Assembly: GCA_024137785.1 (NCBI GenBank)
Contig: JAHRHZ010000066.1
Location: 2,663,880 to 2,727,879, forward strand
Origin: Ginglymostoma cirratum
Lineage: Eukaryota
DNA: 64,000 nucleotides
Direction: 5' to 3'
Made by a program: the position numbers and the translations under genes. The notes beneath the pieces were generated by a model. That model had not been told where the DNA came from. It saw nothing but the letters and a program-made list of their open reading frames with translations, and searched no databases. This document shows, in pieces, positions 1 through 64,000 of this stretch (position 1 is its first letter; each line of letters starts with the position of its first letter).

Positions 1-1004
1 AACTGTGCCTAATTGCACAAAACTAGATCTAAAATATCCTTATTCCCAATATGTTTCACACCGCATTGCTTCAGGAAACTCTCAAAGGCAATGTACAAAG
101 TCATCTTTTAAACATTTTTGTTAATTTGATTGGATCCAGTCTCCGTAGAAGTTAAATTCCCTGAAATTATTACATTCGTTTTGTCATAAGCTTGAATTAT
201 TTCATTGTTTACTGTTCTATCAAATGGTATAACTTCAGTTAGGGAAGCTTATCAGAACACGTACTGTGAGAGGCTAATATTGTAATGCTTAGCAGTGTTT
301 GGCGTGATTCTTTGTAAGAGTTAATAAACATTAACAGCCCTCTCATACTGATGGTCAGAAACTGGACTGCCCATGCAAAGAATGTATCTGTTAATCATTT
401 GACAACCGTTATCCCCAATTCAGCCTGAAAGGAACTGCTGGACCAGGAGTTTGGAGCTAATGGTCCAGATAGTTGTAATAGCATTGAAATGGTCAGTGTA
501 ATCCATCTTACTCTATTAAACTACCAGAATCTTCTGGAATCTGCCTATGTGCAGTTAAGTACAGAAATCGAGACCTTGAGGTCACTGATTCCTTACTCTA
601 AAATGGGTGCTATTGAAGGCCTCACAGATGAAAATCATTTAGAAATCACTGAATCACATGAACTTCCACTTTAAACAAAGACATTCTTATTCTAAGAACA
701 TTTGAAAATGCACACTTTGAATATGGTGTAAGGTGGATTTTAAAGGCATATAAATTCATAATTATTGAAGCTGTAAGGCTTGAAAAGCTAATTCTTTATT
801 TGTGAAATGTCAATATTCTCCATAGACTCTTGAAATTTGAATTAATATTAGTATTTTAAAAGTTGAATATCTTAGTTACTATCTTAATCTGAGGTACTTG
901 TCTCAATTGTTGTTTTACTTTCTGGAAAATTCTAAACAGTGATAGGAAGAAATATACTTGTTCCCTTCTACTCTCCTGTCTGAAAATGCTTCAAACTATG
1001 TGAT

Positions 1005-2198
1005 GACACAAACTTTTCTGGATGTGTAGTTGAGGGTAGTGCAGTTGATGTAATTTATTTGGATTTCAGGAGGGCCTTTGACAAGGTCCCACATAGGAGA
1101 CGGATAAAGAAGGTAAAAGCACATGGGATCCAGGGTAACTTGGGAAGTTGGATCCAAAATTGGCATAGTGGTAGGAGGCAGAGTGCGGTGGTAGGATGCT
1201 GTTTGTTTGACTGGTAGCTGGTGTCCAGTACTATGTCCCTTATTGTTTGTGATATTCATGAATAATGTAGATAAGAATCTGGTGGGAGTGGTGATAAGTT
1301 TGCAGATGACACGAAGATTGACCAAGTTGACAGTGAGGAAGAAGGTGTTAGGTTACAGGAGGATATGAATGGATTGGGAAGATCAATGGCAGATGGAATT
1401 TAACCCTGATAAGTGTGAGGAGACACACTTTGGAAGAGGCAAGGGAGTACTCAATGAATGGCAAGATACCAGGAAGCTGAGAGGAACAGAGTGATCTTGA
1501 GGTGCTTGTCTACAGATCTCTGAAGGTGGCAAGGCAGGTTAATAGAGTAGTTAAGAAGGCATTCAGGATGCTTGCCTTTATTAGTCTAGGAATAGATTAG
1601 AAGAGCAAGGAGGTTATGTTAGAGCAGTACAGGATTTAGTTAGGCCACAGCTAGAGTACTGTGTGCGGTTCTGATCACTGCACTCTAAGAAGAATGTGAT
1701 TGTACTGGAGGGGTTGCAGAGGAGATTCACCAGATGTTGCCTGGGTTGGAGCATCTTAGCTATGAAGAAAGGCTGGTTAAGCTCAGGGTTTTTCTTTACA
1801 GTAGAGAAGGTTGGGGGGGGGGCCTTATAGAGGTGTTTAAGATTATGAGTGGCACGGGCAGGGTGGATAGAAAGCAGCTGCTCTAGTTAGTTGAAGCGTC
1901 AATAATAAGGTGGCACACTTTTAAAATCAAAGGCAGGAGATTTAGAGTGGACTTAAGGAAACAATGTTTCACCCAGAGGGTTGTAGGGGTCTGGATCGCA
2001 TTGCCTAGAAAGGTAGTTGAGGTGAGTAATCTCAGAACTTTTTACAAAGTACTTGGATGAGCACTTTAAGTACCCTAACATTCAGGGCTGTGGGCCTAGT
2101 GCTGGAAAGTGGGATGAATGTGGATTTAGTGTATTTTGTTGTTGTGGACTCAGTGGCCTAAAGGGCCTCTTCTGTACTGCATAATTCTATGATTCTAT
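1005..2198 (+). mobile_element. CR1-clade (HER1-like) LINE, 5'-truncated, decayed
   Basis: RT motifs VDVIYLDFRRAFDKVPH (about 1045-1095) and KFADDTKI (about 1296-1320), CR1 C-terminal region, and ATTCTATGATTCTAT tail at 2184-2198. Confidence 0.9.
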
Positions 2199-5100
2199 AC
2201 CTGATGCTAGAATGAAATTAATATCGGGAAAGGTTAAACCCATATAGTAACACTAGTTTAATCTTTTTGGGCGAGTTTTATTTCCCCAAGATCGATGTTG
2301 TATGCCACACTTCACTGACAATCACAAAATCGAGCTACTTTCAAGTTTACTGTTAGTGGTAAAACAGTGCCTCTCTGAGAAGTGGCACTGGCCCAGGACT
2401 AGAGACAAGCACTTTTGTGCCACAGCAACACAAAAAGTATGCAGTCTTTCTCATGCACCCCTCATTGCTGAGTGTTAGCATACAAGTAAATGGATCTATA
2501 AATAAAGTGGTATAGATGGCTACAAGTGGATTCTTGACCTCCTTCTGTTGCATCTCCTCATATTTCTTTCTTCATCACTACAGAAAATACAAATGGAAAT
2601 CATTAGCCTATCTCCTATGGTAAACACTAACTGGTGAAAATTGTAAGTTTAGAAGGAAGTCACAAAAATAAGCTTTACTATTCTTCTCTTGCAAAGTTGC
2701 AGCAAACAAGATTTTTTTCAAAATGACGTGACGTGAATAGAAAAGGGATGTCACCCAGCAGTTCTGAACAACAACAACAAATGAAGAAGCTATTAGCTTC
2801 ATTCTTCAAGGTGTTTCCAGCACTGCCATGGTTCATTCATCCCAGCTCACATCCTTATCACATCTACCTTGACCCATGTGCATTGACCGAAGCAGATTAC
2901 CCCTCTTCTGTCTGCTTCCTCATCTCAAATGCCACATTGTCCTGCAACAAATGAAGTTAAAGTTGAGTTGTTGGTATCGTGAACATCAGACGTGCGACAG
3001 TTCCACATCTGGTGTGTGAGTAAATGAACAATCATTGTGCAGGTTTGTTGTTTGGTAGACCTGTTTTGTGGGGTGATGTGCAACCATCTCCTGTTATTAT
3101 TCGTGGTAAGAAAGCATAGAGGGCTTTGCATGCTGTCCCATTCAGCATGTAACAGGGTGCAAGTAAACTATTATTGACCTGTGTAAGTTGCATGTCTACT
3201 TGGTAATAATGCAGTGTTGGTAACCTTACCTTGACACAATATGTGAGGCTGCTCAACTTTATTCTCATCTGGTCCCAGTCTCCCAGATGTTTTGGACCAC
3301 CGGTAGCCATTCTTCACAAACATCCTCGTTATTTCCTTTAAAGAGTACAGTAGCTATAGTCATTATGTCTTCTTCACAAAATGGGAAGATCCATTCATTT
3401 CTTCATTTCCTTTTATTGTGCACACAATAGAAGAGAATATCTTATTTTCTAATTTACTCCCACAGATCTACATGGGCCAAGAATTTGCAATGCATAGCTA
3501 ATAAGGTCAACCTTGGGAAATGGCATGAAAACAAATTGCTGGAATCGTAGTAAACATGACACTAACTGATCCAACCCTGCTGCTTCACGTCAGAAGCAAA
3601 ACATTTTCCCAACTTTCTTCATTGCTGAGGCTGAAATAAAACCTAGTCTGAACAGCACTGGAGAAAAAAACTAAATCAGAGGTGCTCCATAAACCTTTCA
3701 AGGGATGAAGATGGGAATTGTATTGGAACAGGCAGGGTTGGAGATTGGGAAAGATTTTACTGGAGAATAAAGGATAAGCTAGGAAGAAGAAAAGTAGATA
3801 AGCCAGCTGTTGACCTATGTTGTCAGATAGGAACTCATGCCAAACGTGCGCGTGTTGATAAAGTATAGATTTTTATTTTTAGAAATTATGTTTTTGATTG
3901 CTGCAACAATCTGATCTAACACAAACATCTGGTCACATTTTCCTTCCAGCAAGTGATAGTTGTTACACCGAAATTAATTTTTAAAACACAAACATCAAGG
4001 CCAAGTCTGATTCACTACATGATAGCACAAGCCCTGGTTATCTGAAAGAAATGTTCCCCACACCCCACAACCACCATTGATTATTACTTCATTCCTGGTG
4101 TAAGAAATCCCAGGGAGACAGATTAAAATCTCAATGGTAATGTCACATTCTGGTGATGCCATCAGTGGATGAACACAGTTTTAACTGCAGCAGGCTGAGG
4201 TTCACGTGGTTGCTTTGCAATGCTGCCATCTGTATCTTCTAAGTGTGCAGGCCCTTTTAGGGACTTACACGGTCCAATGTGTTTGGGGAAAGTCCAGTAA
4301 GAACAGTCTCATACAGTTAACAAGTTCCAGTTTATTGTATCTCTGCAACCGTTTATAGGTTATAAGAGTGAGTTCTCACATTACTTCCCAGACTGTTTGC
4401 AGGATCCAACTTTCAGTCTGTCTTCAACTATACTTAAGTCTTCCCCACCAAATCCTGAAGGCATCATCACAATGGATGGAGCTTATTTCACACAGTCATG
4501 TATTACCTCTTTCAGATCCTTTGAGACCCATGTACAAGTCTCCAGGTCTGCAGCAAAACATGGCAAAGCAATATCCAAGTAAATGTAAATCCCTTCATTG
4601 TTTTTAAAGGTTCTTTGTGCACTTGGTAAGTCAGAAGAGCTCCTCTTGGCCAGTCAACACTACTTAATCCTTATCTGATTACGGTCAAGAAATTTTCTAT
4701 AGTTCTTAGGAAGGACCTACCCACTGATGACCCTCCACATCATGCCCACCGCACCAACCCGTCCCCAACTGACAATGCCGCACCTTTCAACTATGAAGTT
4801 AGCTGGACCAGATTTGACCAGGAATCGCATTCGGGCATGCAAAAGGAACACATAGGAGTTAAAATCCCCTAGCAGCGCATGCTCTGGAGTCCAAATGGAT
4901 TGGCACACACTTCTGTCCTAGTCCCAGCACCCACACATTTTAAAATTGACCAATTTATTTCTATTTCAGTGAAACATTTTTTAAGAATTTCTATTAATTA
5001 AAACTGAAGGTTTTTTTTCACCACAGCGTGAAATAGAGTTTAAAAACAGAGCTGGGAATTTGATTTGTTTTCGAAATGTTGCCAATTAGAGCATATAATT

Positions 5101-5589
5101 AGCATATGTTAAATTATCATGCATCCTTGCACATTGCCTGTTTGAGAAACAATGGCAATGTGAGTGGTCAGTGCAGGGATGTGTTATCCTGGGAGCAAAG
5201 ATTCGCATTAGTGAAATTCTGCTCTCCTGATTTTTCATCAGCTATAAATTCAAGCTTTCTCCCAAATGTATCTCTCTGTTCAGATACAACGTTTTTTCCA
5301 TTGCATGCATTATTTTTATTCACGATAACAAAACATTAAAAATGACTTCACCTTAAAAGTATTGACAGCTGTAGCCTCAAACCCTTTGAATTCATTCCAT
5401 AATGAAGCAGATGCTCGGACGTGAAGACAAAAATTTCATTCTTCCCTAGAATCCTCAATGTCACAAGGCCATTACATCTTCCAGCCAATGTGACAGCCGT
5501 GTGTAGCCCAGAGATTCCGTGGTCAAGTGCTTAACTGGCTGTGAAACGTAGAAAGGTGCTCCGCAAATGCAAGTTAAGGGTCAGTTGCC

Positions 5590-5780
5590 TGATTGTGATG
5601 CAGTGTGACACCAATGGTATCAGTTCAATTCCCACACTGGCTGAGGTTACAATAAAGGACCCTCCTCCTCAACCTCTCCCCTCGCCTGAGGTGTGGCGGC
5701 CCTCGAGTTAAACCACACCCATCGTCTCATTCTAATGAGAGAGCAGCCATCTGCTCTATTGAGGTTATAACATTACATTC
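5590..5780 (+). mobile_element. tRNA-derived SINE-like fragment
   Basis: B-box-like AGTTCAATTCCC at about 5622-5633, followed by a GC-rich body and an ACATT-repeat tail. Family not named with certainty. Confidence 0.5.
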
Positions 5781-6638
5781 TTTCTTTTACCGCTACCATT
5801 ATTTTCACTGTTCTAGGTACCAAGTCTGCCGTCTAATAACAGCCTCCATCCATTATTCTCCTTCTTTCATTCACATACACCTTATCCAGAAAGAAAAGTA
5901 TTGGGCTTCTGTTCAGCAATAGTGTGCTGCATGTGGGAAACTCATTGAGGTCTAGGATCAAGCATATATCCCTCCACCTACTGAACATGTTGTATCAACA
6001 CGTTTGTAAGTAAACTGCAATCATTGCACATGATGGACTTCAATGTGATGACATAATATTTATCCGTGATTTGTTTAAGGCATTTCAGAGCAATGATGTT
6101 GGGAGGAGCAGTAGTCTACAAGAACGTTGTTCAATAAAAGACAGAAGGTTCAATTAGACAGACAGCACCAGCGTACATATGCGCTGAATGAAAAATCTAG
6201 ACACAGTCATAAATGCACACAGTGAGTTACACTAAAGCAACAACATTTACTTTGACCAACAACCTGTCTTCAAACCCACACTTTAAAACTAAAAATTTTC
6301 TTCATTTTTGGGGAGTAATGACATCTTAATACTATCTTTTATTTGACAGCATTACAGGGTAGCCTTTCTGTCTGACAGAACTGGGCCTGTAAGTGTGAAA
6401 CATACACTTTTGATCTGTGAAAAATGAAGAAGTCCTTTTGAAAGATTCCTCCCAATGGAATCTGGTCCTTTAGGCTGTCTGAAACAACATCCTACAAAAC
6501 GTATGCAAAAACACCAATCATACATAAATGAATTACGTTTAGACTTTTCTTTTTTGATACAAAATCAAACTTTCAGCCATTTAGTAAGGTCGTACCTGAC
6601 ATTCCATAGAAGCTTTGGCAGAGTGGATGCTATACTTA

Positions 6639-6762
6639 CATAACAACAAAAACAGTTGCTGGAAAAGCTCAGCAGGTCTGGCAGCATCTGTGAAGGAGAA
6701 AACAGAGTTAATGTTTCAGGTCCAGTGACCCTTCCTCAGAACTATACAGAACTATAGCTTTC
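6639..6762 (-). mobile_element. Penelope-like terminal mini-element with hammerhead motif
   Basis: Homologous to copies at 37.4, 47.4, 54.3 and 57.3 kb. Flanked by 9-bp direct repeat CTATACTTA (6630-6638, 6763-6771). Confidence 0.7.
6706..6743 (-). ncRNA. Minimal type-I hammerhead ribozyme motif (probably impaired)
   Basis: RNA reads AGUU-CUGAGGA-A-GGGUC-ACUG-GACCU-GAAA-CAUU-AACU. Both core boxes, helix I and helix II are present; helix III has C.A where CG has decayed. Confidence 0.55.
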
Positions 6763-6929
6763 CTATACTTAGATCTTCTGTGAGACGTGTTACTTGGTGA
6801 AGCTAATGCCTTCGGCATATTTCTTCATTTTATCCTGAGCACCCAGCAATGAGTAGGAATCCAGTTGTTTGCCAATTGATGGATTTTTTGGGGGGTAATT
6901 CTGCAGACATCACAGTGTTTGTCCTAAGT

Positions 6930-7270
6930 TGGAATGGATGGAAGAAATCAAGTCCGGCAGAAGTGTGGGAATGGTGGGCCATTTCAGTTCCACAGTAGTG
7001 GGATTGGGAGTGGTCAGGTTGTGTTCAACAGTGGGATGGTGGTCGGGCGTGGAGCAGGTGAACATGTTTGGCAGTGCGGTGGTGGGGGGATGTTCAATGG
7101 CATTGGGGAGAGGGGTCAGATCCAGTCCAATGGTGGTGAGAGAGGTGTCAGGTGTAAGATGGGGATTTGTGCAGTGGTGGAGAAAGGAGGTTTGGGTTCC
7201 CTGGTGGGATGAGATCCAGTCGAGGTAAGGGGCATGTTGGGGGATGTGGCAAGGAGCAGTCTGTTTAATA
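6930..7270. repeat. G/T-rich degenerate minisatellite / low-complexity tract
   Basis: Recurring CAGTGGTGG and GATCCAGT-like units with strong G skew. Explains the two overlapping Gly/Val-rich ORFs. Confidence 0.55.
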
Positions 7271-8139
7271 GTCGAAGATTTCCCAAATAACTACTTACTT
7301 ATCCTCATCAGAACTCTCCAAATTTTCAAACTGTAGACCTTCAGAGGGATTAGAGTCAAGGGAATCTTCAATTTCCTGGGTAATTCTTTTGGGATGTGCT
7401 ATGGTGGGAATTCCATTGGCAACCCATGTGTAACTCCCAATTTGCTGGAATAATGACTCTGCCCATCAGGACTAATGGATGAAAGGTAGGTCTGTTTGCA
7501 TGAAAACTGCACAGTTATACCCACAGTATCTCTTATGACTGCGAGCAAAGACTTCAAAGCACAGTACTGAAAGATGTAATCAAATGAATCAAATTGTGAT
7601 GAAAGGTATTATTATGAATTTTGTAATTTGCATTGTTTTAAGAGAGGTCAGTGGATTACAGTTACTACTGTGAAGATTTTTTTCTGAAAAGGTAAGCAAA
7701 TATTTCTGGAAGAATGATTCACATCTGGATTTCTCACAAAAGCAAGTGAATGCTTTTTATTATCTATAAAATAAAATCTATTATATTAGTTTGACGGTTT
7801 GAGTCAGACAACATCAGACTGGAGTTCAGAAACAAGTTTTGGTTTTCTGTCCCAGCATGAGTTCAGGGAGGCCATTAGACCAGCACAAGTGTCTGCTTCA
7901 TTCATCTCTCAGATCAAGGGAGTTTGAAAAGAAATCTACAAGTTATTGGAATGAAGGAATTCAGGATTCTTAGATTTGTCAGCAGATTCAGAAAGAAAGT
8001 TTCAAATTGTTTCCACAATCTTTAGCTGCTGTCCAACTGTTGTTTTAATTCTCCGCCAGTTGGCTCAGCAAGACTCTGATGGGCTTCTAGGTCTTCCTTT
8101 GCTGCCTAAGCTAAGTGGATTTCTTACTGCACCCTTCCC

Positions 8140-8672
8140 TGGGTTTGCTACAGCCATGGATGTTATTGCAGAGAACAGAGCTCCTGTTCACAGGAGATCG
8201 GATGACTCCTCCAGTAGGTCCCCAGCATTACAGATACTAGACACAATCTAGGACAAAGCAGCCCACTTGATTGGCACTGCTTCCACAAGCATCTGCTCCA
8301 AACAGTATGTACCATCTACAAGTTGCACTCTAGAAATTCACCAAAGATCCTCGAATAGCACTTTCCAAACCCATGACCACTTCCATCTAGAATGGCAAGG
8401 GTAGCGGATATGTGGGAACACCACCCCCTGCAAGTTCCCCTCCAAGCCACTCACCATCCTGACTTGGAAATATATTGCTGTTCCTTCACTGTTGCTCTGT
8501 CCAAATCCCAGAATTCCCTCCCTAATGGCATTGTGGGTCAACCCACAGCAAGTGGACTGTGGCAGTTCAAGAAGGCAGCTCACCACCACCTTCTCAACAG
8601 CACCTAGGGATGGGCAAGAAATATTGGCCAGGCAGTGATGCCCACATCTCACAAAATTAATAAAAATAAAAC
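8140..8672 (+). mobile_element. 3' end of a CR1/L2-group LINE (same family as 50530-52160)
   Basis: LDTI*DKAAHLIG-type ORF2 end. 3' block TTCAAGAAGGCAGCTCACCACCACCTTCTCAA...AGGGATGGGCAA and A-rich tail. Confidence 0.8.
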
Positions 8673-8912
8673 CCATCCACACTACTTATCCTCTTATACT
8701 TAGAATGTTACTCTGCTCCAAAATATTGTACTGCTCTCTGGCCCTAACCTGAACCATGTTTTGTTCACCCTGCTAAAGCAGTTTTAAAGATTTTCTCCAG
8801 CAACAGCCTGTTTCAGATTGACCTCTTTGAATATCTACTTTTCTCTTAATATTTCAAATTGTGTTTTTGGTGTCTCAGGACTAGGTAGGGATGACATACT
8901 TGGTTTCTATGT

Positions 8913-9829
8913 TGTTATGCCTCATTGGGGTAGCACACCGGAAATAAAGCTCCCCACTATTCCCAGAGTCATCACAAAAGTTGGTGATTTTAGAAAGTAC
9001 TAGGAATTCCCCAATTTATCTGCCGTTTACATCTAGGTTGACAGAAAACTTGGACCAGGTTTCTGCACTTAGGAAAAATTATTATTTGCTTCAAGTAATT
9101 AGATCTTAGCTACAGGTAAACAATTATGAACTGTCAGCACGTAATTCTACTAGTTGAAACCTCAATCCCCTTATAAACTCCCCCTCACACACAGACAAAA
9201 ACATGGGCTAGATGGACGAAAGGAAATACTGGGAAAGCCTTTCAATGGTTCCTGTGTGTAGGGCTGCTGAGATTCCTGTACAGGTCAGAATGCTGCTTCT
9301 CAGCCTTCCTTCTCTGGAGGCTTTCACTGGTTTGCAAAGGGCTGGGGTGGCTGGTTCTAGATGTTTCTTTTAATCAATCTAAAATCACAGCTTAACAGCA
9401 ACTGCTGATGGAAAGATAAATTGGTTTTTCTCTGTTGCTTAAAGTGGCTTTTACTGCAGAGCTCCTGATCTAGAGGTAATCTGTTGACCTTTCTATATCT
9501 TGTTCATAGCCCCAAACCATTCAGCTGCTGAGAACCGATCAATCACATAGTTGCTGGCATACAGAAGGCAAACCGTAAATTTGATTGCAAACCAATTAGC
9601 TGTTTGTTGCCAACCAAAGCTTTATCTATATAGAATTCCCTCAGCTCCAGTTTATCTGTAACCACACTTTAATCTGCTCTTACAAGCAGCTGTGTAAACA
9701 ATACTTGCAACGAATGTCCAGTTACTTGTTTTCAAATAATGCAGCAATCATACACCAATGCTTGGTTTCAAAACAGTCCTTTTCTCATTACAGTCCACAA
9801 GAAAAATACTGAAAAACACAGTTATTACA
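8913..9829. mobile_element. Solo LTR-like element
   Basis: Begins TGTTAT and ends ATTACA. Flanks ATGT/ATAT (3 of 4 match). Non-coding, with CCAAT-like motifs inside. Confidence 0.45.
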
Positions 9830-11740
9830 ATATCTAATCAGAAGGTCTTTCTATGTGGTTCTTTAAAATGGCGGCACTTGCATGCTTCCAGTTTCTTGCG
9901 TCAGTTTGTTTTCTGTTTACCTCTGTAACCGCACCCAAGCTTGACTATTCGCTCAGAGAACAGACAACGCGCACTCATACATTGAACACTAGACATCTCC
10001 CTCCTTGTAACACCAAACCATTATATTTTAAATTAAACAATGTTAAACAATAAATGTATGTATAATGAGTCATTTTTTGGGAGTACAGTCTGTTTCCTCT
10101 AAATACAGAAATATTCTTTGAGTTCTGAAGGTTGCTGATGACAGCTAGGAGATTTATAAACTTGAAGTTGTGGTTGTGTGTGATCAGCTCAGTGAGGTGG
10201 ATGATCAACATTATTAGCAGTCATTAGAAAAGGAAGTAGATCCTCTAAATTGCTGTCCTTGAAATATCCTGTTCAGTCTAAATTGTCTCACATTCCACTT
10301 TGTGTTGTCTTCCAATTCTTTGGCATTGGTGGCAAGCAATGCTTAATCTGCTTTAATACTGACAGAGATGATATGAATACGTGAGCATGATTTGACTCTT
10401 TGACTTGAACCCAGTCTTTAACCTCAAACTGTGACTATATACACTTGTTGAAGTAAGCTTTTGCTTCACCTTGTTGCAGTAAGCTTTTGCTTCACCTTGT
10501 TGCTTGGCAATTTATTCTGCTTCAGCTCTGACGTTCTCATTGGAGAGCAGTGATGGCTTAAGAATGGTCAGTGGCCTGTGACGGTTATCCTATACTTGAT
10601 TGCCTTTTCAGTTATAGGTTGTGGGATGGATTCATTTGTACAAAGTAGGATATGACTGAAATATTTTCCATCCAACATACCTACTTTCAGACTTCCATTG
10701 ACTATTCTGCTGAATTCTTTGATACAACCCAGAATTGAATGATGGTATCATTATTTCAGACAGTGGCGAATTCTGTGGCTGCTAGGTGCTCTCTGCACTG
10801 TCAAAAAGCAAGTTGTGATCTATTGTCTTCAGCATTAATCTCTTACAAATCCCATTTTGTTAGCAATGTATTTAAAATGTCAATGATTGAGATAGTGGTT
10901 GTTGTAAGTGAATTGCAACAGGCTTTATCAATCTTTGTAAATTGTAATGTTTAATTAGACAGGCCACCTCATCTAGAATCCTAGACCCACAAGCTCCAGT
11001 GCACATGATCTGATTTCACAGTGGCCAGCTCTTTTTGCCTATACTTAGTGTTATAATTCCCTTTGCTGTACTGTTACGGAATTTGTTGTAATGATTTCAG
11101 GCCATTAGCTATTTAAATTATAAATAGCAAAACATATTTATAGCTAGGAACAATTTGCCCTTCGTGAAAAGTATCCATTTAGAGTTGATGCTGTTATTTT
11201 CTTGATCATGGTGTCTATTGTCGAGGTGCAACACACTGTTTAACAGTTAGCTATCCATTTTTGGGCCATCTGACTGCTTCATGGGATTCATTATTTCAAT
11301 TTGACACCCAGATGGTCGTCTTGCAAGACACAATCCATATTGACGTAGCACTTTTGGATTACCATTCAATTTTTGCATGCGATACATTTGTCATCAAACA
11401 GTACAAATTAATTGTACACCCTGTAGTATAGGTTCTGCCTTTCCTCTATTTCAAAGTCCTGATCTTTGTCAATACAGAATTCTGTGAATAGACACTCAAA
11501 CACACCTTTTGTAAGTAACAAATGGTACAAGATATTGGCTTTACTCTGTGAATGGTATCTAAAGGTAACTTCACAGGTCAAATGTCATATCCAATACTGC
11601 AATGTACCATTTTGAACTTCAAACTAATTTTGTATTTTAAAACTAGACACACAAAGCTGTAAAATATGGCTGCCCAGGGGTCACTTGACTGGTGTGGATT
11701 GAAACTACTTGCCTATCTCAAGAGGGCAATGCCATAGATC
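9830..11740 (-). mobile_element. Highly decayed Gypsy LTR retrotransposon: integrase, PPT and start of 3' LTR
   Basis: Hand translation of the minus strand gives LQDDHLGV and WPK..MD..VKQC (HHCC region, about 11225-11330), then TTTISIIDILNTLLTKWDL*EINAEDNRSQL and YHHSILGCIKEFSRIVNGSLK (DDE core remnants, about 10690-10915). PPT AAGGAGGGAGA (9996-10006) abuts TG at 9995. Confidence 0.65.
10452..10503. repeat. Perfect 2 x 26 bp tandem duplication
   Basis: AGTAAGCTTTTGCTTCACCTTGTTGC at 10452-10477 and 10478-10503. Confidence 0.95.
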
Positions 11741-11744
11741 TTTA

Positions 11745-12420
11745 AAATGACACAAACAGGTACAGAAAACAATTGACAAAGCTAAGGGGAATGCTAACCT
11801 CCATATCAAGAAGGCTGGAGTATAAGGATGTAGAAGTCATGCTGCAGTTATTCAAAACCCTGGCTAGATCCCACTTGGAGTGCTATGAGCAGATCAGGGC
11901 ACCACACTTTAGGAAGGATACACCGGCATTGGAGGGAGTACAACTTGGATTACCAGAATGACACCAGGACTTCAGTGGTTGAGTTATAAAGAGAGATTAT
12001 ACAAATTGGACCTGTTTTTGTCAAGAATTTAAAGGTTATGGAGTGATCTGATTGAAGTCTTCAAGATATTAACAGGAAAAGACAGGGTAGACATTTATAA
12101 ACTATTTCCACTGGTTGGGGATTCTAGAAATGACGGATTATTGTTTGAGAATTGGAGCCAGACCTTTCAGGAAAGATGTTGGGAAGTACTTCTACACACA
12201 AAGGGTGGTAGAGGTTTGGAACTCTCTTCCACAAATGGCAGTGCATGCTAGATCAGTTGTTAATTTTAAATCTGAGATAGATAAATTTTTATTAGGCCAA
12301 GCTATTAGGGGATAGGGGGCAGAGACAGGTATATGGAGTTAGGCCACAGATCAGCCATGATCTTACTGAATTGTGGAACAGGTTCAGAGAGCCTACTGCT
12401 GTACCTACATTCCCTTACTT
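11745..12420 (+). mobile_element. CR1 LINE 3' fragment
   Basis: ORF track peptides LQLFKTLARSHLECYEQIRAPH and FYTQRVVEVWNSLP are typical of the CR1 ORF2 C-terminus; 3' UTR GATCAGCCATGATC. Confidence 0.88.
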
Positions 12421-14479
12421 GAATCAGAAAGGATGTTATGCCTGTTTCAAATGCTGATGGTATTAAACCACACAATGTGTAAGCAACAGAACCACCTATA
12501 TTGTTTGAAAAAAAGACTTTGAAGCTGTGAAGATTATATGATGAGACAACCATGTTTCTGATCTCTTTTAATTTTCAGAGTTCTATCAAACTAATAACAG
12601 GTTATCAAGCAGCCCAGAAATTAACAGAAATATCTTGAAAGCAGGAAATCCCAACAGCAAGACTCCCCATAATCTGTTCCAACTTCAAGTTACCCAATTT
12701 CCTACAAATTTAACAAGAAACGTCACAGTCTGATGAGAACCATTTTCTTTGAAAGGATATTGCTTCACAATTAAAGCATTCCACTTCATTCAAGGAATCA
12801 GGCCTGCTACATGGAAGATGGAAATTTTAAATGAGAAACCAAGTTAACTATTATTTTTAACAGCATACTACCTTTCCATGTAAGCAGTGTGTGCATGTGC
12901 ATGTGGGAACCAATGTGTGAGGCACTGTGTTTAAAATTCAGAATCAGTGTGTACGAATAAATAACGTTCTTTACAGCCAGTTGGAAGTACAGAACTTGAG
13001 AATTCCTGAAAAGAATACACATTTTGTTGAAGCCTTTTGTCATACAGTAGATTTTCTGCTATTCTTACAAATTATCCTGAGGAGTGCAAGATGAAAAGCT
13101 TCAACAAAGTGCCTTTATTCTGCAAAGTCTCCATTATCTTACAGCCCACAAACACATACTTACTACTGTAAAAAATAATTAGAACACACACACATATGCT
13201 GAGATAAGAAAACTCACACCTCTTCCGTACATAGCATAATGATCACAAACTGTAAATGGGAACACATTAATTCAGTCCATCACACATGGCTCAAACAAAC
13301 CAGGAAATCATGTAGGAAGTGGATACTTGGCTGGAAAAATGGCTTTGACTGTCTTAATTTGCTTAATTATACAGTCTGCTTCAAGTTGTTTCAACTCCTG
13401 TGCCACTTCAGCAGAGATTGTAAATGGCATGTCTTAAATTTTGTGAAACTGGCAGAACTGACATGTCAACATGAGAAGCATGACAGTCCCTTTTTAATCA
13501 CCCAAGTCCTATAAATAAGGAAGATGGTACATTATCTGTACATCATTGATCATGTTAGTGGGGTCTTCAAGTTTGAAGCCAAGCTTAGTGACAAACTTTA
13601 CTCCACAAGGCTTTTGTCTTTGGTTACAACTTGAGTGTGGTGATATTTTTGTTGCACACTTTAACTGTAATCATTTCTAAAACTGGAATAATTAATTTGC
13701 TGTAGTCTTGAAGGCTGTAAATCACTGGAGTAACAAAAATTGGTCGAATTTCTTACTGATGAAAAGCTGAGATGCCTGTATTCCTTATTGAGCATTCCTT
13801 AAAGTGACCTGGTCCTTTAACATTCATAATGGTATACATTTGTCATTTCTCGCTGTCAGGAGGAAACTCCAAGTGTCAAATCCTGAAATAAAATGATCCC
13901 ACAACATGGGTTGATCTCCTGGTGAAGAAAGAGCAGATGCTGCAAGCAGTAAATTTAAATGAATTCTCCATCTTGTTGGTAAATGTTGCATTTTGTGCCT
14001 CAGAGGTAGGTAGAGATGACATAGTAAAGTTCTATGCCTACACAGCTTTATTTACAGGGTTTTAAAGTGTTCCCAGTTCCTCGTTTTCCTCCCTCTATTG
14101 CCACACCCAAGGTGGACCAACTGCATAGAGAACAATCAACAGACACACAAAATCAAACAGGGAATGACTGAAGCCAACAAGTCACCGCTTCTTGTTTCCA
14201 AGTACGGATCACTATGTTAATCCAGAGAGGTCAACTAAAATATTTATGTCTCCCATAGTATTTTAGAAACTGTGTTGTGGAACATGATGGCTTGCCATCC
14301 TAATGAGCACATAAACTGATCCCTGTTGAGGATTTTGTGACCTTTCCTGTAGCAATGTTTAAGTTTAAAAACAACTAAAAGACTCTCAAAGTCGAAAGTC
14401 AGGCTAAATAGGATGGCGGGGGAGGAACCAATAAAGAGAAATCTGGAGCACCAACGCTGATAGCTGGTGCAATCACAGG

Positions 14480-14885
14480 CTATCCCGTTTTCATCTGATT
14501 GCTGGTTGCCTTTGAGAAGGTGGTAGTGAGCTGCCAACTTGAATTGAAGCTGTCCATTCGTTTTCAGGTGCACCCACAATGTTTGGAGAAGGCAGGAACT
14601 GCAGATGCTGGAGTCAGAGATAACAGTGTGGAGCTGGAGGAACACAGCAGGTCAGGCAGCATCAGAGGAGCAGATAAGTCGATGGATCGGGTTCACACCC
14701 TTCATCAGCTCTGGTCATCAAGACTCTGACGCTGCCTGACCTGCTGTGTTCCTCCAAACTGTATTGGCACCCACAATGTTGTCAGGGGAGGGAGTTTCAG
14801 GATTTTGACCTAATGATGCTGAAGGAACGGTGATATATTTCCATGTCAGGATGGTGCATGTCTTGCAGAGGATCTTCCACCATAT
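14480..14885 (-). mobile_element. 3' fragment of the CR1/L2-group LINE, interrupted by a palindromic mini-element
   Basis: TTGAGAAGGTGGTAGTGAGCTGCC is the reverse complement of the block at about 8570-8600. Confidence 0.75.
14584..14766. mobile_element. Palindromic Penelope-like mini-element with 14-bp target-site duplication
   Basis: Perfect GCACCCACAATGTT at 14570-14583 and 14767-14780. Internal inverted repeat GGAGGAACACAGCAGGTCAGGCAGCATCAGAG / CTCTGACGCTGCCTGACCTGCTGTGTTCCTCC. CTGATGA box on the minus strand at 14702-14708. Confidence 0.8.
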
Positions 14886-15539
14886 TCCACATAATATACA
14901 TGCTTCAGCACAAGCTCCAATACAATTTATTTCTACTTAATTTAATACTTCAAGTCTAGAATTTATTGTACTGTACACAATACTTTGGGGATGAGTTAAG
15001 ATCTGCCCCCACTCTCTGGATCAAGCACCAAAGAAGTATTTCAGGATCCTTGTCACTGAAGTTTCTGCTCCCTCCTCCATTGAATCTGCCATCAAATCAA
15101 AGGCCAGCATCGCTGAAGACCTTGTTTGAATCTGGAATACTGGAACCAGCAAGCAGTTAACTCTTTCTGGGAGAGAGGACCAATGGGACAAGGGTGCTCA
15201 GGTGCAAGGGGAGGGCACTGACATTCGGCAGGAGATTTCCTGCTTCCAGACTTGGCAGGCACTTTGTCTGGTAATAGTCTGAGGCCCTTAGGTCTCTATT
15301 AATTGACCACTAAGGGTATTAATTGGTAACAGGTCTAGAAGGCCATTGCTAGATCTTCTTATTCAGAGCTTAATAGCTAAGTTGGAGGAATGGGGACCAC
15401 GCTAGGGTCAACTCTTTCAAGTCTTAAATATATTCAGTCATTGCATTGCTCGGCAATGGCTCTATTAAAGGAGGATGTTTGTAAAATGGGGTTATGTCAT
15501 GGGCCCTTGAAAAACCTCAATGCAATCGGACAGCATCAA

Positions 15540-15825
15540 TAACTTTGTGAAAGGGAAACTTATGCCTGGCCATCTTCTTACAATTCTTTGAGTGAGTAAT
15601 AAGCATTGTGGACAAAAATAAGTCTGTGGATGTGACGTACTTGGATTTTCAGAAGGCATTTGATGGTAGATGTAAGAAATGCTGGATGTGTCCAAGTACA
15701 ACATTCAAAAGGCTTCTGGAAGGGTTTAAGAGGGATATGAGCCAAATGCTGGCAACTGGAACCAGATATCTGTTTGGCATGACAAGTTGGACCGAAGGTC
15801 TGCTTCCACGCTATACATCTCTCTG
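15540..15825 (+). mobile_element. CR1 LINE remnant (RT piece fused to 3' end)
   Basis: VDVTYLDFQKAFD in ORF 15608..15826, joined directly to CR1 3' UTR-like sequence. Confidence 0.8.
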
Positions 15826-16649
15826 ACTCGATTTCCCCTTCCCGCCATCTTCCGGGAGGGAAAAAAAAATCATGCCTTAATTTTCTCCCCAGCATCTTGT
15901 TTTCTCTGAAAACGTAGCTGTTTTCTTGAAAAATACCTATTGAGTAGTTTGGGGCTTATGGCTACCTTCTGGTATTGCCATCCTTTACAGCAAGCCACCT
16001 CCTCCTCAATCACTTACATTCCTGACCTATTTACAGAGAACATTCTGTTAGTTACACTAAACGTTGTGTGAAATGTTTGTGACAAATATACAATCACAGA
16101 TTTTCCAGGATGCACTTGCTCTACAAATTCCCGACTCCCTTGGTGTATAGAATTGCCAAATAGTTTCTTTCCTAGTCATCAAATATTTGTTCATTCCTTG
16201 CTTTGCTACTCTCTTTTCTGCAACAAAAATCTGAGAATGACTTCACTAAGGGAATGATTAAGTTATAGAAAATGGTTTAAAATATTCCCAGTAAAACATC
16301 ATACATACATATTCTTCAACTAATTAACCCTGCTGATGAACCCATTTAGCTCCCCTCCCTTTACAGCCACAATGGTGTATTTTGTTCGTGATTCTTTCCA
16401 AACATCCCGTTCTATTTTAAGCTCGGAGTCTAGCCAGGCTGCAGTGAGATCTTTGTAATTGTATCATGTCGTACCATGCAGCTGGATTTATGCATACGGT
16501 TCCTCAATTCTTTTTTTGAACACCCTTTCATCTGATAAAGTGAATACTGACAGCTAATTTATAGGAGAATGAGTAAATTACTGATAAAAGGGTTATCAAA
16601 TTGAAATAGTTTTTGACAGTATGAGGAGACAGATTAGAATATATACCTT

Positions 16650-16978
16650 AAAGCTCTGTCACAGGAGTAGTTCAGGCAGAGACTTTATTTAAGGGACTAG
16701 AAGATAGATGTTTGTAGGAAATGAGGATTCTGAGTTGAAGGAGAGGAAGCAGGGCAGTGGCATTAGTTTCCAATTGCATTAGCAAAAAGCCAGCGCACAC
16801 AGAGGGGTGGACTCTTGTGGCATAGAGTTAATGTCCCTATCTCTATACAAGAAGGTCTGGGTTCAAGTTCCACCTGCTCCAGAACTGTGTCACAATATAT
16901 CCAAACAGGTTAGATTAAACATATCAACACACAATAGGACTGCATAGTCTCCTTCTGCTCTTATGAGTTTCTATTCTC
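16650..16978 (+). mobile_element. Old CR1 3' end with a short tRNA-derived SINE nested at about 16809-16922
   Basis: CR1-like LSQE*VQAE.F remnant and tail. Insert has B-box GGGTTCAAGTTCC and matches elements at 36.3 and 63.0 kb. Confidence 0.55.
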
Positions 16979-17631
16979 TCAGCATCCCTCAGTATAAGGC
17001 TTAAACCCCATCCATACTATCTATATAGATTTATCCATCTTCCTAGTGATAAATTAATAGATGGAGGTTCAGTTATGGTGTTTGAGAGTGTGTTAAAGCA
17101 TCTCAGCCATGCAAATGTTTTATTACAGCAACTATTAGGCCATTCCATTTGATATGTGACGCTGAAGATGCAGCAGAGTTTCTGCTCTTGGTCACTATCC
17201 AATGGCTTCTGCTATGATGTATAATACCTTTTAGATGCTGAGTGAGAGCATTACTGGGCTTGACTGTGTAGTCTTCCATGGTACAATAACTGTTCATCAC
17301 TGGCACCCAACTATTAAAAAAATACTATTGAGACACCCGATCTACAAAAGACATCTAAACAGATGTTGACACCTTTCAGAGAATTGGTAGAGCAGGTAGA
17401 AATTAGGAAGGTTCTCCAAACAGCTTTAACTGGTCAAATGTCCTGTTGTTCGCACAGACAGCTTGTTCTCAGTCCAAGTATTAAAACTGATGATAAAATA
17501 AGCACCTTCCATTTCATCGTTTGTTCGTGTTCTTTTTAAGTCACTCACTCTGTGAAATGCCAATGAAGAGAGCAAAGAATATTAACACAAGCTTACGGCA
17601 CAGTTAGACTGAGAACACTTCAGTTTGATTT

Positions 17632-17637
17632 TTTAAT
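17632..17637 (-). terminator. Candidate distal poly(A) signal ATTAAA
   Basis: Variant hexamer preceded by UGUA and followed by GU-rich sequence (GTGTTCTC...GTGCCGT...TTGTGTT). Confidence 0.45.
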
Positions 17638-18289
17638 AACATGGCACAATTTACATAACACAAGTTTTGTTTATGAAGCACATGCCAAAGATTCAGAGTC
17701 GCTTCACTTTACAATAGGATCTGTAAAGGACTTCATTACGTACATGGTAAACAGCATATCTGCAAATGAAAATCTATAGGCAATATTGAGTTCTAGCACT
17801 ACTGATCCAGTGTACATTATTTTTTGTTCCTCAAAAACACTGCACAACATCAGGAGTTCACAAATTTGAAGCGCACAACTAAACCTTCAGGTGACTACTA
17901 AAATAGATCTCTGCTCATAAGAAACAACTGTCATAGATAGAATTTTTTCAAAACAGAATAAACAACTTCAGATAGCACTTTAATACACTATTAGACCAAC
18001 AGAACTAATTTTACTTCATCAACATAGTTTACAATCCTCAGACACAATGTAATGTGCTAGACTTGCAGTTAAGTGAATTGTGTGTTGAAAAGGCTCCGTT
18101 GAGGAATGCAGACTTTTGGATGAAAAGCCAGGGCATTCACCTGCTTGCATAGTTGGGAATATCTGTACAGCCACAAAAAAAAAAGTTATCTAACACAGCA
18201 CAAGCAGACTGTGTTAACAGATAATTAATCTCCCAATAGCACGCTTTGTCCAACACTTCTGAATCAGCTGTTATACAGCTGCCCTTAAA

Positions 18290-18295
18290 TTTATT
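18290..18295 (-). terminator. Candidate proximal poly(A) signal AATAAA
   Basis: Minus strand reads CCATGTACAAATGTAAATAAATTT: canonical hexamer with two UGUA (CFIm) elements immediately upstream. Confidence 0.5.
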
Positions 18296-18809
18296 TACAT
18301 TTGTACATGGTAAAGCTTTTTTGTCTCTTCCTTTTTGCATATATGTATCAAGTCCTATCCAACCAAGGAACTACCTTTATACACAATTGTCTATACAGCC
18401 TGATACCTTCACTCCAAGTCTTAACCATAATACTTCAAAGACAATTCAGCTCTCCTCTGGTTGCCTCATTTACCACATACCCAAATTCTTGATAAATATA
18501 GCAATTACTCTTTTTAGCTTGCTCTTTCTTCACAACACATTTTTTTAATATATATACTACAAATAAAATTAACAGGAAAGAAGGAACAAATTGACATTAA
18601 ACATTTTGCAAAATTTAAACTTAAAATGTACAAAAACTGTATTTCCTGCAAAGTATTTTTTACATTTTTATGGTGACGAAGGCCACACCCACTGAATACG
18701 GTCCACTGAAGTCCAATGCTTCATTTGGTGGGTTCTCACGCTACAAAAGTTGCCTTTACTGACAGGGTGTCTTTAATAAGTTAGGTCGGTTGATATTTTC
18801 ACGTTTGCA

Positions 18810-20040
18810 TTATCGTGCTTCAATGTCTTTGTGTGTGTGAGAAGGTGGCCTGTCCCGTGTCTCTGTGTTAGTCAAGGGAGTAGTCCTTCTTGGAGAACCA
18901 GCACGTGCTCCGCCTGTCGGTATGAGGGGGGGAGGGGCACTCAGCGCTGCTGTGGGAGGAGTCTTATTAAGGATGCCATTTTGATGTGCTGCTGAGGGGC
19001 TCACTCTGGGATAGTGCATGCTGGGAAGACCAGGTGTCAAGAGGCTTGGATGAGGCATGTGACCATCCAGGGTTGCTGCGTGAATGGGATGCAGGCGGGC
19101 ATGCTCATAGTCATCTCTAAGCATGTTCAATCTTTCACGCTCTTCTAAGTGGCTCATTCTCTCGTGTTCACGCCTAGGGTCCATTGCTAATGGATGATCA
19201 CGGCTGTAGTCATGGGGCTCCCTGTCCCTGTACGAACGTTCTGTCTCATAAAACCTCGGTGCTGACAGTCGTTGCAAGGGATCACTTCTTAACAAGAAAT
19301 CTCTGGCTAGAGGATCTCTCCGATGAATGTCCAACCCCCTATAGGGATCTCTCAAAGGATCCCTCATTGGATCCCAGTGGAAAGGGGGATAGGGAAAGCG
19401 CTCACTTCCTGGTATTGGACTGATCCCCATAAAAGGAGCTACCATCCGTGTCCTGTCCAATGCATTAATGCTATTCATGGGATGCACCCCACTCATGGCC
19501 ATAGCCATAGGCATAGAGGTCATCGAGGGGCTAGGATGGACATTGGGCAACGAGGTGGGTTGAGAATGCTCAGAGGACCTTTGAGTCTGAATCACGTCAG
19601 AAATAATATCATTGTCTTCTTTCCGTTCCTCCTTCACTTTAACCTCGTTGGCCTTTTTCTGGTGGTCATATGAAGACTCACTTTTCCTATCAACCTCTCG
19701 GGTGGCAATGCTGCTGGATCTCGTGTTGTCTGTGCTCGGTAGCCTGATGTAGGGTGAATTAACTCGATTCATATGCTTGCTGGAATCTTCCACAATCCTG
19801 CTTTCTAATCCCAGGCTTTCCTTCTCAAGAGCGTGATTTTCCTTAACTTTGTGCTCATCAACAGATGAGTCCTTCCAAATATCTGTGAGATCCCGTTCCC
19901 GTGGCTTTTCTTTATCTCGCAGTTCGCTATTTACATGATTTCTGTTGTGCTCATTGGAACTGCGATTGTGTCCCAAAGAATTTACTTGATTTACAGAAGG
20001 TGATGATGCATGAGTGGAGTGTCGCTTCTCAATACTATCC
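18810..20040 (-). CDS. AUTS2: AUTS2 terminal coding exon (exon 19 equivalent), (R)DSIEKRH...[12 protein letters not shown]
   Basis: CAG acceptor at 20041-20043, phase 2; open to TAA at 18810-18812. Contains the 388-aa [34 protein letters not shown] and [15 protein letters not shown] motifs and the KDIEAR terminus match AUTS2. Confidence 0.96.
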
Positions 20041-23000
20041 CTGTGGATACATACAAAAATATAGAAACAAGATTTAGTTCCAAAATCTTATTTTTTTCCA
20101 CCTCCAGTCCTTGCCTTAAAATCTCATTTGCAACAGCCTAAAGATTTAAGAACATTTTTCAAAACGAAGCCCTAATTAATAATTTTAATATCCTACCTCA
20201 GCAATCATGTCAACGTTATCAAGGTAAACTACAAAGGTGGGGGAGTGGAGGTTGTGGTCCTTGTGAAGGACTGCACAGGGCTATCTGGATCATGTGAGAA
20301 CCAATGAAGTCTCTTTTGCATTCTAGTTTCATAGGAAATGTAGCTCTATTATAAAATAGCTATTTTGAACGAGTATCCAATAGTGAGGGCAATCCACTTA
20401 TGAAAAGTTAAGGAACAGGTTGGTGTAATACGTATTTTGCACGCACGTTAAAATTCGTAGACTTTGAGGCACACAAAATTGAAAAGACAGAAGATGCTTT
20501 TCAATAATATTTGTTTAGCCATAACAAAATTCTTTATCTTTCATTGTATTTCAATGTTGCAAATTATTTGTGACTGAGCTGAATGAATGGGGAAGGACAT
20601 TCTTTCCTGTATCTCAATATCTTAAACACTCAAAGGGGGATAGGGAATCTAGAATCTTTAAATCTGGTTAAATAGGGAATATCTGTGTAATGTCTAACAT
20701 TTGAATCCACCAATCCCACATATTGTGCGTCAGTGATTTTTGTTGGTACATGGTGCTAGTTAGGATACAAAACCTACTTGGGATCATCTTGATATGTTTA
20801 TCACGATTTTTTTGTTCGGATGAATAAGTCATTAATCCTTATTGAGTCAAGAAATCCTTTTTTACAAGGAGGTTTGAATTTGTGTGTTCCCAATTAACTA
20901 AAGATGGTTTGAAAGTTTCCTTAAAAGGTGGCAGTATGCAATAATTCTCACCTTCTGTTAAGTATATTTTTATTGGCTTCCAATCTTTGAACCCGATAGA
21001 TTTAACCAAACAGCTGATTGGAATCAAAAAGGTTTCCCACTTTTCCGTGCAATGACACAATTAATTTCAGCCTAATATAGGGCAATAGTTCTCAGTATAG
21101 TGCAATGGAGTATCCCATAAAAGTTTAAGTGTGTAATGTCGTAGAATGAAGTGAATACATTCATGTGATGTGAGACCCTGGCATAGCAAAAAGCAAGCAT
21201 GCTTTTAAAGCAATGTTCTCTAGAAACTGCACAGTGTTTTATAGCCAGCAATGTTTGAGAATTATTGGAACCACTCCAGCCCAACAAACCAATAATATAC
21301 TCAGTACTTGATTTGGTTAAAACAGAGCATAAACACTAGAGATAAATTTTGATCTCTTGTGTTGACTAATTTGTTTGTAGCGACTATATTAAGGGGTCAG
21401 AACTGTTGCTGGTAATGTTTAAAGTAAAGGATAGGTACCTAAGAAAGAATTAAATGCATCTGCAGTATGTGCAATTTTTAATTCCACTAGGGAGTGCTAC
21501 ATTGCCTGAATGATGAAAACTGCTTGCTTCTCAAGACCCACCACTATGAACTTTAAGTGGTGTCAGATTTCCAATTTTGTGCAAAATAACCCAATTTGGC
21601 AAAACTCTGACTTGGTACTAACTACTTTTCCACTCTGGATAACACAAAACTTCAGGATTGCATTTGTTTCCTGTAGAGGTCCTCACAGAGGTCAGAGAAC
21701 ATGTTACTCGTGATTTAGAATGTCCGATCATGATAAAAATCATCACAAAAAATCAAGTAGCCACGAAATCCCAGTGAATGTTTAGACAATTTTGTTCTTT
21801 TCTAACACAGTGAAGCATTTTAAGACTGTATTTTTCAAGTTATACTTTACTTAAAAAGGTCAGAAGTTTCATGGGAATTTTATGAGCTTTAGATGAACCT
21901 TGTGTGAGAATTAGCCTATCAAAACTTTTAAAAATCACATGTTGAGAGCTCATTAGGTCCAAGGTATCTCCCTGATGTTACATTTTCGTAAAATAATGCT
22001 ACTGCTGCTGGGTAGTTTGGTCCTCCGATTCACAGCTCTAAAATGTTGTTGGACATGGATATGTACCCACTTGCCCATTAAGTGAGGAGGCTCAGCAGGA
22101 AATAGAGAGAAAAGGAAAGCTGAAATGCAGAGCTATTCTGAGGGTCTTATACAACTCCAGCAGCAGCGTGATGGAAACTACAGCACTGCAAGCAGCCTAT
22201 CCTGCAAGCCAGTGATAATATTTGGTGCAGGGAAGGAGGCTCTGGACAATAAAAGGGAAGAAAGTTAAAATATCTTGCTCACTAAGTTAGGAAAAACAGC
22301 CTTGTGTTATTCAAAGCTACATCAGCCACTATAGTGGTAAAATAATACAGTATTCATTTAAAGTAAGAGTAACAAGCCAACATGACAAGATACTGAACAT
22401 ATTTAAGTACCACAAGGTGCAACAAGCAAATGATAGACCATGACAAGCAGGAATTTGCTGAAGCATGCTATAGTTCGCCAGCTCATAGATTACACCTCAC
22501 CAACTGCATATTGTTTTAATCAGTGACCATATTGAAAATGATGAGGAAGTCACAGCCTTAATATCCCCAAGTTGTTGACTTTGATCGAACTTGGAATTTT
22601 CTTTAGTTAAGTTAGTTAACCCTTTCCAGCCAAAGATAAACCATGCCTCCTAAAAAATCTCTCATCCCTCTCTCATTATCTTTCTCATGTTCCTTTATTT
22701 TACTGCCATCACAATGGTCAATTATCATTTGGTATTTTCTCTATCGGAGTCATTTTAACGTAACCCACCAATCAGGGAGCTGACATGATCGGTTTCTCGA
22801 ACCTTTTTTAAACTTTCTGTTGGAGTCAATGAAAACTAAAATCAAGCAGTGTGTAGAATAGGTGATTGTTTTAATTGTAGTGGTGGGTTGGGTTAAAGTT
22901 ACCTTTCTTACTCTGGTGAGTTCCAAGTCCAATGCCCTACCAGCTCCTCCACTCCTCTGCATCCTGACTTTAAGGAAATATGATCTTCTCTCTGCTCGTC

Positions 23001-23319
23001 CTTGCCCTGACCTTCAAACACTGATAACCTTTTAAAAAGTTAGTCCAATATCTAGTCATTCTTCTTGATAATGAAAACCACCAAGGAAATAGGCCCAAAT
23101 GGAGTGGACTAAGTTATTCACAGTAGAAAGCACGGGACATTTAGAACATTAAATGGCTTAAGACCATCTTTGTGGTTACTAAAATCATCTCATAATGTTT
23201 GTGCATTAGAGCTATGTCTTGTTTATTATGTAGGTGCCCACTGAAACACAGCAGCAAGAACTGCAATCCGATATTTTACAGATACTGGACATAAATAAGA
23301 GATGTTTATATGTTAGTGT

Positions 23320-25450
23320 AATAGAATTTCACAGCATAGAAAGATGCATTTCAGCTCATCAAATCCACACTGGTTGTCAAGCACCTTTCTACTCTAGTCC
23401 CATTTTTTAGTACTTGGTCCAAAGTCAGGTTCAGTACTATGCTATGGTGTTTCTAGTGGTCATTTAAACACCTCCTTAAATGTTTGATGCTACCCTTAAC
23501 TTCTTGACCAGTCTCCAATGCAAGATCTTGTCAGATACCTTACTGAAGTCCATGTAGACTACATCCATTGTACTACCTTCATCCACATAACTCGTCACCC
23601 CTGGAAAACAACTTGTCAAACATGATGTCACTTGACAAAGCTATGCTGAGTAACCTGGATTAATCCTTATATCTCAAAGTGAAGATTAGTTCTAACCCTC
23701 ATAATTCTTTCCAATAGTTTCCCTGTCAATGATGTTAGACCTGATGGCCCTGGTTTATCCACAAGACCATAAAATTATTTGACCCCTTCAGCCTGTCCGC
23801 CATTCAATAGGATCATGGATGATCCAACATTCCTCACATCCACTTTCCTGCCCCCTCCCCATAATGCTTGAATCCCCTACTGATCAAGAATCTACGTCAG
23901 CCTTAAATCTACACAAGAACCCCATCTGCCACAGCTCTCCCTGCCACAGGGTTCCAAAGACCTACCACCCTCTGAGAGGAGAAATTTCTTTTTGTGGGGA
24001 ATTTAAACTAGCACCACTTTATTCTGAGACTATGCCATCTGGTCCTCGACTCTCCACGAGGGGAAATATTCTCTTGGCATTCACCCTGTCAAGCTCTGTA
24101 ATATTCTTATATATCTCAATGAGATTATCTCTCATTCTTCTCAATCCTTCTCTGCTCCAATGAGTAGAGTCCCAAACCGTTTATCCTTTGCTCATAAGTC
24201 AATTGTCCAAGTGAACCTTCTTGAACTGCCTGCAATGAAATCATTTTTTTCTTAAATAAGCAGACCAAAACTGCTCATAGTACTCCAGATATGGTCCCAC
24301 CAGCACTTTGTACAGTTAAAGTAAGACTTCCTTACTCTTATACACCAAACTCCCTGATTGTCTGCTGTACCTGTGTGCTAGCTTTCTGTGTTTCATGCAC
24401 AAGCCCCCTAGTCCTTTGTGTTGCAGCTTCCTGTAGATTTTCTCCCTTTAAATAAATAACGTATCTATCCCTTAAATAATACTCTGTTCTTTTGTCATTC
24501 CTTCCAAAAGAACAACTTTATATCTTCCCACATTATATTCCACACTCAGCGGACTTACTTACCAATATCTCTTTAAGCTGCTTGTACCCCTCTCACGACC
24601 TGCCTATCTGGCTACAGTACATTCATTTGCCTCTTCCATGTCATTAATACACATTGTAAACAATTGCAGTCCCAGCACTGATCCCTGTTGAAACCCATTG
24701 GTTATGGATTGCCAACCTGAAAATGAACCCCTTATCCCCGCTTCCTGTTGCCTGACCACGAGCCAATTTTCTATCCACGCCAATACACTAACTACAACAC
24801 TTTGGGCTCCTCTCTTATGATTTAACCTTTTTTTGAGGTACCTTGTTGAACACCTTCTGGAAGTCTCTGTCACCTTCTTTATTGATGATGCCATATTAGC
24901 TGTTCTGCAGTCATCTAGCACCTCTCCTCTGTCCAGAGAGGATTTGAAAATTAACATAAGGAAAACTGCAATCTCTTACCGTGCCTCCCACAGAGGTCCA
25001 GCATACATTTCATCTGGGTATTCATTCAATTTCAAGCCTGCCCCCCTATAACTCCTCCGTCTCAACTGTAATTTGCTATGGTATATCACAGTTCTCCTTT
25101 CAGATTTCTACACCTATATGGGTCTTCGCTATTGTGAACACAGACGTAAAATTCTCATTTAAAACCTCACCTATGTCTTATTTCTTCACCAGTTTGCCAC
25201 TTTGTTCCCTCATGGGACCTATCCTTTCCTGAGGTATCCTCTGGGTCCTAATATACTTCTAAAATGCGTTCTGGATTTTATTTTACCCATCGATGTTTAT
25301 TCAGCCCCTCATCATTTTCTTCATTTCTTTTGTAAGTAACCCCCTGTAATTAAGCCTCTAAGTCTTCTGGTATTCTGAAGCTCAGGTATGTATCGTAGAC
25401 TTTCCTTATTTACTTGATTAAAATCCATTTCATTCCTCAATATCCAATGT
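23320..25450 (-). mobile_element. Two adjacent or nested CR1 LINE fragments (3' ends at about 23320 and 23762)
   Basis: ORF 24604..24957 has GEVLDDCRTAN and SGWQSITNGFQQGSVLGLQLF RT motifs. Reverse-complement CR1 tails are present at both 3' ends. Confidence 0.85.
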
Positions 25451-28400
25451 ACTGTAGAATTTTTGGTTCCACTCAACTTCTATGGAATGGAAAGCCAAAC
25501 AAATGGCTAAAATGCTTTTCTTAAAGAGACTGATTGCATGCAACACAGAGCTAAATAGATGGGGGTCCATGGTTCCTGTCTCTCTCTCTAAGGTCAGAGG
25601 GGTGTGGAGACTCTTCTCAAGGGAAGGACAGCCACCCTTAATAACTAACTGGAGACACCTCTCTGTTACAGCTAATCAGAACCTGGCAATATTGGAAGTA
25701 CCAGTGGTGCCAGCAGTGGCAGTAGCTACTCCCAGTACAGAAATCAGGCAATGGGTGGGGGAAAGGTGCTGTCAGTTAAGTGACTGTGATGGGCAGATGG
25801 GCTCCTCAGTGCCACCCTGCCGCTGGTATAATTATAGTGGGAAGCAGCCAGGATGTATTTACCAAAGTCCCCTGCTGGCAAGAGAAGTTGAATCCTGTCC
25901 ATGGGCTCAAATGATTAACATATGGCTTGACGATGGAAAAAAATACTCACATCTACCATGAGTAAGAAGAGAACAAGAAAATGATAATGTTTTATTTTTA
26001 GCTGTAGTCAACTACAGAATGTGGCTGCTTTCAAGGACTGTGTCCCTCTGTGGGCCAAGCAGCACTAAGTACAGGGAATGATTAGTTGGATGCAATCTAT
26101 ATCTGATTAAGCAGAGATTAACCTATGGTGATAACATTTTACCTATATGATTATAAAGGCACTATATAGACTAACACCAAGTATTTAGATCATTTTATTT
26201 AACAAAGCTGTTGATCAGAGTTCTACCTCCCTCAGCTTCATCAGTTTTGCATGAGTGTGCTCTGAAATGTGGTCTCACTGATCTGCATGGATCTTCTAGC
26301 CACAACAGTAAAATATTGAGGGATTGCATGACAGCTGCCCTGATATACTGAGATATTTAACTCGAGAAATGGTTGAGGCTGGAATGGGAGAAAATTCCAA
26401 AGTGCTTTAAAGAATTCAAAGTTAACGACATTGGCCAGTCCAGACTTATACAACTGTACTCACTCCACATTGGGAATGGTTCACTTCAATAAATTCAATG
26501 TCATTTCTACAAAGACCAACAAATGGGAGGACACTTATCTTGGTAAATTGTACCTCTCCAACAGGGATTCTTACACAAGACTTAAAATACTTCTGGATAA
26601 AACCTTTACCTATAAAATGTTCCTCCCATTGCATCAGCATTACATAATTGGCTTGCTAAAAATTATAAGTTAAGAAATTGACATACAACATTAAGGAATA
26701 CAAATATTGGAATTCGTCAATCGTTAACAGAATAATATTGAGACATTTTTCCAAACCATTCCAAAAATAAACTCAAACTTTTTTTATTTGCCAATACCAT
26801 TAGCAGTGTTGTCAGAGGTGTACTCTAATTGCATATTGAACTTGAAGGTGTGCCTTTCAGGATTCACGTCATGTCAAAATGAATTCCGGTGTGCAACAGT
26901 ACAGCATCAGCACAACCTTATGGGCATTGCAATGGTAGTCTCTCAGTGATCATGAACACCTAAGATCAATAATGGGTTCTATTTAGTTTTGTCAATATTT
27001 GTTTCAAAAGGATATAAAGAATTAGCACCAGTTTAAAACAGCTACATTTTAAACACCAGGCAAGCATATTGTTTCTGATTCACATTGCTGGAGTTTGGAC
27101 TACTCTTGGCTAACTAAAATTTCTCTAGTTAATAGGAAGGTAAAAGTACCACGTTAATTCCCTTTTCACTGGCAGCCGCTAATCATCTCTTTGAAGAACC
27201 CATTAGTGAATGAGCAATAATGTATCACTCTATACAGAAAATGGCTTATTTGTAATGTTACAGTTATAGCTATATCTGTAGTTAGTTCTGTACAAAATAA
27301 AACAAAAATGGAATGATATGATATTTTTAGCTTGTAGACTTCCTTAATTTCCTACAAACAGGTTCGAGGAATATCAGTTTCTAAATTTAATGTGAATATC
27401 GATGCTGTATTTAGTTGCCTGGTTTGGGTAGTTGATTATTGATAAATTTAATGTTAAAATGATTTTAGAAGTCTTGGATTTCAGAAGAGGCTCCACCATT
27501 AAAAATGAAAAGAAACATTCTAATTAGCTGAAGTTTTGAATCAGAAAATTACTCAGGCGATTATAATTATTTGTAAAGAAGTACTTTAATAAGATCCTTA
27601 AAAAGGATGTTGGAAAAATTGCCATGTTTTTAAAATTAACATTGAAAAATTCCTACTTAAATCTAATACTGCTTTCATTGAAACGGCAGCTTCTTGTTTC
27701 AGAGCAAAGACTATTGGTGTTCAGTAAGGAATGGAATAGTGTTGTCTGTCTTGTGTTAACATTATCAGATTTTCCTCAAGAAGAAATGAGGTAGCATTCC
27801 CTTTATGCTGACCATGCAAGGTATCCTGGCAATAAACCCAACCACACACCCCAGATTTAATTCCCTCAAATAATTTTTGTTTCTGGTTACTTATTTATGA
27901 TGGCTCTTTGAAGGGAAATCAAGTATCTTTTAATTCAGTGGTGTCAAGTCAATGGGCAACGTTTGAGAACACATGACTTCAATGGCTCGTGCCACACCAT
28001 GTCTGGGTGCAGCACATCTTCTCCTCCCTCCTCCACCAGTGAGACTCAGATCACAGCTGTGCTATTTATAAAGGGACCACTGAATCAAGAAGGAGAACGA
28101 TGTTTCAGGGATAGTCAACCCAGGTTATTTTTACATGTGTCCTGGAGGCTCTTCACTGAGTTGTGCTTCTTGGAACAGACTATCTAATGGAGACTGGACA
28201 CATGGAAGAAATGTGAAAGGAGGCCAGGACAAAACTGAGTGAATTGTAGCTTGTGAATTTCACATTTCTCTGAGTTTAAAGACTGATGTAGCTATCAGAA
28301 GAATGTTAAATTTGCAAATATTAAATATGTGAATCCTTAACTGAAGTACAGGTGCCCAATACAGCACGTGAATCAGCCAACTGGATTTGAAGGAAGTTTG

Positions 28401-28501
28401 CCGTGACATTATATGACAATGAATGACCCACACCTTCGAGTTCATGTTTCTTTTTATATATAGAATAGGACTGGATGAATTTTTTGCTTAACCCCTCGTA
28501 C

Positions 28502-28724
28502 CTTTCTTTTTCATCTTTACTAACAGAAGAGTCTCGTTTTTCTACATCTCTATCTCTGTCATGAGCTGCTACAGAGGAACTGCGCTCTGGCTCCCCTGGC
28601 TTCAGCCAAGGGGGTGGGGTTGGAAACGAAGGTGGCGTTCTGTGGAGTCGATTCCAAGGTTCGTGAGGGTTGCTAAAGCTCTGCATACTGGGGCCATCTT
28701 TGTGGCTGAACATTGTGTTGGATG
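28502..28724 (-). CDS. AUTS2: AUTS2 coding exon (exon 18 equivalent), (T)[12 protein letters not shown]...[22 protein letters not shown]...KDEKE(R)
   Basis: 223 nt, phase 1/2. CAG acceptor at 28725-28727; GTACGA donor. Overlaps ORF 28321..28713. Confidence 0.95.
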
Positions 28725-29184
28725 CTGAAATGGTTGAGAAAACAAAAATACAAAAAAAAACAATGTTTAAAAAGTCTGGCAGTCGGCTTGTCAGTACTTA
28801 CCAAGCAACGCACTCTGAGTTTAAAATGTATACATACTATTGGCAGCTGGAAACAAGAAGGGAAAAATTACAGCAATATACAAGCCGGCAGCAAACATTG
28901 CCATTCAAGCCCTCAAATCATCAGTAACAAAACTAAACTCGTTTGAAAGGATCACATCTAATTTGGTAATGGACAGGAAAAGATTAATTCAAACACAAAG
29001 TTCAAAGTTCAGCTTGCCCGTCTATCCTTACCCACTCTCTATATGCAGGAGTCATGATGGAAATTAGTTTTGTGCAACATTCCACTTGCAGGCTCTTTTC
29101 AGCTTCAGTCACTAGAAGCTGATAAACAGGATGAACACAGGCTGCTTTTCTCTTTCCTAGGTCATTTGGACCCTTGAGATTACA

Positions 29185-29833
29185 GCAGAATTTTGCCAGC
29201 CTCCAATTATACGAGATGGAGGACATGGTGGGCGTTGGGGGAAGGCCTGAAATTGGCAAAATAGCAAAGTGCTGCATTGGAATTGTGCCCCATGGCAATC
29301 CTGCCCTGGTAGCAGGCAGGAACTGGATCAGGTGCCCATTCCAACAGGGCATGTAACCGATTTGCATAATTACAGGATCCAATAAGGAAAACTTTAATGG
29401 GATGACTGCACTTTGTCAACAGTTAAGACCATCCCCACTGCCGTGCCCCTGCAGGGAGAGGCGATGAGATTCATGGAGATGGCTGTCCTACAGATCACAG
29501 GATCTGTACCCACTCTAGAAGGGGTTGGCAGAAGAAAAGGAAGTTACTATGGGCCATCACACCCACTGGAGGGCTTTAAACCAGCGATCAGTGTGGCTTT
29601 GGCCTTGACCATCCACAGTTTTACTACGAACTTACCTCTACGACGGTATCTCCATTTTGAGGTTCCCTCTGTGTAGCTTTAGCTACAGCCATCTTTTGTA
29701 ACGGAGCTGCTGAGGCCTGAGAGATTCTGGCCCTCTGATTAGGCCAGCAGCCCACTCACTCATCTTTCTTAATTGGACTACAGGCTTGCAATTGGCCTAT
29801 TAGGGCATTGCCAATAGTAAAACTGTTTAGCCC
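29185..29833. mobile_element. GC-rich MITE-like interspersed repeat (decayed)
   Basis: GC-rich island starting GCAGAATTTTGCC and ending GTAAAACTGTTTAGCCC. TTAATTGG...AATTGGCC core shared with 15.3 and 42.1 kb. Confidence 0.35.
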
Positions 29834-32800
29834 GTCCCATCTGAAGAAAGTTGCTCAGGACCCAAATGCCATCCTAATGTCCCAAAGCACATGACAGAAT
29901 TCAGTTGTAGCAAGCCCCAAATTTTCCAACATTTGACACTGAGCTCCTGAAACCTTCTACTCTGTTTCATTTCAATAGTGAAATGGGCATCTAAAGCATC
30001 TGCATAAGCTAAGACAAATTTTTACATTAGAAAATGTCAAATAAAGCTGAAGAATGCATTATATTTGGGTTTTACCTCTTAAACAAACAGCAAAGCAAAC
30101 AAAAGAACAATATGCCAATTCATCAAACTCCAACCAAAACTCCTGAAGTTGTTGAGACACAATGTATAACACAGTCCAGGATAATACAGGCTTTTCGTGC
30201 GCACATATAGATTCTTTACAGTAAAGAAATCTGAATAGACTGAGTGATGTCTGTTTTATGGTTTCACCTCAACAATTAGACCAAGTTTTGCATGGGCTTC
30301 ACTTAATGTTTGCAATCTACTCCTCTTAAATGTACAATGCACAAGATATGCATGTGACAGAATGAGTTATCAAAGTGCAGCAACGGAGGCCTGTCAACAC
30401 ACTTTTTTTGAAGGATCACTCAAGTTTGCCGAAAGCTCAATGTAAGGAAAAGCTCAGGACACAAAGCAATGAGGTACATCACAGAACTCAGAACTAAAGA
30501 AGCTTGTGCTCACTTAATAGACCAGATGATCTGTTTCTGTGCTATAACATCTGAGAATTAAAAATAACATGGGGAAATAAACACGACTGCCATCCAGACA
30601 AAAATGCCTGAACATAAAGTGCCAAAATTGCAGGACGCAGAGAAACAGTAGAGGAGGAATGCTGTTGAATGACCATGGAACACTGTGTGATCACCCTTCC
30701 AGAAGCAGGAGAAATGTTGCTCCAGGACAAAGGTTACACAATTATTCAACGAGTTGACGGCAATTCCTCTTTTGAAAGGATCAGATCTAATTTACTGGAG
30801 AATAAGCTATGAAATTTTGGCGAATCCTTTAGATATAAAGGATCAGCCGCAGACCAACAGCACTATCCTGTGCAACACAATACTGCTGCGATACTTCAGT
30901 AATAGCAATGAATGTCAATGGTGAACAGCAACCATATCGAAGTACCTTCTGTCCAAACAAACTGAATTATGAGCTAGTCATACTGACCTTGACTCTAATC
31001 CCATTCACTCTTATTAACATTAACATTAACATGAACATTTCCTTGCCATTTAAAATATTTACATTTTCCTTCGTTGCTTTTCTTTCTTCATTTTAATTCA
31101 CTTTCTCTCTATGTTTTTTTCAGAATCTTTTATTTTAACATTTGGCTCCTTTTCCTTATCCACTTCAACTCTTTGGGTTTTTTTTAAGTATCTGCCATCC
31201 CTGCCTCCAGGACTTCTTTTTAATTATTGCTTCTGCACATTTTCCTCCATCTAACCATTCCTATTTACCCATCTTGCTGTTGTTTTCCTAACGTTTCTAA
31301 ATTACTTTCCCAGTCACTGAACTGTTTCTACTATCATTACATTAATGTTGCAACTGCACTGAATCAAACCTCTGCCACTGGCAAACAGATTTTTGTTGTG
31401 GACTTTAACCTCAGTTCCTGTTTAATTTTCTTTTCTTCCAGAAATCATTGGTGCAGAGGACAAGCTGGAGATCAGGGCATGTTCCCTGTACTGCAGCTCT
31501 AATTCCAATTGCCAAGATAAGCAGACAGCAGCCCTAAGTCATTGATACAGTGATTTCCTACCTTATCATATAAGACAACCAGTATTATCAACAGAACAAT
31601 TCATTCATACCGCTATGTGTTTTGAAGTTCTTTTAATATTGAATATTCCATCAGCACATCTAACTATACGTTGACATTTCTCTCAAGAAGTACAAGAAAT
31701 GTTCGTAAATTACAGAACTCGAGTGTGGGAGGGTTCGTAACGTGGGATAATTCAGATCAGGACAGTGTGTGTGGAGTCAGTGATATAAATATGAGCTCAA
31801 ACTCCACCAATCCGAGAAACGCACAATGTGACTCAGCACAATCCTTTGAGTGTGTCTCTATTATAATTGCGAACCACAAATGTTCAATTTGAATCCTCTA
31901 TAAACTCATGGATACATGAATGGAGTCCACTCATCATGGGATCTTCCAGACATTTCCAAAATTACAACATGGAATGGCAACCTATCGAAACAAGTGAAGG
32001 TAAAGGAAAACAAGGGTTGATAATTGCAAGAAATCCATAATAGTGCACATCCAAAACACAATATAAAGTTGAATTTATCAAAATAAAAAAAAACATAGAA
32101 CAAGAATCCAATAAAAGAACTGCCAATGTACACTATCGCCAATAGAATGAGGTACTGCTTTGGGGAAGGCGATTGTGAATATACCGCTAAGTACAAGGAG
32201 AAGGATGAAGAGTGGAAGGAGACTAGGAGCTTAGGGACCTTCATGTACGTCAGAGTCATCAGAAACTTAATCTGCTGTGGACAAGGCCTGGCAATGTAGC
32301 CTGCATTCACGGAGACAGATACGATCCAATATTCGGTGTAATACTCTAACGCAGATTTTCTAAAACATTTCTCATTCAAGGATGACACAAAAGAACAGTA
32401 AAAGGGATACTGTGTTCAGAGAGGTCAGCTGTCTTCATCTAAAGACAGATGCAATGAATTCAGACATGACACACACAGTATTGACACCAATATACACAAA
32501 TACTTTCTATATACGTAGCATACAAGTATAGCATTGATGTCGTATGCACAAGCATAATACAAATATTCACAGATTGTACGTGACAAAGATATACTACGCA
32601 GCAACAACATACAGCAGTAATAAAGAAAGCTGCAACCAACAGGTGTAATATGCACAGATAGGTGCAGTATATACAGGTATGATCCTAAGAAAGATCTACC
32701 CAGGTTAGGAATCGATGGGATAATATACACAAACGTGGCACATGCACAGACTGCATTGTGCATGCAGGTGTGAAACACAGATGCAATCTAGTCTAACGAC

Positions 32801-32995
32801 AAGCTCAAGAGCGTACACTTATCTCACTTTTAGTACACCAGCACGGTGTTGGCTTTGCTTTATGGCTAAACAATCCTGGCTGTGCTATAACTCTCAGTAC
32901 TGACTTAGTATTGCTCAGGTCTCAGCCAAAGTATCACTTCTCAACGTAAAACATGAGAAAGTCATACAAAGAACTGAAAGGACAGAAATACTCAC

Positions 32996-33079
32996 TGATT
33001 GAAGGGTTCCCCAGTCCACCAAAGGCGCTGTTACTTAAGGATCTCAGACCACTCAAACCACTTGGTCTATTAAAGGGCT
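32996..33079 (-). CDS. AUTS2: AUTS2 coding exon (exon 17 equivalent), (E)PFNRPSGLSGLRSLSNSAFGGLGNPSI(T)
   Basis: 84 nt, phase 1/1, translated by hand. TTTTTTAG acceptor; GTGAGT donor. EPFNRP...AFGGLGNPS motif of AUTS2. Confidence 0.93.
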
Positions 33080-36000
33080 CTAAAAAATACAAACCAATAC
33101 GTGTCCACCAGTTACTCCTTCGATCAAAATCATTTAATTTTTAAAAAATGTTTCTAACTGCAATTAAAATTAATCCTTCAACTTAACTAAACTTATCTAA
33201 CAGGAAGCTTGAATGGCCACCCAGAGTCAGGAGTATATCAGTAATAGTGATGTCAAGTTGAGATAGAGATGAGACTTTGTTCAAGCTGCAATTAAAGGGG
33301 GCATTTCACCATTTACACATCCCAAAAGCATGAATCACTTCACAGAATTTGAATTAGCATCTCTATTTTCTGTCTCCCCCATATTTAGAAATAACAAGTG
33401 AAGCAGTGAATACATCCACAACACAGGATGTTCACCGGAGAGGAGATTGACGCATCATGAAATTCCAGTCACCAGCCCAAAAGCATAGTGATTGCTTCAT
33501 TAGAAAGAGCTCCCTTATTGTGTGGAAAGGTTTCCACTGTGCATAAACCACCAACCTGATTCTAATTTCCACTGATCCAACTGGAGCCCTTCCCACCCCA
33601 GCCCCTCCAGACACATTCAAGGGCTCCTCCCACTGATGTCATCAATGTTTGCAGTGACACAAAACGGATTCAATAAGTCCAAGGAAACCAATTTGGAATG
33701 AATGGTGATGCTAAAGGAGATTGAACTGGTTTATGAAGCAGACAAATTCTTTTAGGTCTTTGACCTTCAGAAGCTGCCCTAACCACCTTGCTTGATATGA
33801 TACAATAATCATCAGCACTTATGATGAAAAGCAAACGGTATACTGGACCACTCTGAAAGGAGCTGACACAAATGTGATCTGGATTTTCAGAGGGCAGAGG
33901 TACCTTAATAGCTGTTGTAGGCATCGAGACACTGTCATCGGAACAAGATTGCTAAATAGGATGGTAGAAGATAGTGTGATCTTGAATTTTGTGGTATATT
34001 TTTGCTGTATGAATGCACTTCTTCTGAGGAAACTTGGAAATTCTTCTGAGGAAATGTAACTGATTTATGCTAAATTTACAATGAAACATCACTACATGCA
34101 AATTTCCTCTATCACTTGCCAATTCCAACAGATATCTGCTGAATCCCTCTGCCATTCACTTACATATCCACATCCCCATTCCTCATTATAAATTGATCAA
34201 AATAATGCTGCAGTTTAACTTTATTTCCCACAACACAGAAGTAAGTCACATGACATTGCTGTACCCAAGATATCCAGAGACTGATGAAAACATTTTTGTC
34301 ACTGCTGGAACGGGAATGTTCTTAGCATGATGTTGATGAATGGGTCAACAGCAGAAAGCAATAAAACCCATGAGAGTTTCTTTGCTGCAACTGGAAATGG
34401 AGGAGAGGGTATACTCACTAGTGTGAACACAATGTAGCTATGCACCAGGTGACTGGGATATACAAAGACTTGATCTGCAACAGGGCCTTGTGTGTTGTGC
34501 TAACAGTCCACAAAGGTGCTTATACAGGTATTGTTTAGCCAGTTCGTGTACACAGTGTCAGCCACTGGCTGGTTGTTCTTGTTCTTTATTGCTTTGCACT
34601 GCAGCAAAGCATGTAGCAATGGTGAAATGGAAGGCCTTTGCTTGATAAAGGTCTGACTTTGTCCTCAGATCCTATCAGGACATCGAGTAAATTACGCTCG
34701 AATCTTCATATTCCCAGCCATTACGTGCTCCTGGTTGCCCAAGAGCAGCTGTGAACTATGGGGTCAAAGCATAGCAGTCAATCTTACACTCTTCTTCCTG
34801 ACTCAAACACAGAAGGCTGCATTATGCTGTATCTGATAGTCACAAACAAGCTGCATATTCATTGCCCATGTGTGTTCAACAAGATAGTGAAATTGTTGAC
34901 AAGATCTTATTGGGCTCTGGAGTATCCTGTCATCTGGAATAGTTGTAAGACAGCCACTGCGTCCACAGAATTGTATAGCTGTTTCCAGAACGGAAACGTG
35001 TTTCACAGGAACCTTTTCCCACCCTACTTCGTCATACTGTTCTATTCCACTCTCTCACGTGCACAATCCAACTTTCATTTAAATGCACAAATTCCATTTG
35101 CTTCAACTGCTCCATGTGGGAGCAAAATCGCATGCACCCCCATCTCTAAGGAACTATTTCCCTGCTTATCTTATTGGACGTATTATGTCACTTATATTTA
35201 TGGCCCTTGGTTTGCAATTATACCACAAGTGGGAGGGGCTTTGCAATATCTACCCTACAGAATTCTTTCATAATTTTACAGACTACTATCAGGTCACCTC
35301 TCAGTCTCTTTACCAAAGAACAGAGTTTCCGCTCATTCACTCATTGTGTTGTTGTGGTCGGTTACCATGGAGAACAAGTTGAAGTAGTTTATTCTTGCAA
35401 GTGACTCATAAGGTGCCTGGCGCATCATTTGCTGAATTTTATGATGATTCCAAGTTGCAGTCTGTAAAATATCCAAGATGTAAAAACTAACAGTTGTTAT
35501 ATGTACCCAACAGCTGTTGGCAGTGCCATGCTTATGGTGCAGTTTGACCATCAGTTGGCACCACCTGGAATGGCATCATCACTACCTCTCTTGTGAAATG
35601 CACTGTCCAGAGGCATAGTTATACTGAGAAATCCTGGTAAATATGGGAAATTTAAATTCAATTCTGTTCCAATGAAGTTCCAAGCTATTCATGTGGGATC
35701 TTTTGCACCCTAGGTGCCACTCGTCTGGAAATTACTATAGGGTGTGTTCTGACCAAATACAATTTCTGTTCCAACGTCTTCGTCACTTGCACCAATCATC
35801 AGAAAATTAATTCACTTAATTATCAAAGAGGAGAAATGGTGTGAGCTTGTGTTCATTGACTTAGGCCATGGAAACCCAACCCTAGACAAACTGTTAGTGA
35901 ATCGGGGAAGTGGGCAGTAGTGAGCTGAGACTCATCATCACCCCACAGAAACAGAAAGAATACTGAAGGTTGATTTTTGAGGTACCACCTCTCCAAATGC

Positions 36001-36284
36001 TTCCATCATCTCTGACATCCAAAATTAGACAAGCAGACATTTCCTCCAACCAAATATGGGAAGATTAAAGCCACTGAGTGAGAAAATAGGGTTGGCTGAG
36101 TGCTATGAGCATCCTTAGAGCTTTAATATGGAATTTATGGGGTGAATTACCCTGGGCATCATGTTGATAATGGCATTAGTGCATGCAGAGAATGGCTGCT
36201 TGAACTACGCAGAGCAAGCTAATTTGCTGTGTACACAATGTTGCACCTTGGAGATCAACACCCCAGTTGGATATTTTCAAATCA

Positions 36285-36388
36285 AAACATCCAGAGATGT
36301 TCTTACACACCTCTGTAGCAGATGGGAATTGAACCCAGGTCTCCTAATTCAGAGATAGGGATGCTCCCACTGTGCCACATGAACCCTA
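36285..36388 (-). mobile_element. Short tRNA-derived SINE
   Basis: Minus strand has A-box-like GTGGCACAGTGG and B-box GGGTTCAATTCCC; similar to 16809-16922 and 63010-63112. Confidence 0.65.
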
Positions 36389-36559
36389 AGTCAACACTCC
36401 AGTTAATGATCTTTCTTAGTTTAATACAGCTGCACTCAGGTTCAGCAGCAGGAAAGACACCCTTTCACAATGGTAATGTTACTTAATGCTATCTGCTTCT
36501 TATGGGTTAGTTGCTAGTAGATCCCTTTCTGGGTTGTGACTCAATACCACACGTGTTTG

Positions 36560-37250
36560 GTGCTTTGTGTGGTTGCCAATATCTCCAGGGAGCAAAGCTG
36601 CAGAATGGGTTTTTACTGATTTGCAAGGCTTTTGCAAACCGGCTGCTCCCATGCATGGGTTCAGTGGTAAGCAGCGCGACTTAGAGAGTGAACAGACTAC
36701 ATGCAGAGTGGGCCATGCTATTGAAAGAGGGAGGAGGAAGAAGGTGGAGACAAGGGCCCTCATCCAGAGGCCTTATCTGAACATGGTTTTTCCAACAGCA
36801 AATTGAAAGTCAGTGTGGAACAATATGTGAGACATCTGCCCTAACGCATTCCCATTATTGAGTCTGCCTTCCCTGTGCCTTTACCTAGCGAAGTGCTCCT
36901 GCCCAACACAACCTTACTAGCTGCTGACTTCCAATGAAAGAGACTGCTGGTGGTTTTGGAAAATGAATCCTCAGGAAAGGGCCTGACGCTCGGTTTGAAC
37001 ATGTTAACGGTGCTCTGCATGGGCCGGCTGGCTATCGGCAACAGGAACAGTAGTGACAGGTGGCAGTTTTGGGAGGAGGACTGCTGACTTTATAAAAGGG
37101 GTCAGTAGATTTATACTTCATTGCTGCTGTCCCTGTCGAAGAGATGCTGGATAGCTTGAACAGGCTAAGTAGTGTTCTTCCTGTTGGCCTCTTATTGATG
37201 TCCAGTCAGTCAAGGGTTCCTTTAATCTTTCCCGGGTACTGAACACATTG
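36560..37250 (+). mobile_element. Ancient non-LTR retrotransposon RT remnant (RTE-like)
   Basis: Ordered decayed motifs: VFTDL/KAF (about 36610-36635), WRQG (about 36745), NTTLLAADFQ*KRLLVVLENESSGKGLTL (about 36905-36992). Confidence 0.4.
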
Positions 37251-37430
37251 AAAGAACCAGGCATAAACAGTACATCCTGTGGTGTAACTAATTACGGTGA
37301 TCTCTGCAACTCTTCTCAGGTACCGCTGAATTTGTCATTCGTCCCTTTCCCAAACTCCATTGCCCAGCCACTATTTCCATCCTGGGCAGCTAGATGTTGA
37401 AGTTGAGCTGGACAATTCACAACCCATATA

Positions 37431-37566
37431 TTTCTGAAGAAGGGTGACTGGACTGGAAACATTAACTCTGCTTTCTCTCCACAGAGGCCACCAGACCTGC
37501 TGAGTTTTCCCAGGAATTTCTGTTTTGTTTCTGACTTGCAGCGTCTGCATTTCTTTGTTTTTTTTG
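37431..37566 (+). mobile_element. Penelope-like terminal mini-element with hammerhead motif
   Basis: CTGAAGA-A-GGGTG-ACTG-GACTG-GAAA-CATT-AACT starting at 37434, followed by the family body CCAGACCTGCTGAGTTTTCC and a T-rich end. Confidence 0.7.
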
Positions 37567-37649
37567 ACACAAGTACAAGTTCCACCTGCTCCCTTATAAC
37601 AGGTCGATTAGAAATATATCCAAAAACGCTTGGCCCTATGATATACTGA

Positions 37650-38247
37650 CCATCAGCTGCTTACTCAATCACCAGGGGTGCGTATTCCTAAGTCTGTATC
37701 AATCACTTCTGACCCTGCCTCAGCTCTTTTGCTGCTGAAACCCTCATCCCTATCTGCAAATTCTGAACTTGCCTATGCCAATGCTCTCCCACCTGACCTC
37801 CAAATCGGCACCATGCATAAACGTGTGCTCATCGAACACAATTGCCCAAATCTTAACTCAAGCCAACCGTCATTCCCCCGACACTCAACCCTCTGCTAGC
37901 TGACCTACGAAGGCTCCCTGTTCAGCAATATGTCGATTATAAAATCCATACCCTTGTTGAAATCCTTTCCCATTTTTGTAACATTCTTTGGTTCAACAAG
38001 CCTTTGAGGTTTCTCCAATCCTTGAAATCTACCTGCTTTCACATTAACCATTGAAATAACTCCAGCTCTTTACTTCTCTCTCCTCCTTTCAGCCAGTCCT
38101 TAAAACCTAGTTCTTCAATAAAACGTTTGGTCATCAATCTTGGCAATGTCTTTTCTGCCTACATTTTTTTTGGTGATATTGCTGTTGTTAAACATCTTGA
38201 GGCATTTTGCTCTGTCAAACGTGCTAAATAAAGGTAAGTTGTTGTTG
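37650..38247 (+). mobile_element. L2-clade LINE 3' fragment (old)
   Basis: PLLADLRRLPVQQYVDYKI-like ORF2 end (L2 LHWLPV.RI.FKI motif) and GTGCTAAATAAAGGTAAGTTGTTGTTG tail. Confidence 0.65.
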
Positions 38248-41200
38248 AAGACAAGGAAAAATTAGTTTCTTGCTTCAAACAGCTGTCTCAAATGTTCTCA
38301 GAGAAGCTCTGGAGTAATTCCAAGAATATTTTTTTGTCAGGGGCTAAACATATATAGCATGCTGGGAAGAAATGTCATAAAAAATGTGAAAACGTCTTAG
38401 GAGGACGTACAACTGTAAAAAAATACATTTTTAAAACAGATATATTGCCCTGAAACTGTAAAATATTGAACATTTTATCTCTTTCCCATTGGTGAACAGT
38501 TGGATGTATCCAATCTCACATCCAAGAGAAGTGCCTTATTTGGTAGTTATTTGTGACCCGTGACCTTGACTGAATCTGGACTGCATCCTATAGCCAAGGT
38601 TCTAAATTTGACACTATTCTATTCGGAAAAATCTGGCTCAGTTGTGATTTCAGACTGATTTTATTTTAATATCAAACATGCGACCCTAAAACGATCAGCA
38701 GAATGGACTTGAATTTTACATTAGATTTTAGGGCTGAGTTTCAATACCTCACTTGACGAACCATGAACAAGCAATTAAAAATCTCAGGGGAAGGGGCTCA
38801 GACTAGTCTTTCAGATATCCCTACAACACTCAATGCCTTCCTACTGCAATAATCAGATAAGTCTGTAAGTGGGAAATTAAGCCATTCCACCTCAACCACA
38901 CAGGAAATGACTTCTTGAAAACTGAAAGTTCAGGTTGTACACAAAAGTGGAAGGCATATTTCCCAATCAGATGCCGCTAATTCATCATCGTGTATGTTGA
39001 AAATGATGCTTTGCCAATTTATTAGACACCACAATGCTGTTGTGTTTCACTCAGGTTTCTTTTCTTAGCTTTCCAGTTTCCTTTTCAGCTGCTTCAATTC
39101 CTTTCTTCACGTTCCTCCCCTCCTCACTAAAACTCTTTGTTTGCTCTCTCTCTCTCTTTAGAATTCATTGTACATCATTCCCAGCAAACTCATAAGATGT
39201 AGCCAATATTTGCCTCAGGCCTGAGAATTCCACTCCTGTGGATGCCCGATTGAGCTGCTGAGAGTTACTTTCCCTTGTCATCTTTCCCCTGTGTGGGAAA
39301 TGCCAAGCTTCTTATTGTGTTGAGTATTGGGTCGCACTCAATCATCCTTCATGAATTTCCTACTTTTTGTAATAATTCACTTCCACCAGACTGGGTATTC
39401 CAGCAATCTTATTCAATTATTACTGTTAGCGCTACTCAATTCATTCTCTCTCTTTCTATTAACACAGCTATGATGTAAATACACCTAGTGGGTATAATAT
39501 GGATGAGCTATTCCTCCACCTGTGACCTCCAACCAACTATCCTCGACAAGGATACAAGATAATCACTGATCAGAAAGGTTACATGGTCCATCTTCATTTG
39601 TCCATCATGTTGATATGCCCTTTTCAACATAGTTCAATTTATTTTCAAATAGATTTACAGATGAGTATTGGTTAGTAGAGCCACCTCACCAAAAGTTCCT
39701 GGACTCTTTTTATCCAAATTCTATTTAAGACACATTAACTTCATACATTTGAAAAGAGAAGTCTCCAGGTATAAATTTGTCCAACGCTCTGCTTCTGATT
39801 CAACAGTGGGGAACAATCGGAGTGCATACACATTGACTTGAGACAAGGCTTATTCCTGAGGCATTGCATCAAACAGGAGGGCATTGAAAATTAATTTCAA
39901 AATACAACTGCTAGATAGGGTACATGTGGACCTGGCTCTTCTGCTAAAAGCTGACAACCAGCTCGGTGGAACAGGCTGAAAACAGGGGTTATGCTCACTT
40001 CTTTGCACATTAAAGGAACTAACGTCATGGCGTGTATTTTGGAAGCCTCTTTGATACTTGCATGGATATTGTGGATGAGGGACTTAAGGCTAAAAGTGCA
40101 CAAGTCATTCAGCGTTTGGATGCCTTGGTGGTCGTGTTATACCTCAAATTTCTAGGCCAATAAATCAGATTAACCAGGCCCTTGTTTGATTATAGCTGGT
40201 TATATCTGTGCCAATGAAATTCCATGATTTGGAAAGAAAACTTAAGAAGAAATTGCAGAACTACAAAGCAAGTGGCAGTGCTGCTGCTCAGAAAACACAG
40301 CATGTTTGTTCCCAATGGAGGAGGGGACTGCTATTAAGAATAGCAACTATGATCTATCTATGCAGTTATACCAGTAACATTATGCCATTAGTGAAATGTA
40401 GCCCATACTGCAAAGGTTGTGCAGATATTGATGCGCTTTTGAATGGCTGCAAACTACAATTTATCTTAAGGACATTATCTCTGAAAAGCTGATGGGCTTT
40501 AGTTTTAACACTTCACTGTCAAGTATGGTCAGCTTATTTTCAGCACAATTTAAAAAAAAAACAGCCTTTTCCTACAGAATTAAAAAGAAAATGTTGATAT
40601 TGGCTATATGAAGGACAACCTTTGAAAGGAGATCAGATTTGGGCAAATTACAAACAAGTACTAAAGTATGACTAAAATAGAAGGTCAAAAACAGATGCAT
40701 GTAAAATTCCAAAACACAGTCAACACTTGGAAAGCTATTCTCAAGCACGCCTCCCCAATGTATTGCACTGGCTCTGGTGGCCTCACTAGCTTTCGCTTAC
40801 AGCACACCGAGGCTGGGTGCCAGATTATAAGCCACATTCCCATCCTGCACATGTGGGTGGGGTGCATTAGACAGAGTCACAACCAGGTTAGCCACAAAAA
40901 CAGCTAAGAAGTAACTTCTCCAAGCTCAGCACTGCCACCCAGAGGGCATTTCAGTGACATTACCACTGTTTGTAAAAAGCATATTCTCTCTGAAACATTT
41001 GAAAACCTCAATTTTCTTGTCACGGCAGATTTGTTTAATTAAATAGCATCTCCTCCTCACTGCTGAGAGCAAATCTGGAGGAAACCAAAAAGAGAATGAA
41101 GATTCCTTGTTTAGTCGCTGTAACATTTTGGAGCTGGGAAAGAAATAGGTGTTCATCTGACATCAGGAATCATTCAACCCGGTGATGCAAGTTGTTGGCA

Positions 41201-42019
41201 TCTCAACTGGCACAGAAAGGTGCTGGGCTTTGATAAGAGGGAGTGAGCCATGCATTGAAACTCCAGGATCGCAGCCAACCTGAGGTGGGAACCTTATTCC
41301 AAAGTATTTTCTGACCTCGGTTTCAGTACAGCGCTCAGACTAGCTTGAAATGGCACCCAACGCCAATTGTAATGGCTCTCCCATTGGGATACAAGGCAAT
41401 GCTCCCTATAATTAATGTCAGTGGAGCTGCCCACCACAGACTTAAAAAAACCACCTCAGCAGTCTTTCCATTCCAACAACAATTTGTTTCCTAAAGGTGC
41501 CAGCTATTGTTTTCTGATTTAAAGAAGGAGGAACGCTTTGAATCAAAAAAAAAAATTCAGCATCCTGTTAGATTTTCCCTTCCCGTTTTCAATTTTGTGT
41601 TTTGGGACACAACAGCTGTTGACGTTGCTGAGTTTGTGGAATTAAATGTTCCCGACACCACCACCATCTGGCACTTTGTGGCACTGCAGCCCATGATCAC
41701 AAACACACAATTCTTAACAACATTTCTACAATCTTGAATGCTACCATTTTTCTGACACACTGCTTTGAAACGCGCAAACACAAATTGCTGGAATCACTCA
41801 CATTTTACGCCTAGGTGACCAACTGTAAACAACTATTTATATGACTATCACGAGTCTAAAGTACACTGCTGCAAAAAGAAGAGACGTTTTCTGAAATGCC
41901 ATATTCTATTTGCAATGGCATTACAGTGTAAGGCAACTTAAATAGCTCAAGGGCTACATGTCCATTGATAAACATGACAAGGACCCTAGGTGTGGTTTTA
42001 CCATCTCTGGAGCTGATGA

Positions 42020-42637
42020 GAAATGGAAATAATGGGTGGGGTTTGCCCTTTCGAGAAACTCACCTCATTCTCACCACAATTACCTGCTGGGCAACCTTCT
42101 TAATTTGCCAGTGATTAAGGTCAATTAATGGTCAACTAAGGGTCTTTAACCTGCTACCTCCTTCACCAAGTGAGAGGAAGGTGACTCCTTTCTCTGACTG
42201 GGAAACCGTGGCAACCTGTTTGCCCAGTTAGGGAACAGGATGCCAATTCCCTAAATACTCCAATTACAGGGGATGTGGGCAGGGTGCATGGGTGAGGGGC
42301 TGCAGGTGGGAGGGCAAGGTCTTGTAAATCCGACTGTCCTGAACACACACATCCTGCAAATAACTTCCAGGAAGAGGAGACAGATCGACCTTCTTGTTTT
42401 TGGATCCCCTGAGGAGTTGGCCTCAACCAGCAGACATTGCGGCTCACAGGCTGCCAGCTATTTACTGGTGGGCAGCCTGTGGTATCCTTTGCCTGCCTCT
42501 GGCCCCTAATGGGCTGATGGGTGGGTGATAGGGTAGGTGGGGCAGCATGTTGGTCATCACCTTACAGGCATGCCCAGACACACACAGAAGGAAAATCATG
42601 CCCTGAAAGGACGCATACTTTCCACTGGATTTTGCCA
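42020..42637. mobile_element. GC-rich MITE-like interspersed repeat (decayed)
   Basis: Core TTAAGGTCAATTAATGGTCAACTAAGGG at about 42115-42142 resembles 15285-15326; ends GGATTTTGCC. Confidence 0.35.
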
Positions 42638-42825
42638 TTAAATGTTGAATTATCATCATGCAGTTGTAACCAACTGGGCCAAATTTGGACCTGTTTCCAT
42701 GAATGTACGCTTAAGTGGAGTAGACTGTACTGTACATGCTAACTTGTCGGCAGTTGTTTCAGTCTGCGAACTGTTTTCCCAATTCCCAATTCTTTCCCAA
42801 ACACCAGCCAGCCCTAAGTGATTAC

Positions 42826-42903
42826 CTAAGTGAGAAGCTGGACTCAAGAAGCTGTTGTGATGAGGTGGAGGTCCGAAAGGGTTTCCACTGGGATGTGTGG
42901 TAC
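42826..42903 (-). CDS. AUTS2: AUTS2 coding exon (exon 16 equivalent), (G)[25 protein letters not shown](E)
   Basis: 78 nt, phase 1/1. CAG acceptor at 42904-42906; GTAATC donor. Lies within ORF 42656..42952. Confidence 0.93.
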
Positions 42904-43347
42904 CTGCAAAGAGACAGAGAAGACAGTTTTCTTCAAAGAAGCATTCACACAAAACTGTTCACCATGACCTGTGTCCATCCAGCATTTGGTTCGCCAAGCT
43001 ATTTCATGACGTAATACAATTGTTTTTGCATCTTAAAAGGTATCAACAGGATTCAGCATAATATTAATGAAGTCTGGACTGGTGTATGCTTTCATTTTGA
43101 AGATTTCTAATCCCAATGACTGATGCAGGTTAGTGGGGAATGCCACCTTCAAAAATGAAATATGTGATCTGTCAAAAATAAGACAATGTTTAAAAGTTTC
43201 TCAAAGTACAGTCAGTAACAAATTTAACCTGAGATTCGGACTGAGTAAGTGAAGCACAAATAAATTGGAGTGGGGTGGGGCAATCAAAAGAGGCAAAAAT
43301 AGAAATGCAGAGAAACAGAGACAAATTCGAAAGGGTAGAGATAGGGG

Positions 43348-43705
43348 AGGTGTCAACCTAGTCATATTATTGCTGGACTGTTAACCTAGAGACCCAGGTA
43401 ATGTTCTGGGGACCCAGTTTCGAACCTGCCATTGCCGATGATGGAATTTGAATTCAATTAGAAAAAGTGTGGAATTATGACTCGAATGATGACCGTGAAT
43501 CCATTGTCAATTGTCGGAAAAACCCACCTGACTCACTGATGTCCTTCAGGTGAAGGAAACTGCCATCCATACCTGGTCTGGCCTACATGTGACTCCAGAC
43601 CCACGGCAATGTGTTGACTCTTAACTAGCCTCTGGGCAATTAGGGATGCGCAATAAATGCTGACTAGCCAGCAACGCCCTCAGCCCATGAATGAATAATA
43701 AAAAA
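43348..43705 (+). mobile_element. Near full-length tRNA-derived SINE with LINE-derived 3' tail
   Basis: B-box GTTTCGAACC at 43417-43426. Tail GGGCAATTAGGGATGCGCAATAAATGCTG...CCCATGAATGAATAATAAAAAA is shared with the LINE end at 8.6 kb. Confidence 0.8.
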
Positions 43706-44375
43706 GAGGAGACAGGTTATAAGAAATAAATAAAGAAACATGGAGAGATGACTGAGCAAGAATGAGTGACAGACAAGGAGAGAGGGAGGAACAGGCAAAG
43801 AAATAGGCAAAGGAGAAAGACAAAGATCCCTCCAGTAATATCGAGCTTCTAATGAGGGAGAGTGTAATTAAAGTGCAACAAGGTTAGTCAGGTAGGTTCC
43901 AGTGTGGACTGAGACCTACTGTGAGAAATGTGACAATATGTACAGAAAGGCTATGAAAGTACAAGAGAACCCCATGGGAAAAGCACGCCAATTAGATATG
44001 CCGTCTGGACTCTATTCCCTCTTGATCAATGGATGAACTTGCATTGCTCTAGCGTCTTTTACGACCTCAGCACGTCTTAAAGCACTTTACCAGCCCACGA
44101 GGTGCATTAGAAGCAGTCCTTGCTATAAAATAATAGAGAAATTTCCCCTCAGGAACTTACTGATATTCTGAACTCTGAACCCAATTTATAACAAGTCGAC
44201 AGTGTGACTGTTCAAATCCAATAACACAGACATTGCTGAAAATAAATGCTTTTAAACATCCTTTATTTAAGAAAACACATGGAACTTTGTGAAAACGTAG
44301 TTGTTGGAATTTACTGCTTTTCACTTTCCACTGCAAAAAAGTAGATTGTGCACCAGGTTAAAATTGTTGGTTTGC

Positions 44376-44421
44376 GGGTGGGGGCTGGGGGCTGGGGGGT
44401 GCGGGTGGGGGGTTTGGTGGG
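44376..44421 (+). other. G-quadruplex-forming G-run cluster
   Basis: At least six runs of 3-6 G separated by 1-3 nt loops. Confidence 0.7.
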
Positions 44422-44601
44422 TGCACTGAATGTGAATAGTGCCATCTAGTGGATATAGGTATTTGTACAGGCAAGATACGGAAACTGGCAACACGACAAG
44501 TTATTCATGAATTTGACCTCCTGGCAATAAGGCTGGGAGAAGATTGCTGCCATTCAGTCACTGATGAGTGGATGACCATATTATTAAGTGCAATTCCTTA
44601 C

Positions 44602-44743
44602 CAGCTGTGGAGAAGAGAGTTGCTGGGCGAGCCAGCTCATGGGGATGATGGATAGCTCCAAACATGCTGGGGCCTGGTGGCCGGCTTAGGAACTCCGGTT
44701 TCAGGCCAAAGTCAAGTTTGTGTGGATCAGACTGCATCTGCTG
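44602..44743 (-). CDS. AUTS2: AUTS2 coding exon (exon 15 equivalent), [47 protein letters not shown](G)
   Basis: 142 nt, phase 0/1, translated by hand. Acceptor CAG at 44744-44746 (first of three tandem CAGs); GTAAGG donor. Confidence 0.93.
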
Positions 44744-44849
44744 CTGTAAGGTGCAAAATCAAAAACAGCCTGGTCATTTTATGTCTCACCACCTCACGTT
44801 CAGTGCTCCTTTTGTAAAAGTCCGAGAAAATGGGCAACAGCCTGAATCG

Positions 44850-44920
44850 TGATCTGTTTCTCTCCCTACAGATACTGCCAAACCTGCTGAGAATTTCTAA
44901 TGCTTTCCCGTTTTATTTAC
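44850..44920 (+). mobile_element. Fragment of the Penelope-like mini-element family (no ribozyme core)
   Basis: CTGTTTCTCTCCCTACAGATACTGCCAAACCTGCTGAGAATTTC matches the family body. Confidence 0.6.
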
Positions 44921-46487
44921 AAAATCATGCCGACTTATTTGACAAACTAATGTATGTTCCAATTAGCAGCGACTCTGCATTCAACCTTAATTCAAACGAT
45001 CCAATAATTACTCTTTCAAAATAACTGCGCATAGTATGAGGTTGGTTACATTGCTGAATCCAAACTTTTCAAATTTCCTCTTTGAAATAATACATTTTGA
45101 ATCACCAGAATTGTTATGCGGGTTTCTGGAGTTATGGGAGAGTGTGGTCTATTCCTGCAGGGAGAGTCAGAACAAAGGAGCTTAGTCCTGAGAGCTACTC
45201 TCTACATTTGGTGGAAGAGTGGGGAGATGCAGTTTCTTGCTGGGGGCAGGGTGGTCTCACTTACTGGCAGTAAGGCGGAGGAGGGAGATCCTCCCTACTC
45301 TCCACCAGAAAGCCTGTTGTGGTGATTCCAAAACACGAGAAAAACGTTGTAAACTACAGTCCCACCATTAATTCAGAATTTTCACAATTTATCCAGCCAA
45401 GTTAAACATCGATCTGAGACAATTCACATTAGCAATGATAGAAATTAAAAATTTCATGTGAAGATGGGACTCGGGTACTAGGATTTTGGTCTAGTGGGTA
45501 GGATCGGAATGCAAACCAATAGAAGTAATTAAGAAGTAGACTATCAGGAATGATTGAGATGCAGAAAAACAGGAGTGATCGGGATGTGCACTAACAAGTG
45601 AATGGGATGTGGATTAACAGAAATATTAGGGATGTAAACTACTAGCAGTGAATGGGTGTGGGTCAGTGGGAGTGACTGGGATATGGCTTATGTGAGGCTG
45701 TGGCTTTGAAAGCTTTACATCACTGAACTTTCTTCTCATCTCATATCTGGACCTGTCATAATATAACTGTTTGTTTTGCTTAGTCAACAATTCCATCAAT
45801 ATTGTATTAATTTGACTACAATGATGGAAGTGCTTGAGTCTTTATTTAACGAGTCACTTTGATCTTGCTACGTATTAGTGTCTGCTCTGGTGTATGAAGC
45901 TTTTCCTATTATAGACATGAAGAAAGCTACCCAAAGAATGATTACAATGCAATATAAATCTCCGTCTAACTCAATCCTGTGATATGTCAGAACCTTGGAA
46001 GAGGACACCTTAACCTGGAAGTATGGTTTTTCCAATTGATTAATCCCAGAACCTCCAAGAGTGAGACACAAGTTTAATGCAAAGAAGTGGGAATTCCTGC
46101 TCTAAGCTCATGGTCATCGTGGACTGCAACAGGGTAGTCCAATACTACTACTTCTGGATTTATTCTGTCTGAAAAATCATTTGGATTGGATCCCGGAGGT
46201 GTTGCAGCACATGGAAATAGAACAATGAAGAATTTGATGATAAACGAGAAAAGGTTAGGGAACTGTGTGGGGGAAAAAGTGCTGACAAGTATCACACAAT
46301 GTGCTTAGGACCTCCCTAGAATGACTAATACCCTGGAATACTGCTCCCAATGAATGGCATTCATCACCCACTGAGGTGCTAAAAGACTCAGGCTAAGTGA
46401 CAATAAACCCTGCAAAGAACTGGTGAACATTATAACAAGGAAATTTAAATGAGTGAGGCTCCATTCAAAAAAAAAATCTAGGTAGGC

Positions 46488-46570
46488 ACTCAGCTCTTAA
46501 GAAACTAGGGATGGGCAATAAATGCTGGCCAGCCAGCGATACCCATGTCCCATAAGTGAATAAAAAAAAA
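46488..46570 (+). mobile_element. Isolated LINE/SINE 3' tail
   Basis: CTAGGGATGGGCAATAAATGCTGGCCAGCCAGCGATACCCATGTCCC followed by an A-run. Confidence 0.75.
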
Positions 46571-46742
46571 GAGACTTCAGCTGTTTTCCTAAGTTGCTTG
46601 ACTTGTTTGTATATATCATGGAAACCTTTTGATTAGGTGGGTCCTTGTAGTGCATCACTTGAGTGGTTTGTGCCATCACTCCTTGTTCAGGTCACCATTG
46701 TAGCTTTGTCCCTAATAACAATTGCAAACATATAACCATTCA

Positions 46743-46994
<252 letters not shown>

Positions 46995-47049
46995 TTAACC
47001 CAACTTCACTTCCTGGCCCCCGTCTGTTGGCCATTATTGTGTACTTCTT

Positions 47050-47766
47050 TTCTCATGAGGTGCTGCCTCTCTCTCCCCTTTAAACCTGAAGTCATCACTC
47101 CTCACTGCAGCCATTATCTTCAAGTCCATCAATTCAGACTCTGTTTACTAACTAACCACCCTCTTTCTCCTTAGCAACTGTCTGAGACTAAAACAGACCG
47201 TTTGCAAACTTGGTATCACATTTGACTCAGAGATAGGTTTCCACCCACGTATATGCACCATCATTATGACCACTGATATCTATCACTGTCAAATTGCCCA
47301 AGTTAGCCCCTGTTTTAGCTGATCTGCTGATTCATTCCTTTGTTACTTCAACTCTTGGCTATTCTAGTCTAGTCCTGAAAAGCCTCCCCCATTCCACCGT
47401 CCACCAACTTGAGGTCATCCAAATCTTTGCTCTTCTGAAGAAGGGTCACTGGACCTGAACCATTGATCCTGCTTTCTTTCCACGGATGCTGCCAGACCTT
47501 AGTTTTTCCAGCTATTCCCACTGTTCTATCCTTGGCGGTCATGCATTCAGCTGTTCGGACTCTAAACTCTGGAAATCCCTCCTTAATGTTCCTACCTCTC
47601 TCTTACTTTCAGCTACTCCTTAAACCTACCCCTTTGACCAAGCTTTTTGTCATTTGTGCTAATATCACCTTAAGTGGCTTCGTGTCGATTTTGTTTTATT
47701 GATCTCCAACGAAGCACTTCTGACATGTTACTCCAGTAAGGAATCATGTAAATGTTAACATTGTTG
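47050..47766 (+). mobile_element. L2-clade LINE 3' fragment with a hammerhead-bearing mini-element nested at about 47432-47530
   Basis: NLGITFD and LGYSSLVL-type L2 ORF2 remnants; tail GTAAATGTTAACATTGTTG. Insert reads CTGAAGA-A-GGGTC-ACTG-GACCT-GAAC-CATT from 47435. Confidence 0.65.
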
Positions 47767-48094
47767 GAAAGTGGAGATTTGCAGCACTCTTTTCCAAACC
47801 ACTCTATTTTCACTGTCCTATTTGAAAAACAGATCCCTTTTTGCTCTGTTGCTCCTCCTTGAAATATAATTCTCATCTCCAACATCAAATGATGTAATTT
47901 TAAAAGATTAGACTTCAACGAGAATAAAACAGCACACATTCTAACCTGAGCTGCCTATTTGTAAGTTGCTGATGGTCCTGAGCCTGGCAATCTCTAAGTT
48001 CTTCCTAATTGTGGATTGTGATGCACCAGTGTTGAAGTATTTTCCCTAAAGCATTTGAAGCTGCACCTTCTCTTCTGAATACATTTGACAAATA

Positions 48095-48745
48095 TTATAG
48101 ATGCACACAGCACAGAAAAGGCCCTTTGGCCCATCGAGTCTGCATCGACACAACGACTACTAAAAGTGCGCCAATCCCAATTTCCTGCACTTGTTCCATA
48201 TCCTTGAATGTTATGATATATAAATTGCTCATCCAAGTATCTTTTAAAGACTGTATGGTTTCCAGCCTCCACTACCATCCCAGGTAGTGCATTCCAGATT
48301 CCACCAGCAATTGAGTTAAAAAGTTTTCCCAAATCCCCTCTGAATCTTCTGTCCCTGACCATAAAACTATGCTCTCTCATGTTTGTCGCCTCAACCAAGG
48401 GGAATGGCTGCTTTCTATTCACGCTGTCCATACTCCTCATAATCTTATACACATCAATCATGCATTCACCCCCCCCCCCCCCCCCCACCCCCTCAGTCTT
48501 CGCTGCTCTGGATAAGACAATCCAAGCTCGTCTGGTCTCTCCATATAGCTCAATTTCTCCATCTGAGGCAACATCCTGGTGAACCTCCTCTGTACCCCAC
48601 TCTAGTGCTAACACATCTATCCTGTAGTGAGGTGACTAGAACTGCACACAGTACTCCAGCCATGGCCTAACCAACGCTCTGTGGAACTCCAGCATTACCT
48701 CCTTGCTCTTATAACCTGTGCCATGACTGATGAAAGTGTCCCATT
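48095..48745 (-). mobile_element. CR1 (HER1-like) LINE 3' fragment
   Basis: ORF 47994..48614 has IDVYKIMR...GIWNALPGMVVEAG...FKRYLD. Same family as 1005-2198; poly-C expansion at about 48467-48492. Confidence 0.9.
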
Positions 48746-49448
48746 TACAAATCTTGTTTCAGATTAGTTTAAAACCTCAAAACAAATGATTTTAAGTTAC
48801 AGTAAAATATTATTAGTGTTCTGATGTCCTGAGAGTGGACATAACCTTCCTAAAGCACGCCAATCATTCTTTTCAACAAGGTGGTCTCCTGTTAATTAAA
48901 CACTTTAGGACTTGACCACCATTTACAAAATGTATTAAGATACAAAATACAACCAAACTCATTCAAATTTGTCAAGTTTGTTTACTCTGTTAGTTTAATG
49001 GTTCAATTTTTAACGAGATACCATATTCACGAGATTTTACAGGATCTTAAAATATTGAGCCCTGATCAATTTTAATTGTCAGAACTAATTCTTCTATTCT
49101 CTCCAATTTCCACCCCTTTCTTCAGAGACTGGTTACATGCCAATTACTTGTGGACATTTCAGCAAAGAAACCATCATCCACGTGTGAGCCCTGACAGGGA
49201 GTGCCACAGGTTATTTTGCAGATTCGGTCAGGTTTTAACTCGCGTATTTAGGGAAGAATCACAACCAATTAGAATTCTGCGTTCATTGGCTAGCCGTCAT
49301 TGTATTATATGCCGTCTAAATGTTTGAAAATGATCTTGCTCGAGAGGACTGACACTTTAATAAGGTATAATTTCTTAATCATTCACTTATCTTTCCATCC
49401 CAGAGGGAGTACACAGACAGATTATAATTCAAAAGGAATAATTCTTAC

Positions 49449-49478
49449 CCTTAGCATCGGCCTGAATGGATCTGTCAA
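49449..49478 (-). CDS. AUTS2: AUTS2 30-nt microexon (exon 13 equivalent), LTDPFRPMLR
   Basis: Not in the ORF track; read by hand. TTTGCAG acceptor (CAG at 49479-49481), GTAAGA donor. Peptide matches recalled human AUTS2 LTDPFRPMLR. Confidence 0.93.
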
Positions 49479-50067
49479 CTGCAAATAAAGAGTGACAGCT
49501 CAGTTACACACCTGTCACTCAAGCCATGACAATAATTGCAATTTTTATTGCCTCGTTAGTCAGTAATTTGAAATGTTAACATTTTACTTTCAGATGAAAT
49601 ATTAGTAGAAAAAATAATCAGCAAAATTTTATACATTTGTCTGACCTTCTGTTCTTTGTCAATAATTTTCGGAATGGAGAATGCTACAGGCACATGATCA
49701 TAGATTAAGGTTTCTTTGAAAGTGTGACCCCCTTTCTTTGCAATTCTTCGGTGCATTAGGATTTGATTAAACAGGATCATTGAATTCTTTTAACCTTTAC
49801 TCTTCTAACCTTTTGCTACTTTGCGCAATTAGAAATTCTAACTTGTTGTAAACACACACTGACCACCAAATAAACACAATGTTTAAAATGACAGCTACGC
49901 AGGCAAAAAGCCTGGATTTTATCTTCTTTCAAGTTGATCAACATATATTTAAAATTCCACCTCGATAAGTTTCTATTCATGTGTGATATTTGGCTCTTGA
50001 GTACAAGATGGACTCCTGTAAAGGACAAAATTATGAGAAAATGAGAGAGAAACCTAGTCTACCCTTC

Positions 50068-50360
50068 ACGACAGCAGGCTGCATGGTGGCTCCGTAGTTA
50101 GCACTGCTCTGAGGAGTTTGCACATTCTCCCCAAGTCTGCGTGGGTTTCCTCCCACAGTCGAAATATGTGCAGATTATGTGAATTGGCCACGCTAAATTG
50201 CTCATAGTGTTCAGGGATATGCAAGCTAGGTGGTTTAGCCACGGGAAATGCAGAACCATGGTGATACGGTGGTTCTGGGTGGGATGCTCTTTGGAGAAGT
50301 GGTATGGACTTGATGGACTGACTGGCCTGCTTCCACACTGTAGGGATTCTATGATGATTC
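50068..50360 (+). mobile_element. HE1-type V-SINE (internally deleted)
   Basis: tRNA head TGGTGGCTCCGTAGTTAGCACTGC, V domain GGAGTTTGCACATTCTCCCC..GTCTGCGTGGGTTTCCTCC, and CR1-like tail GGGATTCTATGATGATT. Confidence 0.88.
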
Positions 50361-50529
50361 ATTGATCCAATGAGGCCTCACGGAAATGTTTAAAGCAATG
50401 AACAAAATGAATAGAAACAACTCATAGCATTGCTGCTTGGCAGTGATTGTCAGAATCAGGATGGAAAGATTCAAACAAAAGTCAAATTAAAAGACTGATG
50501 TTTGCATACTCTTCAACCCTCAAACTCTG

Positions 50530-52160
50530 CAGCCCTGCCACATCTATTTATATATACAATGCTGGATGTTAAAACCACTGCTTCCATAAATATCCCCATC
50601 CCCAAGAGTGGGGAGTCCAAAACATCAGTGTAGAAGATAAGACTGAAGAAGTTGCATCCATCTTCAACCAGAGTACTGAGTGGATGATCCTTCTCAGCCC
50701 CAGCATCACACATTCCAGCCTTCAGTCAATTCAGTTCACTCCATGCGACATCAAGAAAGGGCCCAAGTATGTGGGCCTGACAAGAAATGGAGAACTTATG
50801 CCTCCAGCACAGATAGGACACTGCACTTACCCAATAATGTGGAAAATCGCCCACGAATATTCTGTCCACAAAAAGCAAGACAAATCCAAAACGGCCAATA
50901 TCTGTCCTATCAGTCGATTCTTGAGCATCAATAAAGTGATGGAAGGGGTCATCAACAGTGTATCAACGGGTATTGCTTAGCAATAACCTGCTCAGAGACA
51001 CCCAGTTTAGGGTCCTTCAGGGCAACTCCACTCCTGACCTCATTACAGCCTTGGTCCAAATACAGACACAAGAGCTGAATTTCAGGGGTGAGGTGAAAAT
51101 GACTGAACTTGACATCAAGACCACATTTGACCAAGGGTGGTGTCAAGGAACCCCAGCAAAACTAGACTCAATGGGAATAGGGGAAAAAATTTCCATTGGT
51201 TAGAGTCCTACCTAGCACAAAGGATGATGTTGGAGGTCAATCATTGCAGCTCCAGGACATCACTGCAGGAATTCCTCAGGGTAGTGTCCTTGGTCCAACC
51301 ATCTTCAGCTACTTCATCAATGACTTTCCCTCCATCATAAAGTCAGAAGGGGGAAGTAATCACTAATGATTTCTCAATGTTCAGCACCATTTGTCACTCC
51401 TTAGATAGTGGAGTAGCCAGTGTCCTTATGCAACAATGCTTGGTCTTGGGCTGATAAATGGCAGGTAACATTCATGCTACAGTTATCACCAACAAGACAG
51501 AATCTCAGCATCTCTCGTGACATTCAACCATCAATGTTTTATCATTACCGCATCTTCCATCAGCAACATCCTGATGGTTACCATTGACCAGAAATTAAGC
51601 TGGGCGAACCAGAAGTGGGTACAAGAGCTGGCCAGAGGCTCGGGATTCTGCAGCAAGTTACTCATCTGCTATCTCTCCAACACCTGCTATTGATTACGAG
51701 GCACAAGTCTGAAGTGTGATGGAATACTCTCTCCACTGCCTTGGATGGGTGCAGCTTTAACAACATTCAAGATAGCTTGACACCATCCAGGGCAAAGCAG
51801 CTATTGATAAGCACTCCATTCACCACCTTCAACGTTCACTCCCTTGTCATTGAAACACAGTGACACATGAAGGATCTTTCCAACACTTTGCAAACCCATG
51901 ATCTCTACCATCTGGACGGACAGGTGCAGCAGATACGTGGGAAAAAACCAGCATTGCAAGTTCCTCTCCAAGCTGCACACTACCCTGACTTGGAACTATG
52001 TCACCGTTCCTTCACTGTTGGTGGGCCAAATTCCTAATAGCATTGTGTCTATCCCTACACTCTCGGGTTTGCAGTGGTTCAAGGCGGTTGCTCACTACAA
52101 TCTTCTCAAGGGCAGTAAATGTGGCACCTGCCAGCGACTCTCATACTCCAAAAATTATTT
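50530..52160 (+). mobile_element. CR1/L2-group LINE ORF2 fragment with 3' end (decayed)
   Basis: ORF track shows WKIA...VHKKQDKS..AN.CPIS..SINKVMEGVIN and ELDIKTTFDQGW. GIPQGSVLGP lies at about 51268-51297. 3' end is homologous to 8140-8672. Confidence 0.88.
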
Positions 52161-52489
52161 TTTTACAAAAGTTATCGGCATGCAGAATAATAGCAAAGTC
52201 AATGCACAAGATCATAATGTGGGTTATTTTCTATTGACCATTTCAATGTTATGATGTATGCATGGCCATGCTTGATGAGCACTATTAAAGTGACACAGAA
52301 GGCTAGTTTTGCTTATGCTACTCCCATTAATTATCTTATACATTCATATTGTTCTCCCGGTGCTATAAAAAAAGTACACGGCACAGTCAGCCTATCATGA
52401 TTCTGCTATTGCCAGCTCTTCAACCATATTTTCATGCCTTTTCTGCAGATCACCTACATTCTTGAAACATTTTTTTTCAAATACTTACA

Positions 52490-52700
52490 GAATATAAGAT
52501 TTTACAGCTCATAAGGAGCCCATTCAGCCCTTTGTTCCTACACTGACTTTTTGAACAAACTCTCCAATTAGTTTAACTTCCCTTACCCTGTAGATCTGCT
52601 ATTCTCGCATTTACCAAGCGTTTATCCAATTCTCTTCTGAAAATTGCATTTTAGATCATAGTACATAGTCATTTAATTATCCTGTTTGCTTGAGAAAAAT
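52490..52700 (-). mobile_element. Old CR1 3' tail fragment
   Basis: TTTACAGCTCATAAGGAGCCCATTCAGCCC...TTTATCCAATTCTCTTCTGAA resembles reverse-complement CR1 ends elsewhere in the window. Confidence 0.5.
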
Positions 52701-52724
52701 GTTGACTACTTCACTAGGGTCTTA

Positions 52725-53092
52725 GAATGACAGAATTTCTACAGTGTGGAAGCAGGTCATTTAGCCCATCGAGTACACACCAATCCTCTGAACAGCATCC
52801 CACCCAGACCCACACCCCACCCCCAACCCTATCCCTGTAACCCTGCATTTCCCATGGCTAATCAGTCTAACCTGCACATCCCTGGGCACTATGGGCAAGT
52901 TAGCATGGCCAATTCACCTAACCTAGACATCTCTGGACCGTGGAAGGAAACCTGAGCACCCGGGAGGAAACCTGCGCAGGCACGGGGAGAATGTCTGTGT
53001 GGAGTTTGCACAATTATCTGAGGCTGGAATTGAACCGGGGTCTCTGTTGCTGTCAGGCAGCAGTGCTGACCACTGAGCCACTGTGCCGCCCC
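52725..53092 (-). mobile_element. HE1-type V-SINE, near full length
   Basis: Minus strand starts GGGGCGGCACAGTGGCTCAGTGGTCAGCACTGCTGCC; B-box GGTTCAATTCC, V domain and CR1-like tail are present. Confidence 0.9.
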
Positions 53093-53389
53093 CGATCGCC
53101 TAATTAGATTGCCTAATATTTACCCCCTATCTTTATCTGACAAAAACGTGGTAACTACTCATTTGTCTTTTCACAGATGAGAAAACAAATAGCTACAATT
53201 AACACAGCATAAATATTTCCATCCCAGGCGCTGATAGTTTCCTGATCTAATTGTGCATTTATAACCAATTTGAACACTTAGCATGCAAATATGTCAGACA
53301 TGAAGAAGTTACAGATTATCTAAGGTCAATGCACCAATTTAAAATGAATTACAAAGAGACAGCTTTTATAGAAATCTGATCACATTTAC

Positions 53390-53461
53390 CCTGGGGTCTT
53401 TTTGCAGCAAGGTATGGGGGACTGCTCCAGGCCGTCCTGCTACATCAATAGGATTGGAGGT
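53390..53461 (-). CDS. AUTS2: AUTS2 coding exon (exon 12 equivalent), [24 protein letters not shown]
   Basis: 72 nt, phase 0/0. CAG acceptor at 53462-53464; GTAAAT donor. Matches the AUTS2 TSNPIDV...QKDPR block. Confidence 0.95.
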
Positions 53462-54254
53462 CTGCAGAAGAAGATAGAAAATCCTGTTAATGTGGAAAGT
53501 TAAACCATTTCTGACAGTCTGTTGAGTGGGTAGAATGTTTAATTTAAGCCAGCAACTGTAAGAGAACATAGGGGCCATTATCTGAGCAGCTGGTGATTCG
53601 CCTTACACATTTTTGCCCTTTTGTTAACAAGTGTAGAGCTGTTAAGTAGCTACAAGAAACTATCATTCTGCTCTTATTTGTCAATATGAACTATATTACA
53701 TCAATCAAACCTCTTTGTGTCAATCACTGGTCGCTTCCTTGTATTGCTCTCCACTCAAATCCCCTTCCATAAGCTTTGCTTATTCCTGGATCTGCCACTG
53801 GGGAAAACAAATCTCTTTCAATTCATTTACGGTAGGGCGTTCAAAATCCCACCTGACTTCTTTTGGCCCTGCAATCATTACTATATATCTACAGCTACTG
53901 ATTTGATTAACCAAACCCTTTCTAACACCTTTGAAGCACAGGTCTGATTAAAAAAGAAATTACTGTCCCTCATGCTGACCAGTCCCCTTCTGCATCCTCC
54001 ACCTTCCATTCCAACAACTGAGAGCTACTCATGGATTCCTGTACCAGTTAAAATTAAGCATTCCATCAGCTTCCTCTCCCACTTCTCCCCCTTCTCCAAA
54101 CCTCCTTTCTGCCACTGTACATGTCCTGAACTCATATCTCTCTTTAGTTTCCATCTTATCTTGCTCCATTCATTCTCTTTCTATTCTGTTCTCGGGCCTC
54201 CATCCTACACCCTCAAACCCATTCACGATAAATGGATGATTCACAAAATTCCCT

Positions 54255-54477
54255 AAAATAAAACAAAGATGTGCAGAAGCTGGAGATCTGAAATGAACAA
54301 AACCAGAAATAGCTGGAGAAATGCAGCAGATCTGACAGCATCTGTGGAGAGAAAACAGAGTTAACATTTTCAGGCCAGTGACCATGAAGAAATGTCATAT
54401 GGAACTCAAAACATGAGCTCTGTTTCTCTGTCTACAGATGCTGTGAGTTTCTACAGCAATTTATGTTTCTTTTTGTG
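54255..54477. mobile_element. Palindromic Penelope-like mini-element with 12-bp target-site duplication
   Basis: ACAAAATTCCCT at 54243-54254 and 54478-54489. Two inverted arms of the family meet at about 54383. Confidence 0.78.
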
Positions 54478-54499
54478 ACAAAATTCCCTTCCTAGTACA

Positions 54500-54858
54500 C
54501 TTATCAATGTTCTCGCTGATTTATACTGGCTCCCAGTTGAATTCTCATCATTGTTTTCCAAACTCTCCATAGTTTCCAAAATTGGCCACTTAGGCATCAC
54601 TGATTTTAACTGCTCAACTAATACTGACTGTGTCTTCAGCTGCCAATGTCTTATGTTCAGGAATTACCTCTTTATCTCTTTACCTGGCTTTCCTGCTGGA
54701 AGACACACCTCACAATGCACCTCTCTGACCAAGCTTTTGGTCATCCACCCAATGATATTGTAGGAACTCTGTCAACTTTCGTTCAATAACATTTCCAATG
54801 GAGGATCTCGAGATATTTTTATTTGTTAAAACTCTTGGATAAATATAGATTATTGTAG
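54500..54858 (+). mobile_element. L2-clade LINE 3' fragment (old)
   Basis: LADLYWLP-like remnant; CCTCTCTGACCAAGCTTTTGGTCA block shared with 47630-47652 and about 38120. Confidence 0.6.
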
Positions 54859-57270
54859 CTCAAGTTATTTCTATATTAGCAAGCAAACTATTGCCTCAAT
54901 GAGGTTTGGCAGATAACAAATGAAGCCAAGCGATTTTAACACAGAAAAGTGTCATACCCTAATTCAGGGACCAAGCAGTAAAATTACCTAGTGCACAACA
55001 AAAAGCTCTGTCTATAATGCACTTGCGAACTACCTCAGTTCCAATCTCCTCTAACTGCTTGCATCCCTAAAATATTTCATATACAAGCTACTCTGCAGTT
55101 TCCCTGGCTGGGATTCTATCTGCACAATATAAAATTAATTAGACAATTAACATTTCTGAGCAGCTCTCTAAAACGAAATACTGATTTTACCATTCACGCT
55201 GCAGCAACATGCAGTTCAACTTTTTCTGGCTTCAAGTCCTTTCGCTTCATCACACTACTGCTCTGAGGGATCACTGTCAATAGGAACTTGTTTAGAACTT
55301 CCCAGATGTATTTCACATTGGACTTTAACAGTCTGCGCTATTTAAACCCAGGTACCATCATCAGAAAGCCTCCTTGATATCACACTGACAAACTTTAGTC
55401 CATTCCAGCCTCCATTCAGTTCTGCAGATGTCACTTTCCATAGCCTTTATAACGAGGTCAAAAGAGATTCCAAGTCTCACTGTATGTGGGAAGTTCAATA
55501 CCGTGGCTTTAGAAGGGAACACAAGGGAATCCTTCTTTGTATTCAATATTATTCATTAAATATATCTGACCTTACTGGGTTTGATGGTAGAATGTGACTG
55601 GGTATGATAAATTGCTGGAATTCAATTATTGTTCACCAGAATTTACTTGAAAGAAGGTGATAAGATCCTGCTTAGTTTGCTGGTTTGCACCTGTTACATA
55701 AATCTGCACACATTTTAAAAATCCACTTTCCAGAAGCAACTTTGGAAAGAAGAGCAAATATGAAGGAAAATCCCATGCACTGTTTTGACTGGATAGTTCA
55801 AAAGTAAATTGCTGACCGTATGTTTTACTAACTTACTAAGAGTGGTAAAAGTTTTCCCAGCATTGGCAGTGACAGAGAAGATTAAGTCAGGAACTCCTCA
55901 ACCGGCCAGACAGAGTGCCCACCTCTCCATGATTACCAGCAGCATTGTTCCATGCTTAGCCAAACTGACTGTGGGCAATGCTGGGCTTATTCTTTTTCCT
56001 TCAGAGTCAAGACACTTTGTCATCAAAACATACTTGTATGTGCAACCCCCAAGTGCCTTGGCAAAACCAGCGGAATTGCCAGATGCAGGTAGGAGCATCT
56101 TTCTGTGATAACATAAATCAGTTTCATCACATGTTCGTTTTATAAATAAGGCCTACAAGATGAGCTGCCAAAAAAGAAATGCATTCTGTTTCTCTGTAGA
56201 TAGGTCACATTGAAACAAATCATCATCTTAACTGGATGTGACTGTTACAATTTGGGCCTTTCCACAATGCACTTTACTCAGTAAAAAGGTCATTTTCATA
56301 AGCAGACCTGTGTGTCCTAGGAAGTGAGATCTGTAATCTGTTTCCTGATGTGAATGGAACATGACACAGGGCGAACAATTACTCTTCTACCATGACATGA
56401 TGCAGTGGAAATAATGAGAGCAATCCACTACATTCCGTCTGTTTCAACAAATGGATAATACTGGAGTCTGAATGAAACCAATAATCATATATATTTACAA
56501 GCAGTTTGATAACATAACATATACACAGAGCAAGAAGCCAGTAATTCACTACTTGATTCATTACCTAAACTGTTTCTAATCATCAAATTTAGAAATCCAT
56601 TCAAAAAAACTTCTGAATTTAGTCTATAATGGAACATGTGTAACATTCACTCCCTGTTTCACTGTGGAAACAGGCAGAGAAAACAATGAAATAGTTGATG
56701 CAGACTTGATGGGCTGAATGGACTCCTTCTATGTTGTGCTATGATTCAATGAAGCATTAGGGGGTAGTCCATCCAAGTTAATTTCTTTTCCTTTAGGATT
56801 TCAAAGCCAGATTCCTTCTGATTATCAAACAGATTCCTCACAAGCATCTTACAATTACAAATGCTAGAAGTATTAATTTTAAGACAGCAATTGCTTTCAT
56901 TTTCATGTCTTTGAGGCAAACACACACAAATAATTATTTCAAAGACATGAGGTAAATTTCGATATAACTAATATGGGAATAAGAGCAGTAATTCCATTCA
57001 GAGGATCTGCCTGAAGATTATCTGTATCTCTAAACAGGTCTGCATGTTGGCTTTCCCTCCCAGTGCCGACTCAAGGATTCTGTCTCAAGTGCAAGAAATT
57101 GAGATTAATTTTAAACTTGCTTTATTTCACTGAAGCTTGCATTAAAAATGACACACTCCATGTGTGAGACATAAGGAGCTCTATGTCCATCAGAGCGGCA
57201 TCAACTTAACAGGAATAGTACAGTGCTCCTCCTTCCCAAAACAAGAAAGGGATTCACCAAAAATCTTTTT

Positions 57271-57581
57271 GTAAACAAAAACAGAAATTGCTGCAGAAAC
57301 TCAGCAGGTCTGGCAGTATCTGTGGAGAGAAAACAGAGTTAGCATTTTGAGTTGAGTGACTCTTTGTCAACTCTTGAAGTGAGTACTCAACTGAACCCAC
57401 AGCTCTCTTTGCTCACTGACAGAATGAGCCCCTTGAGAAGTTATGAAGAAGGGTCACTGGACACGACACTTTTAACTGTTTTCTCTCCACAAATACTGCC
57501 AGACCGATTGAGTTTTGCCAGCAATTTCTGTTTTCGACTGTTTCAGATCTCCAGTGTCCACAGTTCTTTCTTTTATTTTAG
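57271..57581. mobile_element. Palindromic Penelope-like mini-element
   Basis: Inverted arms at about 57275-57372 and 57437-57535. Near-identical flanks TCACCAAAAATCTTTT (about 57254) and TCACAAAAATCTTTT (about 57582). Confidence 0.78.
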
Positions 57582-57772
57582 TCACAAAAATCTTTTCCTG
57601 TTTGATGATTTGAACAACGATTTTCATTCATGGATTTGATCTGCAGTCATCGCAACCAGTTGAACGAAATCCACCTCCTTTAGATATTCTTCAGGGGGTC
57701 AAGATGACCTTAATTCAGATCCTAATGGATAAAAGCTCCCAACAAAGACCATTGACCATGAGTGACATTTCA

Positions 57773-58015
<243 letters not shown>

Positions 58016-61000
58016 TTAAAATTTGGTTAGAAAGGTAGCTTTGGAACAGGATTTGGTTTCACCAGCATTTTAAGTTCAATCAATGTAACAGATTTATTTC
58101 TTAGCTCAGAGGAATGCTGAAAGAAGAAATGGGCACAGGCTGTGGTCACCCTGAGGGCTTAAACTTTAATTCAGCACCTCTAAAAATCATGATGACAAGC
58201 AAGCCCATTCTAAACTGGTTTATTTATTTTCCTGCTACTACAACATGGGCAAAAACTTAATGGTCTGTCACCACATTTCCCTCCTGTTGCTAATGGCAGA
58301 TAAAATGGCAGTGTGCCCTAACCTAAGCCAGCACAAGAAAATATTCCAATCCGGAAAAAAAGGCTGTATGTTTGTTTAAACTCTCACATACCCTCCTGCC
58401 AATGAAGCTATTCACATGGAAACCTTGGCATGTGTTCTTCAAGGAATTTAACATATTTTTAGGGAGTACTGTTCAATCTGAATGGAAGTCCAAACATACA
58501 AATACAACTAAATAAATCCAAACCAAATAGCAAAATCTCAACGAGCTCTGTCCAACTAGATCCTTGCTGTAGTTCAAATAAGCTTTAATTTTGCGATGGA
58601 GTTCATCTGTATTCACAGTTCTATATAATCTTCCAGGTAAAACAGCATCATCACATTGACCATGGAGACATTTTTGGCCAAAGTTGACAACGCCAAATAT
58701 CTTTCTCAAGCCTGGGTCTAGACAGGTTAATGTGCTAAGTCTATACAGTATTCAGCAGCCATCTTGTACAGTCACACCAGTATAAAGGCATTCTAATTCT
58801 TTTAAAGGAAGCTGCACTGCAAACTTTAATGAATATTAATTTCTTCGTTATCTTTGGACTTTCAAACTCATTTCCCAGAAAGAGGAACTGTCCACTTAGC
58901 ATACAGCAGTACTTTACTAATTATTAATTATAAGCCATAAAAATAAAAGCCTCATTGTAGATCGTCCTTTGTACAAAGTGACAAGAGAAAGGAAGGTTGC
59001 TTGTCCAAACTAAAGATGGATTAAATAACACTGCCCTTATCACACCTTTTCCTGCTCTTGGCAGATAATGACACCCAAAGATTGTTAAGCCTTCCAAACA
59101 AGTTCACTCATCTTTTTGTTCATCAGCATTTGTTTTGGTTTCCCATGATATGTTACTGTAAAACAACCTTGAGGGATCTGTAGTCTGTTGTGTATCGTTT
59201 ACAGAATACTGGTGCAATCACTTCCTGTCAGAAGCAAAGATGCAAATACGCAAGCATTACCAATAGCCAATGTCTGAAATGAGGATTATGAGAACCTGTG
59301 ATTTTTGATGCCCTGATTTTACAGTATGTATCATGTCTATCAAAGCATTTATACACAATATTTAATGACATGGACATTGTGGCTGAGAGTTGGAACCACA
59401 TAATGGTGATTGACCTCAGTCTAAAAACTATGCTTGAATTGCATGATATGGGGACAAGAAGCGGACCTACGCCAAGGGCTCTGTTAACACGACCTTTCTT
59501 TTGGATACAATAGATTTTCAAGATGGATGACAGCTTTTTCCATGGATTTACTTTCTTACTCTTAGAGAAAGCATGAATCTCCACACAAAGTTTTTTGACA
59601 GAGGACAACAGAGATCAGCACTCTAAAACATTTTTTGTGCATAAGGAATACAACTACAGCTAAGATGCAAGGCAGTTATTCAGAACCAACATGCCACTTG
59701 CTAATTACAAGGGATCACTTCCTCACAGATGCACTGTTCAAAAACATCCTTAACCTACTGGAGTTTTAAGACAGCTATTCTATTTTGTTTCTTTCACAGT
59801 TAATGCAGCTACCTACCAATCAGGTCTGATAGTTGTTCAATGAATCTTAGCCAGGTAAATAGAACAAGTTTAGCCACCTATTCAACGATCGATCTTTGTC
59901 CAGTGGTGAGTTTGACATGGCAGATTAGTGATGTTCGGTGCACTTTGACTATTTGGAGGCTGTCCTCAGATAATCCGTGCACTCAATATTACATTAAATT
60001 TGAGGCACAACAAATAGAACTGTAGCACAACACTACAAAGAATTCTGATCCCTAGTTATGTCACATATGATTCAAAGATTACCAGTAGTTTTAAATCGTT
60101 AATCCAAAACCCAAGCACCTTCAAGAACAGGTCTGGTTTCTGGAGAGTATTAATTCTGTGGATAGATCCAGCGCAATGGAAAGCAGCAATAGCAGCAAAG
60201 AAAATGTGTAGCTGTTACTGATTATTGGCATGGAGGATTAAGCTTAGGAGTAGTAACTGAATTAAGTCAAATATTTTCGCTGAACTCAGTTAAAAAAGGT
60301 TTTAACTACAGACAGTGATAATTTACAGCACTACCTCACATGGAGATTGGTGAAAGATATAGCCACAAGTGTGGAATATATAGCCTATTTTGAATTGCAT
60401 CTAAATTTATGCCCTACAAAACTAATTGAACAATATACACTGCATAAGATGCTTTTGAATTGGCCTTACTGAAAATAATTCTCCATCAGTAACGCTGAAA
60501 CTGGATATTCCCTTAACTTTTAGCAGATGTCATCTCAAGATGATGGGATTCAGCTAATCCCAACTCAATACTGCTGTCCCTGTGAACAGCTTTGTTCTGA
60601 CTATATACAGTATTCCCTTTTGATCTTATTTCCGAATGCAGATGCAGGCTTCCACTTGATTAAAACACCATACTATGATCTCGCATATCATCCATGGCAT
60701 TTTGTGAATGCTACAGTTTGTTTTTATTCCTTTAAATAATTAACTAATTTTGGCAAAGTAACACTCAGAAAATTAAAGTTATGGTTATTTAACATTTTTT
60801 TTAAAAAATGCCTCAATTCATATTAATCTGCTGTCACAAAGTACTGATTAGTATTTGCATTTCAGTGTCACATTCGACACTTATATGAATCTTTCTGCTT
60901 TAATAAAACACGCTTCAAATAATCAAGGATTAATCTGTTTATAGTCAATTACTGAACTTCTCCAATGGCTCGATTTGATATTTTGACTCTCCCAGTAGAC

Positions 61001-63009
61001 GTTCATTTCTCGTGCTTGAAAAATATGAGATATTGTGGAAGAAAATTGCTGTACATATCGGAAGAAAAACCAAATCATATTTCTGGCGACTTTCCAATGG
61101 AAAGTAGACCTGTATAGAAAACACCTGTTAGGTGATCTCTGGTCATTTCGAGACTGGGAACTGTGCACTTCTCTTGGGAGAAGGACATTTCACCTCTCGT
61201 AAGCTCCATTCAATGAATTTAATTATCAAATGATTCTTTGGAATTAAGATACGTAAGGCTAGGGGAGTCATTTGCATTGTGGTAAAGTGGTTGAATCTGC
61301 ACAAAGTTCAAAGGGTTCTGGGATTTGTAAAATGTTCCCTTCTATTTCATCCTGCATCTCCTACAGAAATGGAGAATGAGTCCCCGTCTGAAAGCTCTGG
61401 CTCGTATATTTCCTGCATATGGTATTTATCCTCAACTCCTGATAATGTACTTAATTTTGTTACTACTTTTAAGCTCTACAGCTGAAAAAGCAACACATCA
61501 AAGTGTGTGCATAGCATGGAAGCACACCAACGACCAAGAAAAGCTTTAGATGCAAGAGATTTGAAAATGAAGTGGGTGAGCAGCTCTGCTGTGTGAATAC
61601 CAAAGATCGCAGCACAGTTAAAGAGCAGCTCACAACGATGATCTAAAACCCTTGAAGCACTGTCTGTTAAATGTGATCTCAGGCATGCAACAACCCTATT
61701 TACACACATGGGGATTTAATCAGGTCTATGCTGCATGAAAGAGACCACTGCATATCTGCAGTAGATGCCAAATCAATAAGCCATTTTCTTTTCTATCCAA
61801 CATCAGTAATAGTCTGGACTCTGCTACTTGCTTCCATTCATCAGTAAATTATGACCATAATCATCCCTGTACGTCACGTATCATCACTGCATATCACATT
61901 CAACCTGAACCTTACCAGATATTCTCTCACTCTAACTCACTGACTCCCAGGGCTTCTAAACTTGGCAAGTCCTTAACTGCTTCAGAGTTTCCATCCTCCT
62001 GCATAATCATAAACATTTTAAACTCAAGCCTGGTTTCCTCAACCTCCATTTGTATTTTTAAGAAATGTATGATATATACCAACCAAAAACAGTAATCTTC
62101 TGATCCCTCTTTACATCTGACCACTTACATCCAATGTGTCTACAGCAATATCTGTTCTTATCTCTCAATGTGCATTTTTGTCCCTACATCATGAATTGTG
62201 GGGTCAATGAGGTTTCTGAATTCAAAACCAAAAAAAAACCTAATCTTGCTACAACAGGAAAATTGATATGAAGGGCACTACCTCTGTAAAACTTTATGGC
62301 TGGGTTTCCAAAATCCTACACATCAGCACCCAAGCTCAATAAAGCCATCAAATTCAATTCTGTCAATATAGGATACCTGCTGCTTTTCAGAGGATCCTTA
62401 GGCCTCTGTTCAAAGTTATGAGACATTAGTTTTACTCAAAAAATCATTTAGAATACTTCAGTGATCAGATTTTAATTTTGTTTCTCTGACAAAAGAAGTT
62501 ACTGGGTGCCAAAGGTTGCGGACGAATAAGAGTAAAAACGTAAGTTTGATTGGATTCAGTCCCCGAAACCATACTTAATAGATTGTAGCCTTCACATTTC
62601 TTACTGTTGTGATTAGTTCAAAGGAGTTTTCATGTGCCTTTGATATCCAGACTGTTGAAATCTTTGGAAAGGATGTGGTTTCTTAGGGAAAGGCTCTGTT
62701 GTGAATCAAAATGCACAATGCACTTAGTGATGAACAACAGGTGGTTCACTGAAGTTGTGTTGGAAATCATCTCCTCCAGAGGCCTGCTCTCAATTTGAAT
62801 TGGCTCTGGTGCAAATGGACGATCCAAAATCAATCTGGTTTGATTACACCATTGTTCCACTGTTTAGCTGTGATATGAATTCACTGTGTCTTCTTGGCAG
62901 GAAAGTAAGTATCTTGATAGATTAATTATCCTCATGTGCAGTCATGATTTTCCTCAAATAACATTTTTTTTGAGAGTGAAATCAGTCTGTCCACATATAA
63001 TCACAAGCT

Positions 63010-63112
63010 GGGACTCATGGGACTGTGATAGTGTCCTTACCTCTGACGAGAAAGTCTGGGTTCCAGTCCCACCTCCTGCAGAGGTGTGTAATGTCTGAAC
63101 AGGTTGATTAAT
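63010..63112 (+). mobile_element. Short tRNA-derived SINE
   Basis: GTGTCCTTACCTCTG...GGGTTCCAGTCCCACCT...AACAGGTTGATTA; homologous to 16809-16922 and 36285-36388. Confidence 0.65.
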
Positions 63113-64000
63113 AAAATATTTATATTCATTATATTATTCATTATACTACTTGCTGATTTATAGTAAAGCAAAGGGGGGGGGTGACACATCAAACCGACTT
63201 ACTTGAGAAATTATTTTAGAAGTTATATTTGCAATGATTTAAATTAAACAAAACTGAGTGGGATTTTACAGACGTGCACAGTTTTGGAGGAAATAAATTT
63301 TCAATGCGCCAATAGGATGCACGAATAGGATGTACCAGACCTTTATTTTGGATTACACCTCGAAGCCATCTCATCCTTTTTACCAAGTTCACAATTTGTT
63401 GACTTCGAGAAATGAGGGCTAGCATCCTCTGAAGTCTCAAAGATGACAGGCCAGCCACATAAACATGACTTAGCAGATCAACTTGATGGTACAATTCCCT
63501 TTGCGTTGGATCACATGTTTTGTAACTAGTATACTGCAGTGAATTCTATGCCTCTCCTGAATCTGTTGTCACATGCCTAGGCACAGTTCCACAAGTGTCA
63601 GTGATCCTCATGCTCTTCATTCAGGGCTATTCTTCACAAACAAACAACGGTAAGTGCCTTCAGATAATTCAACCATGGAATGCAATGCACTACAATCGAA
63701 TCTTTTCTCATCCAACAGCCACACGTACATTTCCAACAGAATCACTGAAGAACAATCAGCAGCAAGAACCTTACTCTCCTTTCATGTTCTCTACACAATT
63801 GCCTGATCATTGAGATACATGGATCAGGGGGTGGAATCTGGGATCTACTTGCTCAGCTGGTATTTTCACCCACAAGGGAACGTGAGCATTTAAAATTTAA
63901 AAATACAAATAAAAGTCAGCTATACTCCAAATTAAGTGTACATTAACTGAGATTAATGTGCACAGATAATGGTGACCAACGTCCTGGCCAATCGCGAAAA

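Follow-up and report, generated by a model that had tools for sequence, protein, structure and literature searches.

Hammerhead-bearing stubs dispersed in a shark genome are terminal-repeat pieces of a Penelope-like element, probably copied from uncut RNA

Short repeats carrying a minimal hammerhead ribozyme motif are scattered through a 64,000-nucleotide stretch of the genome of the shark Ginglymostoma cirratum (contig JAHRHZ010000066.1, positions 2,663,880 to 2,727,879), hereafter the window. What these repeats are, and what determined their ends, is the question raised by this locus. A first-pass annotation, made from the letters alone, listed six such sites and offered two options: pieces of Penelope elements lacking reverse transcriptase (RT), or a separate non-autonomous family bearing the ribozyme.

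The motif was examined at 6706-6743. These coordinates proved right; the strand, which the annotation had omitted, is minus, and the inserted unit measures 100-140 bp, not 38 bp. The type-I hammerhead mapping proposed for this copy was borne out. Base 6743 is the first base of helix I and is numbered +1 throughout. From it the minus strand presents the 5' strand of a 4-bp helix I (6743-6740), a CUGAGGA box (6739-6733), the extra A (6732), a 5-bp helix II (6731-6727 with 6722-6718) whose outer, first pair is G.U, the GAAA box (6717-6714), CAUU (6713-6710) and the 3' strand of helix I (6709-6706). The predicted cut falls directly after CAUU, between 6710 and 6709, i.e. after +34. Both catalytic boxes (CUGANGA and GAAA) are unbroken, and CAUU stands where the undecayed motif has CGUU; in family A, to which this copy belongs, the triplet before the predicted cut is GUU. 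As the annotation states, three aligned copies have CATT (6.7, 37.4 and 47.4 kb) and one has TGTT (54.3 kb). The proposed ancestor of both, a CGTT palindrome lost by CpG decay, was recovered: the undecayed 38-mer occurs exactly 32 times genome-wide, against 0 for the reversed control. The statement that every copy is damaged holds within the window and fails genome-wide, where copies with an intact core exist.

Structure prediction and covariance models were of little help with so small a fold. The minimum-energy structure of 6706-6743 consists of helices I and II, yet shuffled sequences fold as well (z -0.17); folding energy is uninformative for the hammerhead (z -0.17 and -0.85), and helix I is predicted to disappear once 101 bases are folded. 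The Rfam check proposed by the annotation gave no hammerhead match: the window was scanned at a limit of E<=10, and 20 loci that included an intact copy were judged at gathering score. We attribute these misses to the minimal size of the fold and not to absence of the hammerhead. The palindromic helix III, which would form dimers, is present in the family and lost in the 6706-6743 copy: its predicted self-duplex has -3.5 kcal/mol in intact family copies and +2.8 in this copy. The dimers predicted to be lowest in energy have a non-catalytic form.

With nhmmer, each of the six listed sites proved to belong to the family (E 7e-17 to 2e-3); a further arm, the seventh and more decayed, lies at 44.8 kb. 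The window thus holds six hammerhead-bearing insertions and one decayed arm, as stubs of 100-140 bp; three of the insertions are head-to-head pairs, and four have target-site duplications (TSDs). The 6.7-kb copy is a solo short-form stub of family A (6643-6743, minus) that runs from +1 to about +101 with 95% identity to the family consensus. Its probable 9-bp TSD has its upstream copy at 6763-6771, and the exact 9-mer recurs downstream at 6630-6638 (both minus); about 19 filler bases after the upstream copy repeat the first bases of the stub. This TSD is weaker than the others because it is only a 9-mer and has filler between. The 14.6-kb insertion (14594-14756) is a head-to-head pair with a 14-bp TSD (14570-14583 and 14767-14780), consisting of a long arm with a decayed hammerhead (14594-14708, minus) and a short arm (14724-14756, plus). 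The copy at 14.7 kb had been called a divergent variant, and it does belong to a divergent B/E-type family. Its helix II has 4 bp (14690-14705, minus; also at locus L171), closed by what we take to be a GNRA-type tetraloop.

The remaining copies lie further along the window. A solo long-form stub at 37432-37565 (plus) extends from +3 to +139 with a broken helix II, and no TSD was seen around it by eye. The heavily decayed arm at 44832-44917 (plus), absent from the first-pass list, has lost most of its hammerhead, and the stub at 47433-47520 (plus) starts at +3 and has a mutated GAAA box and an eroded 3' end. The pair at 54253-54475 joins a long arm starting from +14 (54253-54383, minus) to a short decayed arm (54385-54475, plus), with a 12-bp TSD identified by eye (54243-54254 and 54478-54489). 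At 57274-57578, a short arm bearing a helix II A-U variant (57274-57369, minus) and a long arm (57439-57578, plus) are separated by a spacer of about 70 bp and flanked by a 12-bp TSD (57258-57269 and 57585-57596).

Searches of the window with blastn and tblastn found no Penelope open reading frame (ORF) or upstream untranslated region (UTR), and the copies are likely decayed, inert passengers; nothing points to a host function for them. AUTS2-family exons lie on the minus strand at 28324-28797 and 42659-42958 (Pfam PF15336, E 3e-32 and 1e-7). The 37.4-kb copy sits between these exons and the copies at 44.8-57.6 kb lie upstream on the AUTS2 strand, so all of these are likely intronic. A frame of 425 codons at 18813-20087 (minus), without a Pfam match, may be the last coding exon of the same gene. 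The window also contains further dispersed repeat families (8359-8672, 14502-14879 and 51884-52035; 50122-50355 with 52727-52994; 16813-16901, 36294-36382 and 63056-63091), likely SINEs and LINE ends, one of them weakly tRNA-like (Rfam 21.9 bits, 36314-36384).

The family was then counted in the genome (4.36 Gb searched). With the loop and position 7 left free, the hammerhead core had 7,310 exact matches and its control 0. A 34-mer downstream of the hammerhead had 18,407 exact matches, and a rough extrapolation puts the arms of two families at roughly 5x10^5 to 10^6 genome-wide (560 kb fetched, 262 unreadable; the 56 stretches include 8 next to the window). At pair 2 of helix II, G-C was present in 7,310 copies, A.C in 292, G.U in 289 and A-U in 42, where independent decay would give 11.5 A-U copies (P 4e-12). 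Half of the A-U copies (21/42) also have U at position 7, compared with 3 of the first 100 G-C copies listed; this shared second marker indicates a subfamily that fixed the compensated pair. Pairing was also scored in 13 hand-picked rows, which represent five subfamilies and two copies of the window. Paired cells made up 89%, and change on both sides was seen at 3 of the 8 pairs; the two main scores were matched by 5-8 of 500 shuffles, and slid controls paired at 52% or less. Because the rows are related, we regard this result as supportive. A consensus lacking the boxes or helix covariation had been named in the first-pass annotation as what would speak against the ribozyme. The boxes are present in 7,310 copies and compensatory changes were found between subfamilies, so the fold was likely under selection between subfamilies and the ancestral ribozyme was likely selected to fold.

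The motif belongs to the terminal repeat (pLTR) of a Penelope-like element of about 3.2 kb, of Neptune/Nematis type. Among 30 loci with a perfect motif, one has RT and GIY-YIG frames that end 250 bp upstream of it. A genome search with the RT/GIY-YIG region returned about 40 scored copies of at least 1.8 kb (1.8-2.1 kb) at 88-91% identity, and in these the roughly 100 bp of the stub also terminate an ORF with the order RT, thumb, CX4CXXC and GIY-YIG. The aligned long copies encode about 1000 codons with a DKG motif, RT motifs, the CX4CXXC linker (also seen in locus L031) and GIY-YIG. The endonuclease domain PF01541 scored 22.7 bits against a cut-off of 22.6. The RT fragment itself had no Pfam match; its homologues, at 48-66% identity, bear PF00078. 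A CX2-5CXXC linker between RT and endonuclease marks the Neptune and Nematis clades in the available text of 10.1101/2021.04.23.441226, and we assign the element to the joint Neptune/Nematis type because of its linker. The nearest named proteins come from whale shark, bamboo shark and stingray (61-66% identity). One stingray protein (P0005), which its annotation calls a divergent isoform of a protein kinase, matches the element RT at 64% over 92% of the query, probably as an exonised or mis-annotated insertion.

The same sequence also precedes the ORF. In most of 30 loci picked through the ORF 5' end, the hammerhead lies about 170 bp before the ORF start, with variable lengths of 3' UTR upstream of it, which is the partial tandem that forms a pLTR. 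Partial tandem, inverted 5' copy, tail of 30-40 bp and TSD are all seen in this element. Two ORFs follow +1: an upstream one of 30 codons from +57, and the long one from +174. Therefore, the first option of the annotation stands: the stubs are RT-less Penelope pieces, since their sequence both ends and precedes an ORF of about 1000 codons encoding RT and GIY-YIG. The second, a separate non-autonomous family, was not upheld, as the short variants have long counterparts bearing ORF or UTR and the stubs have no TATA-like box upstream.

Several features of the leader region were observed in passing. The 30-codon ORF (L073:1392-1485) spans both of the priming sites proposed below, and family B has a similar frame. 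Family A has two splice-acceptor-like sites, each with a TTAAC-type branch motif, pyrimidine tract and CAG, before the ATGs at +57 and +174 (L073:1370-1505 and window 6688-6712, minus). The first branch motif overlaps the predicted ribozyme cut; family B is without the first site. No canonical splice joint was found among 15 listed of 102 joints in contigs assembled from runs guessed to be RNA, and the depth of these contigs mirrors genomic copy number. Complementary 7-base segments at +56..+62 and +111..+117 bracket the first priming site and are kept in families A and B. They are a candidate protein-binding structure (region 37432-37565) and are absent from predicted minimum-energy folds.

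The positions at which copies start and end were determined in two overlapping sets. The first comprised 96 copies taken from the head of the 34-mer match list and chosen by the downstream 34-mer alone, with 5 copies with unreadable flanks kept; their 5' ends fell at -2..+5 in 56 copies, at +7..+54 in 28 and at -6 in 1, and 11 extended at least 120 bp upstream. The second comprised 190 readable arms with no selection on the 5' part and unreadable flanks dropped, with 99 ends at -2..+5, 50 at +6..+32, 5 at +33..+37 and 1 at -19..-3. The 3' ends of the 96-copy set formed two clusters, at about +97..+110 and +135..+144, which correspond to the known 30-40 bp tail of Penelope-like elements. Family B behaved similarly (72 copies, those with unreadable flanks retained): 23 of the 72 5' ends lay at -2..+5, 12 of these at +2, and 3' ends lay near +99 and +133. 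The stubs thus begin mostly at the first base of the fold and not at the cut, which makes it likely that the element RNA starts there and was copied uncut. We give a probability of roughly 0.7 to the reading that they are short separate insertions, produced when RT was primed about 100 or 137 bases inside uncut RNA and ran off its 5' end at helix I.

The pLTR was read against the general TATA and initiator consensus and spacing. TATA-like hexamers were found at -29/-31 in family A, at -31 in B, where it is the sole such match in 300 bases, and by eye at about -29 in C, in UTRs that are otherwise dissimilar. The sequence around +1 fits YYANWYY, which we take as the initiator pattern, in A, B and D. 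No TATA box is present in the single D-type copy that has upstream sequence, nor do the stubs themselves have a TATA-like box upstream. In the part of PMC2377424 available to us, the promoter of the D. virilis Penelope is internal and TATA-less.

The pile-up at +1 may also come from stalling or cutting at the edge of a structured RNA. The stubs would then be ordinary 5'-truncated read-through copies, and +1 a point on the 5' edge of the fold where stalling or nuclease cutting is frequent, an explanation that we consider unlikely. It draws on the coincidence of the pile-up with the helix I base in A and B, its spread over about 8 bases, and the lack of a cap-G signal in A, where a cap-derived extra G was near background (9/22 copies at +2, 5/17 at +1). 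The coincidence with the fold edge and the near-background extra G, together with the D-type copy without TATA, the TATA-less D. virilis promoter and the rarity of A-runs, also count against a start at +1. On the other hand, RT moves 3' to 5' along the RNA, so that the entire fold lies behind it by the time it arrives at +1. The TATA-like boxes at -29 to -31 in otherwise dissimilar UTRs, the single end among 190 at -19..-3, and the T-run lengthening and A-run junctions at +1 described below likewise argue against a stall, and we favor run-off at the RNA 5' end.

With a TSD called at 10 or more bases, one mismatch allowed, and solos with unreadable flanks dropped, 18/37 solo copies had flanking repeats compared with 2.2% of 1,332 shuffled pairings. 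Paired arms were head-to-head in 95 cases and tail-to-tail in 6, and a repeat of at least 10 nt surrounded the whole pair in 54/95 head-to-head pairs (2.1% of shuffled pairings). Each unit, solo or pair, is therefore one insertion. A short and a long arm were joined in 60/66 classifiable pairs (P 3e-12), the other 29 of the 95 being not assignable as short or long. A tail on one of the inverted pLTRs has already been described in the available part of PMC3846280.

The 54.3- and 57.3-kb pairs were considered as subfamily mixtures and rejected, as A+B mixing occurs in only 3/95 pairs across loci. Arms differ by 8.5% within a pair and 12.0% between pairs. The low mixing and the likeness of arms within a pair indicate that pairs mostly come from one source. 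The A+B pairs (L022:1107-1305, L022:2355-2573 and L143:1347-1582, two of which may be one duplicated event) hint at occasional mixed templates or insertion into old copies.

Fixed ends, TSDs of their own and the 18,407 exact matches to one 34-mer would equally suit a SINE- or retrozyme-like family that arose from the pLTR and propagated itself from stub to stub, and non-LTR retrozymes do stem from pLTRs and are reported in one cartilaginous fish in the available text of bioRxiv 2026.07.22.740005. Three observations make such a family improbable as the general explanation: no TATA-like box lies upstream in the stubs, their arrangement is solo or head-to-head (95 pairs) with no tandem arrays in the window, and their variants recur in long copies bearing UTR or ORF. 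Some copying from stub to stub may have occurred.

Sequence features at the +1 end look like traces of a physical RNA terminus. In family B, with unreadable flanks dropped, the T-run before the core was 4-9 long in 12/38 stubs, and in the 15 copies extending upstream it was at most 3 (P 0.012). At twelve junctions, internal sequence of the element is fused to +1 or +2; a non-templated A-run of at least 5 was present in 4 of them, one of these having been selected for its A-run, and 5 of 6 checked by eye had a duplication around the whole composite. Genome-wide, A8 precedes the motif 6 times and T8 never. Two of these A8 sites follow ORF fragments; because the others are three solos and one pair, the A-run is no proof of an ORF-specific tail.

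Junctions at the predicted cut were assessed in 102 copies that lack +27..+31 and keep +40..+61. Among 100 listed and scored by eye, starts fell at +32 (22), +33 (10), +34 (1), +35 (12), +36 (3) and +37 (8), the remaining rows starting later or being small deletions; 30 fetched copies gave +32 (8), +33 (2), +34 (1), +35 (5), +36 (1) and +37 (4). The excess at +35 (12 of 100 listed, against 1 at +34 and 3 at +36) leaves room for some cut templates. Mirror joins at a 4-base match supplied by helix I account for five of the 12 rows at +35, and a 6-base palindrome is centred on the predicted cut site. Owing to this microhomology and palindrome, junctions there need no cleavage, and cleaved templates may be a small minority at most. 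Rfam, applied at gathering score to 20 loci, showed neither U6 nor any other RNA joined at the cut site; these loci are a small sample from one family, and 18 of them were picked for ends near the cut.

These counts weigh on the model in which ribozyme cleavage and religation into circles drive copying, so that stubs derive from cut or circular RNA. It was put forward in the available text of PMC4209133 and would account for selection on the fold between subfamilies and for the small +35 excess among the 102 copies. A circle has no +1 end, yet half of the arms stop there and only 5/190 end at +33..+37; with 5/12 of the +35 rows explained by helix I microhomology, the palindrome at the cut, and the 20 loci free of U6 and other Rfam RNAs at gathering score, we judge this model very improbable for the family.

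Membership in the element, the fold and its covariation, the fixed 5' and 3' ends, the TSDs and the joining of short to long arms are observations; internal priming on uncut RNA would connect them as follows. The TATA/initiator promoter of the pLTR would start the RNA at +1, and the GIY-YIG domain would make a staggered cut of about 9-16 bp. Of two adjacent internal sites, each DNA end would use one for priming, and either a solo stub or a short and a long arm head to head would result. RT would sometimes jump from +1 to the 3' end of another RNA, at times A-tailed, and continue copying, and long copies would arise from the repeat of the priming region that a read-through RNA carries at its 3' end. 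The ancestral ribozyme would cleave as a dimer or with protein help, but the insertions are not defined by cleavage. We favor this sequence because of the +1 pile-up, the TATA-like boxes, the TSDs, the short and long pairs, the lengthened T-runs and the +1 junctions, and because in vitro the lizard element PAc, with uncut RNA as substrate, starts copying at two internal sites and elongates both strands.

With somewhat better than even odds, the stubs can be read as fossils, spread across the genome, of the opening step of Penelope-type retrotransposition: a transcript starting at the hammerhead, two fixed priming sites on uncut RNA, and a strong-stop-like cDNA left alone, as a mirror pair, or after a jump to an A-tailed 3' end. 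If so, pseudo-LTRs, the one-sided tail and the inverted 5' copy share one mechanism, and the ribozyme acts at the cap-proximal end of the RNA and not through release of unit-length circles. How pseudo-LTRs, tails and inverted ends form and what the ribozyme does are described as unclear in the available parts of PMC11167929 and 10.1101/2021.04.23.441226. The motif itself was to be expected, since vertebrate Penelope-like elements carry such hammerheads and those in Penelope repeats are already published (PMC4209133, in the part available); its value is as a marker. At least 18,407 young copies are present in the genome, and their ends predict that the RNA starts at +1, that its priming sites are near +100 and +137, that the template is uncut and that RT jumps end to end. 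Should these predictions hold, the cleave-and-circularise model is disfavoured for this family. The openly searchable literature covers the pairing of hammerheads with Penelope elements in general, but no paper on this shark family or on strong-stop Penelope copies was found there; supplements or repeat databases such as Repbase/Dfam may list the family.

Compared with known systems, the shark motif most resembles the minimal hammerheads of metazoan Penelope-like elements (Cervera and de la Pena 2014, PMC4209133). In the available text of that paper these also have a type-I fold in the pLTR with a helix I of 4-5 bp, an extra base between 9 and 10.1, a G10.1-C11.1 pair, palindromic positions 15.2-16.2 without loop 3, and several consensus families whose mostly single, dispersed motifs are ascribed to truncated elements. 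Single motifs did not cleave there and dimers did so weakly. The shark family differs in its helix II of 4-5 bp, against 7-8 bp in the Schistosoma families, and in the GUU triplet before the predicted cut of family A. Copy ends are mapped here and not in the available parts of that paper, whose text and two supplements, as far as available, name no shark.

The element as a whole resembles Neptune/Nematis elements as the available portions of Craig et al. 2021 (10.1101/2021.04.23.441226) and Arkhipova et al. 2013 (PMC3846280) describe them: a single ORF with RT and C-terminal GIY-YIG, the DKG motif and CX2-5CXXC linker, partial-tandem pLTRs with an adjacent inverted truncated copy, a 30-40 bp tail on one end, TSDs of 8-10 bp in the published elements, and a putative TATA/Inr in the pLTR. 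Unlike in those elements, most sampled shark arms are stubs that break off sharply at the hammerhead on their 5' side. In the available part of PMC3846280, head-to-head palindromes of rotifer elements are explained by an antisense template on which self-priming occurs, and solo pLTRs that have no TSD by recombination, whereas the shark data fit two primings on sense RNA. Non-LTR retrozymes (bioRxiv 10.64898/2026.07.22.740005, available text) share with the stubs a non-coding, pLTR-derived unit, a type-I hammerhead and dispersed monomers. They form tandem arrays with a hammerhead in each unit, in contrast to the window copies, which are solos or inverted pairs with TSDs and do not form tandem units that each hold an intact hammerhead.

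The closest mechanistic parallel is PAc, a Poseidon element of Anolis carolinensis (Frangieh et al. 2024, PMC11167929). PAc belongs to another clade, and its ORF starts inside the hammerhead, unlike the shark ORFs at +57 (30 codons) and +174. A transcription start at helix I, proposed here for the shark element, is not placed in PAc in the available text of that paper, which describes its ribozyme as protein-assisted. As in our reading of the shark element, two neighbouring internal RT start sites define the tail in PAc, both strands are cut and extended, uncut RNA is the main substrate, and the hammerhead lies just upstream of the priming region.
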